From the NCBI RefSeq assembly GCF_000006765.1, contig NC_002516.2: a stretch of DNA of 64,000 nucleotides; one strand, 5' to 3'. A model generated the notes under the pieces. That model worked only from the letters and a program-made list of their open reading frames with translations. It searched no databases and was not told where the DNA came from. Positions within the stretch are counted from its first letter, which is position 1; each line of letters begins with the position of its first letter. Below, piece after piece: positions 1 to 64,000 of this stretch. The position numbers and the translations under genes were made by a program. This stretch comes from Pseudomonas aeruginosa PAO1 (GTDB lineage Bacteria > Pseudomonadota > Gammaproteobacteria > Pseudomonadales > Pseudomonadaceae).

Positions 1-112
1 CCTGGCGGATCTCTTCGAAGAACAACTCCACCAACTCCTTGGCTTCCCGTTTGTTCAGGCCCAGCTCTTCGTACAGACGTTCCGCAATTTCAGCTTTCGT
101 CAGAGCCCCCAT
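1..112 (-). CDS. ihfA: Integration host factor alpha, 5' part (runs off window start)
   Basis: ATG at 112 reads [36 protein letters not shown]; lies 3 nt downstream of the pheT stop. Confidence 0.95.
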
Positions 113-115
113 ACG

Positions 116-2494
116 CTATTTCCTTAACGTGGCATTGAACCTTTCTTCCAACGACGTGACGATGTTCTGCGTCGTGCTATTGACTTCATCGTCATTAAGA
201 GTGCGCGATGGATGCTGCCAGGTCAAGCCGACGGCAAGGCTTTTTCTATGCGGATCAATGCCTTTACCGTGATACACATCAAACAGCCTGAGGTCCGTCA
301 GCCATTCGCCGGCCGCCGCACGGATTTGTGTCAGGATGTCTTGTGCCGGCACGTCCTGATCCACCAGCAGCGCCAGGTCGCGGCGCACTTCGGGGAAGCG
401 CGACAGCTCGCGGAACTTCGGCAGGTGGCCGTCGACCACTTCGGCCAGCAGCAGCTCGAAGAGGAACACCGGCTGCTCGAGGTCGAGTTTCTTCGCCAAT
501 TCCGGATGTAGCGCACCCAGGTAGCCGACCAGCCGCCCTTCCCGCTCGATGCGTGCGGTCTGCCCCGGGTGCAGCGCCGGGTGCTCGCCGGGCACGAAGC
601 TGAAGTCGCCGAGGGCACCAGCACTGGCCAGCACTGCCTCGACATCGGCCTTGGCGTCGAAGAAGTCCACGCCGTCACGACCATTGGCCCAGCCTTCCGG
701 CAGGCGCTTGCCGCAGATGGCGCCGGCGAGCATGGCTTCCTGCTTCAGGCCTTCCAGTTGACCGACGAAGCGCAGGCCACTTTCAAACAGGCGGACCCGC
801 GACTGCTGGCGGTTGAGGTTGTGCTGCAGCGCCTTGACCAGGCCCGGCCAGAGGCTGGAACGCATCGCCGCCATGTCGGCGGAGATCGGGTTGGCCAGGG
901 TCAGCGGCTGGGTGCCCGGATCGAACAGTTCGAACAGGGCCGGATCGATGAAGCTGAAGGTGATCGCTTCCTGGTAGCCGCGGGCGACCAGCAGGCGCCG
1001 CAGCAGCGGCAGCGCGGCGCGCGCTTCCGGCTTGTTGTTCGGCGCCAGGCGCGCCTGCGGGTAGCGCACCGGCAGGCGATTGTATCCGTAGAGACGGGCC
1101 AGTTCCTCGATCAGGTCGACTTCCAGGGAAATGTCGAAGCGATGGCTCGGTACGCCGACCGACCACTGCCCTTCCCCGTCGGCTACCACCGTTAGTTCCA
1201 GGGCTTGCAGCAGGCGCACGATCTCGGCGGCGTCCAGCGGCATGCCGAGCATCTGGGTCACGCGCTCGGCGCGCAGGGTGATCGGCGCGACCTTCGGTAG
1301 GTGCGCTTCGCTGACCTGCTCGACGATCGGCCCTGGTTCACCGCCGACGATGTCGAGGATCAGGCGCGTCGCGCGCTCCATGGCCTTGCGCGCCAACTGG
1401 CTGTCGACGCCGCGCTCGAAGCGATGCGAGGAGTCGGTGTGCAGGCCATAGGAGCGGGCCTTGCCGGCCAGGGCGATGGTGTCGAAGAACGCGGCTTCGA
1501 GGAACAGGTCGCGGGTGCTGTCGCTGACGCCGCTGTGCTCGCCGCCCATCACCCCGGCGATGGCCAGGGCGCGCTGGTGGTCGGCGATCACCAGGGTGTC
1601 GGCGCGCAGGGTGATTTCCTGACCGTCGAGCAGGACCAGTTTCTCGCCGTCCTCGGCCATGCGCACGCGCACGCCGCCGTTGATCTCGGCAAGGTCGAAG
1701 GCATGCATCGGCTGGCCCAGTTCGATCATCACGTAGTTGGTGACGTCGACCACCGGGTCGATGCTGCGGATGTCGGAACGGCGCAGGCGCTCGACCATCC
1801 ACAACGGGGTCGGCCGGCTCAGGTCGACGTTGCGGATCACCCGGCCGAGGTAGCGCGGGCAGGCAGCCGGCGCGGCGAGTTCGACCGGACGGGTCTCGTC
1901 GTGCTGCGCGGCGACCGCGTCCACCGCCACCGGCGCCAGCGGAACGTCGTAGATGGCGCTGACTTCGCGGGCCAGGCCGGCGAGCGACAGGCAGTCACCG
2001 CGGTTCGGGGTCAGGCCGACCTCGATGGTGTAGTCGGCCAGCTCCAGGTAGGTGCGGACGTCCTGGCCGACCGGCGCGTCAGCCGGCAGCTCGAGCAGAC
2101 CGGCGTTCTCTTCGCTGATCTGCAATTCCTTGGCCGAGCAGAGCATGCCGAAGGACTCGACGCCGCGCAGCTTGGCTTTCTTGATCTTGAAGTCGTCCGG
2201 CAGTTCGGCGCCGATCATGGCGAACGGAATCTTCAGGCCCGCGCGCACGTTGGGCGCACCGCAGACGACCTGGAAGGTCTCGCTGCCGTTGCTGACCTGG
2301 CAGACGCGCAGCTTGTCGGCGTCCGGATGCTGTTCGGTCGAGAGCACCTCGCCGACCACCACGCCGCTGAAGGCGCCGGCGACCGGCAGGTCGGCGTCAA
2401 CCTCGAGGCCGACCATGGACAGGCGAGCGACCAGCTCGTCATGGGAAACCTGCGGATTTGCCCAGCTCCGCAGCCACTTTTCACTGAATTTCAT
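116..2494 (-). CDS. pheT: Phenylalanyl-tRNA synthetase beta subunit
   Basis: 792 aa, MKFSEKWLR start, tRNA-binding OB region (HPDADKLRVC, VCGAPN), TPNRGDCLS motif. Confidence 0.98.
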   Translation of the reverse strand: MKFSEKWLRSWANPQVSHDELVARLSMVGLEVDADLPVAGAFSGVVVGEVLSTEQHPDADKLRVCQVSNGSETFQVVCGAPNVRAGLKIPFAMIGAELPDDFKIKKAKLRGVESFGMLCSAKELQISEENAGLLELPADAPVGQDVRTYLELADYTIEVGLTPNRGDCLSLAGLAREVSAIYDVPLAPVAVDAVAAQHDETRPVELAAPAACPRYLGRVIRNVDLSRPTPLWMVERLRRSDIRSIDPVVDVTNYVMIELGQPMHAFDLAEINGGVRVRMAEDGEKLVLLDGQEITLRADTLVIADHQRALAIAGVMGGEHSGVSDSTRDLFLEAAFFDTIALAGKARSYGLHTDSSHRFERGVDSQLARKAMERATRLILDIVGGEPGPIVEQVSEAHLPKVAPITLRAERVTQMLGMPLDAAEIVRLLQALELTVVADGEGQWSVGVPSHRFDISLEVDLIEELARLYGYNRLPVRYPQARLAPNNKPEARAALPLLRRLLVARGYQEAITFSFIDPALFELFDPGTQPLTLANPISADMAAMRSSLWPGLVKALQHNLNRQQSRVRLFESGLRFVGQLEGLKQEAMLAGAICGKRLPEGWANGRDGVDFFDAKADVEAVLASAGALGDFSFVPGEHPALHPGQTARIEREGRLVGYLGALHPELAKKLDLEQPVFLFELLLAEVVDGHLPKFRELSRFPEVRRDLALLVDQDVPAQDILTQIRAAAGEWLTDLRLFDVYHGKGIDPHRKSLAVGLTWQHPSRTLNDDEVNSTTQNIVTSLEERFNATLRK

Positions 2495-2528
2495 CCTGTT
2501 CTCCTAAGGAATCCGGTTGCGTTCTGGC

Positions 2529-3597
<1,069 letters not shown>

Positions 3598-3642
3598 CGG
3601 TGACGTTACGTCCGGACCGAAGTCCGGTGATTGTCGTAGGGC

Positions 3643-3999
3643 TTAAGCCAAGCTTGCCTTCGCTTTCTCGACAATCGCGGTAAACGCCGCTTTTTCGTTC
3701 ACTGCCAGATCGGCCAGGACCTTACGGTCGATCTCGATGGCCGCCTTTTTCAGGCCAGCGATCAGACGGCTGTAGGACAGACCGTTCTGACGAGCACCAG
3801 CGTTGATACGGGCGATCCACAGTGCGCGGAACTGACGCTTGCGCTGACGACGGTCACGGTAGGCGTATTGGCCAGCCTTGATCACCGCCTGCTTGGCAAC
3901 GCGGAACACGCGCGAGCGTGCACCGTAGTAGCCCTTGGCGAGCTTCAGAATTTTCTTGTGACGACGACGGGCGATAACGCCACGCTTAACACGAGCCAT
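3643..3999 (-). CDS. rplT: 50S ribosomal protein L20
   Basis: [16 protein letters not shown]...[13 protein letters not shown]. Confidence 0.99.
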
Positions 4000-4022
4000 G
4001 AATTAATCCTCTACCTTAATAA

Positions 4023-4217
4023 TCAGCGCAGACGCAGGGAGCGTTCTACGCGCGCAACGTCAGACTTGTTCAGCATCGAGGTGCCGCGCAGTTGACGCTT
4101 ACGCTTGGTGGTCATCTTGGTCAGGATGTGGCTCTTGAAGGCGTGCTTGTGCTTGAGGCCACCAGCAGTCTTCTTGAAGCGCTTGGCCGCGCCACTTTTG
4201 GTCTTCATCTTTGGCAT
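4023..4217 (-). CDS. rpmI: 50S ribosomal protein L35
   Basis: [17 protein letters not shown]. Confidence 0.99.
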
Positions 4218-4278
4218 GTTCGGATACTCCGCATTGAGTGATTACGCATAACCGCAAGGCCTGCCAGTGCCCTGGTGG

Positions 4279-4824
4279 TTACTTTTTCTTCTTGGGAGCG
4301 ATGACCATCATCAGCTGGCGTCCTTCCAGCTTAGGATGCTGCTCGACGGTGCCGTACTCCACGAGGTCGGCTTCGACCCGCTTCAACAGCTCCATCCCCA
4401 GCTCCTGGTGAGCCATCTCACGGCCGCGGAATCGCAGGGATACCTTGGCCTTGTCCCCTTCACTAAGGAAACGTACCAGGTTGCGTAGTTTTACCTGGTA
4501 ATCCCCTTCTTCCGTCCCTGGACGAAACTTGATTTCTTTGACCTGCGCCTGCTTCTGGTTCTTCTTGGCGACCGCAGCCTGCTTCTTCTTCTCGAACAGG
4601 TGCTTGCCGTAGTCCATGATGCGGCAGACAGGAGGCACCGCGTCGGCCGAAATCTCAACCAGGTCCAGCTTCGCCTCTTCGGCTAGGCGGATCGCCTCAT
4701 CGATCGAAACAACACCAACCTGCTGGCCATCAGCTCCAATCAACCGTACCTCACGAGCCGAGATGTTCTCGTTGATCGGGGGTTTCGGTTGAGCTCGCTT
4801 ATCCTGTCTCATTTCACGCTTAAT
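4279..4824 (-). CDS. infC: Translation initiation factor IF-3, probable ATT start (ORF track starts at the internal ATG 4812)
   Basis: [32 protein letters not shown]; in-frame ATT ATT AAG CGT GAA upstream of the ATG, after a GGAG that overlaps the thrS end. Confidence 0.95.
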
Positions 4825-4829
4825 AATGA

Positions 4830-6752
4830 TTACTCCGAGTCTTGGCGACCACGCCGGGAAACCGCCTGTGCCAACAGCTCAGCGAACTGGGTGACGGGCA
4901 TGGAGCCCAGGTCTTCCCCTTCGCGCGTACGCACCGCGACGGCCTTCGATTCAACTTCCCGATCTCCAATAACCAAGAGATAGGGAACCTTGAGCAAAGT
5001 ATGCTCGCGGATTTTAAAGCCGATCTTCTCGTTTCTCAAGTCGGACTTGGCACGGAATCCGCTTTCCCCGAGGATCCGCACCACCTCGGCGGCGAAATCG
5101 GCCTGCTTGTCGGTGATGTTCATCACCACTGCCTGGGTCGGCGCCAGCCAGGCCGGGAAGGCTCCGGCGTAGTGCTCGATGAGCATGCCGATGAAGCGCT
5201 CGAAGGACCCGAGGATCGCACGGTGCAGCATCACCGGACGCTTACGGTTGTTGTCCTCGGCGATATAGCTGGCGTCCAGGCGCTCCGGCAGGTTCGGGTC
5301 GTACTGCAGGGTGCCGCACTGCCAGTTACGGCCGAGGCAGTCCTTCAGGGTGAACTCGATCTTCGGCCCGTAGAACGCGCCCTCGCCCGGCTGGTATTCC
5401 CAGGCCAGGCCGGATTCGTTCAGCGCATCGGCCAGCGCGCCTTCGGCGCGATCCCACAGCTCGTCGGAACCGACGCGCTTGGCCGGACGGGTCGACAGCT
5501 TCATGGCGATGTCGGTGAAACCGAAGTCGCGGTAGACCTGCAAGGTCAGCTTGATGAAATCGGCCGCTTCCTTCTTCACCTGCTCTTCGGTGCAGAAGAT
5601 ATGCGCGTCGTCCTGGGTAAAGCCGCGTACGCGCATGATCCCGTGCAGCGCGCCGGACGGCTCGTTGCGGTGGCAGGCGCCGAACTCGGCGAGGCGCAGC
5701 GGCAGGTCGCGGTAGGACTTCAGGCCCTGGTTGAAGATCTGCACGTGGCACGGGCAGTTCATCGGCTTGACCGCGTAGTCGCGACTTTCCGAGGAGGTGG
5801 TGAACATGTTCTCGGCGTAGTTCGACCAGTGGCCCGAACGCTCCCAGAGGATGCGGTCGACCACCTGCGGGGTACGCACTTCGACATAGCCATGGTCGCG
5901 CTGGACCTTGCGCATGTACTGCTCGAGCACCTGGTAGACGCTCCAGCCATTCGGGTGCCAGAACACCATGCCCGGCGCTTCTTCCTGCAGGTGGAACAGG
6001 TCGAGCTGCTTGCCGATGCGGCGATGGTCGCGCTTCTCGGCCTCTTCGATGCGCTGGATGTAGGCCGCCAGTTGCTTCTTGTCGGCCCAGGCGGTGCCGT
6101 AGATGCGTTGCAACTGCTCGTTCTTCGAGTCGCCGCGCCAGTAGGCGCCGGAAATCTTGGTCAGTTGGAACGCCTTGAGGAAGCGGGTGTTCGGCACATG
6201 CGGGCCGCGGCACATGTCCACGTACTCCTCATGGAAGTACAGGCCCATGGCCTTCTCGTCCGGCATGTCGTCGATCAGGCGCAGCTTGTAGTCTTCGCCA
6301 CGGGACTTGAACAGCTCGATGACCTCGGCGCGCGGGGTCATCTTCTTGATCACGTCGTAGTCCTTGTCGATCAGCTCGCGCATGCGCTGCTGGATCGCCG
6401 CCATGTCCTCGGGGGTGAAGGGGCGCTCGAAGAAAATGTCGTAGTAGAAGCCTTCCTCGATCACCGGGCCGATGACCATCTTCGCGGTCGGATAGAGCTG
6501 CTTGACCGCATGGCCGACCAGGTGGGCGCAGGAGTGGCGGATGATCTCCAGTCCTTCCTCGTCCTTGGGCGTGATGATCTGCAGGGTCGCGTCGCGATCG
6601 ATGGTGTCGCAGGCGTCGACCAGGCGGCCGTCGACCTTGCCGGCGAGGGTCGCCTTGGCCAGGCCCGCGCCGATGGATTGGGCCACCTCGGCCACGGAGA
6701 CCGGGTGATCGAAGGAACGTTGACTGCCGTCGGGAAGAGTAATGATGGGCAT
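4830..6752 (-). CDS. thrS: Threonyl-tRNA synthetase (ATG 6752, 640 aa)
   Basis: [37 protein letters not shown]; GGAGG SD before the ATG. Confidence 0.98.
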
Positions 6753-6832
6753 GGCGCCTCCTCTCCTAGTGGTGACCCCTACCAAAGGCCACGTGGGTTG
6801 GGATGTGCCAGTAAGCGTCGCCCGCCGGGCCG

Positions 6833-6853
6833 GCCTGCCTCACAGTGGCAGGC
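6833..6853 (-). promoter_or_regulatory. thrS leader hairpin with a tRNA-Thr anticodon-like loop
   Basis: mRNA sense GCCUGCC-ACUGUGA-GGCAGGC: 7-bp stem, 7-nt loop with central UGU. Confidence 0.55.
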
Positions 6854-7001
6854 GCCTTGCGGCACCCCTGCGCCGAAGCGCGCGGACGGAGATCACTGGG
6901 AATGGATACTGACGAAAAACGCCGGAGCTGATCCGGCGCGAAGCGCCCATGGTAAAGCATCCGCGGCGAGCTGACGAGCGGTCAGTTCGCCCGGCCTCGC
7001 T

Positions 7002-7865
7002 TCAGGACGTTTCCACGTCCGGCGCAACGCCATCGACGCGCGCCAGGAACTCCAGCACCGACCGGTTGAAAGCCGCCGGACGGGTGGCATTGAGGCCATG
7101 GGACGCGCCCTGGATGCGTTGCAGCTCGGCGCGCGGCAGGGCCGCCGCCAGCGCCTCGGCGGTGGCCGGGAATGGCAGCGGGCTGCGTTCGCCATTGAGG
7201 ATCAGGCTCGGCAGGTCGATCGAGCGCAGTTCCGACAGCGCCAGCGCCGGCGGCTGGTCGGCCACCTGCCCGACCAGGGTCATGGCGTTGTCCAGGGTCA
7301 TTCGGCGGAACGTCGCCGACGAGCGTTTCCATACCCCGGCGCCGCTCACCGTATCGACGAACAGTTCCAGTCCCCGTTCCGCCTCGCCGCCACGGATCAA
7401 TTCGAGCGCCTGGCGCCGGAACTGGTTGCGTTCCAATGGTTCCTCGGGCGCAGGCAGGCCGGCGTGGGCGTAGACCTCGGCGGCATAGTCGCCGCCGGGA
7501 TCGGCCAGGCTCAGCGAACGCAGGGCGTCCGGAGCGGCCAGCGCCAGGCGCAACGCCAGGTTGCCGCCACGGGAATGGCCGAGCAGGTGTACCGGCTCGC
7601 CGAGCCGCTCGACCAGCGCCAGCAGGTCGGCGACGTGGCGGGCGCTGGTGAAGTCCGCGCCCTGCCCGTCCCAGCGCTCGGGGTAGTAGTGACGCAGGCT
7701 CGGCACGATCAGCCGGTGGCGCTCGCCGAGGCTGCGCAACTGCCATTGCCAGTAGCGGTAGTCGCACAGCGAACCGTGGACCAGTAGCACCGGCGTGCCC
7801 TCGCCCAGGTCCTGATAGACCAGTTGATACCCATCCACCTCGAACGAGGCGAGTTCGCCACTCAT
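7002..7865 (-). CDS. Alpha/beta hydrolase
   Basis: LVHGS oxyanion motif, GHSRGG nucleophile elbow, C-terminal His (GASHG). Confidence 0.9.
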   Translation of the reverse strand: MSGELASFEVDGYQLVYQDLGEGTPVLLVHGSLCDYRYWQWQLRSLGERHRLIVPSLRHYYPERWDGQGADFTSARHVADLLALVERLGEPVHLLGHSRGGNLALRLALAAPDALRSLSLADPGGDYAAEVYAHAGLPAPEEPLERNQFRRQALELIRGGEAERGLELFVDTVSGAGVWKRSSATFRRMTLDNAMTLVGQVADQPPALALSELRSIDLPSLILNGERSPLPFPATAEALAAALPRAELQRIQGASHGLNATRPAAFNRSVLEFLARVDGVAPDVETS

Positions 7866-8047
7866 GCACGCAACCCTTTCGGTTTCTTTTTCGACTCAGC
7901 GCGACGAACGGTGAGCGGGCCCACAGCCCGATGCACGGCATCGCCTGGAAAAGATGGATGTTAACGGCCTGAGGTCACGCCCCGTAATGACAAATAGGTC
8001 TAGGGCCGTCTCGCCCGCTGGACTAGGCTGGAAGTTCCCCTGCGGAG

Positions 8048-8383
8048 GTGACGCCGATGAATACGCCGATCTTCTACGAGCTATTCCGCAACCACCCGCT
8101 GCATGCCCCGTCCGCCCGGACCCTGGCGAGCATGCTGGCCCTCGGCCTGGCTCTGGCCGGGGTATGGGCCCTGCTGCTGGGCTGGGGCATCGGCCTGGGC
8201 ATCGACAACTTCGCCATGTACTTCGGCTGGACCGCCCTGCTCATGACCATCCTCCTGGTCGCGCTGTTCCTCGGCGCCACGCTGTTGCGCATGGAGGCCA
8301 TCTGGCTGGCTTTCCTGCTCGCCCTGCCCCTGCTGACCAGCCTCACCGGCTGCCTGGCCCTGGTCGGCGCCGGCCCCGAGTGA
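8048..8383 (+). CDS. Small multi-pass membrane protein (start 8048 or ATG 8057)
   Basis: About three hydrophobic segments; GGAGG upstream. Confidence 0.75.
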   Translation: MTPMNTPIFYELFRNHPLHAPSARTLASMLALGLALAGVWALLLGWGIGLGIDNFAMYFGWTALLMTILLVALFLGATLLRMEAIWLAFLLALPLLTSLTGCLALVGAGPE

Positions 8384-8467
8384 CCGCGTTTCAGACCATG
8401 GTCGAAGACCGATTGCAGTAATTCCCCTTCCCGCAGGGTCTATCCTTGGGTAAGAGGAGGACGAACC

Positions 8468-8644
8468 ATGACTCCCGAATCCTTCGTCACATTGCTGATC
8501 GTCGCCTGGCTGGGCCTCGCCGGCGTCACCCTGTGGGCCTTCCTGCGCGTGCCGCGTCGGCGCGCACGCCTGCAACGCAAGGCACGGCAAGCCGAAAACC
8601 GGCATCCCGCACGGCCGCCACAGCCTCTTCCGCAACGCAGCTGA
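8468..8644 (+). CDS. 58-aa single-TM small protein (not in ORF track)
   Basis: GAGGAGG SD; MTPESFVTLLIVAWLGLAGVTLWAFLRVPRRRARLQRKARQAENRHPARPPQPLPQRS. Confidence 0.7.
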   Translation: MTPESFVTLLIVAWLGLAGVTLWAFLRVPRRRARLQRKARQAENRHPARPPQPLPQRS

Positions 8645-8969
8645 AGCCGCCATGCCGACCGGTCACGGCAGGAAGGCGTGCTGGGAAACCCCCAGCAACA
8701 GATAGGCCGCCAGCACGGTGAACGCGAGAAAACCCACGACGTAACGCAGCATCCCGACTCCTGTCAGTCATTTCATCCCTGATGCTGACCCGAACGACCT
8801 TGCATCGTTCTGCGCCAGCCTGCCGAAGCGCCGAACGGGCAGGCCAGCCCTGGCCTTCCCTTCCGACACGAGCGGGGCCGGTCGATCCTCGCCCAGCCCC
8901 CTCGAAGCTTCACTCTAGCACTCTCGCCCGCCCTGCCGGAGGTCTCCGCCAGGATTCCGGACGAACCGT

Positions 8970-9257
8970 TCAGCCCGCCATGTAGCTCGGCAGACCGCGC
9001 TCCTGCAGACGACGCAGGGTGCCGACCACATCCACCGGCAGGCTCCCCGCCTCCAGGGCCAGGTCACGGCGCACGGCGTTGATGAACCAGTACATGCGCT
9101 TCTCGTCGGCCAACTGGGCGGCGGACACCACGCGACGAGTCACGATCTCTTCGCCGTTGCGCAGGGTCAGCAGGGCGCCGCCGTCCGGACGCATCTGGGT
9201 GGATACGGCAAAGGTGGCCTGGAAGGCATCGAACAGCATCTTGATGGACTTTTCCAT
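8970..9257 (-). CDS. Small Pseudomonas protein, DUF3509-like
   Basis: 95 aa; RPDGGALLTL...QL...AVRRDLA pattern; GAGGGG SD. Confidence 0.8.
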   Translation of the reverse strand: MEKSIKMLFDAFQATFAVSTQMRPDGGALLTLRNGEEIVTRRVVSAAQLADEKRMYWFINAVRRDLALEAGSLPVDVVGTLRRLQERGLPSYMAG

Positions 9258-9325
9258 GATCGTTTATCCCCTCTTGCATGAAAACCGACCGCGAACTTCA
9301 GCGCAGCCGCAACACGGGGAAAGGT

Positions 9326-9342
9326 GGCAGCTTTCATGCCAG
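9326..9342 (-). promoter_or_regulatory. Putative sigma54 -24/-12 promoter of the 8970-9257 gene
   Basis: Minus strand CTGGCATGAAAGCTGCC fits GG-N10-GC. Confidence 0.5.
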
Positions 9343-9368
9343 CCACATGGAAAATTAAAACAATTTAA

Positions 9369-9381
9369 AATCAATAACTTA
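9369..9381 (+). promoter_or_regulatory. IHF binding site
   Basis: AATCAATAACTTA is an exact match to WATCAANNNNTTR, with upstream A-tracts. Confidence 0.6.
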
Positions 9382-9455
9382 CGAAAATACTCAGCGAAGC
9401 GGTCCGTGCAAACTGCAAGATCGTGCGAAATGCATCATGCGATTTGCCAGCAGGC

Positions 9456-9689
9456 TCAGTCGGAAAACAGCGGCCGGCCCCGCGCATCGAAGCCGCGCAC
9501 CCGGTACAGCGCCGCTTCCGCCAGCGACAGCGCGGCCGCCGGACTCTCGCACGGCGGCTGGCCCGGCAGCACCAGCCATTCGGTGCGTCCGTCGTCGATG
9601 CTGGTTATCTCGATCTCGGCCAGATAGCCGCTGTCCTCGCGCAACCAGGTGGCGCGCAGTTCGAACTCGCCAAAACGCCTGCCGGACAC
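9456..9689 (-). CDS. 77-aa hypothetical protein (GTG start)
   Basis: GGAGG 7 nt before GTG 9689; SGRRFGEFELRATWLREDSGYLAEIEIT...; C-terminal part of ORF 9456..10142. Confidence 0.6.
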   Translation of the reverse strand: MSGRRFGEFELRATWLREDSGYLAEIEITSIDDGRTEWLVLPGQPPCESPAAALSLAEAALYRVRGFDARGRPLFSD

Positions 9690-9742
9690 CCGCCAGCCTC
9701 CCTTCGGAAAAGTCGTCGCAGTGTAACCAGGCCGGGCGTCGA

Positions 9743-10525
9743 TCAGCCAGCCAGGTCGGCCAGCGCCTCGCGCTCCTCGTCGCGCAGGGTCAGGACCCGG
9801 CAACCCCGCTCGGTGACCAGCACGGTGTGCTCGTACTGGGCCGACAGGCGGCGGTCGCGAGTGGTCACGGTCCAGCCGTCCTTGTGCAGCTTCACCGCGT
9901 GGCCGCCCTGGTTGATCATCGGTTCGATGGTGAAGGTCATCCCGGCCTTCAGCCGCGCACCCGCGCCAGCGCGACCGAAGTGCAGGACCTGCGGCGCCTC
10001 GTGCATCTTGCGGCCGATGCCATGCCCGCAGTATTCGCGGACCACCGAATAACCGTTGGCTTCGGCGTGACTCTGGATGGCATGCCCGATATCGCCGAGG
10101 GTGGCGTCCGGGCGCACCACGCGGATCGCCCGGTACAGGCATTCGCGGGTGACGTCGAGCAGCTTCTGCGCCTGGCGGTCGATGGCGCCGACCCGGTACA
10201 TCTTGCTGCTGTCGCCGAAATAGCCGTCCTTGATCACCGTGACGTCGACGTTGACGATATCGCCGTCGCGGAGGATCTGCTGCGCCGACGGCCAGCCATG
10301 GCAGACCACCTCGTTGACCGAGGTGTTCACCGTGAACGGATAGCCGTACTGCCCCTTGCTGCCGGGAATCGCCGCGAGGGTGTCGACGATGTAGCGCTCG
10401 CAGAAGCGGTCGATCTCTGCCGTGCTGATGCCTGGCCGCACCACCTCGTCGAGGGCTTCGAGGACTTTCGCGGTGAGCGCGCCGGCCACGCTCATGCGCT
10501 GGATTTCCTCCGCGCTCTTGATCAT
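9743..10525 (-). CDS. map: Type I methionine aminopeptidase (probable accessory paralog)
   Basis: VVCHGWP, DIVNVDVT, DGYFGDSS, YCGHGIG, HEAP, TIEPMIN, AQYEHT. Confidence 0.95.
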   Translation of the reverse strand: MIKSAEEIQRMSVAGALTAKVLEALDEVVRPGISTAEIDRFCERYIVDTLAAIPGSKGQYGYPFTVNTSVNEVVCHGWPSAQQILRDGDIVNVDVTVIKDGYFGDSSKMYRVGAIDRQAQKLLDVTRECLYRAIRVVRPDATLGDIGHAIQSHAEANGYSVVREYCGHGIGRKMHEAPQVLHFGRAGAGARLKAGMTFTIEPMINQGGHAVKLHKDGWTVTTRDRRLSAQYEHTVLVTERGCRVLTLRDEEREALADLAG

Positions 10526-10743
10526 CCCGAGATCCTCGCCGCGCCCTGCTCGCGGCGGTCGCTTTCGCGCGCTTCGTCCATCAATTGGCGTAGCACCTGC
10601 GCATAGGTCAGGCCGGGATTGGCTTCGATCAGCATGCCGATGCGCATCCAGTGCTCGGCCTGGGCATTGATCGAGCGCGACATGGCCTTGCAGGCGATGC
10701 GCGCCTCTTCGTGCAATTGCTCGGAAATCTTCACCAGGCCCAC
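10522..10743 (-). CDS. ParD-like (ribbon-helix-helix) small protein, translationally coupled to map
   Basis: MGLVKISEQLHEEAR...SRSINAQAEHW signature; ATGA overlap with map. Confidence 0.8.
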   Translation of the reverse strand: MGLVKISEQLHEEARIACKAMSRSINAQAEHWMRIGMLIEANPGLTYAQVLRQLMDEARESDRREQGAARISG

Positions 10744-10900
10744 ACTACACCTCGACTACAAAACATATACGGAACGCATACTAACCATCGCATGGACGCG
10801 GCGCAAACGGGAAGGTCCGCCCCTCGCCTGGCCATGGACTGGCCACGATTGGCATCTCCTGCAAAATCAGTAACATGCGGATTTTTTTGGAAGTTGCCGC

Positions 10901-11614
10901 ATGCTTTCCCGTTTGTTTGTAGGCCTTTTCGCCCTCCTCCTCGCCAGCGCCGGCCAGGCCAACGCCCCGCGCACGTTCTCCGAAGCGAAGAAAATCGGCT
11001 GGAAGCTCTACGCCCGGCAATCCGTGGAGTTCTACTGCGGCTGTCGCTACTCGGGAAATCGTGTCGACCTCGCCAGTTGCGGCTACAAGCCGAGGAAGAA
11101 CGCCAACCGCGCGCGGCGCATCGAGTGGGAACACATCGTCCCGGCCTGGGTGATCGGTCACCAGCGGCGCTGCTGGCAGAACGGCGGGCGGAGCAACTGC
11201 GCGAGGCACGACAGCACCTACCAGCGCGCCGAGGCCGACCTGCACAACCTGGTGCCGAGCATCGGCGAGGTCAACGGCGACCGCAGCAACTTCGGCTTCG
11301 GCTGGCTGCCGCAGAAACCCCAGCAATACGGCGCCTGCCCGATGGTGGTGGACTTCAAGGCGCGCAAGGCGATGCCACGCCCGCAGATTCGCGGGATGAT
11401 CGCCCGCACCTACTTCTACATGAGCGACCGCTACGGCCTGCGCCTGTCGAAGCAGGATCGCCAGCTCTACAACGCCTGGCACAAGCAGTACCCGCCACAG
11501 ACCTGGGAGCGCCAGCGCAACCACATGGTCGGCTGCGTGATGGGCTGGGGCAATCCCTATGTCGGCCCGGTGGACCTGGCAACCTGCAGCAACCTATCCT
11601 CGCGTCGACGCTGA
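10901..11614 (+). CDS. endA: Endonuclease I, periplasmic
   Basis: Signal peptide; EFYCGC, RIEWEHIVPA, ADLHNLVPSIGEVNGDRSN. Confidence 0.95.
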   Translation: MLSRLFVGLFALLLASAGQANAPRTFSEAKKIGWKLYARQSVEFYCGCRYSGNRVDLASCGYKPRKNANRARRIEWEHIVPAWVIGHQRRCWQNGGRSNCARHDSTYQRAEADLHNLVPSIGEVNGDRSNFGFGWLPQKPQQYGACPMVVDFKARKAMPRPQIRGMIARTYFYMSDRYGLRLSKQDRQLYNAWHKQYPPQTWERQRNHMVGCVMGWGNPYVGPVDLATCSNLSSRRR

Positions 11615-11632
11615 CCTCCGCCGGAGTAGCCC

Positions 11633-12151
11633 ATGATCTTCCGCACCCTCGCCCTGTTGCCGCTCTGCGCCGCCCTGGCGTTCGCCGCCGACGCCGGGGA
11701 GCGCCGCTTCGACTGCACGGTGGTGGCGATACATGACGACGCCAGCCTGGGCTGCCGCCTGCCCGGCGCGAACAAGGCGCTGCGCATCCAGCTCAATGCC
11801 GTCGAGCTACCGGCCGCCGAGCCCTGGCGTCGGCGCGCCCGGGAAGCCCTGGAAGACATGCTGCTCGGCAAATCGGCGACCATCCGCGAGCAAGGCCGCG
11901 ACGCGCGCTTCCGCATCCTCGGCGCGGCCTGGGTCACCCCGGCCGACTGCCCCACCTGCGGACATACCCTGGATGCCGGGCTGGCCCTGCTGACCATTGG
12001 CCTGGCCAGCTGGCGCGACGCGCCGGACAGCGGCCAGACGGCCGAGGCGCGCGGCCAGTACCGGTTCGCCGAGGAAGAAGCGCGGGCGCGCAAGGCTGGC
12101 CAGTGGCGACCGCGCGACGCCGCTCCTAGAGATGGATCTCCGCGAACTTGA
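11633..12151 (+). CDS. Exported thermonuclease (SNase)-fold protein
   Basis: Signal peptide; CTVVAIHDD, D.RFRILG, EEEARARKAGQW patterns. Confidence 0.75.
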   Translation: MIFRTLALLPLCAALAFAADAGERRFDCTVVAIHDDASLGCRLPGANKALRIQLNAVELPAAEPWRRRAREALEDMLLGKSATIREQGRDARFRILGAAWVTPADCPTCGHTLDAGLALLTIGLASWRDAPDSGQTAEARGQYRFAEEEARARKAGQWRPRDAAPRDGSPRT

Positions 12152-12356
12152 TGCCCAGCCCGCGCAGCTCCTTGACCGCGTCGTCGAGCCGGCGGAACGA
12201 CATCACCTCGTCGCTCTCGTCGACCAGGAAATAGCTGCGCCCGCCGTCCTTCTTGAAGAACACGATCCATTCCCTGGCCAGGGTGGGATTGGCGATGATG
12301 TGGGTCGCCGAGATCTTCCCTGCCGCCTGCCTGTCCCGAACCTTCTCGCGCTTCAT
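12126..12356 (-). CDS. 76-aa Pseudomonas hypothetical protein
   Basis: ATG 12356: MKREKVRDRQAAGKISATHIIANP...EWIVFFKK...KFAEIHL; C-terminal part of ORF 12126..12863. Confidence 0.65.
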   Translation of the reverse strand: MKREKVRDRQAAGKISATHIIANPTLAREWIVFFKKDGGRSYFLVDESDEVMSFRRLDDAVKELRGLGIKFAEIHL

Positions 12357-12421
12357 TGCCTTCCCGTCAGCTGTGTGGAAAGGCGGAATTATCGCATCAT
12401 CGGTTCCCGCGGCGAAAAAAC

Positions 12422-12655
12422 TCAGCGTGCCGCCATCGCCATTTCCATGCCCGGCACGGCCAGTTCCCGGCGGATGCTGCGGATCAGCCACTCGGTCTCC
12501 GGCGGCGCGCTGAGCTGCGGCGAGGGTATGGTGCGAGCCACGTAGCGGCCGTCGGCGGCCTGCAACTGCAACAACAGCGCGCCGTCGTGGCGGCTCTTGC
12601 TGGACAACTGGAACTCGGGAAAGGCAGCGGCGATTTTCTTCAGGTCGACAGACAT
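12422..12655 (-). CDS. Second DUF3509-like small protein
   Basis: ATG 12655 with GGAG SD; RHDGALLLQL...QL...SIRRELA aligns with the 8970-9257 protein. Confidence 0.7.
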   Translation of the reverse strand: MSVDLKKIAAAFPEFQLSSKSRHDGALLLQLQAADGRYVARTIPSPQLSAPPETEWLIRSIRRELAVPGMEMAMAAR

Positions 12656-12877
12656 GGTGCGCTCCATTTCTGAGAAGTTGGACGGAGGCCCGCCGCGCGG
12701 CGGGCAGGCGCAGTCTGGCTAACGGATGCGACCGAATGATGACGCCGGCGACGAACCAATTCGCCCGCCGTGGCGTCCCAGAAAGGACGCGACGAATTTC
12801 ACCCAACGGAAAATGCCTGGCGGCAAGCGGCCATCGGTGGTCGATCGTCATCGGCACGCACACAGCAAGGAGATGGA

Positions 12878-13777
12878 ATGTTCCGTACGGCTTATCGGGA
12901 AATAGGCCTGTTCGGCCTGGTCAAGCGCACAGTGAACGAGTTCCTCGAGGACGACATGCCGACCTACGCCTCGGCCCTCGCCTATCAGATGCTGTTCTCG
13001 CTATTTCCGTTCCTGCTGGTGCTGATCACCCTCGTAGGCTACCTGCACCTGCCGGAGTTCTTCGCCTGGCTGCGCGAGCAGGCGGCGTTGCTGCTGCCGC
13101 CCGAGGCGATGGATCAGGTCAACCCGGTGATCGACCAGTTGCAGCAGCAGAAAGGCGGCCTGCTGTCGATCGGTATCGCGGTGGCGCTGTGGACCTCCTC
13201 GGCGGGCATCCGCTCGATGATGATCGCGCTCAACGCCGCCTACGACGTGAAGGAGAGCCGCCCGGTATGGAAGCGCTTCTCCCTGTCGATCCTCTACACC
13301 CTCGGCATCGCCCTGTTGTTGCTGGTGGCGGCCGGCCTGATGGTCACCGGGCCGCAGGTGATCGCCTGGATCGCCGGCCTGGTCGGTCTGGAACAGTACC
13401 TGGTGACGCTCTGGACCTGGCTGCGCTGGCCTCTTGCGGTGTTCCTGCTGATGCTCGCGGTGGCGCTGTTCTACTATCTGGTGCCGGATGTCGAGCAGCG
13501 TTTCCGCTTCATCACTCCAGGCTCGGTGCTCTCGGTGATCGCCTGGATCGCCGCGTCCCTCGCCTATGGCTTCTACGTGAAGAACTTCGCCAACTACAAC
13601 GCCATGTACGGCAGCATCGGGGCGATCATCATCCTCCTGCTGTACTTCTACCTGTCGGCGGCAGTGGTGCTGTTCGGCGCCGAGCTGAACGCGGTGATCG
13701 AACACCATTCGGAAGACGGCAAGGACCCTGGCGAGCGCGAACTTCCGGACAACGACGACCCCGAACTCAAGGCTTGA
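12878..13777 (+). CDS. YihY/BrkB-family inner membrane protein
   Basis: AAGGAG SD before ATG 12878; ASALAYQMLFSLFPFL, YNAMYGSIGAIIILLLYFYLS. Confidence 0.9.
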   Translation: MFRTAYREIGLFGLVKRTVNEFLEDDMPTYASALAYQMLFSLFPFLLVLITLVGYLHLPEFFAWLREQAALLLPPEAMDQVNPVIDQLQQQKGGLLSIGIAVALWTSSAGIRSMMIALNAAYDVKESRPVWKRFSLSILYTLGIALLLLVAAGLMVTGPQVIAWIAGLVGLEQYLVTLWTWLRWPLAVFLLMLAVALFYYLVPDVEQRFRFITPGSVLSVIAWIAASLAYGFYVKNFANYNAMYGSIGAIIILLLYFYLSAAVVLFGAELNAVIEHHSEDGKDPGERELPDNDDPELKA

Positions 13778-14084
13778 GCAGGGCGTCGGCCTCGCTGACG
13801 CTGGCCTTGCCGGTGGCGCGCCGGTACAGACACAGCTCGCGGCCCTGGCGGCCCTGCATGTGCGGCTGCGGATAGCGGCCCTGCAGGAGCAGCGCCGAAT
13901 AGCCCACCTCATCGTCGAAGGGCAGTACCTGCCCCACCGCGCGTACCTGGCGCAAGCCGCTGGCTTTCAGGCAGGCGGCACGCACCATGGCGTCGTGCGC
14001 CTGCCACGCCTCGGCCGTGGAAGCCCAGGCCGGCGCCGAACCGAGCAGCAGGCAGACCAGCGATCCCGCAACCACCCTCGACAT
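13767..14084 (-). CDS. Small exported protein
   Basis: ATG 14084, signal peptide ending AWA, two Cys. Confidence 0.7.
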   Translation of the reverse strand: MSRVVAGSLVCLLLGSAPAWASTAEAWQAHDAMVRAACLKASGLRQVRAVGQVLPFDDEVGYSALLLQGRYPQPHMQGRQGRELCLYRRATGKASVSEADALLKP

Positions 14085-14239
14085 TGCGCACCTCGCATCG
14101 CCGGAAACAGGCAGGAAAAGAGAAGCCCCCGGGACCACAGCGGCAACTAAAGGCCCCGGGGGCGATGAGGCGGCAGTTACACCTCGCAGCAATGGACATT
14201 GCCCCGCGAAAAATAGTTCTACGCTCGCCGACGAAGCGC

Positions 14240-14683
14240 TCAGCCGGCCCAGCCCAGCACCAGCGCAGCCAGGACGAGGTAGCGGAGCGTCTTGGCCAGG
14301 CCGACGATCAGCAGGAAACTCCAGCAGGGCTCACGCATGATGCCGGCCACCAGCGTCAGCGGATCGCCGATGACCGGCACCCAACTGAGCAGCAGGGTCC
14401 AGCGGCCGTAGCGGCGATAGTGTCGCTGCGCCCTGAGCAACTGCACCTCGCCCACGGGAAACCAGCGGCGACCGCGGAAATGCTCGAGGTAGCGACCCAG
14501 CCACCAGTTGACCCAGGAACCCAGCACATTGCCGACGATGGCCAGCGCCAGCAGCCACGCGACCGACTGGCCGCCGCGCAGCAGCAAGGCGGCCAGCACG
14601 GTTTCCGACTGCAACGGCAGCAGGGTCGCCGAACCGAACGCCGAGAGGAACAGCCCGGCGTACGCGGCCCAGTCAGTCAACAC
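14240..14683 (-). CDS. YqaA/DedA-family membrane protein
   Basis: LFLSAFGSATLLPLQSE, LLLSWVPVIGDPLTLVAG; GGGAG SD before GTG 14683. Confidence 0.9.
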   Translation of the reverse strand: MLTDWAAYAGLFLSAFGSATLLPLQSETVLAALLLRGGQSVAWLLALAIVGNVLGSWVNWWLGRYLEHFRGRRWFPVGEVQLLRAQRHYRRYGRWTLLLSWVPVIGDPLTLVAGIMREPCWSFLLIVGLAKTLRYLVLAALVLGWAG

Positions 14684-14818
14684 CCGAACGCTCCCAGCGC
14701 CATTCGCATCCCCACTCCAATCCGGAAAAAACTGACCTGGGACAGCCGTCCCGAGGCCGGCGAAGCATACCCTGGCAGGCAAGGGCATTTCCCCGGTTAT
14801 CCGAAAAGGAGGCAGGCC

Positions 14819-15193
14819 ATGTTCATTCCCGGCCATCTGCATCTCGCCTCGGCCAGCGAAGTCGACCGCCAGGCATTCGATATCCACCTGCGCTACCGGG
14901 TCCTGGAGGCCGAGGCCCGCCCGGTGGCCGTACACTTCGACATGGAGGGCCGGATCGACGGCCAGCCTTTCAGCGAAAGCTTCGAACTGCCGCGCGACGC
15001 CGCCGTGCATTTCGCCAGCCGTGCCAGTCGCCTGGCCCGGCGCCACGGCCTGCGCTTGCGGCAGGGACCGATCGTGCGCCAGCGCCGCGAGTACGACGCT
15101 ATGTTCGACGACCTGCGCCGACGCCTGAAACTCAAGAGCGGCGAAGCGATCGACCTCGACCGCTACCTGCGCGGCGAGGCCGGGGCATCCTGA
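14819..15193 (+). CDS. Conserved Pseudomonas hypothetical protein, 124 aa
   Basis: AGGAGG SD; MFIPGHLHL...FSESFELPRDAAVHFAS. Confidence 0.8.
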   Translation: MFIPGHLHLASASEVDRQAFDIHLRYRVLEAEARPVAVHFDMEGRIDGQPFSESFELPRDAAVHFASRASRLARRHGLRLRQGPIVRQRREYDAMFDDLRRRLKLKSGEAIDLDRYLRGEAGAS

Positions 15194-15303
15194 AACGGCT
15201 CTCCCGCATGCTACGGAAGCCCCCGACTCAGGCCATGCCGTGCAACTTTCAGCGAAGCGGGCGACTCCATACCTAGGTAACCATCCTCGTCAAGGAGACC
15301 GAC

Positions 15304-15633
15304 ATGACTCTGAAAACCCGCTCCGCTCGCGCCAAGCAGGCTATCCAGGACCAGGCCATGGCCGAACTGCAGGACCTGATCGCCGAGGTGGACCAGTTGA
15401 TGAGCGGCACCGGCAGCCTGGCCGGCAAGGAGGGCGCGAACCTGCGTGAACAGATCAATTCCGTGCTGCATCGTGGTCGCGACGCCATCGAGCGCACCCG
15501 CCGCGGCGTGGTGCAACGCAGCCAGGCGGCCGCCGAAGCGACCGAGGAATACGTCGAGGACCATCCCTGGCAGACCATCGCCGTCTCGGCCGGCGCCGGC
15601 TTCCTCCTCGGCTTGCTGATGGGCCGCCGCTAG
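15304..15633 (+). CDS. ElaB/YqjD/DUF883 tail-anchored ribosome-binding protein
   Basis: YVEDHPWQTIAVSAGAGFLLGLLMGRR C-terminus. Confidence 0.92.
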   Translation: MTLKTRSARAKQAIQDQAMAELQDLIAEVDQLMSGTGSLAGKEGANLREQINSVLHRGRDAIERTRRGVVQRSQAAAEATEEYVEDHPWQTIAVSAGAGFLLGLLMGRR

Positions 15634-15652
15634 GGCGTTTCCGCAGGCAACA

Positions 15653-15678
15653 GAAAGCCCGCGCTCGGCGGGCTTTTC
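15653..15678. terminator. Bidirectional terminator
   Basis: AAAGCCCGC-N5-GCGGGCTTTT between convergent genes. Confidence 0.75.
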
Positions 15679-15698
15679 GGCAAGGCAAGGGCCTTGGC

Positions 15699-15896
15699 TC
15701 AGGCGGAGATCGCCGCCTCCAGCGGCCAACTCAGTTCCCAGGTTCCCTTCAAGGCTTCCGCCTCGTCACGGCTGGTGAAGGGGCCGGCCCACATGGCGCC
15801 GTCCACCATCAGGATCCAACAGGCCAGCAATCCCTTGCTGCGCAGCGATTCGGGAACGGACGTCCCCACCAGCACGGCGACTTCGATTCTGGACAT
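15699..15896 (-). CDS. 65-aa hypothetical protein
   Basis: GGAG SD; MSRIEVAVLVGTSVPESLRSKGLLACW. Confidence 0.7.
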   Translation of the reverse strand: MSRIEVAVLVGTSVPESLRSKGLLACWILMVDGAMWAGPFTSRDEAEALKGTWELSWPLEAAISA

Positions 15897-15909
15897 AGGC
15901 TGACTCCGG

Positions 15910-15933
15910 TTATCATTAGCTTGCTAATAATAA
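15910..15933. promoter_or_regulatory. SlyA/MarR-type palindromic operator
   Basis: TTATCATTAGC-TT-GCTAATAATAA; the core reverse-complements to TTAGCAAGCTAA. Confidence 0.55.
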
Positions 15934-16074
15934 GCGCCCGCCCCTTCGCCATGAAGCGCGCCGCGCACAACAGTCTTTTTCATCTGCGACAAAATTACCC
16001 ACCCCCGGCTCCCACGGCAGCCCTGCCGTCCCGCCGGCTATAGTGGAAAAACAGCGAGTCCAGGAGGAACCGTC

Positions 16075-16305
16075 ATGGACACCAGCCCGCACACCTTTTC
16101 CAACCTGTTCCGCCAGTTGGGGCTCCCCGCTGGGCGGGACGACATCGTCGCCTTTCTCGCCCGGCACCACCTCGAGGAGGGCACGGCGCTGCCCGATGCG
16201 CCATTCTGGAACCCTGCCCAGGCCAGCTTCCTGCGCGAGGCCCTGGCCGAGGACTCCGACTGGGCCGAACAGGTCGATGAACTGGCCTTGCAACTGACCC
16301 GCTGA
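16075..16305 (+). CDS. DUF2789-like small protein
   Basis: AGGAGG SD; LFRQLGLP...PFWNPAQASFLREALAEDSDWAEQVDEL. Confidence 0.85.
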   Translation: MDTSPHTFSNLFRQLGLPAGRDDIVAFLARHHLEEGTALPDAPFWNPAQASFLREALAEDSDWAEQVDELALQLTR

Positions 16306-16440
16306 AAAAAACGCAAACTGATGCGCTGACGGCTCTATCGTGCGGAACTTGCTATGAGTTGGCGGGGAATTTCAAGTCACCGGCATCGATAGCCACTATC
16401 AGCCCAAAGCATTTTTCCCCAGCGGAGCGGCGTGAGATCG

Positions 16441-16519
16441 TAGCGGCGTCGGGAGAACCCCAAGTCCCCGACGCTCCTTTGAAGACCATCGCCCTCCCCC
16501 CGCAGATGGTCTTTTTTTT
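16441..16519 (+). ncRNA. Candidate sRNA, sibling 1 (two hairpins with C-rich loops)
   Basis: GCGTCGGG[AGAACCCCAAGTC]CCCGACGC, then AAGACCATC[GCCCTCCCCCCGCA]GATGGTCTT plus T-run. Confidence 0.6.
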
Positions 16520-16653
16520 GCCCGCGATTCGGCCGTGCCCCGACCGGCTGGCCCAGGACATGGAACATTCCGTTACGTCCCCCACTGAACTTTTCACCCG
16601 TGCCTCGGTGTCTTACCCTGCTCGCGTTACCACGTAAGGAGAACCTCAAGGAC

Positions 16654-17124
16654 ATGAAAGCACTACTGATCGCCGCCGGCGTTGCCGCTCTTTCCAGCAC
16701 CGCCATGGCCGCCAAACTGGATGAAAAGGTTCCCTACCCGAAGGCAGATGCCGGCTTCACCCGCCAGGTCATCCACCTGCCGAAACAGGACGCGGAAGAC
16801 GCATTCAAGGTCGAGATCATCGCCGGCAAGACCCTCGAGGCCGACTGCAACCAGCAGCGCCTGGGCGGCGAGCTGGAAGAACACACCCTGGAAGGCTGGG
16901 GCTACTCCTACTACCGCCTGGACAAGGTCAGCGGGCCGATGAGCACGATGATGGCCTGCCCCGGCCAGAAGAAGGAGCAGCGCTTCATCCCGGTGGTCGG
17001 CGAAGGCTTCCTGCTGTGCTACAACAGCAAGCTGCCGATCGTGGTCTATGCGCCGAAGGACGTGGAGGTCCGCTATCGGATCTGGTCGGCGTCCGAAAAG
17101 GTCGAGAAAGCGGTCAGCGAATAA
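16654..17124 (+). CDS. eco: Ecotin serine protease inhibitor
   Basis: Signal peptide; [36 protein letters not shown]. Confidence 0.97.
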
Positions 17125-17135
17125 ACGCCGCGCAT

Positions 17136-17163
17136 GAAAAAGCCGCCCACGGGCGGCTTTTTT
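17136..17163. terminator. Bidirectional terminator
   Basis: AAAAAGCCGCCC-AC-GGGCGGCTTTTT. Confidence 0.8.
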
Positions 17164-17176
17164 CGTTGCGCCTGCT

Positions 17177-17578
17177 TCAGCCCGGCACCAGGCCGATGTT
17201 CAGGCCGGAGTCCACGGTGATCCGGTAATGCGTGGTCTGCCCGTTCTGCACATGCACCACCTGCTTGGGCGCCTCGCCGCGGCAGATCCCATCGCCCTGC
17301 ACGGATACCACCCGCAGCCCCGCCGGAAGACGGAAACGCGCGCTCTCGCCGGCCTGGATCTCGGCGGCCAGGCGGCTATCGATGATCAAGCGGGTATTGC
17401 AGACGCTGCCGAGGAACTCGCGGTCCCGGGAAACCACCAGGAAGGCGTCGCCGTCGTCACGGAACTGATAGTTGTACAAACGCTCCTTCGGTACCTGGTC
17501 CGTCTCGTCGAGCGAGGGCGTCGATGTCGAACAACCCGCCAGCAAGACGGTCCCCAGTAGCATCCCCAAAATCCGCAT
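17177..17578 (-). CDS. Putative lipoprotein
   Basis: MRILGMLLGTVLLAGC lipobox at ATG 17578 (ORF track extends to 17638). Confidence 0.75.
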   Translation of the reverse strand: MRILGMLLGTVLLAGCSTSTPSLDETDQVPKERLYNYQFRDDGDAFLVVSRDREFLGSVCNTRLIIDSRLAAEIQAGESARFRLPAGLRVVSVQGDGICRGEAPKQVVHVQNGQTTHYRITVDSGLNIGLVPG

Positions 17579-17749
17579 AGTGACCCCAATCCGTTCATCG
17601 AAATGCCGCACCCCATCCTCGCCGGGGCAGACCTTCATGGCTTGCGGTCGTACTTCCTCCCTGAACCGGCACCACAGCGCACGTCCGTCTAAGGTAGGCG
17701 ATTTGCCCCGGCCAAGGCGAGCGCGAATGGCGCTGAAGAAAAAAAATCC

Positions 17750-18193
17750 TCAGACGGAGGCCGCCTCGCCGGCCGGCAACGCGGAAGTCGGGAGGCCGAA
17801 CAGGCGATCGAAGGCCCAGTTGAAGAGGAAGGTGTAGCACGGGATCAGGACGATCAGCGCCAGGTCCAGCCAGAACGCCTCCAGCAGGGAAATCCCCATC
17901 CACCAGGCGATCAGCGGGATCAGGTAGACCACCAGGGTCAGCTGGAAGCCGATGGCGTGCGCCACCCGCCGCGCAATGCTGCGTCCGCGCACGGCCTGGC
18001 GCCGCTCCCAGAACTCGAACAGGCAGTTGTAGATGAAGTTCCAGGTCACCGCGACGGTGGTGATCACCACCGCCAGGGGGCCGGTGGTAGTGGGCGTGGA
18101 ACCGGCGAGCAGGGCCAGCCCCAGGGTCGAGATACTCATCCCGATCAATTCGTAGGCGGTCACGTAGACCAATTTGCGCTTGATGCCTTGCAC
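17750..18193 (-). CDS. PACE (AceI-family) efflux transporter
   Basis: RKLVYVTAYE, WNFIYNCLFE, RVAHAIGFQ, YTFLFNWAFD; GTG 18193. Confidence 0.9.
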   Translation of the reverse strand: MQGIKRKLVYVTAYELIGMSISTLGLALLAGSTPTTTGPLAVVITTVAVTWNFIYNCLFEFWERRQAVRGRSIARRVAHAIGFQLTLVVYLIPLIAWWMGISLLEAFWLDLALIVLIPCYTFLFNWAFDRLFGLPTSALPAGEAASV

Positions 18194-18259
18194 GTGGACC
18201 TCTCGGGCGTGATAGCGGAAAGGCGGGCAAGGTTGGATCAATTTTCTTGACAGAAAAAG

Positions 18260-18282
18260 TCAGCAGCTTTCAGATCTGCTGA
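18260..18282. promoter_or_regulatory. Inverted repeat in the PACE/LysR divergent promoter (probable LysR site)
   Basis: TCAGCAG-N9-CTGCTGA. Confidence 0.5.
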
Positions 18283-18295
18283 TAGGAGAATTGCC

Positions 18296-19183
18296 ATGAA
18301 CTTTTCCAGCGATACCATCGAGCTGTTCCTCGCCGTCCTCGACCGCGGCTCCTTTTCCGGCGCCGCCCGTGCCTTGGGTCGAGTGCCTTCGGCGGTGAGC
18401 ATGGGCATCGCCAACCTCGAGGCGGAGCTGGGTTTCGCCCTTTTCGAGCGAACCCACCGCGAAGCCCGTCCTACGGCGCTGGCCAGGGCCCTGGCACCGC
18501 AAGCGCGGATGATCGCCGAGCAGCTCGCCCAGTTGCAGGTGCATGCGCTGGAACTCTCCCAGGGATTGGAAAGCCGCCTGTCGCTCGGCGTGGTTGCGGA
18601 CATCGACAGCGGGCGACTGTTCGGTGCCCTCCGCACCCTTTCCGAGCGCTACCCGCTGCTCGATGTCGAGGTGCTCAGCGCGGCGCAGGACGATGCCCTC
18701 GCCCTGCTCCATGGCGGCCGGATCAGCCTGTGCTTCGGATTCGCCGGCATCAGCGTGAACCCGCAGGAGCGCTTCCAGTATGTCGGCGCGGAATCGCTGG
18801 TCGCGACCATCTCGCCGCGCCATCCCGCCCTGCAGAAGCCGGGGCAGGCGCTGTACCTGGAAGAGCTGGTGAACGTGCGGCAGATCCTGGTCGCCAGTTG
18901 CGACCTGCCGTTGGCCGACACCCGTCCGCTGATTGCCGGCGCCTGCTGGCGCACCGACAGCCTGGGCACGGCGCTGGAAATGGTCGAGGCGGGGATCGGC
19001 TGGGGCAATTTCCCGTTGTCCCGGGTCGCGCCGCTGCTGGCAACGGGAAGGCTGGTACGCCTGGACTTCAGGAATACCAAGAACGAGCTGAAACTGCCTG
19101 TCCACGCTATCTGGCTGAAAAACCAGCCATTGCGCAAGGCCGCCCAGGAACTGGTTGGCATGCTGGCCACCCGTCCCGATTGA
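18296..19183 (+). CDS. LysR-family regulator
   Basis: FLAVLDRGSFSGAARALGRVPSAVS...LEAELGFALFER HTH. Confidence 0.95.
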   Translation: MNFSSDTIELFLAVLDRGSFSGAARALGRVPSAVSMGIANLEAELGFALFERTHREARPTALARALAPQARMIAEQLAQLQVHALELSQGLESRLSLGVVADIDSGRLFGALRTLSERYPLLDVEVLSAAQDDALALLHGGRISLCFGFAGISVNPQERFQYVGAESLVATISPRHPALQKPGQALYLEELVNVRQILVASCDLPLADTRPLIAGACWRTDSLGTALEMVEAGIGWGNFPLSRVAPLLATGRLVRLDFRNTKNELKLPVHAIWLKNQPLRKAAQELVGMLATRPD

Positions 19184-19393
19184 AGCGTTATGCAATGCAC
19201 TTCACAGAAAAAACGAGACCCGTCACGCGAATCGCCGCACACGCCGGCTCCCCGGCCTCCAGTACTTGATCTCGATCAAGCGCAGCGCCAGCCATAGGCA
19301 GATGATCGTTCTGCGGCCATCCTCCGTTTGCGGCCGTAGAGCTCCGGACACTTCATGCTAGGGGGGCCGGAGCTCTTCCCTCTTCCTCGCGGC

Positions 19394-19708
19394 TCAGGAA
19401 CAGGTCCTGGCCGCATCGATGAAGGCCCCGCGGGTGACCCAGGGCTGCTGATCATGGATTCGCACCAGGCTGCCACCCCTCGCCGGCTGCACCTCCAGCC
19501 ACTGACCGGCGTCCGCCAGGCGATAGCCGCGGCCTTCCTCCACCAGCGCCACGCCCGGCGCCTGGCGTTGCCACTTGGGCAAGACGCACATCGCGTAATC
19601 GTAGGGAGCCTTGCTGGTGCTGGCGGCCAGTGCCGGGGCGTTCGAAGCGGGAGGCGAGGCACAGGCGGACAGGGCCAGGGCGGCGAATACAGCAATAAGA
19701 ATCTTCAT
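19394..19708 (-). CDS. Small lipoprotein
   Basis: MKILIAVFAALALSAC lipobox; GAGGGA SD. Confidence 0.8.
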   Translation of the reverse strand: MKILIAVFAALALSACASPPASNAPALAASTSKAPYDYAMCVLPKWQRQAPGVALVEEGRGYRLADAGQWLEVQPARGGSLVRIHDQQPWVTRGAFIDAARTCS

Positions 19709-20072
19709 GTCACGTCCCTCTTTGTCGATCCGTTCACGATTCGACGGTATCACCGCCCAAAGCGAGAACTGCAGCGACTTCGCGGCATGGTACTTATCGA
19801 TAAGGTTGATATTGCAGGCGCATGACGAAGCGATCCGGCAACGCCCGATTCAGAGCCTATGGAAGGGGCTTTCCTTGCACTTTGGTTATTAGCAAATGAC
19901 TCGAAGCTTTCTTGGATCGAACAATGTTCTGGTATTGTTGCGCCGCCAACGGGAGAAACAAGAAACCAGAACCGCCACGCACGGTAAATGGGACAAATGA
20001 CTCCCGTGCACTTCGAACCTTGCGCTTCCTTCAATTTCAGCGCACATCAAGCCAACAACCAGGAACAATAAG

Positions 20073-21350
20073 ATGTTGAAGAAAAGGATTTGCCTGCTGG
20101 CACTGGGCATCGCGACTGCAAGCCAGGCGATGGCCAATGACCAAGAAGCAGCAAAGGGGTTTGTCGAGGACAGCCACCTCGATCTGTTCTTCCGCAATGG
20201 CTACATCAGCCGTGACTACAAACATGGCCGGCAGGACAAGGCCGAATGGGGCCAGGCCGCCACTGCCACCTTCACCTCCGGCTTCACCCAGGGGACGGTG
20301 GGCGTCGGTGTCGACGCGTTCGGCTTGTACGCGGTACGCCTGGACGGCGGCAAGGGTCGTAGCGGCGCCGCCGGTATCGACTTCTTCAAGCAGGGCGACA
20401 GCGGCTCCGCGGCGGACGATCTGTCCAAGGGCGGCGCGGCGGTGAAGTTCCGCATCTCCAACACCGTGCTCAAGTACGGCGACCAGATGCCCAGCCTGCC
20501 GGTGCTCAGCTACGACAACTCGCGCCTGCTCCCGGAAAGCTACAGCGGCACCCTGATCACCTCCAAGGAGATCGAGGGCCTGGAGCTGAACGCCGGTCGC
20601 TTCACCGCGGAATCCCGCAAGAGCGCCGAAGGGCGCGACAGCGGCGGCCTGAAGAGCATCAACGTGTTCGGCGGCAAGTACGCCTTCACCGATCACTTCA
20701 ACGCCTCGCTGTACGCTTCCGACGTCGAGGACGTACTGAAGAAGCAGTACATCAACCTGAACTACACCATCCCGCTGCAGGCCGACCAGTCGCTGAACTT
20801 CGACTTCAACGGCTATCGCACCAAGCTGGACAGCGACTTCGCCGACCAGAACTTCAACGGTAACCGCGACAACAAGATCTGGAGCCTGGCGGCGTCCTAC
20901 ACCATCGACGCCCACACCTTCATGATCGCCCACCAGCGCAACACGGGCGACACCGGCTACAACTACGGCTGGTACCAGAACGCCGGCGGCATCGGCGACG
21001 GCGGCACCACCATCTGGCTGGCCAACTCCTACTGGTCGGACTTCAACGCCGAGGACGAGCGTTCCTGGCAGGTCAGCTACGCCCTGGACTTCGCCAAGTA
21101 CGGCGTGCCCGGCCTGACCTACCGCGTAGCCTACGTGCGCGGCGACAACATCAAGACCGCCGAGACCAGCAACGGCAAGGAGCGCGAGATCTTCAACCAG
21201 GTCCAGTACGTGGTGCAGAGCGGTCCGGCCAAGGACCTCACCCTGCGTCTGCGCAGCTCGTTCCTGCGTGTCTCCAACGACGCTCGCTCGTACAACGACG
21301 ACGGCAACGAAATCCGTGCCTTCGTCGAGTACCCGTTCAGCGTGTTCTGA
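20073..21350 (+). CDS. oprQ: OprD-family porin OprQ
   Basis: GFVEDSHLDL, FTSGFTQGTVGVGVDA, RLLPESY; C-terminal Phe; syntenic position. Confidence 0.85.
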   Translation: MLKKRICLLALGIATASQAMANDQEAAKGFVEDSHLDLFFRNGYISRDYKHGRQDKAEWGQAATATFTSGFTQGTVGVGVDAFGLYAVRLDGGKGRSGAAGIDFFKQGDSGSAADDLSKGGAAVKFRISNTVLKYGDQMPSLPVLSYDNSRLLPESYSGTLITSKEIEGLELNAGRFTAESRKSAEGRDSGGLKSINVFGGKYAFTDHFNASLYASDVEDVLKKQYINLNYTIPLQADQSLNFDFNGYRTKLDSDFADQNFNGNRDNKIWSLAASYTIDAHTFMIAHQRNTGDTGYNYGWYQNAGGIGDGGTTIWLANSYWSDFNAEDERSWQVSYALDFAKYGVPGLTYRVAYVRGDNIKTAETSNGKEREIFNQVQYVVQSGPAKDLTLRLRSSFLRVSNDARSYNDDGNEIRAFVEYPFSVF

Positions 21351-21370
21351 TCGAACCTGCGAACGCGACG

Positions 21371-21404
21371 AGAACCCCGGGCCAGTCCCGGGGTTTTCTT
21401 TTTT
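21371..21404 (+). terminator. Terminator after oprQ
   Basis: AACCCCGGG-N5-CCCGGGGTT plus T-run. Confidence 0.85.
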
Positions 21405-21506
21405 GCGTTTCGTGCGCCAGTTCAACCTTATCGGGTAGAGCCGTACAGCTTCGGAAAGCCAGTGATAGCATTCGCTCTCGCTTGCCATTGCTTATCGATA
21501 TCGACA

Positions 21507-21878
21507 ATGCCGTTCCGGAAACACCTTCTCCTCCCCCTCCTCGGTCTTGCCCTGCTGCTCGGCGGTTGCGGCCCTAGCGTCAGCTACTCCTACATTCCGC
21601 CGACCAGCGATGCCGGCCTGCACTGCGTGAGCCAGTGCAATGCCGAGAAGCGCCAGTGCAAGACCCTCAGCAAGCTGCAGCAGCGCCAGGACGAGGCGCT
21701 CTACCAGGCGCAGAGCACGGCCTACAACTACTGCATGCAGAACAGCGACAAGAAGAAGCGCAAGTCCTGCCCCTACCCGCAGCGCAACTTCGATTTCGGC
21801 GACGACTGCCAGGAAGAGTACCGCAGTTGCTACCAGTCCTGCGGCGGCACCATCCGCCGCATCGTCCACCAGGACTGA
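21507..21878 (+). CDS. Cys-rich lipoprotein
   Basis: LLLGGC lipobox; eight further Cys. Confidence 0.75.
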   Translation: MPFRKHLLLPLLGLALLLGGCGPSVSYSYIPPTSDAGLHCVSQCNAEKRQCKTLSKLQQRQDEALYQAQSTAYNYCMQNSDKKKRKSCPYPQRNFDFGDDCQEEYRSCYQSCGGTIRRIVHQD

Positions 21879-21920
21879 GGCGCGACGTCCGGCAGGCATC
21901 CCGGACGTGCGGCAATACCG

Positions 21921-22265
21921 TCAGGCGAAGACGAAGTACTTGCGCACCGTCTCCACTACCTCCCAGGTACCACGCAGGCCCGGCTCGATGACGAACACGT
22001 CGCCCGCCCTCAGGTGCACCGGTTGCTCGCCTTCCGGGGTGATGATGCAGTAGCCGTCGAGGAAGTGGCAGAACTCCCAGCGTTCGTAGTTCACCTCCCA
22101 CTTGCCCGGCGTGCAGATCCAGGTGCCCATCAGCTTGCTGCCGTCCGCCGAGGCGTATGCGTTGAGGTTGACGGTATGCGGATCGCCGTCGATCCGCTTC
22201 CACTTGGTGGCGTCCAGCACGGGTACGGGACAGGTATCGCGCAGTACGGTGATGAAATCTGACAT
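21921..22265 (-). CDS. Cupin domain protein (DUF861/cupin_3-like)
   Basis: GTWICTPGKW, EFCHFLDG, AGDVFVIEPG, GTWEV..TVRK. Confidence 0.92.
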   Translation of the reverse strand: MSDFITVLRDTCPVPVLDATKWKRIDGDPHTVNLNAYASADGSKLMGTWICTPGKWEVNYERWEFCHFLDGYCIITPEGEQPVHLRAGDVFVIEPGLRGTWEVVETVRKYFVFA

Positions 22266-22376
22266 GGTCGCTCCAGGAAGGCAGTGGATGAATGCCTCAC
22301 CATAGGGCCACGCGCGGGGCGCCGGTTGTCTGGGTTCGACATCCGCCTAGCTGAAAGCGCTAGGCAGCCCGTGCGC

Positions 22377-22586
22377 TCAGCGACGCCTGCCATTCAGCGC
22401 TGCCAGCAGGTCGCAGACCATGATCAGCAGCAGCATGGGTACGGCGAACGGAAAGAATGCCAGCGCCGCGTATTCGTAGGCCTGGCCCGTCCACCACAGG
22501 CAAAGGCTGGCGACCGCCACGAGCAGGAAGCTGGCGGCGACGATGAACTTGCACAAGCGCGAGGCGAATCTGAGCGTATCGTCCAC
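22377..22586 (-). CDS. 69-aa two-TM membrane protein (GTG 22586)
   Basis: AAGGAG SD; two hydrophobic helices. Confidence 0.65.
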   Translation of the reverse strand: MDDTLRFASRLCKFIVAASFLLVAVASLCLWWTGQAYEYAALAFFPFAVPMLLLIMVCDLLAALNGRRR

Positions 22587-22746
22587 GACGAATCTCCTTC
22601 GGCGACTCCCCCGCAGTCTGCCGAAACCGCTCTGTCCCGGCGGTGACGCAAGAATGACGATTCGGACAGAATTGTTACGCCTGCCGCAAAACTTCATTCC
22701 ACTTTGTTAGCTGGCTAATCAAATTCCCCCTTGATATCGTCTTTTT

Positions 22747-22827
22747 CGCCAGATCCCCAAGGCCTGGCAAATGTCCCTTGTACAGGCCATTACCAACCCT
22801 CCCCCCGCTTGGTAATGGCCTTTTTTT
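22747..22827 (+). ncRNA. Candidate sRNA, sibling 2
   Basis: Extended -10 TGaTATCGT at 22732-22740; 5' hairpin loop ATCCCCAAGGC; AGGCCATTACCAA[CCCTCCCCCCGC]TTGGTAATGGCCT plus T-run. Confidence 0.65.
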
Positions 22828-22855
22828 CCCTTCTGCCGTAGTCCATGGAGATCGC

Positions 22856-23044
22856 ATGCCACGCATTGCCCTGGTCCTGGGTGTGCTGCTGGTCAGCGCC
22901 TGCGCACAGCCTGTCACGCCGGACTCGATAGTCGAGGAATCGTTTTCCCGCAGCGCCAGCGAACGCCAGCTGGAAGAGCTGAACCGCCAGGGCCTTCCCT
23001 ACGAGCAGTACCGGCTGCGCCGCCAGCGCATTCTTGGCCGCTGA
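22856..23044 (+). CDS. 62-aa lipoprotein
   Basis: GGAG SD; MPRIALVLGVLLVSAC lipobox. Confidence 0.75.
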   Translation: MPRIALVLGVLLVSACAQPVTPDSIVEESFSRSASERQLEELNRQGLPYEQYRLRRQRILGR

Positions 23045-23058
23045 TCCCGGCACCGCGC

Positions 23059-23268
23059 CTAGCGCTTCTTCGGCACCACCGCCCGCACCGCCTCGCAGAC
23101 GACCAGCCCGACCATCAGCGGGATCAGCAGCGGCAGGATCGACATCGAGAGGTTTTCCGCTCCCGAGCTGAGGAGAAACGGAAACTGGCTGAGGAAGGCG
23201 ACCATCGCCAGGCTGAGCAGGATCAGCAGGCCGTAGAGGCATGACGCCAATTTCAGAGCTTTTTCCAT
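23059..23268 (-). CDS. 69-aa two-TM membrane protein
   Basis: Two hydrophobic helices, basic C-terminus. Confidence 0.65.
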   Translation of the reverse strand: MEKALKLASCLYGLLILLSLAMVAFLSQFPFLLSSGAENLSMSILPLLIPLMVGLVVCEAVRAVVPKKR

Positions 23269-23598
23269 GACCGGGTAGAAAGTGAAGGATTCGGAAGAAA
23301 ATCTACCCGCCCCGCTCCCCCGGTATGGCGAGAAGCAAGATTTTTTCAGATTCGGGTGCCCCGAAAAGACGCGAACCCGACCGACCGATCACCCCTCCAT
23401 GCCCGTCGCGACAACCCGATCGGTCGGGTCCGGACTTGCAACATACCGCCGTGCCGATATCACGTCGCCTACCGGAACAAGGAGTTGTTCTTTTCGACGA
23501 ACGTCCTCGCCTCCCGCTATCGCCCGCCCATCGCGACCTCGTATGCTCGCCGGGCGATGCCTCATGCCAGCAACCCCCACCCACAAGGGAGCAACACG

Positions 23599-24294
23599 AT
23601 GAGCAACCTGCCTGCAATCATCCTGGTCCACGGCTTCTGGGGCGGCGCCGCCCACTGGAGCAAGGTCATTCTCGAACTGAAACGCCTCGGCCACGACAAC
23701 CTGCATGCCGTCGAACTACCGTTGACCTCGCTGGCGGACGATGCCGAGCGGACGCGCAAGATGATCGCGCAGCAACAGGGGCCGGTCCTGCTGGTGGGAC
23801 ACTCCTATGGCGGCGCGGTGATCACCGAGGCCGGCAACCAGCCGAATGTGGTCGGGCTGGTCTATATCGCCGCCTTCGCCCCCGACAGCGGCGAAAGTCC
23901 CGGTGGCATCACCCAGGAGCACTTGCCCCTGGCCGCAGCGAACCTGGCGACGGACAGCGATGGCTATCTCTGGGTGAAGGCGGACAGGTTCCACGAAAGC
24001 TTCTGCCAGGATCTCGCTGCGGACGAAGGGCTGGTCATGGGCATCACCCAGAAGGCTCCGCTGGCCAGCACTTTCGGCGATGCCATCGGCAGCCCGGCCT
24101 GGAAGAGCAAGCCCTCCTGGTACCAGATTTCCAGCGCCGATCGCATGATTGCGCCGGAGAACCAGGAGCGGATGGCCGCGCGGATCGCACCGAGGAAGAT
24201 CGTCACCCTCGATGCCAGCCACGCGTCACTGGCCTCGCGAGCGAAGGAAGTAGCGGCGCTGATCGACGAGGCCGCCGTGGCCACCGCCCACTAG
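23599..24294 (+). CDS. Alpha/beta hydrolase (family 6-like)
   Basis: AGGGAG SD; ILVHGFWG, GHSYGG, DASHASL. Confidence 0.9.
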   Translation: MSNLPAIILVHGFWGGAAHWSKVILELKRLGHDNLHAVELPLTSLADDAERTRKMIAQQQGPVLLVGHSYGGAVITEAGNQPNVVGLVYIAAFAPDSGESPGGITQEHLPLAAANLATDSDGYLWVKADRFHESFCQDLAADEGLVMGITQKAPLASTFGDAIGSPAWKSKPSWYQISSADRMIAPENQERMAARIAPRKIVTLDASHASLASRAKEVAALIDEAAVATAH

Positions 24295-24341
24295 CGCCGC
24301 GCAGGACGCGGCAGCAGGCCTGGCCTGCTGCCGCGGCGGGC

Positions 24342-25241
24342 TCAGAGGCCGAGGGCGGACAGGTCGAGGCGGCCGTCGGCCATGGGCGGACACCAGAAGT
24401 AGCTGCCGCTGATCGGCCGGGTGAAACGGAACAGGCCATCGAGCACCCCGTCTTCCACGCCGATCATCCGTAGCCACTGGACCTCGAAGGCCTCGAACGA
24501 GCGGCCGAAGGCGGCGAACAACAGCCCCGCGCGGTGCTCGTCGGACCAGGGCGCGCCGCGCCGCAGGAGGAACGCGGCGGGCTCGAAGCTTTCCTGCTCG
24601 GTGCGCTTGACGTGGGCGTAGGCCGGCGCGTCTTCCAGTTCTTCATCGTCGGACTTGCGGCGGCCGATGATGTTGTCCATCTCCTCGCCGGGGATCGCCT
24701 GCATCCGGTCGAAGTCATGCAGCCACTGCTGGACAGCAACGAAACTGCCGCCATCCAGGCCCGCACCGCGCCCGGAGACCAGCGCGGCTTCGAGCGCCGC
24801 ATCGCCCTTGGGGTTCTCGGTGCCGTCCTTGTAGCCGGACAGGTCGCGGTCCTCGCCGTAGAGGAACGCATCCACCGCGCCGGTCCGCTGGAAGGCCGGC
24901 GCCAGCGACCGTTCCAGCGCGTGCGAGCGCAGCGTCACCTCGCCGCGATCCTCGCCGCGCAGCCAGCACCACAGCGCGGAGGGCGTGGACGGCAGGTCGA
25001 TGCCGGGCGCGGCGAGCACCGGATAGTCCTTCATGCCCTCGACGGTCTTGCCGAGGCTGAGCATCAGCGAATGGCCGATACCCACCACCAGCTGGTAACC
25101 ATCGGTGGCCGCGGCCAGGCTGGCCAAGGTCGCGGCCACCTGCTCGGGTTGGGAAATGCTGAAAAACAGGTAGCGACCCACCACCGGAATCGGGGTGAGA
25201 ATGCCTGGCTGAGCCGCGCTCATGTTGCCTCCATCTATCAT
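24342..25241 (-). CDS. DyP-type peroxidase
   Basis: GYKDGTENP (GxxDG), IIGRRKSD, AHVKRT, LLRRGAPW. Confidence 0.93.
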   Translation of the reverse strand: MIDGGNMSAAQPGILTPIPVVGRYLFFSISQPEQVAATLASLAAATDGYQLVVGIGHSLMLSLGKTVEGMKDYPVLAAPGIDLPSTPSALWCWLRGEDRGEVTLRSHALERSLAPAFQRTGAVDAFLYGEDRDLSGYKDGTENPKGDAALEAALVSGRGAGLDGGSFVAVQQWLHDFDRMQAIPGEEMDNIIGRRKSDDEELEDAPAYAHVKRTEQESFEPAAFLLRRGAPWSDEHRAGLLFAAFGRSFEAFEVQWLRMIGVEDGVLDGLFRFTRPISGSYFWCPPMADGRLDLSALGL

Positions 25242-25428
25242 CAGGCCGTGCGCCGCTCGTGGCGATGCACCTTCGATCTCGTTCTGGTTCGAGCAATGCT
25301 CGGTTTCGGAGCGCAGCGGCGGGCGACGCCAAGCGAAGCGGCTCCGAAATACCCGCGCATCCTAAACCGGTGCAACGCCAGAGACCACTCGAAGACGAGG
25401 GAAAAGCGCGAAGTCGGACCTGCGTCGC

Positions 25429-25524
25429 TCAGAACTCCATCGGCATGAGACCGACCACCAGGCCGGCGACGGCAAGGGCAAACACCAGCAGGGCCTTGGC
25501 GAGTTCGAGATGATGGGCGTTCAT
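25429..25524 (-). CDS. 31-aa hydrophobic peptide (candidate)
   Basis: MNAHHLELAKALLVFALAVAGLVVGLMPMEF; AGGT about 7 nt upstream; lies in the TetR-DyP gap. Confidence 0.45.
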   Translation of the reverse strand: MNAHHLELAKALLVFALAVAGLVVGLMPMEF

Positions 25525-25582
25525 GGGCTTACCTGTCGGAGGGAAAGCCTGACGCTAGACGCCGAACATTGCAGTTGTGCAA

Positions 25583-26164
25583 TCAGTCCCGGTCCGCTTG
25601 CGGCGAAACCGCTCCGCTCGCCGAAAGCAGGCCCAGCGCATGCTCCAGCGCCGCATCCAGGACCTTGTCGCGCGCCACCTCGCTCGCCTGGGCACGCGCG
25701 AGAAGCACCGCGCCGACCGACAGGCAGGTGAGCACCCAGGCCCGGTTCTCGTCGCCCATCAGTTCGGCCAGCCGCCGTTGCCGCTGTTCCAGGGCGCGTT
25801 CGAAGGTTTCCCGCACCTCGGGCCCTGCCCGGCCCACCTCGGCGGCCAGCGCCGGAATCGGGCAGCCCATGTCGGCATGCTGCGCATGACCGCGACTGAG
25901 GTAGAGACGGGTGGCGCCGGCCAGTTGCTCCAGGCTGTCCAGCGGAAAGGCATCGTGCTGGGCGCTCAGCTCGCGCTGCAGGATCGCTTCGAGCAACTCC
26001 GCCTTGCTGGAGAATTGCGAGTAGAACGCCCCGGTGGTAAGACCAGCCGCCTTCATCAAGGTGTCCAGGCCGGTGCTGGCGAAGCCCTGGCGCTTCACCA
26101 GCGGAGCGGCCTTGCTCAACAGCAGGGCGCGGGTGGCCTGTTTCTGTTCCGGTTTGTAGCGCAT
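25583..26164 (-). CDS. TetR-family regulator
   Basis: GFASTGLDTLMKAAGLTTGAFYSQFSSKAEL HTH. Confidence 0.95.
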   Translation of the reverse strand: MRYKPEQKQATRALLLSKAAPLVKRQGFASTGLDTLMKAAGLTTGAFYSQFSSKAELLEAILQRELSAQHDAFPLDSLEQLAGATRLYLSRGHAQHADMGCPIPALAAEVGRAGPEVRETFERALEQRQRRLAELMGDENRAWVLTCLSVGAVLLARAQASEVARDKVLDAALEHALGLLSASGAVSPQADRD

Positions 26165-26206
26165 GCCGACTATCCGTTGGTTGGGGAGACGATGTCGTCA
26201 CATTGG

Positions 26207-26234
26207 ATAATGATCTTTATATAACGCTCGTTAT
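26207..26234. promoter_or_regulatory. Tandem palindromic operators between divergent TetR and ECH genes
   Basis: ATAATGATCTTTAT and ATAACGCTCGTTAT (ATAA-N6-TTAT twice). Confidence 0.55.
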
Positions 26235-26251
26235 CCAATGAGGAAGCCGCA

Positions 26252-27220
26252 ATGACTCTAGCACCGCGACACCTGCGCATAGAACAACGAGGACGCGTCC
26301 TGCAAGTCCTGCTCGACAATCCCCCGGCGAACTTCCTCACCACGGCGGTGATGCAGGAGCTGGCCGACCTGCTGGAAGACCTTGAGCAACGCCAGGACAT
26401 CGGCGCCGTCATCCTTTCCGGAGCGGCGGACGGGGTCTTCCTGACCCACTTCGACGTCGACGAGATCGAGCGCGCCGTCGCCCCCATCACCTTTTCCATG
26501 CCGGCCTGGCTGACACGCCTGCTGCTGGAAAGCGAAAGCCTCCTGCGCCACTTGCCTGGGGCGAGGAAGCTGCTGCGGCGCACCCTGCTGGCAGGCGTCG
26601 CCGACATGAACCTGTTCCATGAGGTCACCGCGCACATGCGCCGCATGGACAAGGTGTTCATCGCCGCGATCAACGGCCTGGCCCTGGGTGGCGGCTGCGA
26701 GCTGGCGCTGGCCTGCGACCTGCGCCTGATGGCCGAGGACGACCAAGTGGAACGCTTCCTCGGCCAGCCGGAAGTACTCATCGGCCTGATACCGGGAGGC
26801 GGCGGCACCCAGATGCTGGCGCGCAGCCTGGGCGTAGCCAGGGCCCTGGAGCTGTGCCTGGAAGGGCAACTGCTGGAGCCGCGCCAGGCCCTTGCGCTGG
26901 GCCTGGTCAACGGGCTGGCGCCAGCGGAGGAGCTACTGGAAGCCGCCGACGCGCTGGCGCAACGCCTGTCCCGGCGCTCACCGCAAGCGGTGCGCCTGAT
27001 CAAGCGTTCGATCTACCAGGCGGCTTCCCGCGACTGGACGGAGGGCATGGCCAGCGAAAAGGCCGGCTTCCTCTCCGCCGCCTCCCAGGGCAATACCCGC
27101 CGCGCCATGCGCGAATACATCGAACGGGTGCGCACCATCACCCGGGAAGAGCGCCCTTTCCGCCGTGCGGATTTTGACGACCTGACCGAAGGCAACGCCA
27201 TCGACATGGCCTACAGGTGA
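26252..27220 (+). CDS. Enoyl-CoA hydratase/isomerase family protein
   Basis: AINGLALGGGCELALACD, GQPEVLIGLIPGGGGTQ. Confidence 0.93.
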   Translation: MTLAPRHLRIEQRGRVLQVLLDNPPANFLTTAVMQELADLLEDLEQRQDIGAVILSGAADGVFLTHFDVDEIERAVAPITFSMPAWLTRLLLESESLLRHLPGARKLLRRTLLAGVADMNLFHEVTAHMRRMDKVFIAAINGLALGGGCELALACDLRLMAEDDQVERFLGQPEVLIGLIPGGGGTQMLARSLGVARALELCLEGQLLEPRQALALGLVNGLAPAEELLEAADALAQRLSRRSPQAVRLIKRSIYQAASRDWTEGMASEKAGFLSAASQGNTRRAMREYIERVRTITREERPFRRADFDDLTEGNAIDMAYR

Positions 27221-27708
27221 TCTGCATGACTGCCTCCCCTTCCCCGGTTTCCGCCACGCCTTGGCTGACCCTGAGCATTCGCCTGATGGCCGGCGGCTTC
27301 CTGCTGTTCTTCGGCCTGGCCCTGGCCACGCTGCTCCTGCGGCTCGACCAGTCGCTGCTCGACTCCGACGCCGGGCGCCTGCTGCTCCGCCTGGTTCGCT
27401 GGGGCGACCAGCAAGGCGGCGGACAGCACTATGAGCTGATGATCTCGACGATCTACCTGGTCTGGGGCGCATTCCTCTGGCGCGCCGCCAGCCAGCCCTT
27501 CCGCCACCGGCTGTTTATCGACTTCACCGTGGCGGCCAATGCCGCGCACTTCGGCCTGATGTTCCTGCAGGGACTGTTGATGCCCGGCGAACACATCCAC
27601 CTGGCCGGCGATGTCCTGCTGGGCTGGGCCTCGCTGCTGCCGCTGATGCTGTTCTGGATACCGCAACGCAAGCGGGCAGCCCCTTCGCTCGCCGTCGAGC
27701 GGAAGTGA
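27217..27708 (+). CDS. Four-TM membrane protein
   Basis: GTGA overlap with ECH; hydrophobic segments. Confidence 0.8.
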   Translation: MICMTASPSPVSATPWLTLSIRLMAGGFLLFFGLALATLLLRLDQSLLDSDAGRLLLRLVRWGDQQGGGQHYELMISTIYLVWGAFLWRAASQPFRHRLFIDFTVAANAAHFGLMFLQGLLMPGEHIHLAGDVLLGWASLLPLMLFWIPQRKRAAPSLAVERK

Positions 27709-27733
27709 CGACAGTGGAACGGCCCCCAAAGGG

Positions 27734-27753
27734 GCCTAGCAGTTCGAACAGGC
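27734..27753 (+). promoter_or_regulatory. las/rhl (lux-type) box upstream of sRNA sibling 3
   Basis: GCCTAGCAGTTCGAACAGGC fits CT-N12-AG; -35 TTGATG at 27759-64, -10 TATGCT at 27781-86. Confidence 0.55.
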
Positions 27754-27792
27754 TCCTCTTGATGCCGTTGCGGACTGGCCTATGCTCACGGT

Positions 27793-27850
27793 GTGTGCGA
27801 ACCCCAAGGGTATTTCCCGACCAGCTCCCCCGCGGTCGGGATTTTTTTTT
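27793..27850 (+). ncRNA. Candidate sRNA, sibling 3
   Basis: GAACCCCAAG motif; TCCCGACC[AGCTCCCCCGC]GGTCGGGA plus T9. Confidence 0.65.
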
Positions 27851-27859
27851 GCCTGTCGC

Positions 27860-28270
27860 TCAGCGCTTCGGGTCGAAGGGCGAATAGCCCCGCCGGCGCA
27901 GGCTCGCCAGGGGCGCGAACAGCGGCTCCGGCAGATCGGCCCAATCGAACCAGGCCCAGCCGTCGCACTTGTCCGGCTCCATGAGGCGCGCCTCGGCATC
28001 CTCCGCGCAACCGGCCAGGATGAACGCGGTGAGGTAGTGGCGCCCCTCGAAGACGTCATTGCTGAACGGGCCGTGGCGCAGTTCGCTCAGCGCCAGGTCG
28101 GTCTCTTCCAGGGCTTCGCGCAGGGCGCAGTCCTCCACCGCCTCGCCGAACTCGAGATGGCCGCCGGGCGCCGACCAGCAGCCAGCGCCATGACTGCCCT
28201 TGCGGCGCCCCAGCAACACCTTGCCGTCCCGCAAGATCAGGACGCCCACGCCTACCTGCGGTGCCGGCAT
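27860..28270 (-). CDS. Nudix hydrolase
   Basis: GGHLEFGEAVEDCALREALEETDL Nudix box. Confidence 0.95.
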   Translation of the reverse strand: MPAPQVGVGVLILRDGKVLLGRRKGSHGAGCWSAPGGHLEFGEAVEDCALREALEETDLALSELRHGPFSNDVFEGRHYLTAFILAGCAEDAEARLMEPDKCDGWAWFDWADLPEPLFAPLASLRRRGYSPFDPKR

Positions 28271-28291
28271 CGTCGTACTCCTGCTTCGGGA

Positions 28292-29071
28292 TCAGAGATG
28301 GAGCGTACCGCTCATGTACAACGCCGCCTTGCCGGAGATGACCACCCGCTCGCCGCGCACGTCGCATTCCAGGCGCCCCTTGCGCGCCCCGCCCTGCTCG
28401 GCGCTCAGCCGGGTCTTGCCCAGGCGCTGCGCCCAGTACGGCGCCAGGGAGGTATGCGCGGAGCCGGTCACCGGGTCTTCGTTGACGCCGACGTTGGGCC
28501 CGAACCAGCGCGAGACGAAATCGAAGCGCTGGCTGCGCGCGGTCACCGCCACCCCGCGGCACGGCAAGCCCTTCAGCCGGGCGAAGTCAGGCGCCAGGGC
28601 GGCGATCGTCTTTTCGTCGTCGACCACCACGAGGTAATCGTCGGTCTTCAGCACTTCCGCCTCGGCAATACCCAGCGCCTCCAGCAGTCCGTCCGGTGTC
28701 GCGCAAGGCTCCGGACGCTTGGCCGGGAAGTCCATCGCCAGCGAGTCGCCCTCGCGCCGCACGCTCAGCTCACCGCTACGGGTAGCGAAACGCAGTACCG
28801 GGGAAGCGTCGTCGAGCTTGTGGATCAGTACCCAGGCCGTCGCCAGGGTCGCATGACCGCACAGGTCCACCTCGACCTGCGGCGTGAACCAGCGCAATCG
28901 ATAGTCGCCGTCGCGGCCGACGACAAAGGCGGTTTCCGAAAGATTGTTCTCTTCCGCGATGGCCTGCAGGCGCTCGTCGTCCAGCCAGGCATCGAGGGGG
29001 CAGACCGCCGCCGGATTGCCCTGGAAGGGACTGTCGGCGAATGCGTCTACCTGGAAGATCGTCAGTTCCAT
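28292..29071 (-). CDS. PhzF-family isomerase/epimerase
   Basis: QVDAF...GNPAAV, NLSETAF, EVDLCGHATLA, EDPVTGSAH. Confidence 0.95.
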   Translation of the reverse strand: MELTIFQVDAFADSPFQGNPAAVCPLDAWLDDERLQAIAEENNLSETAFVVGRDGDYRLRWFTPQVEVDLCGHATLATAWVLIHKLDDASPVLRFATRSGELSVRREGDSLAMDFPAKRPEPCATPDGLLEALGIAEAEVLKTDDYLVVVDDEKTIAALAPDFARLKGLPCRGVAVTARSQRFDFVSRWFGPNVGVNEDPVTGSAHTSLAPYWAQRLGKTRLSAEQGGARKGRLECDVRGERVVISGKAALYMSGTLHL

Positions 29072-29157
29072 GTTCCGGACTCCTGTATCGATGGGCTGCG
29101 CACCTTAGCAGCCGGACCGAGACCAGGACAATGCCGCGCCCCGCGCAGGCGCCTCGC

Positions 29158-29424
29158 TCAGATCTGACGGATATCCAGCAGCGCCCAGACCTGGTAACCC
29201 TGGCGCTTGGCTTCCTTCTCCGCTTCCAGTTGCGCGGTGACCTTGCTGATGGAGCGCGAGCGATGTTCGAAACGCAGCGGCAATCCCGCCCCGCCCTTGC
29301 GCACGCTCAGTTCGACGATGGTGTAGCGGACCGGCTGGCTGGCCTCGGTCCGGACCTTTTTCGGTCGCGTTTCGGCAAGGCCCAGCGCCTTGCGCATCTG
29401 TTCTTCAGAGTAGATTTCCTGCAC
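29158..29424 (-). CDS. Small hypothetical protein (start uncertain: GTG 29424 or upstream to 29454)
   Basis: QEIYSEEQMRKALGL...RFEHRSRSISKVTAQLEAEKEAKRQGY. Confidence 0.6.
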   Translation of the reverse strand: MQEIYSEEQMRKALGLAETRPKKVRTEASQPVRYTIVELSVRKGGAGLPLRFEHRSRSISKVTAQLEAEKEAKRQGYQVWALLDIRQI

Positions 29425-29525
29425 GCATTCACCCAGATTGAATAAAACCCGCAAATCCTATTGGTTCGCGACCCCACTTGCCAGGATAGTCGGCGAAGCG
29501 GGTCACACATCGACGCGAAAATCGC

Positions 29526-29545
29526 GCCTACCAGATCCGGCAGCT
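29526..29545 (+). promoter_or_regulatory. las/rhl box upstream of sRNA sibling 4
   Basis: GCCTACCAGATCCGGCAGCT fits CT-N12-AG; -10 TAAGCT at 29567-72 centres the box near -43. Confidence 0.65.
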
Positions 29546-29578
29546 TCATCGAAACCGCCGCCGACATAAGCTGTGGGC

Positions 29579-29633
29579 GCTGTACATCCCTGGATCCTTT
29601 CCCGGCCTGCTCCACGCGGCCGGGATTTTTTTT
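29579..29633 (+). ncRNA. Candidate sRNA, sibling 4
   Basis: TCCCGGCC[TGCTCCACGC]GGCCGGGA plus T8; near copy of the sibling 3 terminator with a compensatory base change. Confidence 0.65.
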
Positions 29634-29728
29634 GCCCTCTTCACCCTTGCGCCGACTGCGGACGCCAGGCTGGCCTTCAGCCTGTCCGGCAGCTATACCG
29701 AAAGTCTCCACCGTGATCAGGATCCAGT

Positions 29729-30754
29729 ATGCTCGCCTGCCCCCTCCCTCCCGACGAAGCCCTGCGCCAGCAGGCCCTGGACGACATGGCGCTGGTCGAC
29801 ACCCCCGCCGAACACTACCTGGACGCCCTGGTGGAACTGGCGCGGGAAACCTTCGGGGTGAAGACCGTGCTGATCAGTCTGATCGACCACGACCGCCAAT
29901 GGTTCAAGGCCCGTATCGGCCTGGATGCCGAACAGACGCCGCGCGACCTGTCCTTCTGCGGCCACGCCATCCTGGCCAGCGAACCGCTGATGGTGACGGA
30001 CGCCTCCAGGGATCCGCGTTTTCACGACAATCCGCTGGTCACCGGGCCGCCCTTCATCCGCTTCTACGCCGGCGAGCCCCTGCACGCCAGCAATGGCCAG
30101 GCCATCGGCACACTCTGCCTGATCGACCCGAGCCCGCGGCTGCTGGATCTCCGGGAAGGACGCCAGCTCAATCGACTGTCGATCCTGGCCGAAGGATATC
30201 TCCAGCTACGCAGCCTCACCGAGCACACCCGCTTCCTGCGCCAGGAGATCGACCGGGAGCAGCGCAAGTCACTGCTCGACCCCCTCACCCAATTGTGGAA
30301 CCGGGCCGGCTTCCACGCGCTGCACCAGCATGAACTGGAGTTGGCGCGGGCCAGCGACCAGCGCATCGGCATCATCTACAGCGATATCGACCATTTCAAA
30401 CGTATCAACGACACCCTGGGGCACCGGGCCGGCGACAGCGTCCTCCGCGAGGCGGCTTCGCGACTGCGCGCGGCGCTGCGGCCGGAAGATCTCCTGGCGC
30501 GTTTCGGCGGCGAGGAGTTCGTGGCGATGGTCCGGGTCCGCGAGACCACGGAACTGACCATGATCGCCAATCGCATCCGCGAACTGATGGAAGCGACCCC
30601 GATCGACTGTGCCGGCACGTCCGTGCCAGTGACCATCAGTGCCGGCTGTACCCTGGCCGGCAGCGGCGAAGAACCGGAACGGGCACTCGCCCGGGCGGAT
30701 GCCGCGCTGTACGACGCCAAGCGTGCCGGACGCAACCGGGTGGTCAGCGTCTGA
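29729..30754 (+). CDS. GAF-GGDEF diguanylate cyclase
   Basis: N-terminal GAF (SFCGHAI, IRFYAG); DPLTQLWNR, DIDHFKRINDTLGHRAGD, ARFGGEEF. Confidence 0.95.
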   Translation: MLACPLPPDEALRQQALDDMALVDTPAEHYLDALVELARETFGVKTVLISLIDHDRQWFKARIGLDAEQTPRDLSFCGHAILASEPLMVTDASRDPRFHDNPLVTGPPFIRFYAGEPLHASNGQAIGTLCLIDPSPRLLDLREGRQLNRLSILAEGYLQLRSLTEHTRFLRQEIDREQRKSLLDPLTQLWNRAGFHALHQHELELARASDQRIGIIYSDIDHFKRINDTLGHRAGDSVLREAASRLRAALRPEDLLARFGGEEFVAMVRVRETTELTMIANRIRELMEATPIDCAGTSVPVTISAGCTLAGSGEEPERALARADAALYDAKRAGRNRVVSV

Positions 30755-30760
30755 CCAGGG

Positions 30761-30982
30761 CTAGTCCTCCAGCCCTGCGCAATCGGCGCAGATAGAGAAA
30801 CCCTCGCTATCGACTGGCACCTGGACCGCGTCGCAATATTCGCAGGAACGTCGCCTGCCGGTTCCGCAGGCATCGGGCTCGTCGAGCGCGCCGAACGTAT
30901 CTTCGTCACGCTCGTCCTCGAGGTAATCGTTATCCAGCAGGTGATCGTGTTCGGGTTCGTGAATATCGTCTTCGTCGCTCAT
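30761..30982 (-). CDS. 73-aa acidic protein with a C-terminal four-Cys Zn-ribbon-like motif
   Basis: MSDEDDIHEPEHDH...CEYC...CADC. Confidence 0.65.
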   Translation of the reverse strand: MSDEDDIHEPEHDHLLDNDYLEDERDEDTFGALDEPDACGTGRRRSCEYCDAVQVPVDSEGFSICADCAGLED

Positions 30983-31245
30983 CTTCGACTGCCTGCCGGC
31001 TGCGTGAGGCGGTCTTATAAAGGCAGCGACAGCGCCCGTCAACGGCTCAACCCAGGTACAGACGCAGTTGCAGCCGGATTCGCTCCGGCTCGCCGTCGAT
31101 CGGCGCAGGGCGACTGTCGAATCGCTGGGCGCCCTGGACCATGTAGAACGCTTAGGCATGCAAATCGGCTCCTCCCCCTGCCTCATTGCACTAGAATCGC
31201 CCGGCGCAGCGCCTGCGCCCTCAAGCCTCTTTCGTAGAAAACACC

Positions 31246-31416
31246 ATGAGCAAACTGCAACATATCGGCCTGTTCCTGTTCGTTCTTCTTTCCGCCGGCC
31301 TGGCGCTCGGCTACCGAGTCGACTGCCCGGACGGCAGCCATGTCGAGACCTACCTGCTTCGCGGCCTGGGCGCGCGCCTCCTCGGCAACGATCTCTGCGA
31401 GCAGGCAGCGCCCTGA
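31246..31416 (+). CDS. 56-aa exported or membrane small protein (not in ORF track)
   Basis: MSKLQHIGLFLFVLLSAGLALGYRVDCPDGSHVETYLLRGLGARLLGNDLCEQAAP; weak SD. Confidence 0.5.
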   Translation: MSKLQHIGLFLFVLLSAGLALGYRVDCPDGSHVETYLLRGLGARLLGNDLCEQAAP

Positions 31417-31508
31417 CGCCGGGCGTTCCCGGATCCGACGGCGCCCGCCTATCGAGCCGGCAAGCCTCCGCCAACGCCAAGCCTTGCCGAAGCGATGGGC
31501 CACCAGCG

Positions 31509-32036
31509 CTAACCGGCCAGTTGCAACCAGAGCGAAAACACGCCCAGCGCACACCAGAAGCCGGCGAACAAGAACGGCACGCGTCGCGAGAACAGCAAGG
31601 TTTTCTCGAAGCTGCCGCGGTTGACCTCGCGTTCGCTGAACAATGGCGAATCATCGTAGGCCAGGCCGATCTCCGGATCGCTGTGCAACAGGCAGGACTG
31701 CTTGAACTGCCAGTGGCAGATGATCTCCGAGGATGCCTGGATGCCCGGCCAGGCATGCAGGGAATTGACGATCCCGAGCAGTGCCAGGAGCGCCGGCACC
31801 ACCAGGGTGAACAGCTCGCCCCAGGCCGGGTTCAGGTTGGCCATCGATGAGGCATAGGCGATGACGAGGAACGACTGCGCCGTCAGGTAGGCGTTGGTCC
31901 GACTGGATAGCTGGCCCGTCTCGTAGTGGATTTCCCGCCGGTAGAAGTCCAGCCGCTCCTTGGGTGAACAGAAGATCCGGACATCGGATTCTTGCGACAA
32001 CGGCCCTCCGGGCATGATCAACCTGGACACAAGCAC
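31509..32036 (-). CDS. Membrane protein (start 32036 or ATG 32015)
   Basis: EIHYETGQLSSRTNAYLTAQSFL followed by TM helices. Confidence 0.75.
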   Translation of the reverse strand: MLVSRLIMPGGPLSQESDVRIFCSPKERLDFYRREIHYETGQLSSRTNAYLTAQSFLVIAYASSMANLNPAWGELFTLVVPALLALLGIVNSLHAWPGIQASSEIICHWQFKQSCLLHSDPEIGLAYDDSPLFSEREVNRGSFEKTLLFSRRVPFLFAGFWCALGVFSLWLQLAG

Positions 32037-32228
32037 GACACCTCGAACGAGTGGATGGGCTTGTTTGGAAAGAACCGATCCACGCCGGTTCGGAATCTCC
32101 GACGACCGTTCCCCGCGCCGGTAACGATTTCCGCCACCGCCCCGCTGGCCATGGAACTCAACGGAGCCCTGGCCGCCGCACGCCTGCGCAAGGTAAAAAG
32201 GGCGATCCTCCCGGATCGCCCTCCTGCA

Positions 32229-32816
32229 TCAGAACAACGCCCCCAGGTAAGCCGCCGCGCCGCCGCCGAACTGTGCACCGACGTTGACCCCGGCCATCAA
32301 CAGGGCGCCACGGGACGATTGCAGTAATTGCCGCGACATGCTGGCGCCCAGCGCGGCGGTCAATGGCGAGGCGCTCGCCAGCGCCACCGCCGCCAGCAGC
32401 TTGGGATCGAGGCCGAAGAGGATCGCCGTGCCCGAACCGCCGGCGATGACTCCCGCGCCGAGTTCGACGTACATGCAGGGCCCGGTGAAGTCGCCGCGGG
32501 ACAGGTCGCGCCCCACCAGGCCGTCCGCGACCAAGACGGTTCCGGTGCTCGGCAACGCCTCCAGCGCACCGGCCCCGCCAACGCTCTTGCCCTTGACATT
32601 GAGGTTGACCTTGCCGAAGCGCGGCAGGCGCATGCCCAGTCCGATCCCGCCGCCCACCCCGCCATAGCGGAAGGACACGTTCTCACCCTCCGGCGAGAGC
32701 AACGTGATGGAGCCGCCGCTACCCGCCAGGAAGGCCACGGTCATGCCTCCGCCACTGGCCGTCACGTAGCGCCAGCGACTCTCGTTGAGGGGCAAGGGAA
32801 TGGGAAGTTGCGACAT
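32229..32816 (-). CDS. tse4: H1-T6SS pore-forming effector Tse4
   Basis: 195 aa from ATG 32816; Gly-zipper-rich (GGVGGGIG, GAQFGGGAAAYLG); syntenic with PA2774. Confidence 0.8.
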   Translation of the reverse strand: MSQLPIPLPLNESRWRYVTASGGGMTVAFLAGSGGSITLLSPEGENVSFRYGGVGGGIGLGMRLPRFGKVNLNVKGKSVGGAGALEALPSTGTVLVADGLVGRDLSRGDFTGPCMYVELGAGVIAGGSGTAILFGLDPKLLAAVALASASPLTAALGASMSRQLLQSSRGALLMAGVNVGAQFGGGAAAYLGALF

Positions 32817-32820
32817 GACT

Positions 32821-33279
32821 TCAATGTCCTTTTGAGGTCGGTTGGGAAGAACGCAGGCCCAGCAATCCCCTGAACCCGACAATACCGAAGAGTGCGCCGA
32901 AGCCGCAGAGGAAAGCGCCGGTTCCCCAGAGCGCGCCGGCATCGTCGACTATCGCGCTGGCCGCCGGCCGCCCAGCCTCGTAGAGGACGCGAACCGGCTC
33001 GCCCACCTGGTAGCCGAAGATGAAGCCGCCCTGGGGATAGGAAATCCGCTCGCCGGAAACGCTGGTGAAATCGATCTGCGGATGCGAACCGCCGGCATTC
33101 AAGGCGCTGACCGTCCCCTGGGCTTCCTGCGCAGTACGCAGGAAATGGTACCGCTCGACGGTCTTGAAACCGCCGGCGAGCAGGAGACCGAGTCCGAGCA
33201 GGGAAAAAAGGGAAGCGTGAAGAAGTCCGCCGATACGCGAACCGGAAGAGGTCGTCATGAGCCTTGTCGCCTGAATCAT
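32821..33279 (-). CDS. tsi4: Tse4 immunity protein (two TM, DUF3592-like)
   Basis: Immediately upstream of tse4; TM-periplasmic-TM layout. Confidence 0.75.
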   Translation of the reverse strand: MIQATRLMTTSSGSRIGGLLHASLFSLLGLGLLLAGGFKTVERYHFLRTAQEAQGTVSALNAGGSHPQIDFTSVSGERISYPQGGFIFGYQVGEPVRVLYEAGRPAASAIVDDAGALWGTGAFLCGFGALFGIVGFRGLLGLRSSQPTSKGH

Positions 33280-33393
33280 CCGTGAAGGCGCTAGGGTCGG
33301 AAAAGACCGCCCCCGCTGTCAATAGCGGCTATGCGATGAAGCGCGAGCCCAGGCGAGCACGGGCCGAGCGGCCTTTTTCGGGGCGCAAACGAA

Positions 33394-33421
33394 GAAAGGC
33401 GACCCTTTCGGATCGCCTTTC
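33394..33421 (-). terminator. Terminator after tRNA-Val
   Basis: GAAAGGCGATCC-GAAA-GGGTCGCCTTTC-TT. Confidence 0.75.
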
Positions 33422-33449
33422 TTGCCCCGCCAGCAGCGCGGGATTTGTT

Positions 33450-33526
33450 TGGTAGGCACGATTGGATTCGAACCAACGACCCCCACCATGTCAAGGTGGT
33501 GCTCTAACCAACTGAGCTACGTGCCT
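33450..33526 (-). tRNA. tRNA-Val(GAC)
   Basis: AGGCACGTAGCTCAGTTGGTTAGAGC-ACCACC-TTGACAT-GGTGG...GGTTCGAATCC...CCTACCA; 77 nt with CCA. Confidence 0.98.
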
Positions 33527-33539
33527 GCTGATGGCGCGC

Positions 33540-33567
33540 ATTCTACAGACCCCAAAAACACCGTCAA
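33540..33567 (-). promoter_or_regulatory. sigma70 stable-RNA promoter of tRNA-Val
   Basis: TTGACG-16 bp-TAGAAT followed by the GC-rich discriminator GCGCGCC; AT-rich upstream. Confidence 0.8.
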
Positions 33568-33709
33568 GCTTTTTTTTCGCTAACTCTCTGAAAAAGTGGA
33601 ATTTTTATTTTCTGGGGGTCCGTTGAAAATTTTGCACGGAGGCTAGCCGGCCGATTTCGACTCGGGTAGCATCCGGGCATCCGTAAAAAATAAAAAACAG
33701 AGGTGCAAG

Positions 33710-34993
33710 ATGCCGCACACCCCCTACCCCTCCTCCTATTACGCCGCGTCGGCCAATCCCGCGCCGCCCCGCCCGGAACTCCAGGGCGAGGTCGAAACCG
33801 ACGTCTGCGTGATCGGTGCCGGCTATACCGGCCTCTCCACCGCCCTGTTCCTGTTGGAGAATGGTTTCAAGGTCACCGTACTGGAAGCCGCCAAGGTCGG
33901 CTTCGGCGCTTCCGGGCGCAACGGCGGCCAGATCGTCAACAGCTACAGCCGCGACATCGACGTGATCGAGCGCACCGTCGGCAAGCGCGAAGCGCAGTTG
34001 CTCGGCGAGATGGCCTTCGAAGGCGGGCGCATCATCCGCGAGCGCGTGGCCCGCTACGGTATCCAATGCGACCTGAAGGACGGCGGGGTGTTCGCCGCCT
34101 TCACCGAGAAGCAGATGGATCACCTGCGCGCGCAGAAACAGTTGTGGGAACGCTACGGCCACAACCAGTTGGAGATCATGGACGCCAAGCGCATCCGCGA
34201 GGTGGTGGCGACCGACAACTATATAGGTGGCATGCTCGACATGAGCGGCGGCCACATCCATCCGCTGAACCTCGCCCTCGGCGAAGCGGCGGCGGTGGAG
34301 TCGCTCGGCGGCAGAATCTACGAGCAGAGCCCGGCGACCCGCATCGAGCGCGGCGCCAGCCCGGTGGTGCATACCCCGCAAGGCAAGGTGAAAGCGAAGT
34401 TCATCGTGGTCGCCGGTAACGCCTACCTCAACGGCCTGGTCCCGGAACTGGCGGCCAAGTCGATGCCCTGCGGCACCCAGGTGATCACCACCGAGCCGCT
34501 GAACGAGGAACTGGCCCACAGCCTGCTGCCGCAGGACTACTGCGTGGAAGACTGCAATTACCTGCTCGACTACTATCGCCTCTCCGGCGACAAGCGCCTG
34601 ATCTATGGTGGCGGCGTGATCTATGGCGCTCGTGATCCGGCGGACATCGAGGCGATCATCCGGCCGAAGATGCTCAAGACCTTCCCGCAACTGAAGGACG
34701 TGAAGATCGACTTCGCCTGGACCGGCAACTTCCTGCTGACCCTCTCGCGCCTGCCCCAGGTCGGCCGCATCGGCGACAACATCTACTATTCCCAGGGTTG
34801 CAGCGGCCACGGCGTGACCTACACCCACGTCGCCGGCAAGGTCCTGGCCGAAGCCCTGCGCGGCCAGGCCGAGCGCTTCGACGCTTTCGCCGGCCTGCCG
34901 CACTACCCCTTCCCCGGCGGCAAGCTGTTCCGCGTACCGTTCACCGCCATCGGCGCCTGGTACTACAGCCTGCGCGACAAGCTCGGGGTCTAG
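33710..34993 (+). CDS. pauB3: FAD-dependent gamma-glutamyl-polyamine oxidoreductase (PuuB/PauB type)
   Basis: IGAGYTGLS, GFGASGRNGGQ, GHIHPLNL, YSQGCSGHG; paralog number assigned from synteny. Confidence 0.8.
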   Translation: MPHTPYPSSYYAASANPAPPRPELQGEVETDVCVIGAGYTGLSTALFLLENGFKVTVLEAAKVGFGASGRNGGQIVNSYSRDIDVIERTVGKREAQLLGEMAFEGGRIIRERVARYGIQCDLKDGGVFAAFTEKQMDHLRAQKQLWERYGHNQLEIMDAKRIREVVATDNYIGGMLDMSGGHIHPLNLALGEAAAVESLGGRIYEQSPATRIERGASPVVHTPQGKVKAKFIVVAGNAYLNGLVPELAAKSMPCGTQVITTEPLNEELAHSLLPQDYCVEDCNYLLDYYRLSGDKRLIYGGGVIYGARDPADIEAIIRPKMLKTFPQLKDVKIDFAWTGNFLLTLSRLPQVGRIGDNIYYSQGCSGHGVTYTHVAGKVLAEALRGQAERFDAFAGLPHYPFPGGKLFRVPFTAIGAWYYSLRDKLGV

Positions 34994-35043
34994 TCCGCGT
35001 CGACAGAACGGCACCCCGGGGTGCCGTTTTTTCCATCCGCGCC

Positions 35044-36009
35044 TCAACCTTCGCTACGGATCTGCGCATGACTGATCAGGGCGAAGATCAGGCTACCGCC
35101 GACGATGTTGCCGCCCAGGGTAGGCAGGGCGAACTTCAGCAGGAACTCGGCCCAGCCGATTTCCCCGGCGAACGCCAGGTAGCCTACCTCCGCCGAGCCC
35201 ACCACGATGTGGGTGAAGCTGCCCAGCGCCATCAGGTAGGTGACCATCGCGATGATCCAGATCTTCGCGCCCTCCGCCGCCGGGATCAGCCAGACCATGG
35301 TGGCGATCATCCAGCCGGAAACGATGCCCTTGGCGAACATTTGCGCCAGGTCGTTGTGCATCACCTCGCGGCCGATCTCAAGGAACGCCGCGTCGGCCGC
35401 TTCATTGAATATCGGCAGATGCAGCACCGCCCAGGCGAACAGCAGCGTACCGACGATATTGCCGAACAGCACCACGCTCCAGAGACGCAACAGTTGCCAG
35501 GCCTTTTCCAGGGTCGGCTCGGTCATCACCGGCAACACGGCGGTCAGGGTGTTTTCGGTGAACAGTTGCTGGCGGGCGAGGATCACTGCCAGGAAGCCCA
35601 TGGGATAGCCGAAGCTGCTGACGATGATCGCCCACTCCTGCTCGGGCAAGGCAGCGCGGAACAGGCCCATGCCCATCAACGAGAGGCCGATGGTCAGCCC
35701 CGCGGCCACCGCCGACCACCAGAGTGCCGCCAGCGTGCGCTGCAACTCGTGTTCGCCCTGGACGCGAATCACCTCGTGCAGGACAGCGGCGCGCGGTGGC
35801 TGCTTGTCGTCGATCTCCCGCCGCTCGTTGGCGGTCAGCGCCGTGGCCGAACGTCCGTCGGCCGGTTTCTCTTTCCGCTCCTCGCCGCGCGCACGCGGCT
35901 TGCGCGTGCCCTCCGCCGCATGCCCCTGGCGCTTGCCCGCCGCACCGCCCTTGGCCGGTTGCCGGGGGGTGGGGGGCGAAGTCCGCTTGTCGTTGGCCAT
36001 GTTCTGCAC
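35044..36009 (-). CDS. Formate/nitrite transporter family (YfdC-like)
   Basis: QQLFTENT, FTHIVVGS, TLGGNIVGG. Confidence 0.88.
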   Translation of the reverse strand: MQNMANDKRTSPPTPRQPAKGGAAGKRQGHAAEGTRKPRARGEERKEKPADGRSATALTANERREIDDKQPPRAAVLHEVIRVQGEHELQRTLAALWWSAVAAGLTIGLSLMGMGLFRAALPEQEWAIIVSSFGYPMGFLAVILARQQLFTENTLTAVLPVMTEPTLEKAWQLLRLWSVVLFGNIVGTLLFAWAVLHLPIFNEAADAAFLEIGREVMHNDLAQMFAKGIVSGWMIATMVWLIPAAEGAKIWIIAMVTYLMALGSFTHIVVGSAEVGYLAFAGEIGWAEFLLKFALPTLGGNIVGGSLIFALISHAQIRSEG

Positions 36010-36081
36010 CTGAGTGGGGTCCTCCCAGGTATAGAGCCGTCTCGCTGGAACGGGGTTCCGACAACCTTCGGCTCCGCCGCC

Positions 36082-37047
36082 TCAGCGGGGCGGTGCGCCA
36101 ACGGGACAGGCCGGCAGCTCGGCGCACCGAGCCGCGGGTGCGACGGCCTGCGGCAAGGCCGCAGCGAAGCGGGCTTCCCCAGGCTGCAATGCCCGCGCGC
36201 AGGCCTGCGCCTGGCGCGCCGGCGCCGCGCAACCGCGTTCCGCCAGCAACTGGGACAGGTTGAACCAACCCGCGGCGAAATCCACGCGACGCTCGACGCT
36301 GGTGAGCATGGCCTGTTCGGCAGCGGCGGAATCGCCTGCGGCGTAGCGACTGTTGCCCAGGGCAAACCAGGCGAAGGCGTCCTCAGGCCAGCGTCGCACG
36401 GCTTCTTCGTAGGCGCGCCGGGCAACCTTGGGGTGGCCGGTTTCCTCGCTGTCACTGGCGGCCTTGAGCCACGGGACCGCCGCTGCCGTGGCCGGCAGGC
36501 GGTCACCCGGCAGGGTCAGCACCGCCCAGCGCCCCGAACGCTTCCAGGTCGACTCGAAGCTGGTGAAGTCGGTAACCCAGCGCCGGGTGATGCCCGAGCG
36601 CAGCACCAGTTCGCGGCGCTCCCGATCGAAACCGACCACCACCGCGAAGTGCCAGCGCGGCCACCAGGAGAAAGCCTGGTTCTGTAACACCAGCACCGGG
36701 TTGCCCGCCGCGACCTCCTCGAGCACGCTCTCCAGTCCGCCTTGCAGCGGATAGACCAGCATACCGTGGCGGCGCGCCGCGGCGACCATCTCCAATTGCA
36801 GGCTGCCCTCGCGACCGGGAATGAACACCTCGTCCTTCAATTGCCCCGGCGTCAACGCCAGGCCGCGCTGGCCAAGCATCGTGGCCAGCGCGGCGGGACC
36901 GCACTGGTAGGCTTCCTGGGGGAAGAACGGCACTTCGCGCAGCTCCACCCGTGCGGGCAGCACCGCGCTTTCCGGCGGCAGTCTCGGCGGCTGCGCGCAG
37001 CCGCCGAGCATTGCGGAGACCAGCAGTGCCCCTGCCAGCCGCCTCAC
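36082..37047 (-). CDS. PA2778-family C39-like cysteine peptidase lipoprotein with a TPR-like C-terminus
   Basis: GTGA overlap with the upstream gene; MLGGC lipobox; VPFFPQEAYQCGPAALA, WHFAVVVGFD. Confidence 0.85.
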   Translation of the reverse strand: MRRLAGALLVSAMLGGCAQPPRLPPESAVLPARVELREVPFFPQEAYQCGPAALATMLGQRGLALTPGQLKDEVFIPGREGSLQLEMVAAARRHGMLVYPLQGGLESVLEEVAAGNPVLVLQNQAFSWWPRWHFAVVVGFDRERRELVLRSGITRRWVTDFTSFESTWKRSGRWAVLTLPGDRLPATAAAVPWLKAASDSEETGHPKVARRAYEEAVRRWPEDAFAWFALGNSRYAAGDSAAAEQAMLTSVERRVDFAAGWFNLSQLLAERGCAAPARQAQACARALQPGEARFAAALPQAVAPAARCAELPACPVGAPPR

Positions 37048-37442
37048 CGATTGATGCATTTGATGAAGCTGAAGATATCCGTGGCGCAAAGCATGTCGGT
37101 GATGATGAAGATCACCAGGAACAACACGATGATGCCGATGATGCCGCCCGCCGGCGCCTGGTCCAGCTGCTGGTTGAACTGCGCCAGCTCGGCGTTGGTC
37201 AGGCTGTTGATGCGACTCGCCACCTGGTCGCGGGGCACGCCCATGGCCTCCAGCTTCTTCTGGACGCCCTGGTCGTCGAGCATCTTCAGCAGTTGCTGGC
37301 GATCGAGGTTGTGCTGTTGTTGCTGCATGACTTCCGCAGTACCGATCATCGCTGCCTGGGCGAGCGGAACCTCGGCGAAGGTGAGCAGGTGCAGCGCTGC
37401 CAGGACGGCAGCGACACGGCGGATGCTTGTTGTTGTTCTCAT
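37044..37442 (-). CDS. PA2779-family protein (signal peptide, helical middle, GG, hydrophobic tail)
   Basis: MRTTTSIRR...AQA; LTNAELAQ...PAGG-IIGIIVLFLVIFIITDMLCATDIFSFIKCINR. Confidence 0.85.
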   Translation of the reverse strand: MRTTTSIRRVAAVLAALHLLTFAEVPLAQAAMIGTAEVMQQQQHNLDRQQLLKMLDDQGVQKKLEAMGVPRDQVASRINSLTNAELAQFNQQLDQAPAGGIIGIIVLFLVIFIITDMLCATDIFSFIKCINR

Positions 37443-37849
37443 GGGAATGACCTCTGCGTGAAACCCGGCTATTAGTCCTGGAAGGCGAGGCTTGGTTCCG
37501 CAACGCCCACCTTTCCTGAGTATCGTCCCGATCGCCGTTTTCCGCCGCCTCGGCGCCGATGCCCGCCCCTCTGGCGAGACGACGACCCGCCGCCCCCAGG
37601 CGACGAAACGGCGTCCGCCTTTATGCAATTCGCATATACTCCGGCTCGCCGCGAGAAAACCGGAGCATGCGCGATCTCGGCGACATCGACGCATATCCCC
37701 GCCGCAGCCTCGTACACGGCGTCGAAACCGCGCGCCGCCCCGGACGACAGAGCCTCCGGCACGGCGAAAACTAAGGATTCCTGAGCTTCCATCTTGTCCA
37801 GATTTGCCCAACCTTGAGCGAGCGGGCCAACGGGACGGGAGTTGTATGG

Positions 37850-38194
37850 ATGCTAGGTACCCGGCTAAAAGCCGCAAGAATCAGAGCGGGATACTCGCAG
37901 AAACAGTTGGGCATGCTGGTGGGAATGGACGAGTTTTCCGCCAGCGCACGGATGAACCAATACGAACGCGAACGGCACTCCCCCAACATGCGGACTTCCG
38001 AACAGCTGGCCATGGTCCTCCAGGTCCCCATGGCCTACCTCTATTGCCCCGAGGACGAGCTGGCCGAGCTCATCCTCAAGGTGTCCAGCCTGACACCCGA
38101 GTTCAAGAAAGAGCTGACGCGTTTCATCGAACAGTTGCTCGCGGCCCAGGGATCAACCAGCCGCCAGCCTGTACGCACAAGGAGTGAACTGTGA
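37850..38194 (+). CDS. bswR: XRE-family regulator BswR
   Basis: RLKAARIRAGYSQKQLG...SARMNQYERERHSP; 114 aa from ATG 37850; synteny. Confidence 0.8.
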   Translation: MLGTRLKAARIRAGYSQKQLGMLVGMDEFSASARMNQYERERHSPNMRTSEQLAMVLQVPMAYLYCPEDELAELILKVSSLTPEFKKELTRFIEQLLAAQGSTSRQPVRTRSEL

Positions 38195-38532
38195 ACAAAA
38201 GCTTGGATTCAGACTCGATAACCACCGCCATAATGGCCCTGCGTCGCCTACGCGACACGCATCCGGAGCAGTACCGGGAGCTGCTGCCGTTGTGCGCCTC
38301 GGGGCTGGTGGAGACCCTGGTCGGACAGAGCGACGGGGACGACCGCAGGAAGGCCGAGACGCAGAGCGAGACCATCGCCCGCTGGACCTGGCTGCAGTTG
38401 CTCGGCTGGGCCCAGAACAACAGCCTCAGCCAGCAGCAGATCGAAAGCCTCTACAGCATCGTCGAAGGCATCCGCAGTTGCCGGCCGCTGATGCAGGAGC
38501 GCGCCCGTCTCCTGCAACTGGCGCGAGGCTGA
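38191..38532 (+). CDS. 113-aa hypothetical protein coupled to bswR
   Basis: GTGA overlap; compact ORF. Confidence 0.75.
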   Translation: MNKSLDSDSITTAIMALRRLRDTHPEQYRELLPLCASGLVETLVGQSDGDDRRKAETQSETIARWTWLQLLGWAQNNSLSQQQIESLYSIVEGIRSCRPLMQERARLLQLARG

Positions 38533-38545
38533 GGCCCCGGCGCGG

Positions 38546-38638
38546 CTAGAGGCCGTACCGGGTTGCCTGGAGATGAGCGAACATGCCACCGTCGGCCGGG
38601 ATGTCGACACCCCATAGCCAGCGCGAGGCGTCAGCGAA
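38546..38638 (-). pseudogene. C-terminal remnant of a short-chain dehydrogenase
   Basis: FADASRWLWGVDIPADGGMFAHLQATRYGL* resembles the SDR C-terminal motif (S..S.WI.G..I.VDGG). Confidence 0.5.
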
Positions 38639-38649
38639 GCCAGCTGGAC

Positions 38650-38745
38650 GAACCAGGGCTTTGAGGTGGCATCGGCGAACTTCTTGAACTGCCAGGCCGG
38701 TCCGCCCATATAGGTGGGGCTGCCGTAGACGATGGCATCGGCTTC
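38650..38745 (-). pseudogene. Internal remnant of a WrbA/flavodoxin-like protein
   Basis: EADAIVYGSPTYMGGPAWQFKKFADATSKPWF with no start or end. Confidence 0.8.
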
Positions 38746-38869
38746 GACGAGCCGAGCAACTTCGTCCAGTTCTTCAAGCGCGAGGACGGCCAGGTGCGCC
38801 GAAGCCTTCCGCCGCGAACAGCATGGCGGCCGAACGCCAGCCTTGCCGCAGCGCACAGAGCGCACGTGA
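38737..38869 (+). pseudogene. C-terminal remnant of an AraC-family regulator
   Basis: IGFDEPSNFVQFFKREDG, then +1 shift, EAFRREQH...*; matches the AraC second-HTH pattern GF.D.S.F.R.FK...G.TP..FR. Confidence 0.7.
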
Positions 38870-39010
38870 CCTGGCGCCCGCAGCGCTCCGGCCTGATTCG
38901 CAGTTTCGTCACGCCGGCGCGCGGCCTGGCGCAAATGTGAACGGTTGCCGCCACGCTGGGAGAGGCTTCTTCCTAGACTCCGCGCCACGTTCACTCAGAG
39001 GAGAAACAAC

Positions 39011-39670
39011 GTGGCCAAGACATGGATCTACGCAGCCTCGGCCGCCGCCATCGGCGGTGCGCTGATCGGCGGCTGGCTGCTCGACCCGGCTCCGCCCGAG
39101 GCATCGCCGCAGGCCCGCCAGTCCCCCGCCGCCCAGGCAGCCGCCGCCCCGACAGCGGCGCTCGCGGCGCCGGCGGCGGACGCTACCCGCATGCTCGCCC
39201 CGACCCCCGTCACGACGCCCGCGCCACGCGAGCGGGTGACGCTCTGGCAAGGCGAACTGCGCAGCCGCGAAGGCGCCCAGGGCATTCCCGAATACCTGGC
39301 GCAGGTCGAACCCGCCCTGCTCGACACGCTGGCGCTCGGCCAGGTGCTGGAAATGAGCCTGCCGGGTCGCGAGCGGCCCTTGCAGGCACGCCTCGCCAGC
39401 ACCCATAACAGCGCCGGCCTGCCGGTCTGGCGCGGCGGCCTGGTGGACGGCGACGAGGCGGAAAGCCTGACCGTGGTGCGCGGCAGCCTGGAAACCCACA
39501 TCAATGTCGCCACCCTCGACGGCAGCTACTCGATCATCGTCGACAACCGCAGCGGCAAGACCCGGGTGATCGACGAGAACGACATCGCCGCGCGTAGCGA
39601 CCCGCACGGCGATCATGTCGACGCGCCGCTCGCCGAGCTGCCACCGATGCCGCCGCCCGCCCAGGGCTGA
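39011..39670 (+). CDS. bamI: Metzincin inhibitor/partner BamI
   Basis: GAGGAG SD, GTG 39011, 219 aa, directly upstream of mep72. Confidence 0.75.
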   Translation: MAKTWIYAASAAAIGGALIGGWLLDPAPPEASPQARQSPAAQAAAAPTAALAAPAADATRMLAPTPVTTPAPRERVTLWQGELRSREGAQGIPEYLAQVEPALLDTLALGQVLEMSLPGRERPLQARLASTHNSAGLPVWRGGLVDGDEAESLTVVRGSLETHINVATLDGSYSIIVDNRSGKTRVIDENDIAARSDPHGDHVDAPLAELPPMPPPAQG

Positions 39671-39747
39671 GCCCACCTTCCCAGCATGTTTCCCCAGCGG
39701 TGCCCTCGGGGCGCCATGGCTTCCTATTGTCCGAACACAGGCAACCC

Positions 39748-41547
39748 ATGAAGAAATCCCTGCTCTGCTCCACCCTAGCCCTGGCGGTAGCCTCTGCCGC
39801 CCAGGCCGCGCCGAAGACCGTCGACATCATGGTCCTCTACACCCCCGCGGCGACCCAGACCGCAAATGGCCGCGACATCGATGCGCGGATCGCCAGCTAC
39901 ATCGAGTTCGCCAACACCGCCTACGAGAAGAGCGGCGTCAACCTGCGCCTGCGTCTGGTGCACAAGCAGCGCCTGGACTGGGCCGACTACCCGACGGTGA
40001 CCGGCGCCAACCTCGATCGCTTCATGCGCGACCCGCAGGTGCAGCGCCTGCGCGAGCAGTACGGCGCCGACCTGGTCAGCCTGGTCAACCGCTCGCAGAA
40101 CAGCGGCAACGGCTACATCACCTGCGGCATCGGCTACATGGGCTCGGGCGATAAGAACAGCGGGCGCTTCCACGGCAACGCCAAGGACATTGCCTACAAC
40201 CTCACCGGGGTCGACTGCGGGCTCAACACCTTCGCCCATGAAGCCGGCCACAACATGGGCCTGCGCCACTCCTACGAGCAGGACCTGGAGTCCAGCTACT
40301 ACGATCCGCGCTACGCCCACAGCGGCACCTACGAATGGAGCCGCGGCTACGGCGTGCAGGGGCGCTTCGCCACCGTGATGGCCTACCCGCATGCCTTCGG
40401 CACCAACAAGCAGGCACCGTTCTTCGCCAACCCGCGCCTGGTCAACGCCGAATGCGCCAACCAGCCCTGCGGCCGCGAAGAACACGCCGACGCCGTACGC
40501 GCGCTGAACAGCATGGCCACGCAGATCGCCGACTTTCGCCCGACCAAGGTACCCGGCACGGTCAACCCGGGCTCCGGCGGCGACACGCCGACCCCGCCGG
40601 ACCTGCCATGGTGCACGAAAGCCAAGCTCGGCGGCCTGCTCGGCGATGGCGAGTTCGCCAGCATGGAAGGCTGGCGCGCATGGTCCGGCAACGCCCAACT
40701 GAGCCTGGTGAACGTCGCCAAGGGCTGCCGCGACAATGCCTTGCTGGTCGACGTGCGTGGCTTCGACCTGCTGGTCCGCCCCATTGCCCCCCTGCGCGCC
40801 GGCAGCGGCTACCGGCTGAGCGGCAAGGTCATGCTCAAGGCCGCGAATACCCGTGAAACCGTGCGCATGGCGCTGCTCAGCGAACGCGCCGATGGCGCCC
40901 TGGCCTACAACCCGGCGCAGAGCGTCGAACTGTCGGTCAGCGGCAACGAGTTCAGTCGCCTGGAGAAGACCTTCGACTACCGTCCCGCCGCCGACCAGCG
41001 CAACCTCTACGTGGCGGTCTGGAGCGACAGCGGCGCCAGCCTGCTGGTCGACGAGATGAACCTGCAGGAAGCCCAGGCCGCGCCGCCGAGCGTACCGCCG
41101 GCGCCGAAACGCATCGCCTACGACTTCGAGAGCGGCATCGGCGGCTGGAGCGGCGTGCATGCCAGCGCCCGCGCCACGCGCGTCGCCAGCGCCGGGCGGC
41201 TGGCCCTGGAAGCCTACCAGCGGCGCTACGCCGGCACCGGCGCGAGCACCAGCCTGCTGGGCAACCTGGAAGCAGGCCGGACCTACGCGTTCAGCGCGGA
41301 CGTACGGGTCGGCGACGGTCGCGGCTCGCAGGCCATGACCTATGCCTACCTCTACCTGGAAAGCCAGGGTCGGCCCGGCGAATACCTGCCCCTGGGCTAC
41401 AAGGTGGTCGAGAATGGCCGCTGGGCCAGCCTGCGCGGCCAGGTGCAATTGCCGAAGGGGCCGATCAAGCGTGCTGAACTGATGATCCTCAGCGGTAACC
41501 AGCAGGAGTCGATGTTCATCGACAACGTCCAGTTGCTGCAGAAGTAG
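39748..41547 (+). CDS. mep72: Secreted metzincin metalloprotease Mep72 with two carbohydrate-binding-like domains
   Basis: Signal peptide; HEAGHNMGLRH zinc motif; TVMAY Met-turn; 599 aa. Confidence 0.88.
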   Translation: MKKSLLCSTLALAVASAAQAAPKTVDIMVLYTPAATQTANGRDIDARIASYIEFANTAYEKSGVNLRLRLVHKQRLDWADYPTVTGANLDRFMRDPQVQRLREQYGADLVSLVNRSQNSGNGYITCGIGYMGSGDKNSGRFHGNAKDIAYNLTGVDCGLNTFAHEAGHNMGLRHSYEQDLESSYYDPRYAHSGTYEWSRGYGVQGRFATVMAYPHAFGTNKQAPFFANPRLVNAECANQPCGREEHADAVRALNSMATQIADFRPTKVPGTVNPGSGGDTPTPPDLPWCTKAKLGGLLGDGEFASMEGWRAWSGNAQLSLVNVAKGCRDNALLVDVRGFDLLVRPIAPLRAGSGYRLSGKVMLKAANTRETVRMALLSERADGALAYNPAQSVELSVSGNEFSRLEKTFDYRPAADQRNLYVAVWSDSGASLLVDEMNLQEAQAAPPSVPPAPKRIAYDFESGIGGWSGVHASARATRVASAGRLALEAYQRRYAGTGASTSLLGNLEAGRTYAFSADVRVGDGRGSQAMTYAYLYLESQGRPGEYLPLGYKVVENGRWASLRGQVQLPKGPIKRAELMILSGNQQESMFIDNVQLLQK

Positions 41548-41623
41548 GACGCTTCCCCTCCATGCCCCCGGCGGGCACGGAGGGGATTTTGCGGAGCGCT
41601 CCAGGCCGGATGCAGCGATCAAG

Positions 41624-41646
41624 AAATTATCGTTTTACGATAATTT
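41624..41646. promoter_or_regulatory. Perfect palindromic operator upstream of the DUF2975/HTH pair
   Basis: AAATTATCGT-TTT-ACGATAATTT. Confidence 0.7.
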
Positions 41647-41718
41647 ATTATTAAACTATGATCACTCCGGTTTCCCTCGTTTCCGAGGGGCCTGCCCACC
41701 TTCCCAGGAGTACCCCCG

Positions 41719-42276
41719 ATGACAAGCGACCGCCTGGCCGGCTACAGCCGCCTGATGGCTACCCTGACCCTGCTGTTGATCGCCGGCATGCTGCTGCTCA
41801 ACGCCGCGTGCTGGATCTTCCCCGACCTCGCCAGCGAGCACGGCCTCGGTTTCGCTCTCCCCGCCACCGGTGTCGCCGGCGACCTCGGCGTTGTGGCGCG
41901 GGACATGCCGCTCTGGCAGGCCCTCGGCGGCATCCTCCTGTCGAGCCTGCCGCTGCTGGTCCTGGCCAGTGGACTGCAGGCGCTGCGAAGGCTGTTCCAG
42001 CACTACGGGCGCGGCGAGTATTTCTGCGAAGACGCCGCGGCGCTGCTCGGCAAGGTCGGCCTGTGCCTGGCTTGCTGGGTGCTGGCGAACTTCCTGCTGG
42101 AACCGCTGCTGACGGTCTGGGTCACCTTCCTCCAACCCCAGGGGCAACGCATCGTCAGTCTCAGCTTCGGTTCGGCGGAACTGGTCAGCCTGTTCGCCGC
42201 CGCCTCGGTGATGGTGATCGCGCGCATCCAGCGCAAGGCCGCCCTGCTCGCCGAGGAAAACCGCCAGTTCGTCTGA
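41719..42276 (+). CDS. DUF2975-like membrane protein
   Basis: Four TM; LRRLFQHYGRGEYF; ends AALLAEENRQFV. Confidence 0.88.
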   Translation: MTSDRLAGYSRLMATLTLLLIAGMLLLNAACWIFPDLASEHGLGFALPATGVAGDLGVVARDMPLWQALGGILLSSLPLLVLASGLQALRRLFQHYGRGEYFCEDAAALLGKVGLCLACWVLANFLLEPLLTVWVTFLQPQGQRIVSLSFGSAELVSLFAAASVMVIARIQRKAALLAEENRQFV

Positions 42277-42284
42277 GGTCCGCC

Positions 42285-42503
42285 ATGCCCATCGAAATCA
42301 GGCTGGACGTCATGCTCGCCCTGCGCAAGGCCAGGTCCAAGGACCTGGCCCAGGCCATCGGCATCACCGAACAGAACCTGTCGCTGCTCAAGCAGGGCAA
42401 GGTAAAGGGCATTCGCCTCGCTACCCTGGAGGCCATCTGCGCCTACCTGGCGTGCCAGCCGGGAGACCTGCTGGAGTACCTGCCCGGCCCGACCGAGGAG
42501 TGA
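42285..42503 (+). CDS. YozG-like Cro/C1 HTH regulator
   Basis: MPIEIRLDVML...LSLLKQGKVKGIRLATLEAICAYLACQPGDLLEY. Confidence 0.92.
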   Translation: MPIEIRLDVMLALRKARSKDLAQAIGITEQNLSLLKQGKVKGIRLATLEAICAYLACQPGDLLEYLPGPTEE

Positions 42504-42617
42504 CAGCCGGGCGCTTATGCGCTCGAGCGAGGGGGAGCGCACCAAAGGGTATTTAGGCCAAGCCCCCTTTCGCCGCTACAGTCGCGGTTCATCCACCAGA
42601 CATGGGCGAGGCCGGGC

Positions 42618-43085
42618 ATGGCGAAATCCTCCGAACGATTCGAATCCCTGCGCCGGGATATCGACGCACTGGCCCGCCGGCTCGACGTGCCGTCGGTGCT
42701 GATCATGCGTTCCCTGCCCCGGCACATGCGCGTCGAGGCCTCCGCCGGACGCCTGGAGGACACCTACCCGATCGGCGCCGAAGGCCGCAAGAGCGTCCAT
42801 GAAGACGGCGCCAAACCCCTCTACTGCGAACGCGTGGTCGACCGCGACGCCCCATTGCACGTGCGCGACTCGCGCCAGGAGACGGAATGGGCCGGCAACG
42901 AGGATGAAGTCGAGTTCGGCCTGAGCAACTACCTTGGCTATCCGGTTCATGCGCCCGACGGCACCCCGTACGGCACCGTCTGCGTACTCGACAGCCGACC
43001 GCGCGACTATTCGGCCGAGGAACGAGCCCTGCTGGAAGAATTGCGGCGCAAGGTCGAGGCGCTGCTGGCGGAAACCGTCTCATGA
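42618..43085 (+). CDS. Stand-alone GAF domain protein
   Basis: LYCERVV, NYLGYPVHAPDGTPYGTVCVLDSRPRDYS. Confidence 0.85.
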   Translation: MAKSSERFESLRRDIDALARRLDVPSVLIMRSLPRHMRVEASAGRLEDTYPIGAEGRKSVHEDGAKPLYCERVVDRDAPLHVRDSRQETEWAGNEDEVEFGLSNYLGYPVHAPDGTPYGTVCVLDSRPRDYSAEERALLEELRRKVEALLAETVS

Positions 43086-43151
43086 CCTAAGGTCAATCGG
43101 ATACCGCGGCGCACAACCGCGCCGCCTCCGCCCGCCAGACGAGGACCTTCC

Positions 43152-44390
43152 GTGCACGCCCGCCGCCTGCCCCGCCTCTTGCCGCTCGCCCTCGCCTTCC
43201 TGCTTTCGCCCGCCGCCTTCGCTGCCGACACGCCAGCCGCCGAGCTGCTGCGCCAGGCCGAAGCCGAACGCCCGGCCTACCTCGACACGCTCCGGCAACT
43301 GGTCGCGGTGGACAGCGGTACCGGCCAGGCCGAAGGCCTCGGCCAGTTGTCCGCGCTGCTCGCCGAACGCCTGCAGGCGCTCGGCGCGCAAGTCCGCAGC
43401 GCACCGGCGACGCCCTCGGCCGGCGACAACCTGGTGGCCACCCTCGATGGCACCGGCAGCAAGCGCTTCCTGCTGATGATTCACTACGACACCGTGTTCG
43501 CCGCCGGCAGCGCGGCGAAGCGTCCGTTCCGCGAGGACGCGGAGCGCGCCTACGGACCCGGCGTGGCCGACGCCAAGGGCGGCGTGGCGATGGTGCTGCA
43601 TGCCCTGGCGCTGCTCAGGCAGCAAGGCTTCAGGGACTACGGACGGATCACCGTGCTGTTCAATCCCGACGAAGAGACCGGCTCCGCCGGCTCGAAGCAA
43701 CTGATCGCCGAGCTGGCCCGGCAGCAGGACTACGTCTTCTCCTACGAGCCGCCGGACCGGGACGCAGTGACGGTAGCCACCAATGGCATCGACGGCCTGC
43801 TGCTCGAGGTGAAGGGTCGCTCGTCCCATGCCGGCTCGGCACCCGAGCAAGGCCGCAACGCCATTCTCGAACTGTCGCACCAGTTGCTGCGTCTCAAGGA
43901 CCTCGGCGATCCGGCGAAAGGCACCACGCTGAACTGGACCCTCGCCAGGGGCGGCGAGAAGCGCAACATCATTCCCGCCGAGGCTTCGGCGGAAGCCGAC
44001 ATGCGCTACTCGGACCCGGCCGAGAGCGAGCGGGTACTGGCCGACGCCCGGAAGCTGACCGGCGAACGCCTGGTCGCCGATACCGAAGTCAGTCTGCGTC
44101 TCGACAAGGGTCGTCCGCCTCTGGTGAAGAACCCCGCCTCGCAGCGCCTGGCGGAAACCGCGCAGACGCTCTACGGCCGAATCGGCAAGCGCATCGAGCC
44201 GATCGCCATGCGCTTCGGCACGGACGCCGGCTACGCCTACGTGCCCGGCAGCGACAAACCGGCGGTGCTGGAAACCCTCGGCGTGGTCGGCGCCGGCCTG
44301 CACAGCGAGGCGGAATACCTCGAACTATCCAGCATCGCCCCCCGCCTGTACCTGACGGTGGCGCTGATCCGCGAGCTGTCCGCCGACTAG
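43152..44390 (+). CDS. cpg2: Glutamate carboxypeptidase (M20, carboxypeptidase G2 type)
   Basis: Signal peptide; HYDTVF, GPGVADAKGG, PDEETGS, SHAG, GLHSEAE. Confidence 0.9.
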   Translation: MHARRLPRLLPLALAFLLSPAAFAADTPAAELLRQAEAERPAYLDTLRQLVAVDSGTGQAEGLGQLSALLAERLQALGAQVRSAPATPSAGDNLVATLDGTGSKRFLLMIHYDTVFAAGSAAKRPFREDAERAYGPGVADAKGGVAMVLHALALLRQQGFRDYGRITVLFNPDEETGSAGSKQLIAELARQQDYVFSYEPPDRDAVTVATNGIDGLLLEVKGRSSHAGSAPEQGRNAILELSHQLLRLKDLGDPAKGTTLNWTLARGGEKRNIIPAEASAEADMRYSDPAESERVLADARKLTGERLVADTEVSLRLDKGRPPLVKNPASQRLAETAQTLYGRIGKRIEPIAMRFGTDAGYAYVPGSDKPAVLETLGVVGAGLHSEAEYLELSSIAPRLYLTVALIRELSAD

Positions 44391-44411
44391 CGCCGACGCC
44401 CGCAGCCAGCC

Positions 44412-46007
44412 TCAGGTACGGAAGCGGCCGAGCACCACGCGCAAGCCAGCCATGTGCTCCTTGACCCTCTGGTTGGCCGAAAGCACTGCGGCGGTCCCTT
44501 CGTGGGCCTGCTCGGAGAGTCCGGAGACGTTGGTGATGTTGCGGTCGATGTCCTGGGCCACCTGGCTCTGTTCCTCGGCGGCGGTCGCGATCTGCTGGTT
44601 GAGGCCGTCCAGTTCTTCCACCGTGGCGACGATGCGCCCCAGCGCCTGGGCCGCGCTGTCGGCCTCGACGAGGTTGCTCTGGGCATGGCTGGCGCTACCG
44701 CGCATGGCGGCGACCGCATCGTTGGCGCCGTCCTGCAACTGCTCGATCAACCCCTGGATCTCCTGGGTCGACTGCTGGGTACGGTTGGCCAGCGAACGCA
44801 CTTCGTCCGCCACCACGGCGAAGCCGCGCCCGGCCTCCCCGGCCCGCGCCGCCTCGATGGCGGCATTGAGCGCCAGCAGGTTGGTCTGCTCGGCGATGCT
44901 GCTGATCACCGTAAGCACCTGGCCGACACTGCCGGCATGCTGGTGCAGGGTGTTCAGCGCCAGGGCGGTCTGTTCCAGTTCCTCCGCCAACGCACCGGTC
45001 TGGCTGCTGGCGTGCTCCACCAGACGCCGTCCCTCGTGGGCCAGGGCCGCGGCGTCGCGCGTGGAGTGCGCCGCATGGTTGGCGTGGCGGGCGACCTCGG
45101 CCACGGTGGCGCTCATCTCGTTCATCGCGGTGGCCACCTGGTCCAGGTCCTGGTGCTGGCGCGCCACCTGGTCGCCGGCGCCGAGCGCCTGCTCCAGGGC
45201 CTCGGCCACGTCCTTGTCGGTCTCTGCCGCGCTGCGCTTGACGTTCGCCAGCAAACCGCTGACGTCCTGGCGCATCCGCTCGTAGCCAGCGACGATGCGG
45301 CCGATCTCGTTGTCCGCATGGCCCGCCGCCAGGGCATGGGTGAAGTTCGCCGCGCCGACCTCGGTCAGCGCCACTTCCAACCCACGCAACTGCCGCATCA
45401 GCGGCGCCAGGCCGAACTGCCGGCCGAGCACCACCAGCACCAGGATCGCCAACAGGCAACCGAAGGCGATCCACATCTGGGTGTGCTGGACACTGTCGGC
45501 GCGCGCGCTCATCAGCGAGACCAGGTTGTTCAGCTCGCCCAACAGCTCGGTGGAATACTGCGAGAAGCCGCGCAGATCGACCTGGCTGGCAGGCTGTGCC
45601 ACCTGGTCGAGCATGGCCCGGTAGCGGCCCCAGATCTGCGCCACCTTCTGCCGCTGGGCGGCGATCTCCGGCGCGCCCATCCGGCTCACGTTGCGCTCGG
45701 CATTGCCCGCATCCAGATCGGCGGCCGAGCGTTCGTACTGGGCGATGGTCGCGGCCAGGGCCTTTGGGTCGCCGGCGCCGAGTCGCAATTGCAGCGCCTC
45801 GCGGGCCATCTTCTGGCTGAGCATGCGCTGCGCGCCGGCCACGTTGATGGTTTCCGGCGAGATCGACATGCTCAGGTACAACGCCACCGAGGCGCAGGCG
45901 GCCAGGCCGAACATCAGTGCATAGGACAGCAGGAACTGGGCGTTCAGGGTCTTCAACCCGAGCCCCCGTAGAATCCGATCGAACACCCTGGCGACGCTTT
46001 CGTTCAT
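44412..46007 (-). CDS. Methyl-accepting chemotaxis protein with a PilJ/NarX-like sensor region
   Basis: [14 protein letters not shown]; [34 protein letters not shown]. Confidence 0.95.
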
Positions 46008-46250
46008 TGGTTTTTCCCCACTGGACTACAGAAACCGATAACCACCCCATCGGCCCGTCGCGCCTGGGCTTGAATCGGCACTTCGCCGACTCCATCCCCG
46101 AGCGCCTCCCTCTCCAGGGCGTGGCCCCCGGCGGACAAGGCCTGAAGACAGTTTGCCGCTGCGGCATCGGGACGCGCCCTGTAAACTCTGGCAGGTACCC
46201 GGCACGCCGCGCCGGAGACGTCATGGAACCCAACCCGCAAGGACGCCCGC

Positions 46251-47330
46251 GTGATCCCCGTCGCCCCTCTTCCCCTGATCGTCCCGCTCATCTACCTGTC
46301 GTCGTTCGTCGCCGGCATCTGGCTGCTGGTCTGGCTATCGCTCCTGGCCTTCAGCCCGCGCGCGCGCCAGCGCTTGCGCCGCCGCTGGCCGAGCCGCGGC
46401 CTGCTGATGCTGCTCCTGCTGATCCCGTTGGGACTGCGCGCCTGGCTGGAGATCGGTCTCTGGCAGTACGAGCGCGAACGTGCACGCGAGGAAGCCGCGC
46501 ACAGCGCCGTGCTCGAGCGCCCTACCCGCCTCGGAGGCATCGAGATGCCTGCCGGCACCCGGCTGAAGCTGGAACTCAAGCACCAGCCGGAAAGCTTCCG
46601 AGAAGCCGAATTCCCCACCCCGGTGACGATCCGCGGCGTCGCCACCCGCCACCTGCAACGCTGGCTGCAGAGCGAGCAGGACAACCCGCAGGACCCATGG
46701 AAAACCACCGGCGTCCATCCCACTTCGCTGCGCCTGCGTGGCGAGGGAGTCGCCGAGATCGAAGGCTGGCGTTGCGACGCCAGCCAGGAAATCGCCTTCG
46801 CCAGCGAGCGCGACGGGCGTCCCGCCGCCTTCGAAGGCTGTAGCCTGGCGATCGGCAACCGCGCCGACGACATCGACTTCCCCGCCGGTGCGCGATTGTT
46901 CGCCAGCGATGGCATGGTCTACACCGACGGCTACCGCGACGCCGAGCGCTGGCGGGTAATGCCGGAAACCGGGCAACGGGTGTCGGTGCGCGGCATCGCG
47001 CTGAGCGGCGGCGCCCTGGCCTTCGACCGCGACCGCCGCCTGTACGGCCTCGGCGGTACGGTCCTCGCCGAGGCCTTGCAACTGGGCGCCTGGCACTACC
47101 CGGCAGGCACCGAGGTCAGCCTTTCACCCCGCGCCGCCTGGCGCGCGCAACATCCGCACGCCTGGCTGTTCAGTCCTACCCGCGAAGCCGCTTCGCATGC
47201 CTCCGGCGAGCGCCTGGAACACGGCGTCTCGCTGTTGCAGACGCTGGACGGCCAGGAACTTGAGCGCCTCGACAACCGCGCGGCAGGGGTCATCGACTTC
47301 ATCGAACTGGAGATCGGCGACGAACGCTGA
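46251..47330 (+). CDS. Membrane-anchored hypothetical protein
   Basis: Two N-terminal TM segments, beta-rich remainder. Confidence 0.8.
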   Translation: MIPVAPLPLIVPLIYLSSFVAGIWLLVWLSLLAFSPRARQRLRRRWPSRGLLMLLLLIPLGLRAWLEIGLWQYERERAREEAAHSAVLERPTRLGGIEMPAGTRLKLELKHQPESFREAEFPTPVTIRGVATRHLQRWLQSEQDNPQDPWKTTGVHPTSLRLRGEGVAEIEGWRCDASQEIAFASERDGRPAAFEGCSLAIGNRADDIDFPAGARLFASDGMVYTDGYRDAERWRVMPETGQRVSVRGIALSGGALAFDRDRRLYGLGGTVLAEALQLGAWHYPAGTEVSLSPRAAWRAQHPHAWLFSPTREAASHASGERLEHGVSLLQTLDGQELERLDNRAAGVIDFIELEIGDER

Positions 47331-47480
47331 ACCTGCGCCGCGCGGTTATCTGAGGCTCAGCCAGCAGCGCGGCGGGAAGGGCAATCAGGAAATGGACGAG
47401 GCGCATGGACCCTCCGTGGCCATCACTGCGGTATGGCTAGGCATTTTCCCGATCCTGCGGGAAAAGCGATGCCGCTTCGC

Positions 47481-47640
47481 TTGCCGCACAGCGAAACAGG
47501 GCTAGCCTTATCAATGTGACTTTCTCCTATGGTGGTCACCAAAGCCCCGGGGGCCGCTCATCCCTCCGGGGCTTTCCCCCCGCCTGCTGCCTCTCCCCTC
47601 CTTGATACAGCAGCCCATCGCAGTTCAACGAGGAAACCCG
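47481..47640 (+). promoter_or_regulatory. sigma70-like promoter and structured leader with three hairpins
   Basis: TTGCCG-16-TAGCCT; stems at 47516-39, 47541-75 and 47584-613; pyrimidine-rich loops containing CTCC. Confidence 0.5.
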
Positions 47641-47733
47641 ATGAAACTCAGCATTGTCGCCCTGGGCCTGTTGTCCATGGCAGGGGTGCTCATCTGCACC
47701 TATCTGATCCTGAAATCGCTCAGCGCCATCTGA
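47641..47733 (+). CDS. 30-aa hydrophobic peptide (candidate type I toxin-like small protein)
   Basis: GAGGA SD; MKLSIVALGLLSMAGVLICTYLILKSLSAI*. Confidence 0.55.
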   Translation: MKLSIVALGLLSMAGVLICTYLILKSLSAI

Positions 47734-47872
47734 TATCGCTCGTGCACGAAGCTGTGGATCGCCCATGGGCAGATCCAGCAGTCCGCGCGTAGGATGGGCA
47801 GGCCCGCTTCCTGCCCATTTTCCGCCAGGAAAAGAGAGGAATTCCTTTCCGAGATTTCCACAGAGGTCATGG

Positions 47873-48250
47873 ATGAAAAAAAGCCCCCTGCTGATACTGA
47901 GCGTACTCCTCGCCGCGTGCGGCCCCGACAAGCTGATTTCCGACCTGCCGTCGCCGAACGGGCAATACCACGTCGAGGTTCGGAAATGCCCGGAGAAAGG
48001 TTCGATCACCTGGGGCGAAGAAATACAGGTCTCCCTCCTCGAAACCGGGAAATCGGAAAAGTGCCATGCAGTCGTGCGGTCGCTGGCGCAATTCGACCTG
48101 CGCGCATCCGCGGACCAATTGCAACTGGAGTGGCTGTCCGATACGGAACTCAGGGCCTGGCACCCTAGCTTCGAGCCCGGGAACCAACCGAACGGCTCGC
48201 GCCTGAAGCACGATGCGCCGGTGAAGATGGTCTTTGCGCCGAAGCGCTGA
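47873..48250 (+). CDS. Lipoprotein
   Basis: GAGG SD; MKKSPLLILSVLLAAC lipobox. Confidence 0.8.
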   Translation: MKKSPLLILSVLLAACGPDKLISDLPSPNGQYHVEVRKCPEKGSITWGEEIQVSLLETGKSEKCHAVVRSLAQFDLRASADQLQLEWLSDTELRAWHPSFEPGNQPNGSRLKHDAPVKMVFAPKR

Positions 48251-48338
48251 GCGACTCAAAGGACGCACCTGTATTCCGCCGCAGCAGGAGATGTCAAAGC
48301 AGTCCGCTTACTCGAGCTACACACCCGCGAGTGCCTGA

Positions 48339-48629
48339 TTAAAGACTGGCAAATATGAAACAAAGCGGCGCCATCCACAGCGCCAGGTTGATCGTCCATT
48401 GCAGCGCTCTTTCGCGAGCGCTTCCCAGCTTTCGCTGCTGGAGCACGAATGCCAACGCAGGGGAATGCAGCAACAGGGCGCAGGCAGGAAAGACCAGCAG
48501 GTAGGCGATCAGCCCAGGCGCATTCATATTGGGATAGCTATGGCTGACGAGCGATCGCCAGTACGCCACCAGGAAAGCGCTCGCGACCGCGAGGCTGAGT
48601 CCCAGGCTGATGCGGCTATACCACTTCAT
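48339..48629 (-). CDS. Three-TM small membrane protein
   Basis: GGGAGG SD; hydrophobic helices. Confidence 0.75.
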   Translation of the reverse strand: MKWYSRISLGLSLAVASAFLVAYWRSLVSHSYPNMNAPGLIAYLLVFPACALLLHSPALAFVLQQRKLGSARERALQWTINLALWMAPLCFIFASL

Positions 48630-48722
48630 CGAGACCCTCCCGACGCGCCTTCCGGACCTACGCCGATCGCTCCGGAAAACGGCCCGATCCGCCTCGCCTC
48701 ACCCTGCTTCAGTCAGAGCGGC

Positions 48723-49319
48723 TCAGGGCTTCCGGGGTTCGTTGCCGAGCAGACGATCGAGTTCGCCCATGACGCGATCGCTCTTGGCCTCTTCGAGCTT
48801 GCGCCGGGCCTCGGCGAGATTGGCCTGGGCGCGCTCCATCTCGACCATGCCGACGGCGGTGATCACCGCCTGCAATGGCACGCCCCTGCCGGTGGAGCGC
48901 ATGCCATTGCGTTCGCGCTCCTGCGGCGCGCAGATGAACTGGAGGACAGCCTCATGGCTTTCGTTGGGCAGCGGGGTCCAGCCCTTGGCGAAGGTGAACT
49001 GGAGGTTCGTGGGTTGCCCGTTGTTGGAGAAGGTCTTGGCGTTGACCACCTTCACCTCTCGCGTATCGCAGCGGTACTGGTGCGCGCTGAGCAGATGGAA
49101 GGAGTCGAACAGCATGGCGATCTGCACCTGCCAGGCGTTTTCGATACCCGGCACGGGTGCCAGCGAATCGGCATCGGCCAGGAACACGTCAAGCTCGGCA
49201 GGGTCGTCGCCCTTGTGTACCACCCACCAGTCTTCGGCCCAGGCATGGCCGGATGCGGCCAGCAGCGCGGCGCACAGCCAAGTCGCGGCACTGCGGGAAA
49301 CCTTGCGATATACGTTCAT
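48723..49319 (-). CDS. Exported protein, 198 aa
   Basis: AAGGAAGG SD; signal peptide ending AWA; C-terminal part of ORF 48723..50480. Confidence 0.8.
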   Translation of the reverse strand: MNVYRKVSRSAATWLCAALLAASGHAWAEDWWVVHKGDDPAELDVFLADADSLAPVPGIENAWQVQIAMLFDSFHLLSAHQYRCDTREVKVVNAKTFSNNGQPTNLQFTFAKGWTPLPNESHEAVLQFICAPQERERNGMRSTGRGVPLQAVITAVGMVEMERAQANLAEARRKLEEAKSDRVMGELDRLLGNEPRKP

Positions 49320-49399
49320 GTCACCTTCCTTGTGGGGAAATGCTTCCCTGCCGATCGTGGATAGGGGCGGCACCCGGCGCCCCCCTGAGCGAACACCCG

Positions 49400-50434
49400 C
49401 TATTTCAATGACAGCGGCACGCCCCAGACCGGGTCTTCCATGCCCTGCTTGCGCAGCGGCGTGATCTGCAGGGGCTGGAGTCTGGACAGCAGTTGCCGGT
49501 GCTTGTCGCTCAGGGCCCGCTGGGCGATCAGGGACTGGCTGAAGTCCATCGGCGCCGGCCAGGTGTAGACGGTCAGGTTTTCCAATGGGCATTCGATCTT
49601 CTTCGGATCGATCGCCCGGCACTTCGACTGCTGGTACTTGTAGCCGGGGGTCTTCAGGTGCATGCGCGGGGCCAGCAGCAATTGCCCGCCCTGCACGGTG
49701 AAGCTGGCCAGCGCCTTGTCGACCGGCAGGCGCGCCTGGACCTTGATCGAGGGCACGTCGCGGGAGTCGGTCTGCTGGTAATAGCCGGCCTGGGAGCCCT
49801 GGGTCGTCTGCGTGTATTGCTGCTCGCCCCAGCTCACGCAGGCGCCCGAGGCCACATGCACGGCGGTGCAGACCTTCTCGGTCTTGATCTCGCTGCCATA
49901 GGTGGCATCTTTCCAGACTTCTTCCCGGTAGTACTCGCGATACAGCTCGGGGGACAGGTACGCGGTGCCGTTGGCGCCATGGCCCGAACCGGGCGGACCG
50001 CTGCGGGCGCCGACCTGGTCGAGCAAGCCATGGATCTGGTAGTCGTCGCCGCCGGTCAGCAGGTACTTGCCGGGCGGCAGGATATGCACCTCGAAGGCCT
50101 TGAACAGATAGGTCTCGTCGGGCTTCCGCTGCAGCGCGTTGGTCTGGAACTTGCGGCCGAAGGTCACCTTCGGGTCCTTCTCGTACTCCCAGATCGCCGT
50201 TGGCGTCCACTGGGTCATGGTCAGGGCATCGCTCAGGGACTTGTGCGGCATCACGTCGGCCACCAGTACCACGGCCATGTTCCCCTTCAGCGCCTGGTCC
50301 ACCAGGTCCAGCATCTGCGCGTTGCGCGGATCGTCCATGCTGCCATAGGCGCCCGAATCGAGTTCCGACACGCAACCGGAAAGGCAAAGCAGCAAGGCGG
50401 CGGAAAGGGCAAAACGCGGGCGGGGCAGTCTCAT
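49400..50434 (-). CDS. Lipoprotein, 344 aa
   Basis: MRLPRPRFALSAALLLCLSGC lipobox at ATG 50434. Confidence 0.8.
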   Translation of the reverse strand: MRLPRPRFALSAALLLCLSGCVSELDSGAYGSMDDPRNAQMLDLVDQALKGNMAVVLVADVMPHKSLSDALTMTQWTPTAIWEYEKDPKVTFGRKFQTNALQRKPDETYLFKAFEVHILPPGKYLLTGGDDYQIHGLLDQVGARSGPPGSGHGANGTAYLSPELYREYYREEVWKDATYGSEIKTEKVCTAVHVASGACVSWGEQQYTQTTQGSQAGYYQQTDSRDVPSIKVQARLPVDKALASFTVQGGQLLLAPRMHLKTPGYKYQQSKCRAIDPKKIECPLENLTVYTWPAPMDFSQSLIAQRALSDKHRQLLSRLQPLQITPLRKQGMEDPVWGVPLSLK

Positions 50435-50699
50435 GCATCGATCCTTGATAGAGGCTGGTGCGGGTCGTCGAACGGCCCATCTTACTGGCCCATGCCAGGA
50501 TCGCAATATTTCAAATGGACTAGGTCGGCAGGGGCACACCGGCAGGGCCAGGAGCTGCCACGGCCCGCCGGCCCTCGTTGGTTCTACGCCTACGCAGACC
50601 TCCAGGCGTTGGGATCGGCGTTGTCTGGCAGGCCAGGCTCGGGAAACGTGCACATCCGGAAGAGTGGTAATCCCGCGCGCATTGAGGCCACGCCAGTCT

Positions 50700-52420
50700 C
50701 TTCGGAGAGTATCCAGATGTACCAGGTGTAAGCACTATATTACGGAGGTTTTGTCAGTGACTGAAAAACGGTCGCAGCCTACCCTTACCGCTGCAGTTTT
50801 TAATGGGCCGAGCAAGCTAGACCTCCTGCCCGTCCGGTAGATGCGATTCAGCAATCGCTCCGCTTGATTTCTAGTCAGTGGGCAGCTAAATCCATGCTCT
50901 GACCCGATAATACCCGGTAGCGAATCGAGTCGTGGCACTATTGTCGATTCCTCCGAAATATCCCGTGCCCCATACTGCCGCTCCAGTTCCAAGCCGAATA
51001 TTCAAGCTACCCACTTCAACCTGAGCCCCACTGCCTTTATGCCCTCCATCATTGAAATAACTGGGCATGACAATGTTCCATGTTGATGGACTCGATGACC
51101 TTGCAAACTCAACGACCACCCGACGCGGCGACCTCTGGAGTCCATGACTCAGGGTATACAAACTATTTGAAGAAACAGAAAACCAGTCTGACTCAAAATC
51201 CGGGACTCCTCCCAGATACACTTCAAACTGATAAGCTCCCGACGTCGTAGAAGACGTCTCCCTGAATAGATTACCCAGTATTCTTCGACCTCCCAAAACG
51301 ACTTGACTAGTATAACCGGAGGCGGCTGGCGCACTATACACAGGAACACGCTCCGTCCAGCCGGAGGAGCCTGCTACGGCTTTCGCCAGCAGGATTGTTC
51401 TGTAATAACAAAAATGAGTCGTTCTGTTCGTGTACAAAAGAACTACATGTGGTGTACCTCCCTCAGAATAAATATAGGAGAGAGAAGGGGCTACGAGAAT
51501 ATCGGTAGAGTCACCATTTTGTGCAGTCACATTACCCTGATCAGTCCATGTGCCGCCGTCGTCCAGACTTATAAACTGACGTAACGCTCCTCCGGCACCA
51601 GATCCTACTCTGGCTACAGCCAGAATTACGCCATCTCCCACAGGAAGGTAAGAAGTCTCATTGTATGGTGTGTTCCCGCTGTAGATCGTGCTTCCTTCGC
51701 CCCAAGTTTCTCCGCCATCAGAAGACTCTAGCCATTTCAGTTCATAATTGACTCCCGTCGCCGCGTAAAGAGGAATCACATAGCGTGCCCCTACTTGAAA
51801 ACTTTTTCCATGAGCAAAATTATAATCCGCCCCACCTCTAGCCAATGTGAATTTATGTACCCATGTCACACCTGAATCATCAGATACATAGACCTTCACC
51901 TCTCCTGTTTCATAAACCGTCGAGGCCGCGACGATCCTTCCGCTAGGCATCGTCCCACCAGCTACATCTCGAAAATCCTGTCCTCCCGCCTGGGCAACTA
52001 TGGTAGGCGCACTCCAAATACCACCCTCCAGTTTACTGAAAACAACACGCCCATCACTACCACCTACATGCTCTGTTGCCCGCCTATATATTAGGTACAA
52101 ACTTCCATCTGACAATATATCCATTTGGCCAAAATGATCATAATATGATTCATACAGAGCCTTTCCCACTAGCCGATGCGGAATATCAAAATAAGTATTC
52201 ATCCTTCACTCCTTCGGTCAAATTAGGCCAACACACTCGCCCCACTCAACAGCTCTACCCTACAAACCTTGACTACCCGGCCAACTATAAAATTCTTCAA
52301 AAATAAATATTGAAAAAAATTTCTGATGAAAAACTCATGAATGAATACAGGTGCCGGACCGACGGCAGACTTATAATCATCTCGGCATCCCACCAGCCCC
52401 GGCTCTTGCACGCATTCACA
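50700..52420. mobile_element. AT-rich horizontally acquired islet (no integrase visible)
   Basis: Visible compositional shift relative to the flanks; adjacent to the 5' end of dusA; boundaries approximate. Confidence 0.55.
50886..52202 (-). CDS. nanA: BNR-repeat sialidase-like protein (PA2794 pseudaminidase/neuraminidase)
   Basis: Asp boxes SDDSGVTW, SSDGGETW, SLDDGGTW; 438 aa; AT-rich DNA and atypical codon use. Confidence 0.85.
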   Translation of the reverse strand: MNTYFDIPHRLVGKALYESYYDHFGQMDILSDGSLYLIYRRATEHVGGSDGRVVFSKLEGGIWSAPTIVAQAGGQDFRDVAGGTMPSGRIVAASTVYETGEVKVYVSDDSGVTWVHKFTLARGGADYNFAHGKSFQVGARYVIPLYAATGVNYELKWLESSDGGETWGEGSTIYSGNTPYNETSYLPVGDGVILAVARVGSGAGGALRQFISLDDGGTWTDQGNVTAQNGDSTDILVAPSLSYIYSEGGTPHVVLLYTNRTTHFCYYRTILLAKAVAGSSGWTERVPVYSAPAASGYTSQVVLGGRRILGNLFRETSSTTSGAYQFEVYLGGVPDFESDWFSVSSNSLYTLSHGLQRSPRRVVVEFARSSSPSTWNIVMPSYFNDGGHKGSGAQVEVGSLNIRLGTGAAVWGTGYFGGIDNSATTRFATGYYRVRAWI

Positions 52421-52503
52421 CTAGCACGCTCATCCCGCCCCTCCTCCACCTCCATACCTGATAAAATCCCTCGCCCTGCTCCGCTCTCCCTGCCGAAGTC
52501 CCG

Positions 52504-53502
<999 letters not shown>

Positions 53503-53581
53503 CTCCCATTGAGCCGCGCCTGCGGCTCGGGTAAGGTCGGGGAATTCTTCTTCCCAAGAACCCACCTGACAAGACCTCGCC

Positions 53582-54505
53582 ATGACTTCGAAGCTGGAAC
53601 AACTCAAGCAATACACCACGGTGGTCGCCGACACCGGCGACTTCGATGCCATTGCCCGCCTGAAGCCGGTGGACGCCACCACCAACCCGTCGCTGCTGCT
53701 CAAGGCCGCCGCCCTGCCGCGCTACGCCGAGCACCTTCGACAGGCTACCGCAGGTAGCGGCGGCGACGCCGGACTGGCTTGCGACCGCTTCGCCGTGGCA
53801 GTCGGCAAGGACATCCTCGGAGTCATTCCCGGACGTATTTCCACCGAAGTCGACGCGCGCCTGTCGTTCGACAGCGAGGCCACCCTCGCCCGCGCCCACC
53901 GCCTGATCGAGCTGTACGACGAACAGGGCATCGACCGCGAGCGGGTTCTGATCAAGATCGCCTCCACCTGGGAAGGAATCCGCGCCGCCGAGATTCTGGA
54001 ACGCGAGGGCATCCAGACCAACCTGACCCTGCTGTTCTCCTTCGCCCAGGCGGTGGCCTGCGCCGACGCCGGGGTGTTCCTCATCTCTCCGTTCGTCGGG
54101 CGCATCTACGACTGGTACAAGAAGAGCGAGAACCGCGACTACGCCGGCGCCGAGGATCCCGGCGTGCAGTCGGTCTCGCGCATCTATCGCTACTACAAGG
54201 CCAACGGCTACAAGACGGTGGTGATGGGCGCCAGCTTCCGCAATCTCGGCCAGATCGAGCAACTGGCCGGCTGCGACCGCCTGACCATCAGTCCCGACCT
54301 GCTGCAACAACTGGCTGACGCCCAGGGCGAGCTGCCGCGCCTGCTGCTGCCGGGCGAAGGCGAGCCGCGCCAGGTGCTCGACGAGAGCGCTTTCCGTTGG
54401 CAGATGAACGAGGACGCCATGGCCACCGAAAAGCTGGCCGAAGGCATCCGCCTGTTCGCACGCGACCAGGAAAAGCTCGAATACCAGTTGGCGACCCGCC
54501 ACTGA
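53582..54505 (+). CDS. tal: Transaldolase
   Basis: [32 protein letters not shown]. Confidence 0.98.
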
Positions 54506-54592
54506 TCGCCGCTGCCGGCGGGACGCGCATGCAGGGCGTCCCGTTCCGGCGCAGCGGAGGATTCAGCAGGAATTCGGGAAGGGATCGACCGG

Positions 54593-55075
54593 TTAATGGC
54601 GCTCCAGGGCGCTGACCAGGTCGTGGAAGGCTTCGCGGTTGGATTCGTTGAGGCCCATCAGGATGCGGTGCGCCTCCAGGACCTTGTCGCGCACCACATC
54701 TTCCGACTGGTCCTGCGGCGGCAGGTCGGACAGGCATTCCGGGCACGGAATCGGACGATCGACGATATTGAACACCTGATCGAAGCCCATCGACTGCAAC
54801 AGACGGGTAATGTCCGGATTGGTGGTCACCAGCGTGGGCAACAGGCCGATTTTCTGCCGCGACAGGATGGACAGCTTGGCCAGCAGGCCGAGCGTGGTGC
54901 TATCGATGCTCTGGGTTTCCGTAAGATCGATGATGATCGCCGAAAAATTCAGCGCAGCGAAGATCTTTTCGATGGTGGAATCCAGGGCCGAGCACAGGGT
55001 GAGGCGGACCTCACCGACGAATTTCAGAACGAAGGAGCCGTTCTGTTCGGCAAACTGGATTTTACCGGTACTCAT
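54593..55075 (-). CDS. rssC: STAS anti-sigma-factor antagonist
   Basis: IDLTETQSIDSTTLGLL; overlaps the rssB stop. Confidence 0.8.
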   Translation of the reverse strand: MSTGKIQFAEQNGSFVLKFVGEVRLTLCSALDSTIEKIFAALNFSAIIIDLTETQSIDSTTLGLLAKLSILSRQKIGLLPTLVTTNPDITRLLQSMGFDQVFNIVDRPIPCPECLSDLPPQDQSEDVVRDKVLEAHRILMGLNESNREAFHDLVSALERH

Positions 55076-56256
55076 GCAAGGTTCCTGCTCAACACCAGCA
55101 AGGCGATATCATCCGGCATCTCCGCCAGGTTGGCCAGCCCGAAGACCTGGCGCAGCCCGTCGAGGGTGCCTCCGGCGGCTGCCACCTGTTCCGGTAGCGA
55201 AGCCTCTTTCTCCTTCAGCGTAGCTCCTGGCAGCACATCGAGGATGCCATCGGAAAACAGCGACAGGCTGAAGGAAGGCGGCAACTCCATGACCCGGTCG
55301 TCATAGGTCGCATCGTCGAACAGGCCCACCGGCAGGCCACGGCCCTCCAGGTAGCCCGCCTGCCCTTCGACGAACAACACAGGAAGCGGCAGGTGGCCGC
55401 CGATGCTGTAGGTCAGGCTGTTCTTCTCCAGGTCGATGACCCCGCCGAGCATGGTCACGTGCTTGCCCAACTTGGTGTTGATCAGGCCGCGGTTGATGTG
55501 CGCCAGCACCTCGGACGGCTTGAACTCCGGGAGCGTGCCGTTGCGCCTCGACTCATAGAGCAGGCGCGTGGTCATGAACTTCAGCAGCACCGTGACGAAG
55601 GCCGAGGAAGCGCCATGGCCGGAAACGTCGGCCAGGTAGAACGCCACGCGTCGCTCGTCGACCCGGAAGTAGTCGACGAAGTCGCCGGAGAGATACAGCG
55701 ACGGAATGATCCGGTGGGAAAACTCCAGCCCCTCGATGCTCCACGGCGTCACCGGAAGCATGTTCATCTGCACCTGGCGGCCGGCGTTCTGGTCTTCCTG
55801 GAGCAGGTTCAGGCTGGCCTGCAATTCGCGGTTGGCGGCTTCCAGCTTGTCGCGGTAGCGCTGGTTCTCGACCCGCAGGTAAGCGCGATCCAGGGCCCGG
55901 CGCACCGAATGCTCGAGCACCGCGAGGTCTTCCAGGGGCTTGATCAGGTAGTCGGCGGCGCCCAGGCGCAAGGCTTCCACCGCATCGCTCATCACGCCGG
56001 CTCCGGAAAGTACGATGATCGGCGTTTCCGAAGCGGTCTGGCGGATGCGGCGGATCAGTTCGAGGCCGTCGATCTGCGGCATGCGCAAATCGCAAATGAC
56101 CAGGTCCGGCTGTTCGCTTTCGAAGATCTGCAGGCCCTGCAGACCGTTGAGGGCCTGCAACACCTTGAAGTTGCTGTCTTCCAAGTAGGCGGCGAGGCTT
56201 TCGCGCACCACCTCGTCGTCATCGATGATCAGCAGCGTGGCACTGACTTTATGCAT
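55072..56256 (-). CDS. rssB: Response regulator with a PP2C-like (SpoIIE) domain
   Basis: Receiver domain (DLRMP); LSGDFVD, DVSGHG, FSDGI, DDIA. Confidence 0.85.
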   Translation of the reverse strand: MHKVSATLLIIDDDEVVRESLAAYLEDSNFKVLQALNGLQGLQIFESEQPDLVICDLRMPQIDGLELIRRIRQTASETPIIVLSGAGVMSDAVEALRLGAADYLIKPLEDLAVLEHSVRRALDRAYLRVENQRYRDKLEAANRELQASLNLLQEDQNAGRQVQMNMLPVTPWSIEGLEFSHRIIPSLYLSGDFVDYFRVDERRVAFYLADVSGHGASSAFVTVLLKFMTTRLLYESRRNGTLPEFKPSEVLAHINRGLINTKLGKHVTMLGGVIDLEKNSLTYSIGGHLPLPVLFVEGQAGYLEGRGLPVGLFDDATYDDRVMELPPSFSLSLFSDGILDVLPGATLKEKEASLPEQVAAAGGTLDGLRQVFGLANLAEMPDDIALLVLSRNLA

Positions 56257-56502
56257 GGGTCATCCAGGCAAACGGCGCCGGAAACAGTGGGTCCTAGGCG
56301 CTTATTGTAAGTGACAACAGCGCGGCTACGGGGTTCGACAAGGCGCAGACGGTACTCCCATCCGTTGAGCAGTTCAAGCCGTTGACCTTTGCCGGAAAAT
56401 CCGCCTTTGTCCGTCCGATCCCGTCCGCACGGTATAAACTTTGACGATAATCGCCAGGATTGCCAGTCGCCCTCCCATCGCCCCGACCATGAGGATCAGC
56501 CC

Positions 56503-56802
56503 ATGCAGCCCATCGAGCACAACTACAGCGAGAAGCGCGACTTCATCCGCATGAAGCTCGACACCCCGGTCACCATCCGCTGCGAAGGCCGCGAGTCGGT
56601 GGCCCTGTGCCGGGACCTGTCCGCCAGCGGGCTGCTGCTGGAAGCGCAAAGCGAACTGGCTCCGGGCGACCACCTGCGGGTGAGCATCCCGTCCACCCAC
56701 GAGACGCTCACCGGCCTGGAACTGGAAGCCCGCGTGGTGCGCTGCGAACGCCTCGGCCCGGGTCGGCATAGCCTGGGGCTGAGCATCGTCGCGATCCACT
56801 GA
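56503..56802 (+). CDS. hapZ: Single-domain PilZ protein
   Basis: EKRDFIRM (RxxxR), DLSASG (DxSxxG); 99 aa; synteny. Confidence 0.8.
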   Translation: MQPIEHNYSEKRDFIRMKLDTPVTIRCEGRESVALCRDLSASGLLLEAQSELAPGDHLRVSIPSTHETLTGLELEARVVRCERLGPGRHSLGLSIVAIH

Positions 56803-56859
56803 AACGACGAAAGGCGACCCAAGGGCCGCCTTTCCAGGTGTCGCACGAAGCGGGTCGAC

Positions 56860-57564
56860 TTAGAAGTCGTCCTCCACCTCGCCGTCCTTGACCTTGAACT
56901 CGCGGTTCTGCAGGTAGGCGTTGCGGATGAAGATGTACTTGTCGCCGCTGATCAGTTTTTCCGACTTCAGCAGGTTGGCACGGGTGTCGACGGTATTGAT
57001 GCCGAACATCACGTTGCGCGCGCGTACGTCGTCCATGTAGTGGTAGGGACTGACATAGATGTCCGGGATCTTCGCCGGGGCATCGCGCAGCGTGCTCGGG
57101 CCGAGGAACGGCAGCATCACGTACGGGCCGCTGCCGACGCCCCAATAACCCAGGGTCTGGCCGAAGTCCTCATCGTTGCGCTGCAGGCCCATCGGGGTCG
57201 CCACGTCGATCAAGCCGGCCAGGCCGAAGGTGCTGTTGAACAGCAGGCGGCTGGTGTCCACGCCGGCATTGTGGAACTTGGCCTGCAACAGGTTGTTGGC
57301 CAGGTTCTTCACGTCGCCGAGGTTGTTGAAGAAGTTGTGCACGCCGTCCTGAACGAAGTTCGGGGTGACCTTCTGGTAACCCTGGGCCAGCGGTTTCAGC
57401 GCATAGGTGTCCAGGGTGTCGTTGAAGGTGAAGATGGGACGGTTGATGCTTTCCCAAGGGTCTTCTTCACTGGCCGCCAGGGACAGCGTGGGTGCCAATG
57501 CGAGGCTGGCGCAAGCCAGGATTCGGGCACTACGTTCGATCCAGTTCACGCCGCGGGCGCGCAT
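56860..57564 (-). CDS. mlaA: MlaA/VacJ lipoprotein family
   Basis: DPWESINRPIF, EDFGQTLGYWG, GPYVMLPFLGPSTLRD. Confidence 0.95.
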   Translation of the reverse strand: MRARGVNWIERSARILACASLALAPTLSLAASEEDPWESINRPIFTFNDTLDTYALKPLAQGYQKVTPNFVQDGVHNFFNNLGDVKNLANNLLQAKFHNAGVDTSRLLFNSTFGLAGLIDVATPMGLQRNDEDFGQTLGYWGVGSGPYVMLPFLGPSTLRDAPAKIPDIYVSPYHYMDDVRARNVMFGINTVDTRANLLKSEKLISGDKYIFIRNAYLQNREFKVKDGEVEDDF

Positions 57565-57666
57565 TGCTGTATCTCCTTTGCATGACTAGTCTTGGCCGCC
57601 AGCGCGGCTTCAGCGTGCGCGCAGTATATAGGCTCGCATCGATTTTGAGACTAGAAGAGTTACGAG

Positions 57667-58071
57667 ATGGCTGACAGACAATTGCTACACACGGCCCATA
57701 TCCCGGTGCGCTGGGGCGACATGGACAGCTACGGGCACGTCAACAACACCCTCTATTTCCAGTACCTGGAAGAGGCCCGGGTGGCCTGGTTCGAAACCCT
57801 CGGCATCGACCTGGAAGGCGCTGCCGAGGGGCCGGTCGTGCTGCAAAGCCTGCACACCTACCTGAAGCCGGTGGTGCATCCGGCCACCGTGGTGGTGGAA
57901 CTGTACGCCGGCAGGCTGGGCACCAGCAGCCTGGTACTGGAACATCGCCTGCACACCCTGGAAGATCCGCAAGGCACCTATGGCGAAGGCCACTGCAAGC
58001 TGGTCTGGGTGCGCCACGCGGAAAACCGTTCGACGCCCGTGCCGGACAGCATACGCGCCGCGATCGCCTGA
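57667..58071 (+). CDS. Acyl-CoA thioesterase (4HBT/YbgC-like)
   Basis: RWGDMDSYGHVNNTLY. Confidence 0.93.
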   Translation: MADRQLLHTAHIPVRWGDMDSYGHVNNTLYFQYLEEARVAWFETLGIDLEGAAEGPVVLQSLHTYLKPVVHPATVVVELYAGRLGTSSLVLEHRLHTLEDPQGTYGEGHCKLVWVRHAENRSTPVPDSIRAAIA

Positions 58072-58072
58072 C

Positions 58073-58792
58073 TCAGGCGCCCGGATAGGCCGCGTCGAGC
58101 ACGATCTCCAGAGCGTCCGGGCGCCAGAACTCCTGGTCGAACTCGACCACCCTCTGCCCCTCCGCGTAACTCAGTCGCTCCAGGTACAGCGCCGGCGAAC
58201 CCGGCGCCAGTTGCAGCGGCTCGGCCTGGGCCGCGTTCAGCGCGGTCGGGTGCATCGCCAGTTGGCAGCGCGTCGGCTGCAGGCCGAAACGCTCGCGCAG
58301 CAGGCTCATCAGCGAAGTATCGAGGTCGTGGTCCAGCAGGCCTGGGCACCACCCGGCATCCAGGGCGATCAGTTCGATCAGCACCGGACGCTCGTCCACC
58401 CAGCGGCGCCGTTGCAGGAAATACACCGGCGCGCTGTCCTCCAGCCCCATCCGCTTGGCCAGCCAGGCGCCGGCTGCACGCCGCTCGGCGTGCAGCGTCT
58501 CGGTACGCGGCTGGCGTCCCTGGGCGCTGACGTATTCCATGAAGCCGGTGGTACGGGTCGGGTTGTAGCGGATCCGCGGCGGCGCGACGAACCAGCCGCG
58601 GCGGTTCTCGCGATAGACCAGGCCTTCGGTTTCCAATTGCTGCAGGGCTTCGCGAAGGGTGATGCGGGTACACAGGAAGCGCTCGGCCAACTCCCGCTCG
58701 GAGGGAAGTTTCACTTGCAGCACACCCTGGGCGATATCCGCGGCGAGCTGGTCGCGGATGCGCAGGTACTGACGAGATTGATCGACCGGCAT
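58073..58792 (-). CDS. GntR/HutC-family (UTRA) regulator, PhnR-like
   Basis: KLPSERELAERF...TLREAL..LE..GLVYR; UTRA C-terminus. Confidence 0.9.
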   Translation of the reverse strand: MPVDQSRQYLRIRDQLAADIAQGVLQVKLPSERELAERFLCTRITLREALQQLETEGLVYRENRRGWFVAPPRIRYNPTRTTGFMEYVSAQGRQPRTETLHAERRAAGAWLAKRMGLEDSAPVYFLQRRRWVDERPVLIELIALDAGWCPGLLDHDLDTSLMSLLRERFGLQPTRCQLAMHPTALNAAQAEPLQLAPGSPALYLERLSYAEGQRVVEFDQEFWRPDALEIVLDAAYPGA

Positions 58793-58850
58793 GACGGCCT
58801 CGCTGATTCAGACCGGCCGATTATAACGGCAGCCCGTCGGCCTATCGCCA

Positions 58851-58883
58851 CTGCCACGAAAACGTCACGGCGGCGTCACAAAA
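58851..58883 (+). promoter_or_regulatory. Pho box (three 11-bp units)
   Basis: CTGCCACGAAA ACGTCACGGCG GCGTCACAAAA; G(T/C)CAC at an 11-bp period. Confidence 0.65.
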
Positions 58884-58894
58884 CCCCTCTAGGC

Positions 58895-58906
58895 TGGCCT
58901 AGACCA
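58895..58906. promoter_or_regulatory. Putative HutC/PhnF-type operator
   Basis: TGGCCTAGACCA, one mismatch from the palindrome TGGTCTAGACCA. Confidence 0.5.
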
Positions 58907-58925
58907 TTTGCCAGACGCCTTTCGC

Positions 58926-59669
58926 ATGCCCAGCTCCGACCAACTCCCGCGCTTTACCGCCCTGCTCTTCGGACTCTCCGGCGGCCTGGTGGATTTCGGC
59001 GCCCGGACCCTGTCCCTGGCGCTGCTGCGCAGCCATCCGCATAGCCCTGCCGAACACCTCCGCGACGCCAGTCTGCTGCCCTTCGCCGAGGCACAAAGCT
59101 TCCTGTTGCGGCGCAAGCCGAACAAGAGCGAGCGCCAGCGCCTGGAGCAGGCCCTCGACGAAGCCGCCGGGGAACAGGCCGAAGCCATCGCCGGTGCCGT
59201 GGCCCTGTTGGAGAGCCTGGACGAACAACGGATTCCCTACGCCTGGCAGGACGAGCTACCGGAATCGGTCTGCCAGCGCCTTGCCGCGCCGCTCGGCCGA
59301 GCGAACGCCCTGATCCCCCTCGCCGGCGCGCGCCCCTGGCCGGCCCCCGATGGCTGCTGGCAGGCCCTCGCCCGGCTGGGCATCGAGCGCCTCGACGGCT
59401 GCGTGCTGGTCAGCGCCCAACCGCGTCAACTCCAGGCCGGACTCAATGCCGGGCTATGGACCATCGGCCTGGCCGCCAGCGGGCCGTCATGCGGCCTCTC
59501 GCCGGCCGACTGGGACGCTCTCGGACACACCGAGCGCGACCGCTTGCGCGCCGACGCCACCCTGGAACTGTACCGCCTGGGCGTGCATTCCGTGATCGAT
59601 CACCTGGGCGAGCTGCAACCCTGCCTGCACGACCTCGCCGTCCGCCGCCTGAAAGGAGAAAAACCATGA
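58926..59669 (+). CDS. Phosphonatase (PhnX)-like HAD protein with a degenerate motif I
   Basis: LLFGLSGGLVDFG; RPWPAPD; AGLNAGLWTIGLA; HSVID. Confidence 0.85.
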   Translation: MPSSDQLPRFTALLFGLSGGLVDFGARTLSLALLRSHPHSPAEHLRDASLLPFAEAQSFLLRRKPNKSERQRLEQALDEAAGEQAEAIAGAVALLESLDEQRIPYAWQDELPESVCQRLAAPLGRANALIPLAGARPWPAPDGCWQALARLGIERLDGCVLVSAQPRQLQAGLNAGLWTIGLAASGPSCGLSPADWDALGHTERDRLRADATLELYRLGVHSVIDHLGELQPCLHDLAVRRLKGEKP

Positions 59670-60247
59670 GCCGCGCCCGTCACCGCTTTCTCGACGAACT
59701 GGCCGAACGCTTCGCCAGCCATGGCGCCGAGCCCTATGGCGAGGCAGTCAGCCAGGCCGAGCACGCGCTGCAGTGTGCGACCCTGGCCGAGCGCGCCGGT
59801 TGCTCGGACAGCCTTGTAGTCGCCGCCCTGCTGCACGATATCGGCCACCTCTACGAAGACCCGGCGCAGATCGACGAGGAGGACCTGCGCCACGAGGAAT
59901 TCGGCGCACGCCTGCTGCGCGAGCTGTTCCCAGAGTCGGTCTGGCAGCCGGTGCGCCTGCACGTATCGGCCAAGCGCTTTCTCTGCGCGGTGGACCCGAG
60001 CTACCACGCCAGCCTGTCGCCGGCCTCCCGGCACAGCCTGGTGCTGCAAGGCGGGCCGTTCGACGAGCGTGCCGCCGCGGCCTACATCAAGGCGCCCTAT
60101 GCCCAGGACGGCCTGACCCTGCGCCGCCTCGACGACCTGGCCAAGGACCCGGCCATGCGCACCCCCGAACTGACGCACTTCTTCCCGCTGCTGGAACGCC
60201 TGCTGCGGATTGATCCGGATCGCGCACATCTGCGCCCGACAGGTTAA
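59666..60247 (+). CDS. PhnZ-like HD-domain protein
   Basis: YGEAVSQAEHALQCA, ALLHDIGH, HVSAKRFL, DDLAKD; ATGA overlap. Confidence 0.88.
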   Translation: MSRARHRFLDELAERFASHGAEPYGEAVSQAEHALQCATLAERAGCSDSLVVAALLHDIGHLYEDPAQIDEEDLRHEEFGARLLRELFPESVWQPVRLHVSAKRFLCAVDPSYHASLSPASRHSLVLQGGPFDERAAAAYIKAPYAQDGLTLRRLDDLAKDPAMRTPELTHFFPLLERLLRIDPDRAHLRPTG

Positions 60248-60320
60248 TCTGTTCGGCATGGACGGACCTTTCGGCGCCCGCCGGAGGTCCACCGAAGACT
60301 TGTACGTCGAGGGAAATACC

Positions 60321-60584
60321 ATGCCGAAAGAGAGTCTGCTGCGCGAACTGTCCGCCCTGCGCGAGCAACTGGAGCAACAACCGCCGCTGAACGAAGAGCA
60401 GCGCGCCGAACTGGAACTCCTGATCAGGGACATCGAACTGAAACTGGCCAACGAGGACGCCCTCAACGAAGGCAGCCTGGTCGATGGGGTCAACCTCGCC
60501 GTCGAGCGCTTCGAGGTCAGCCACCCGACCCTCGCCGGCACGCTCCGCTCCATCGTGCAGAGCCTGGCCAACATGGGTATCTGA
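60321..60584 (+). CDS. DUF4404-like small protein
   Basis: AVERFEVSHPTLAGTLRSIVQSLANMGI. Confidence 0.9.
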   Translation: MPKESLLRELSALREQLEQQPPLNEEQRAELELLIRDIELKLANEDALNEGSLVDGVNLAVERFEVSHPTLAGTLRSIVQSLANMGI

Positions 60585-60600
60585 ACGACTTGCCGAAATG

Positions 60601-60630
60601 AAAAGCCCCGGCATGGCCGGGGCTTTTTCG
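60601..60630. terminator. Bidirectional terminator
   Basis: AAAAGCCCCGGC-AT-GGCCGGGGCTTTTT. Confidence 0.8.
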
Positions 60631-60650
60631 TATCCGCGTGTTGCGAGGCG

Positions 60651-61481
60651 TTACTGGCGCACCAGGCGTCGGTTGTCCGGTGCGACCTCCGCCAGGCTGC
60701 GGTAGGGATTGATATCCAGGCCGCCACGGCGTACGTAGCGCGCGTAGACGCTGAGCGCCTGCGGCTGCAACAGGCGCTGCAGGTCGAGGAAGATGCGTTC
60801 GACGCACTGTTCGTGGAAGTCCTGGTGCTGGCGGAAGGAAACCAGGTAGGCCAGCAGGCTGGCCGGGTCCAGCGCCGGGCCCCGGTAGTCGACCACCAGG
60901 GTGCCCCAGTCGGGCTGGCCGGTGACCGGGCAGTTGGACTTGAGCAGGTGGCTGTAGAGCTGCTCCTCGACGATCCGCCCGGCGTCGCAGCGCAGCAGTT
61001 CCGGGCGCGGCTGCTCGTAGCCGTCGACGGCGATGTCCAGCTCGTCGATGCAGCGCCCCGGCAGACGCCCGATGCCCTCCTCGGCAACTTCGTCGAGGCT
61101 GCGCAGGCGCACGCCCACGGGCGCCCCGACAGCGGCCGAGAGGTCTTTCTGCAATACCGCGCGAAGCGCCTCGCGACTATCGAAGGCGGACTGGTTGAGG
61201 GAATTGAGGTAAAGCTTGAACGACTTCGACTCGATGATGTTCGGCGAGTCCGCCGGGATCGAGAACTCGCCGATCGCCACCACCGGCTTGCCGGCCGGGG
61301 TCAGCCAGGACAGCTCGTAGCAGTTCCAGATATCCACGCCGCGATAAGGCAGGGTCTCGGCGCTCAGGCCAAGCTCGGCCCATTTCGCCGTGCGTGAAAT
61401 GGGAAACAGCAGCGACGGCGTGTAGCTGGAGACGTATTCGCTGGTCTTGCCCAGCGGCGAATGTTCGGCGGGATGCTGCAT
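60651..61481 (-). CDS. queF: 7-cyano-7-deazaguanine reductase (type II QueF)
   Basis: [53 protein letters not shown]. Confidence 0.97.
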
Positions 61482-61598
61482 GAGGGAAACCTGCTGGATG
61501 AATCGCGCAGGGCCCTTCCCCGCGCGCCGCGCCGCACTGGCGGGCGGCGGCAAGTGTATACGGATCGGCCGGCATCTTCACGCCGGCCGTCCGCCGGC

Positions 61599-62216
61599 TC
61601 AGGGCTGCACGGTCAGTTGACCGACCATCCCGGCCTGGTAGTGGCCGGGGATGTTGCAGGCGAACTCCAGCCGGGTGGCTTTGGTGAAGGTCCAGGTCAG
61701 CTCGGCGCTCTTGCCCGGCTCGACCAGCACGCTGTTGGGGTCGTCGTGCTTCATCATCCGGCCATGGTCCATGTCGGCCATGCCGTGGCCCATCTGACTA
61801 TGGTCCATCGACGCCATGCCGGTCGGGGTGAGCATCCCGGACTGCTGCATCTCCAGCATCTCCTTCTGGTGCTCGGCATGCATCGCCGCGTCTCCCAGGT
61901 TGAACTCGTGCAACAGCTTGCCTTCGTTCTTCAGCACGAAGCGGACCGTCTCGCCGGCCTTGACCTCGATCGCCCGAGGCTTGAAGTACATATCGCCGAG
62001 CACCACCTCGATGCTGCGGCTGGCCTGCGCGGCCTGGGCCGGCTTGCCGAAGGCCTGGCCGTGGGCCGGCGAAGCCTGGGCGCTGGCACCGAAAAGCACG
62101 CCGAGGACGATCAGGGAAGCGGGAAGCAGGCGGCGCGGAAACATACGGGGAATCTCCATCGGGTTGATGTCGCCTATCCTGTGTCGCTGCGCCTGCCGGC
62201 TGGCTGTCGGGAGCAT
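61599..62216 (-). CDS. Periplasmic cupredoxin-fold copper-binding protein with a Met/His-rich loop (true start likely ATG 62145)
   Basis: HEFNLG, MDHSQMGHGMADMDHG, EFACNIPGHYQAGM. Confidence 0.9.
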   Translation of the reverse strand: MLPTASRQAQRHRIGDINPMEIPRMFPRRLLPASLIVLGVLFGASAQASPAHGQAFGKPAQAAQASRSIEVVLGDMYFKPRAIEVKAGETVRFVLKNEGKLLHEFNLGDAAMHAEHQKEMLEMQQSGMLTPTGMASMDHSQMGHGMADMDHGRMMKHDDPNSVLVEPGKSAELTWTFTKATRLEFACNIPGHYQAGMVGQLTVQP

Positions 62217-62230
62217 TACATCTTTGTCAG
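62215..62230 (-). promoter_or_regulatory. CopR box
   Basis: Minus strand (CAAG)CTGACAAAGATGTAAT. Confidence 0.75.
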
Positions 62231-62387
62231 CTTGCCGCCGTTGCGGACCGCGAAGGCTAAGATCGCCCAGCGCCACCGACGGGCATAAAAAACCCGCCGA
62301 CCGGAAACCAGGGAACCGGTGGCGGGTGAAGACGGGATCGGAGCCCTCCGTCATCCCGTGTGGAGCCGGGGGTGGAAGAACTGGCGA

Positions 62388-62579
62388 TCAGCAGTTTTCC
62401 TTGTCCTTCTTCGTCGCTTCGGCCTGCTTCGCCAGTTTCTCCTGGTGCGCGGCACGAGCCTTGGCGGCCTGGGCCTGCATGCGCTCGAAGACGATGTCGC
62501 CGCCGCTGTCGGCCATGGCCGGAACGGTCGGGGCGAGGACCAGCAGGAAAGCGAGGGTGGAGGCAGTGAAGGTACGCAT
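62388..62579 (-). CDS. ptrA: PtrA, small periplasmic copper-induced protein
   Basis: 63 aa; signal peptide, then DSGGDIVFERM; GGAG SD; between the cupredoxin and copR. Confidence 0.85.
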   Translation of the reverse strand: MRTFTASTLAFLLVLAPTVPAMADSGGDIVFERMQAQAAKARAAHQEKLAKQAEATKKDKENC

Positions 62580-62647
62580 GGGAAGTCTCCTCGAATGAGT
62601 TCCCCTGTAGTCTGCGCGGGGGCCACTGTCGCCCCCGTTACCCACTG

Positions 62648-62663
62648 ATTACGATGCTGTCAG
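62648..62663 (-). promoter_or_regulatory. CopR box between ptrA and copR
   Basis: Minus strand CTGACAGCATCGTAAT. Confidence 0.65.
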
Positions 62664-62704
62664 AAACAGGTCGGCATGGCCGGCAAATGTAACGAGGGAT
62701 GAAC

Positions 62705-63385
62705 ATGAAACTGCTGATCGTCGAAGACGAACCGCGCATCGGCCAGTACCTGCGCCAGGGGCTCGCCGAGGCAGGCTTCGCCGTCGACCTGAGCGACGAT
62801 GGCAACGAGGGCGAGCAACTGGCCCTGGGCGGCGACTACGACCTGCTGATCCTCGACGTCATGCTGCCCGGCCGTGACGGCTGGCAGATCCTGCGCAGCG
62901 TGCGCGACGCCGGGATGACCGTACCGGTGCTGTTCCTGACCGCCCGCGATGCCGTAGAGGACCGCGTGCGCGGCCTCGAACAAGGCGCCGACGATTACCT
63001 GGTGAAGCCGTTCGCCTTCGTCGAACTGCTCGCCCGGGTGCGCACCCTGCTGCGCCGGGGCAGCCAGCAGTTGCAGGAGACCACCCTGCAACTGGCCGAC
63101 CTCGAACTCGATTTGCTGCGCCGCCGGGTGCAACGCCAGGGCAAGCGGATCGACCTCACCGCCAAGGAGTTCGCCCTGCTCGAACTGCTGCTGCGGCGCA
63201 GCGGCGAGGTGCTGCCCAAGTCGCTGATCGCCTCGCAGGTCTGGGACATGAACTTCGACAGCGATACCAACGTCATCGAGGTGGCCATCCGCCGCCTGCG
63301 CGCCAAGGTCGACGACGACTACCCGCAGCGCCTGATCCATACCGTGCGCGGCATGGGCTACGTTCTCGAAGAGCGCGACGAATGA
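62705..63385 (+). CDS. copR: Heavy-metal response regulator CopR
   Basis: [46 protein letters not shown]. Confidence 0.93.
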
Positions 63386-64000
63386 GCGCCGGGTTCGGCT
63401 CGCGGATGTCCCTCGGCGTCCGCCTGAGCCTGCTGTTCGCCGCCTGCACGGCGGCGGTCTCGCTGATCGCCGGATTGATCTTCAGCAGGGCCATCGACGA
63501 GCATTTCGTCGAGCTCGACCATATGGCGATGTCCGCCAAGCTCGCGGTGTTTCGCGATGAGCTGCGCGGCCTCGGCTCGGAACAACAGATGCGCCGCCGC
63601 GAAGCGGAACTGCTGCGCGAACTGGCACGCCATCCCGACCTCGGCCTGCGCCTGAACGGCCCGGATGGCAACCTCTGGTTCGAGCGCCTGCCGCAGCCTG
63701 CGCATCCCGGCCTGCCCGCCAACCGCGAACTCGGCGCCCCGCTGGAGCCCGGCAACGACGCTTCGCCGCGACTCACCGTGATCCTCGACATCAGTCATCA
63801 CCAGCACTTCCTGCAACGCATGCGCCAGTTGATCTGGCTGACCATGAGCCTGTCGGCGCTGGCCACGGCGCTGCTCGGCGCCTGGGCCACCGGCGCCAGC
63901 CTGGCGCCGCTGCGACGGATGCGCGAAGTCGCCGCGCGGGTTTCCGCCAACTCCCTCACCACCCGCCTCGACGCCAGCCGGATGCCAGAGGAGCTGCGCG
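63382..64000 (+). CDS. copS: Heavy-metal sensor kinase CopS, 5' part (runs off window end)
   Basis: ATGA overlap with copR; TM-periplasmic-TM then HAMP (LAPLRRM). Confidence 0.88.

Follow-up and report, generated by a model that had tools for sequence, protein, structure and literature searches.

A putative translationally gated small membrane-protein cassette shared by Pseudomonas aeruginosa and some of its temperate phages

In the PA2789/PA2790 intergenic region of P. aeruginosa PAO1, promoter-like hexamers, three leader hairpins, a GAGGA Shine-Dalgarno (SD) sequence and a short hydrophobic ORF follow one another, raising the question of what kind of genetic element this locus represents. 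An initial annotation had proposed either a type I toxin-antitoxin (TA) system or a small membrane protein controlled by an RNA switch, with a C-rich-loop sRNA as the alternative. The locus was analysed within a window of 64,000 nucleotides (the whole stretch of DNA under study, contig NC_002516.2), in which a window coordinate plus 3,100,000 equals the PAO1 coordinate, an offset fixed via the 3' end of tRNA-Val.

Extent and distribution of the cassette

Sequence comparison delimited a conserved cassette at 47472-47733, with both flanks at random-level identity. Four lineages were distinguished, i.e. PAO1-type (A), P. paraeruginosa-type (B), F116/E220 phages (C) and Presto-type phages (D). Identity between these lineages was 81-91% for the promoter and hairpin 1, 61-86% for the rest of the leader and 63-91% for the ORF, whereas the 60-nt flanks were 45-55% identical, whether chromosome was compared with phage or one chromosomal allele with the other. 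Conservation was shown to end exactly at the stop codon.

In blastn comparisons, phages F116, E220 and Presto displayed ~70% identity over 74-94% of 271 nt, each with a 30-aa CDS annotated in the region next to the integrase, and the cassette was also present on 17 IMG/VR prophage contigs. P. aeruginosa and some of its temperate phages share the whole cassette. No relative of the phage neighbour genes was found in the 64-kb window, the cassette alone being common to both, and the window was devoid of cassette paralogues. The main peptide allele, with its ORF intact, was found on at least 1000 P. aeruginosa contigs, and a diverged copy occurs in the sister species (P. paraeruginosa-type). Furthermore, strain CCBH4851 encodes both chromosomal-type and Presto-type products, so several copies can coexist in one genome.

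Beyond this group, scanning a genome collection with the peptide alignment recovered nothing but a mis-binned P. aeruginosa contig, and a metagenome scan returned P. aeruginosa-group DNA only (seven copies of PAO1 type, one of lineage B). Protein searches, both word-based and exhaustive, likewise yielded P. aeruginosa-group variants only, while a plasmid search produced no match. Promoter-motif and hairpin 1-motif scans of viral contigs gave extra matches, all unrelated.

The position of the ORF relative to downstream genes bears on whether it might be a leader peptide or uORF controlling the gene that follows. In the phages, an SOS-response-associated peptidase gene starts 10 nt past the stop codon on the same strand, and the chromosomal ORF is fused with PA2790 into a longer call in some genome annotations; both arrangements would suit such a role. 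However, the downstream gene varies, being the peptidase gene in phages and the PA2790 lipoprotein gene on the chromosome, the latter 120-139 nt away with a hairpin between. PA2790 relatives in Achromobacter and other Pseudomonas were found without the cassette, and leader peptides do not typically form a conserved transmembrane helix that has a single conserved face. Control of a downstream gene by this ORF is thus regarded as very improbable.

Promoter, leader hairpins and predicted closure of the ribosome-binding site

The promoter-like sequence on the plus strand (47481-47508) consists of a -35 hexamer (TTGCCG, 47481-47486), a 16-nt spacer and a -10 hexamer (TAGCCT, 47503-47508), with a predicted transcription start near 47515-47516. 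These hexamers score only 7/12, and a generic promoter scan makes no call there. Hexamers and spacing recur in the four diverged lineages, and this is the sole promoter-like pair at a homologous position in all of them. The -35 hexamer is bracketed by an inverted repeat read from the sequence (47474-47497; arms GCTTCGC at 47474-47480 and GCGAAAC at 47491-47497), the arms of which are unchanged in all four lineages, with variation of the 10-nt centre outside the -35. This repeat looks like an operator, to which a protein may bind.

Other control elements were considered. An alternative -10 sequence inside hairpin 1 (TATGGT) is conserved but is without a usable -35, and represents a minor possibility only. 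Inspection by eye led to rejection of a sigma-54 promoter (the GG at -24 is missing), of a las/rhl-type box (no CT-N12-AG) and of an RsmA site (the GGA motif is not kept in the phage lineages). Downstream of the ORF, fold prediction placed a plus-strand hairpin, GGGCAGG/CCUGCCC followed by AUUUU (47796-47821), which may terminate the full-length mRNA of PAO1-type strains; it lies outside the conserved cassette and is not kept in lineage B.

Three hairpins were predicted in the leader, all on the plus strand. Hairpin 1 (47516-47539; GUGAC...GUCAC, loop CUUUCUCCUAUGGUG), identified using RNAalifold, has six pairs that are invariant across 19 distinct sequences, hence there is no covariation to test. 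Hairpin 2 (47541-47575), with a 13-bp GC-rich stem, is present in both the minimum free energy (MFE) and centroid structures. Its sequence differs completely between lineages while its shape is retained: seven pairs carry changes on both sides that preserve pairing, 96% of cells are paired compared with 36-57% in slid controls, and the covariation score was reached by none of 500 shuffles. Hairpin 3 (47584-47613) has an invariant stem (CUGCUG/CAGCAG) and a C-rich loop of 18 nt; like that of hairpin 1, this loop is C/U-rich and conserved. The leader as a whole folds modestly better than shuffled sequences (z = -2.5).

The loop of hairpin 3 carries an anti-SD sequence, CCTCCTTGA (47597-47605, plus strand), complementary at 8/9 positions to TCAACGAGG at 47625-47633. 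The SD itself, GAGGA (47630-47634, plus strand), lies 6 nt upstream of the ATG, and ACGAGG at the SD is invariant in the 19 sequences. Pairing of 47597-47605 with 47625-47633 would generate an SD-closing helix (47597-47633) that is mutually exclusive with hairpin 3. This helix is present in the MFE structure of the window leader, and in lineages B, C and D it constitutes the segment MFE, with the SD paired at a probability of at least 0.9. The closed helix was calculated to be more stable than the hairpin 3 fold by 1.0 kcal/mol in lineage B and by 4.5-7.7 kcal/mol in C and D. For the window allele the prediction is the reverse, with the open hairpin 3 fold favoured by 2.9 kcal/mol. Sequestration of the ribosome-binding site (RBS) is therefore the favoured predicted fold in three of the four lineages.

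In any single sequence the anti-SD duplex is non-significant, with 15-21% of shuffles matching it; for the window sequence, equally good pairing with the SD window arose in 212 of 1000 dinucleotide-shuffled versions of the C-rich leader, which is within chance. Its support is comparative: the SD:anti-SD pairing is preserved in all four lineages, with lineage D using different bases on both strands. This amounts to approximately three independent lineages and consists of changes in register and base identity, not of column-by-column covariation. The helix is reported here as per-lineage folds, the MAFFT sub-alignment having left the helices out of register.

That these features are real is supported by comparison, in that the hexamers, hairpins, anti-SD/SD pairing and ORF recur in four diverged lineages and the flanks do not. 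A long-range closing stem in the window MFE (47512-47519/47648-47656) was rejected because its 5' partner is not conserved. A search for cis-regulatory families of Rfam 15, including riboswitches and thermometers, gave no hit at the gathering threshold in the window, phage or lineage-B loci, and only noise at E-values up to 10.

The elements described in the initial annotation, i.e. hexamers, three hairpins, SD, anti-SD loop with 8/9 complementarity near 47597-47605 and 30-aa hydrophobic ORF, were all recovered in the sequence, and its limits (47481-47733) nearly coincide with those of the conserved cassette. That temperate phages share the cassette did not figure in that annotation. The alternative fold that it had suggested to hide the RBS gained support, as the corresponding helix is predicted in all four lineages.

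A catalogued sRNA candidate and a conserved 30-residue peptide

The plus-strand leader corresponds to an RNA that has previously been catalogued. SPA0080 was listed as an intergenic, non-coding sRNA candidate at PAO1 3147500-3147600, i.e. window 47500-47600, with very low read counts (7 and 25), sense only, on the plus strand in PAO1 and PA14 (Ferrara et al. 2012, PMC3349714). It shares strand and position with the cassette and equals its 5' leader; the target of its Northern probe is the 3' arm of hairpin 2, and the probe as printed lacks one base relative to the window. That study (PMC3349714) does not include SPA0080 in its table of sRNAs validated by Northern blot. Term-seq data place a plus-strand 3'-end cluster at 47644-47657 (PAO1 3147644-3147657), with a dominant end at 47657 (+17 from the A of the AUG). 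This 3' end increases 2.9-fold when AHLs are present (Thomason et al. 2019, PMC6786874, Table 1 and supplement) and marks a ~140-nt species. Supplement look-ups for start sites, Ribo-seq (one benchmark supplement) and antisense RNAs returned no entries at the cassette coordinates. Those texts cataloguing SPA0080 that were examined describe neither the small ORF nor the conserved structure, nor any relatives in phages.

The ORF (47641-47733, plus strand; ATG at 47641, not 47642) comprises 30 codons and a stop, and its translation, MKLSIVALGLLSMAGVLICTYLILKSLSAI, belongs to PHROG 38460, with full-length (30-residue) profile matches for the window (E = 1.8e-5), lineage B (6.6e-7), Presto (1.7e-10) and F116 (3.3e-22). 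Some genome records call this ORF a hypothetical protein. In every lineage it has 30 codons and zero indels, whereas the leader contains several. Variable sites by codon position number 19, 9 and 23, the second position being the least variable. Values of dN/dS were 0.20-0.52 between distant lineages and ~1 between the two chromosomal alleles, the latter from only 8 changes. ORF changes within lineages are mostly synonymous, and population variants of the peptide are single, mostly conservative substitutions. Judged from these sequence comparisons, the ORF is clearly under coding selection.

These observations bear on whether the ~140-nt SPA0080 might be the sole product, a C-rich-loop sRNA pairing with G-rich RBSs of other mRNAs, with the ORF incidental. 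Its listing as an intergenic candidate, a defined 3' end upstream of most of the ORF, the conserved C/U-rich loops and the promoter and hairpin 1 being the best conserved part of the cassette all accord with such a role. Conversely, the termination of conservation at the stop codon, the constant ORF length next to leader indels, the codon-position pattern and mostly synonymous changes, and the helical periodicity of conserved residues argue for a protein. Because the ORF is under coding selection, a purely non-coding reading is highly doubtful. The initially suggested sRNA is thus borne out in that the leader is a catalogued candidate, not in that the locus would be non-coding. The transcript might instead be a dual-function RNA.

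Structure prediction indicated a helix spanning residues 3-29 (pLDDT 89), with a mean Kyte-Doolittle hydropathy of 2.4 over residues 3-24. Conservation follows a 100-degree helical periodicity (p = 0.001) that places the conserved residues on one helix face, the invariant residues being Ser4, Ala7, Ala14, Cys19, Tyr21 and Lys25. The peptide family is free of tryptophan. A lipobox was rejected by eye, as Ile precedes Cys19. Searches of Pfam and NCBIfam type I toxin families with four representatives yielded zero matches at E-values up to 10, PADLOC returned no match and a PDB profile search produced noise only. The sole profile hit, that of the Presto peptide to PglL_A (11.6 bits, cut-off 25), is a chance match below threshold.

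By analogy with PfsE, which binds PilC, the peptide could be a non-toxic modulator of a host membrane protein, e.g. a superinfection-exclusion or phage-defence factor, with the leader tuning its amount. Its gene lies in the integrase-proximal accessory region of phages, as do lysogenic-conversion genes, and the single conserved helix face points to a specific contact between helices. Type IV pili are reportedly used by F116-type phages, and pilus-blocking small prophage proteins are documented (PMC8764522). Between lineages C and D, the cassette interior is only 66-71% identical compared with 88-90% for the phage backbone, as is typical of conflict genes, and the persistence of an intact ORF on so many contigs also fits this role.

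PfsE (PA0721, filamentous phage Pf4) is likewise a 30-residue prophage-encoded P. aeruginosa protein, yet the analogy is one of size and setting only: the cassette peptide belongs to a different family without sequence relation to PfsE, and the YxWGW motif at PfsE residues 16-20 (PMC8764522) occurs in no lineage, nor does tryptophan. The missing PADLOC match and the retention of the chromosomal copy whether or not a strain has these prophages also argue against a modulator. Exclusion factors are normally produced steadily in lysogens. Conserved RBS closure combined with so few SPA0080 reads would be unusual for such a factor, and this alternative appears rather unlikely overall.

Antitoxin search, proposed mode of action and relation to known systems

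A canonical type I TA system would require an RNA antitoxin that escaped detection, either a cis-antisense RNA that starts within the ORF and covers the SD, hairpin 3 and hairpin 2 in turn, or a trans-acting sRNA encoded elsewhere. A peptide of this size with one hydrophobic helix suits this class, as do the structured leader and the sequestered SD. In lineages A, B and D, weak minus-strand promoter-like sites (7-8/12) share one position, over codons 4-6, and hairpin 2 also gives a strong hairpin when read as its reverse complement. The retention of hairpin 2 shape with replacement of its sequence is the pattern expected of a pairing-specificity region, and copies that can coexist in one genome, as in CCBH4851, would also fit.

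However, these minus-strand sites are missing in lineage C, so that the antisense promoter scan (promoter prediction being weak evidence) identified no site common to all four lineages, and the antisense hairpin is not followed by a conserved T-run. The antisense-RNA catalogue of PMC4180829 has no entry at the cassette, and the SPA0080 reads are sense only. Rfam antitoxin families were found on neither strand of the window or phage loci, and the toxin families of Pfam and NCBIfam gave no match. The only minus-strand Rfam hit, IhtA, was weak (20.6 bits against a threshold of 76) and represents noise. A canonical type I system is consequently considered unlikely.

The initial annotation had likewise reported no identifiable antisense promoter. 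Its proposal of a type I TA system or switch-controlled membrane protein holds with regard to a predicted single-helix membrane peptide, a putative transcription unit of its own and an RBS closable by a conserved anti-SD; the TA part lacks both an antitoxin RNA and a toxin-family match. Conservation of the peptide, which it had put forward as a check, was confirmed by homologues in four lineages, always of 30 codons.

The explanation preferred here, held with middling confidence, is that of a self-contained phage-type (moron-like) cassette encoding a 30-residue inner-membrane peptide that is gated in cis by its own leader. The weak conserved sigma-70-like promoter within the invariant inverted repeat would start the mRNA near 47516, and the leader would fold into hairpins 1, 2 and 3, as predicted and, for hairpin 2, backed by covariation. 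Once the SD has been transcribed, the hairpin 3 loop may pair with 47625-47633, with loss of hairpin 3 and closure of the RBS. Most transcripts would then remain untranslated because the RBS is closed by the anti-SD, and would end inside the ORF at 47657 to yield SPA0080. This end may be caused by Rho acting on the C-rich untranslated leader, or by an exonuclease halted by a ribosome on the AUG.

The translated fraction would yield one transmembrane helix between Lys2 and Lys25 (the only tryptic sites of the peptide), the conserved small-residue face of which, together with Cys19 and Tyr21, may pack against itself or a host membrane protein. The analysis leans towards a dose-limited, membrane-active, toxin-like peptide that is restrained by its leader and not by an antisense RNA dedicated to it. 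In temperate phages the cassette lies beside the integrase end, and the host retains a copy at a fixed chromosomal site. A bolder proposal, deemed distinctly improbable, is that the cassette represents a new class, i.e. an antitoxin-less type I-like phage/chromosome module in which the toxin is restrained only by the cis anti-SD switch, with an SPA0080 fragment acting in trans through its C-rich loops as a quorum-sensing-responsive, phage-derived dual-function RNA.

The SPA0080 candidate and the 3' end at 47657 were already known; new here are the conserved cassette, its PHROG 38460 membership, and the coding and RNA evidence. To our knowledge, Pseudomonas has few known type I-like toxins and few small membrane proteins that have been characterised. 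A catalogued 'sRNA' is re-read here as the leader of a protein gene, which would provide a compact, comparatively supported example of predicted cis translational gating. The peptide, shared by phage and host and bearing a conserved interaction face, is a candidate for a role in lysogeny, in competition between phages or in quorum-linked physiology.

Among known systems, the type I systems Hok/Sok, TisB/IstR-1, AapA1/IsoA1 and the Bacillus prophage pair BsrG/SR4 share with the cassette a hydrophobic single-helix peptide of 20-50 aa, a long structured leader, a sequestered SD, low expression and a presence on both prophages and chromosomes. The predicted 30-aa helix also falls within the type I size range for such peptides (<~60 aa). 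Unlike these systems, the cassette has neither a detected antisense or trans RNA antitoxin nor a match to a curated toxin family, and its gating would be purely in cis. It is described here as a phage-type cassette for a small membrane protein under translational gating, type I toxin-like but only a candidate member of that class. As in the dual-function RNA SgrS/SgrT, one transcript might supply both a short regulatory RNA and a small protein, although the short RNA of the cassette may be a mere aborted mRNA. A further known counterpart is F116p68 (PHROG 38460), a hypothetical 30-aa protein of phage F116, which is a homologous peptide preceded by a homologous promoter and leader, whereas the window copy, with 43-50% protein identity, is chromosomal and lies between PA2789 and PA2790.

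Position and limits of the cassette

The PAO1 coordinate of any feature equals its window coordinate plus 3,100,000, an offset fixed by the 3' end of tRNA-Val (GAC; 33450-33526, minus strand), at which term-seq also recorded a strong 3' end (PAO1 3133450, minus strand; supplement, PMC6786874), and by the SPA0079 Northern probe, which is listed at PAO1 3123200-3123500 and matches window 23391-23408. A further landmark was the Pseudomonas sRNA P13 (Rfam RF01665, 105 bits; 6919-6994, minus strand). These landmarks place the cassette, i.e. promoter, three-hairpin leader and 30-codon ORF, between PA2789 (46251-47330) and the lipoprotein gene PA2790 (47873-48250).

A word-based protein search with the peptide returned P. 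aeruginosa variants only, some of them called as ORFs of 43, 67 or 72 aa (47516-47640 across strain loci L007 and L011-L017). These longer products are annotation artefacts, as indels in the leader open upstream frames, so that the 30-aa peptide is called with a translated piece of leader in front of it. An exhaustive HMMER search retrieved a further 30-aa protein (P0063, 80% identical), whose gene, in P. paraeruginosa and PA7-like strains (lineage B, the window allele being lineage A), is equivalently placed, 3' of the orthologues of PA2788 and PA2789. The promoter, leader and ORF of lineage B are 86-91% identical to the window, and DNA to the left of about 47472 and beyond the stop codon, where conservation stops, could not be aligned.

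Among phage genomes, blastn with a 271-nt query identified F116, vB_PaeP_E220 (Hollowayvirus) and Presto, at about 70% identity and 74-94% query coverage. Each has an annotated 30-aa CDS (e.g. F116p68) in an integrase-proximal region, flanked on one side by a hypothetical gene of 171 aa and on the other by a gene for an SOS-response-associated peptidase. One or other phage type (F116/E220, lineage C; Presto, lineage D) was present on 17 IMG/VR prophage contigs. In the window there are no relatives of the genes that neighbour the phage copies, so the cassette alone is common to phage and chromosome. Consistent with these limits, identity between chromosome and phages was 51-52% in the 60 nt upstream, 81-85% in the promoter and hairpin 1, 61-65% in the rest of the leader, 63-70% in the ORF and 49-54% in the 60 nt downstream, the corresponding values for lineage A versus B being 45, 90, 86, 91 and 55%. 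Between the phages of lineages C and D (L044-L046), the flanks are 88-90% identical, compared with 66% for the leader interior and 71% for the ORF. The cassette interior is thus more diverged than the surrounding phage backbone, and would be either a divergence hot spot or exchanged. No cassette was found in the plasmid search, in the genomes of other species in the genome-collection search, in metagenomes beyond P. aeruginosa, or beside PA2790 relatives in other genera.

Several observations concern the surroundings. PA2790 looks fast-evolving and patchy in distribution: its P. aeruginosa and P. paraeruginosa copies are only 65% identical, and relatives with 46-65% identity occur in unrelated contexts in Achromobacter, Ochrobactrum/Brucella (one plasmid-borne) and other Pseudomonas. 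To the right of PA2790, the region of about 48339-50700 is polymorphic between strains, consisting either of genes of 96, 198 and 344 aa (window form) or of just one gene, of 643-663 aa, that weakly matches the Pfam family Phage_tail_beta. An 'uncultured Micrococcales' MAG contig (CALFYG010000163.1), 99.8% identical to P. aeruginosa DNA across 2.5 kb, is probably mis-binned or a contaminant.

Promoter and leader RNA

The hexamers proposed in the initial annotation, TTGCCG (-35-like, 47481-47486) and, 16 nt further on the plus strand, TAGCCT (-10-like, 47503-47508), are present, and constitute the sole promoter-like site homologously placed in all four lineages, with the -10 hexamer and -35 bases 1-5 identical in the four representatives; a generic promoter scan of the window sequence made no call at them. 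The -35 hexamer forms the centre of an inverted repeat (47474-47480 and 47491-47497), invariant in chromosomal and phage copies alike, which looks like a candidate site for a dimeric, possibly host, regulator. The base directly 5' of the -10 TA is an invariant C, which would presumably fit sigma-S-type stationary-phase control and the modest response to acyl-homoserine lactones.

Hairpins 1 (47516-47539), 2 (47541-47575) and 3 (47584-47613) follow on the plus strand, as initially described, with the anti-SD segment CCTCCTTGA (47597-47605) in the loop of hairpin 3 complementary at 8/9 positions to TCAACGAGG (47625-47633) in the region of the GAGGA Shine-Dalgarno (SD) sequence (47630-47634). On its own, the single window sequence is weak evidence for promoter, leader fold and anti-SD pairing: the leader folds only somewhat more stably than shuffles (z = -2.5), and 21% of dinucleotide shuffles of this C-rich leader equalled the real SD-window pairing. 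The RNAalifold consensus of 19 distinct leaders returned the same three hairpins. While the stems of hairpins 1 and 3 are invariant and thereby uninformative on pairing either way, the stem of hairpin 2 differs entirely in sequence among the four lineages with pairing kept, including two-sided changes in seven pairs, 96% of cells paired (36-57% with partners slid) and a covariation score reached by none of 500 shuffles. By this comparison, the leader RNA has a conserved structure.

The proposed alternative fold, in which the hairpin 3 loop closes the SD and which is incompatible with hairpin 3, was predicted in every lineage. In lineages B, C and D it represents the most stable segment fold, with a margin over the hairpin 3 fold of 4.5-7.7 kcal/mol in the two phage lineages and of 1.0 kcal/mol in B, and the SD has a pairing probability of at least 0.9 within the full leader. 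In the window allele, however, the hairpin 3 fold is ahead by 2.9 kcal/mol, and in that fold the AUG itself is paired in a small CAUCG/CGAUG stem. In lineage D both strands of the closing helix use different bases, with a new G-C pair at the window's C-C mismatch and a shifted UGAA:UUCA block; this retention is supportive rather than conclusive, as only some three lineages are independent and MAFFT leaves the loops out of register.

Correspondence with SPA0080 and the 3' end at 47657

The intergenic sRNA candidate SPA0080 was catalogued between PA2789 and PA2790 at PAO1 3147500-3147600 (plus strand; 7 PAO1 and 25 PA14 reads), with a Northern probe directed at the 3' arm of hairpin 2, and does not appear in the Northern-validated sRNA table (Ferrara et al. 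2012, PMC3349714). The printed probe, GGGAAAGCCCCGAGGG, is one base short of the window complement, CCCTCCGGGGCTTTCCC (47563-47579), which may be the reason that SPA0080 was never validated. Term-seq placed a 3' end at 3147657 (cluster 3147644-3147657), described as 'near the 3' end of SPA0080' and 2.9-fold up with acyl-homoserine lactones (Thomason et al. 2019, PMC6786874). Since coordinates, strand, probe target and term-seq end all map to it, SPA0080 is the leader of the cassette. The suggestion that the leader alone could be a C-rich-loop sRNA has its counterpart in this catalogued candidate, but the downstream ORF, which the text of neither paper mentions, shows coding conservation.

The 3' end corresponds to window 47657, 17 nt into the ORF (A of AUG = +1). 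It could possibly reflect Rho-dependent termination on a C-rich, G-poor untranslated leader (its final 75 nt contain 33 C and 16 G). Alternatively, trimming of the RNA may stop at a ribosome held over the start codon, as +17 is where initiating ribosomes classically give a toeprint.

The 30-codon ORF and its possible function

The ORF behind the SD (47641-47733, plus strand, ATG at 47641) encodes exactly 30 residues in all four lineages, and the several indels of the leader have no counterpart within it. Variable sites at codon positions 1, 2 and 3 numbered 19, 9 and 23 among 14 distinct ORF sequences, differences inside lineages were for the most part synonymous, and dN/dS was 0.20-0.52 between distant lineages and about 1 for A versus B, the latter based on only eight changes. 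This pattern argues that the ORF is a coding gene. At least 1000 contigs carry the exact window peptide; variants differ from it by single substitutions, with the exception of a rare one in which the 3' half is disrupted. Nine peptide columns are invariant (M1, K2, S4, A7, A14, C19, Y21, L22 and K25), and conservation over residues 3-26 is sharply periodic at 100 degrees (permutation p = 0.001), placing the conserved residues on one helix face; AlphaFold2 predicted a helix at residues 3-29 (pLDDT 89). In each of the four lineages the peptide gave a match to PHROG 38460, a family with no assigned function, and none in Pfam, NCBIfam, PADLOC or the PDB.

In line with the initial annotation, which identified no antisense promoter, the promoter scan revealed no minus-strand promoter-like site common to the four lineages; A, B and D share a weak site over codons 4-6 that C lacks. 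There is no conserved T-run after the hairpin 2 reverse complement, no Rfam match for the window, phage and lineage B loci, and no antisense RNA at the locus in one published catalogue (PMC4180829). Ribosome-binding-site occlusion, a small, predicted helical peptide and the prophage setting agree with the type I toxin-antitoxin proposal, but as no antitoxin was found the locus cannot be filed as such a system.

The cassette would act as an autonomous unit, in which the leader holds the ribosome-binding site largely closed, transcripts that go untranslated stop early, at 47657, and the translated fraction yields a membrane helix acting via its conserved packing face. That the peptide is dose-limited and toxin-like is the leading reading, to which we give about even chances, because start-site occlusion is conserved, expression is low and the setting is that of a prophage. 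Its main rival, which appears less likely, is that the peptide is not toxic and modulates a specific partner, for instance as an exclusion factor. The SPA0080 RNA and the phage ORF had been catalogued separately, each as unknown; the present analysis links them, and adds coding evidence for the ORF, a predicted conserved gating structure in the leader and a cassette common to phage and host. A relationship to PfsE was ruled out, as PfsE carries a defining motif that is absent from the cassette peptide.
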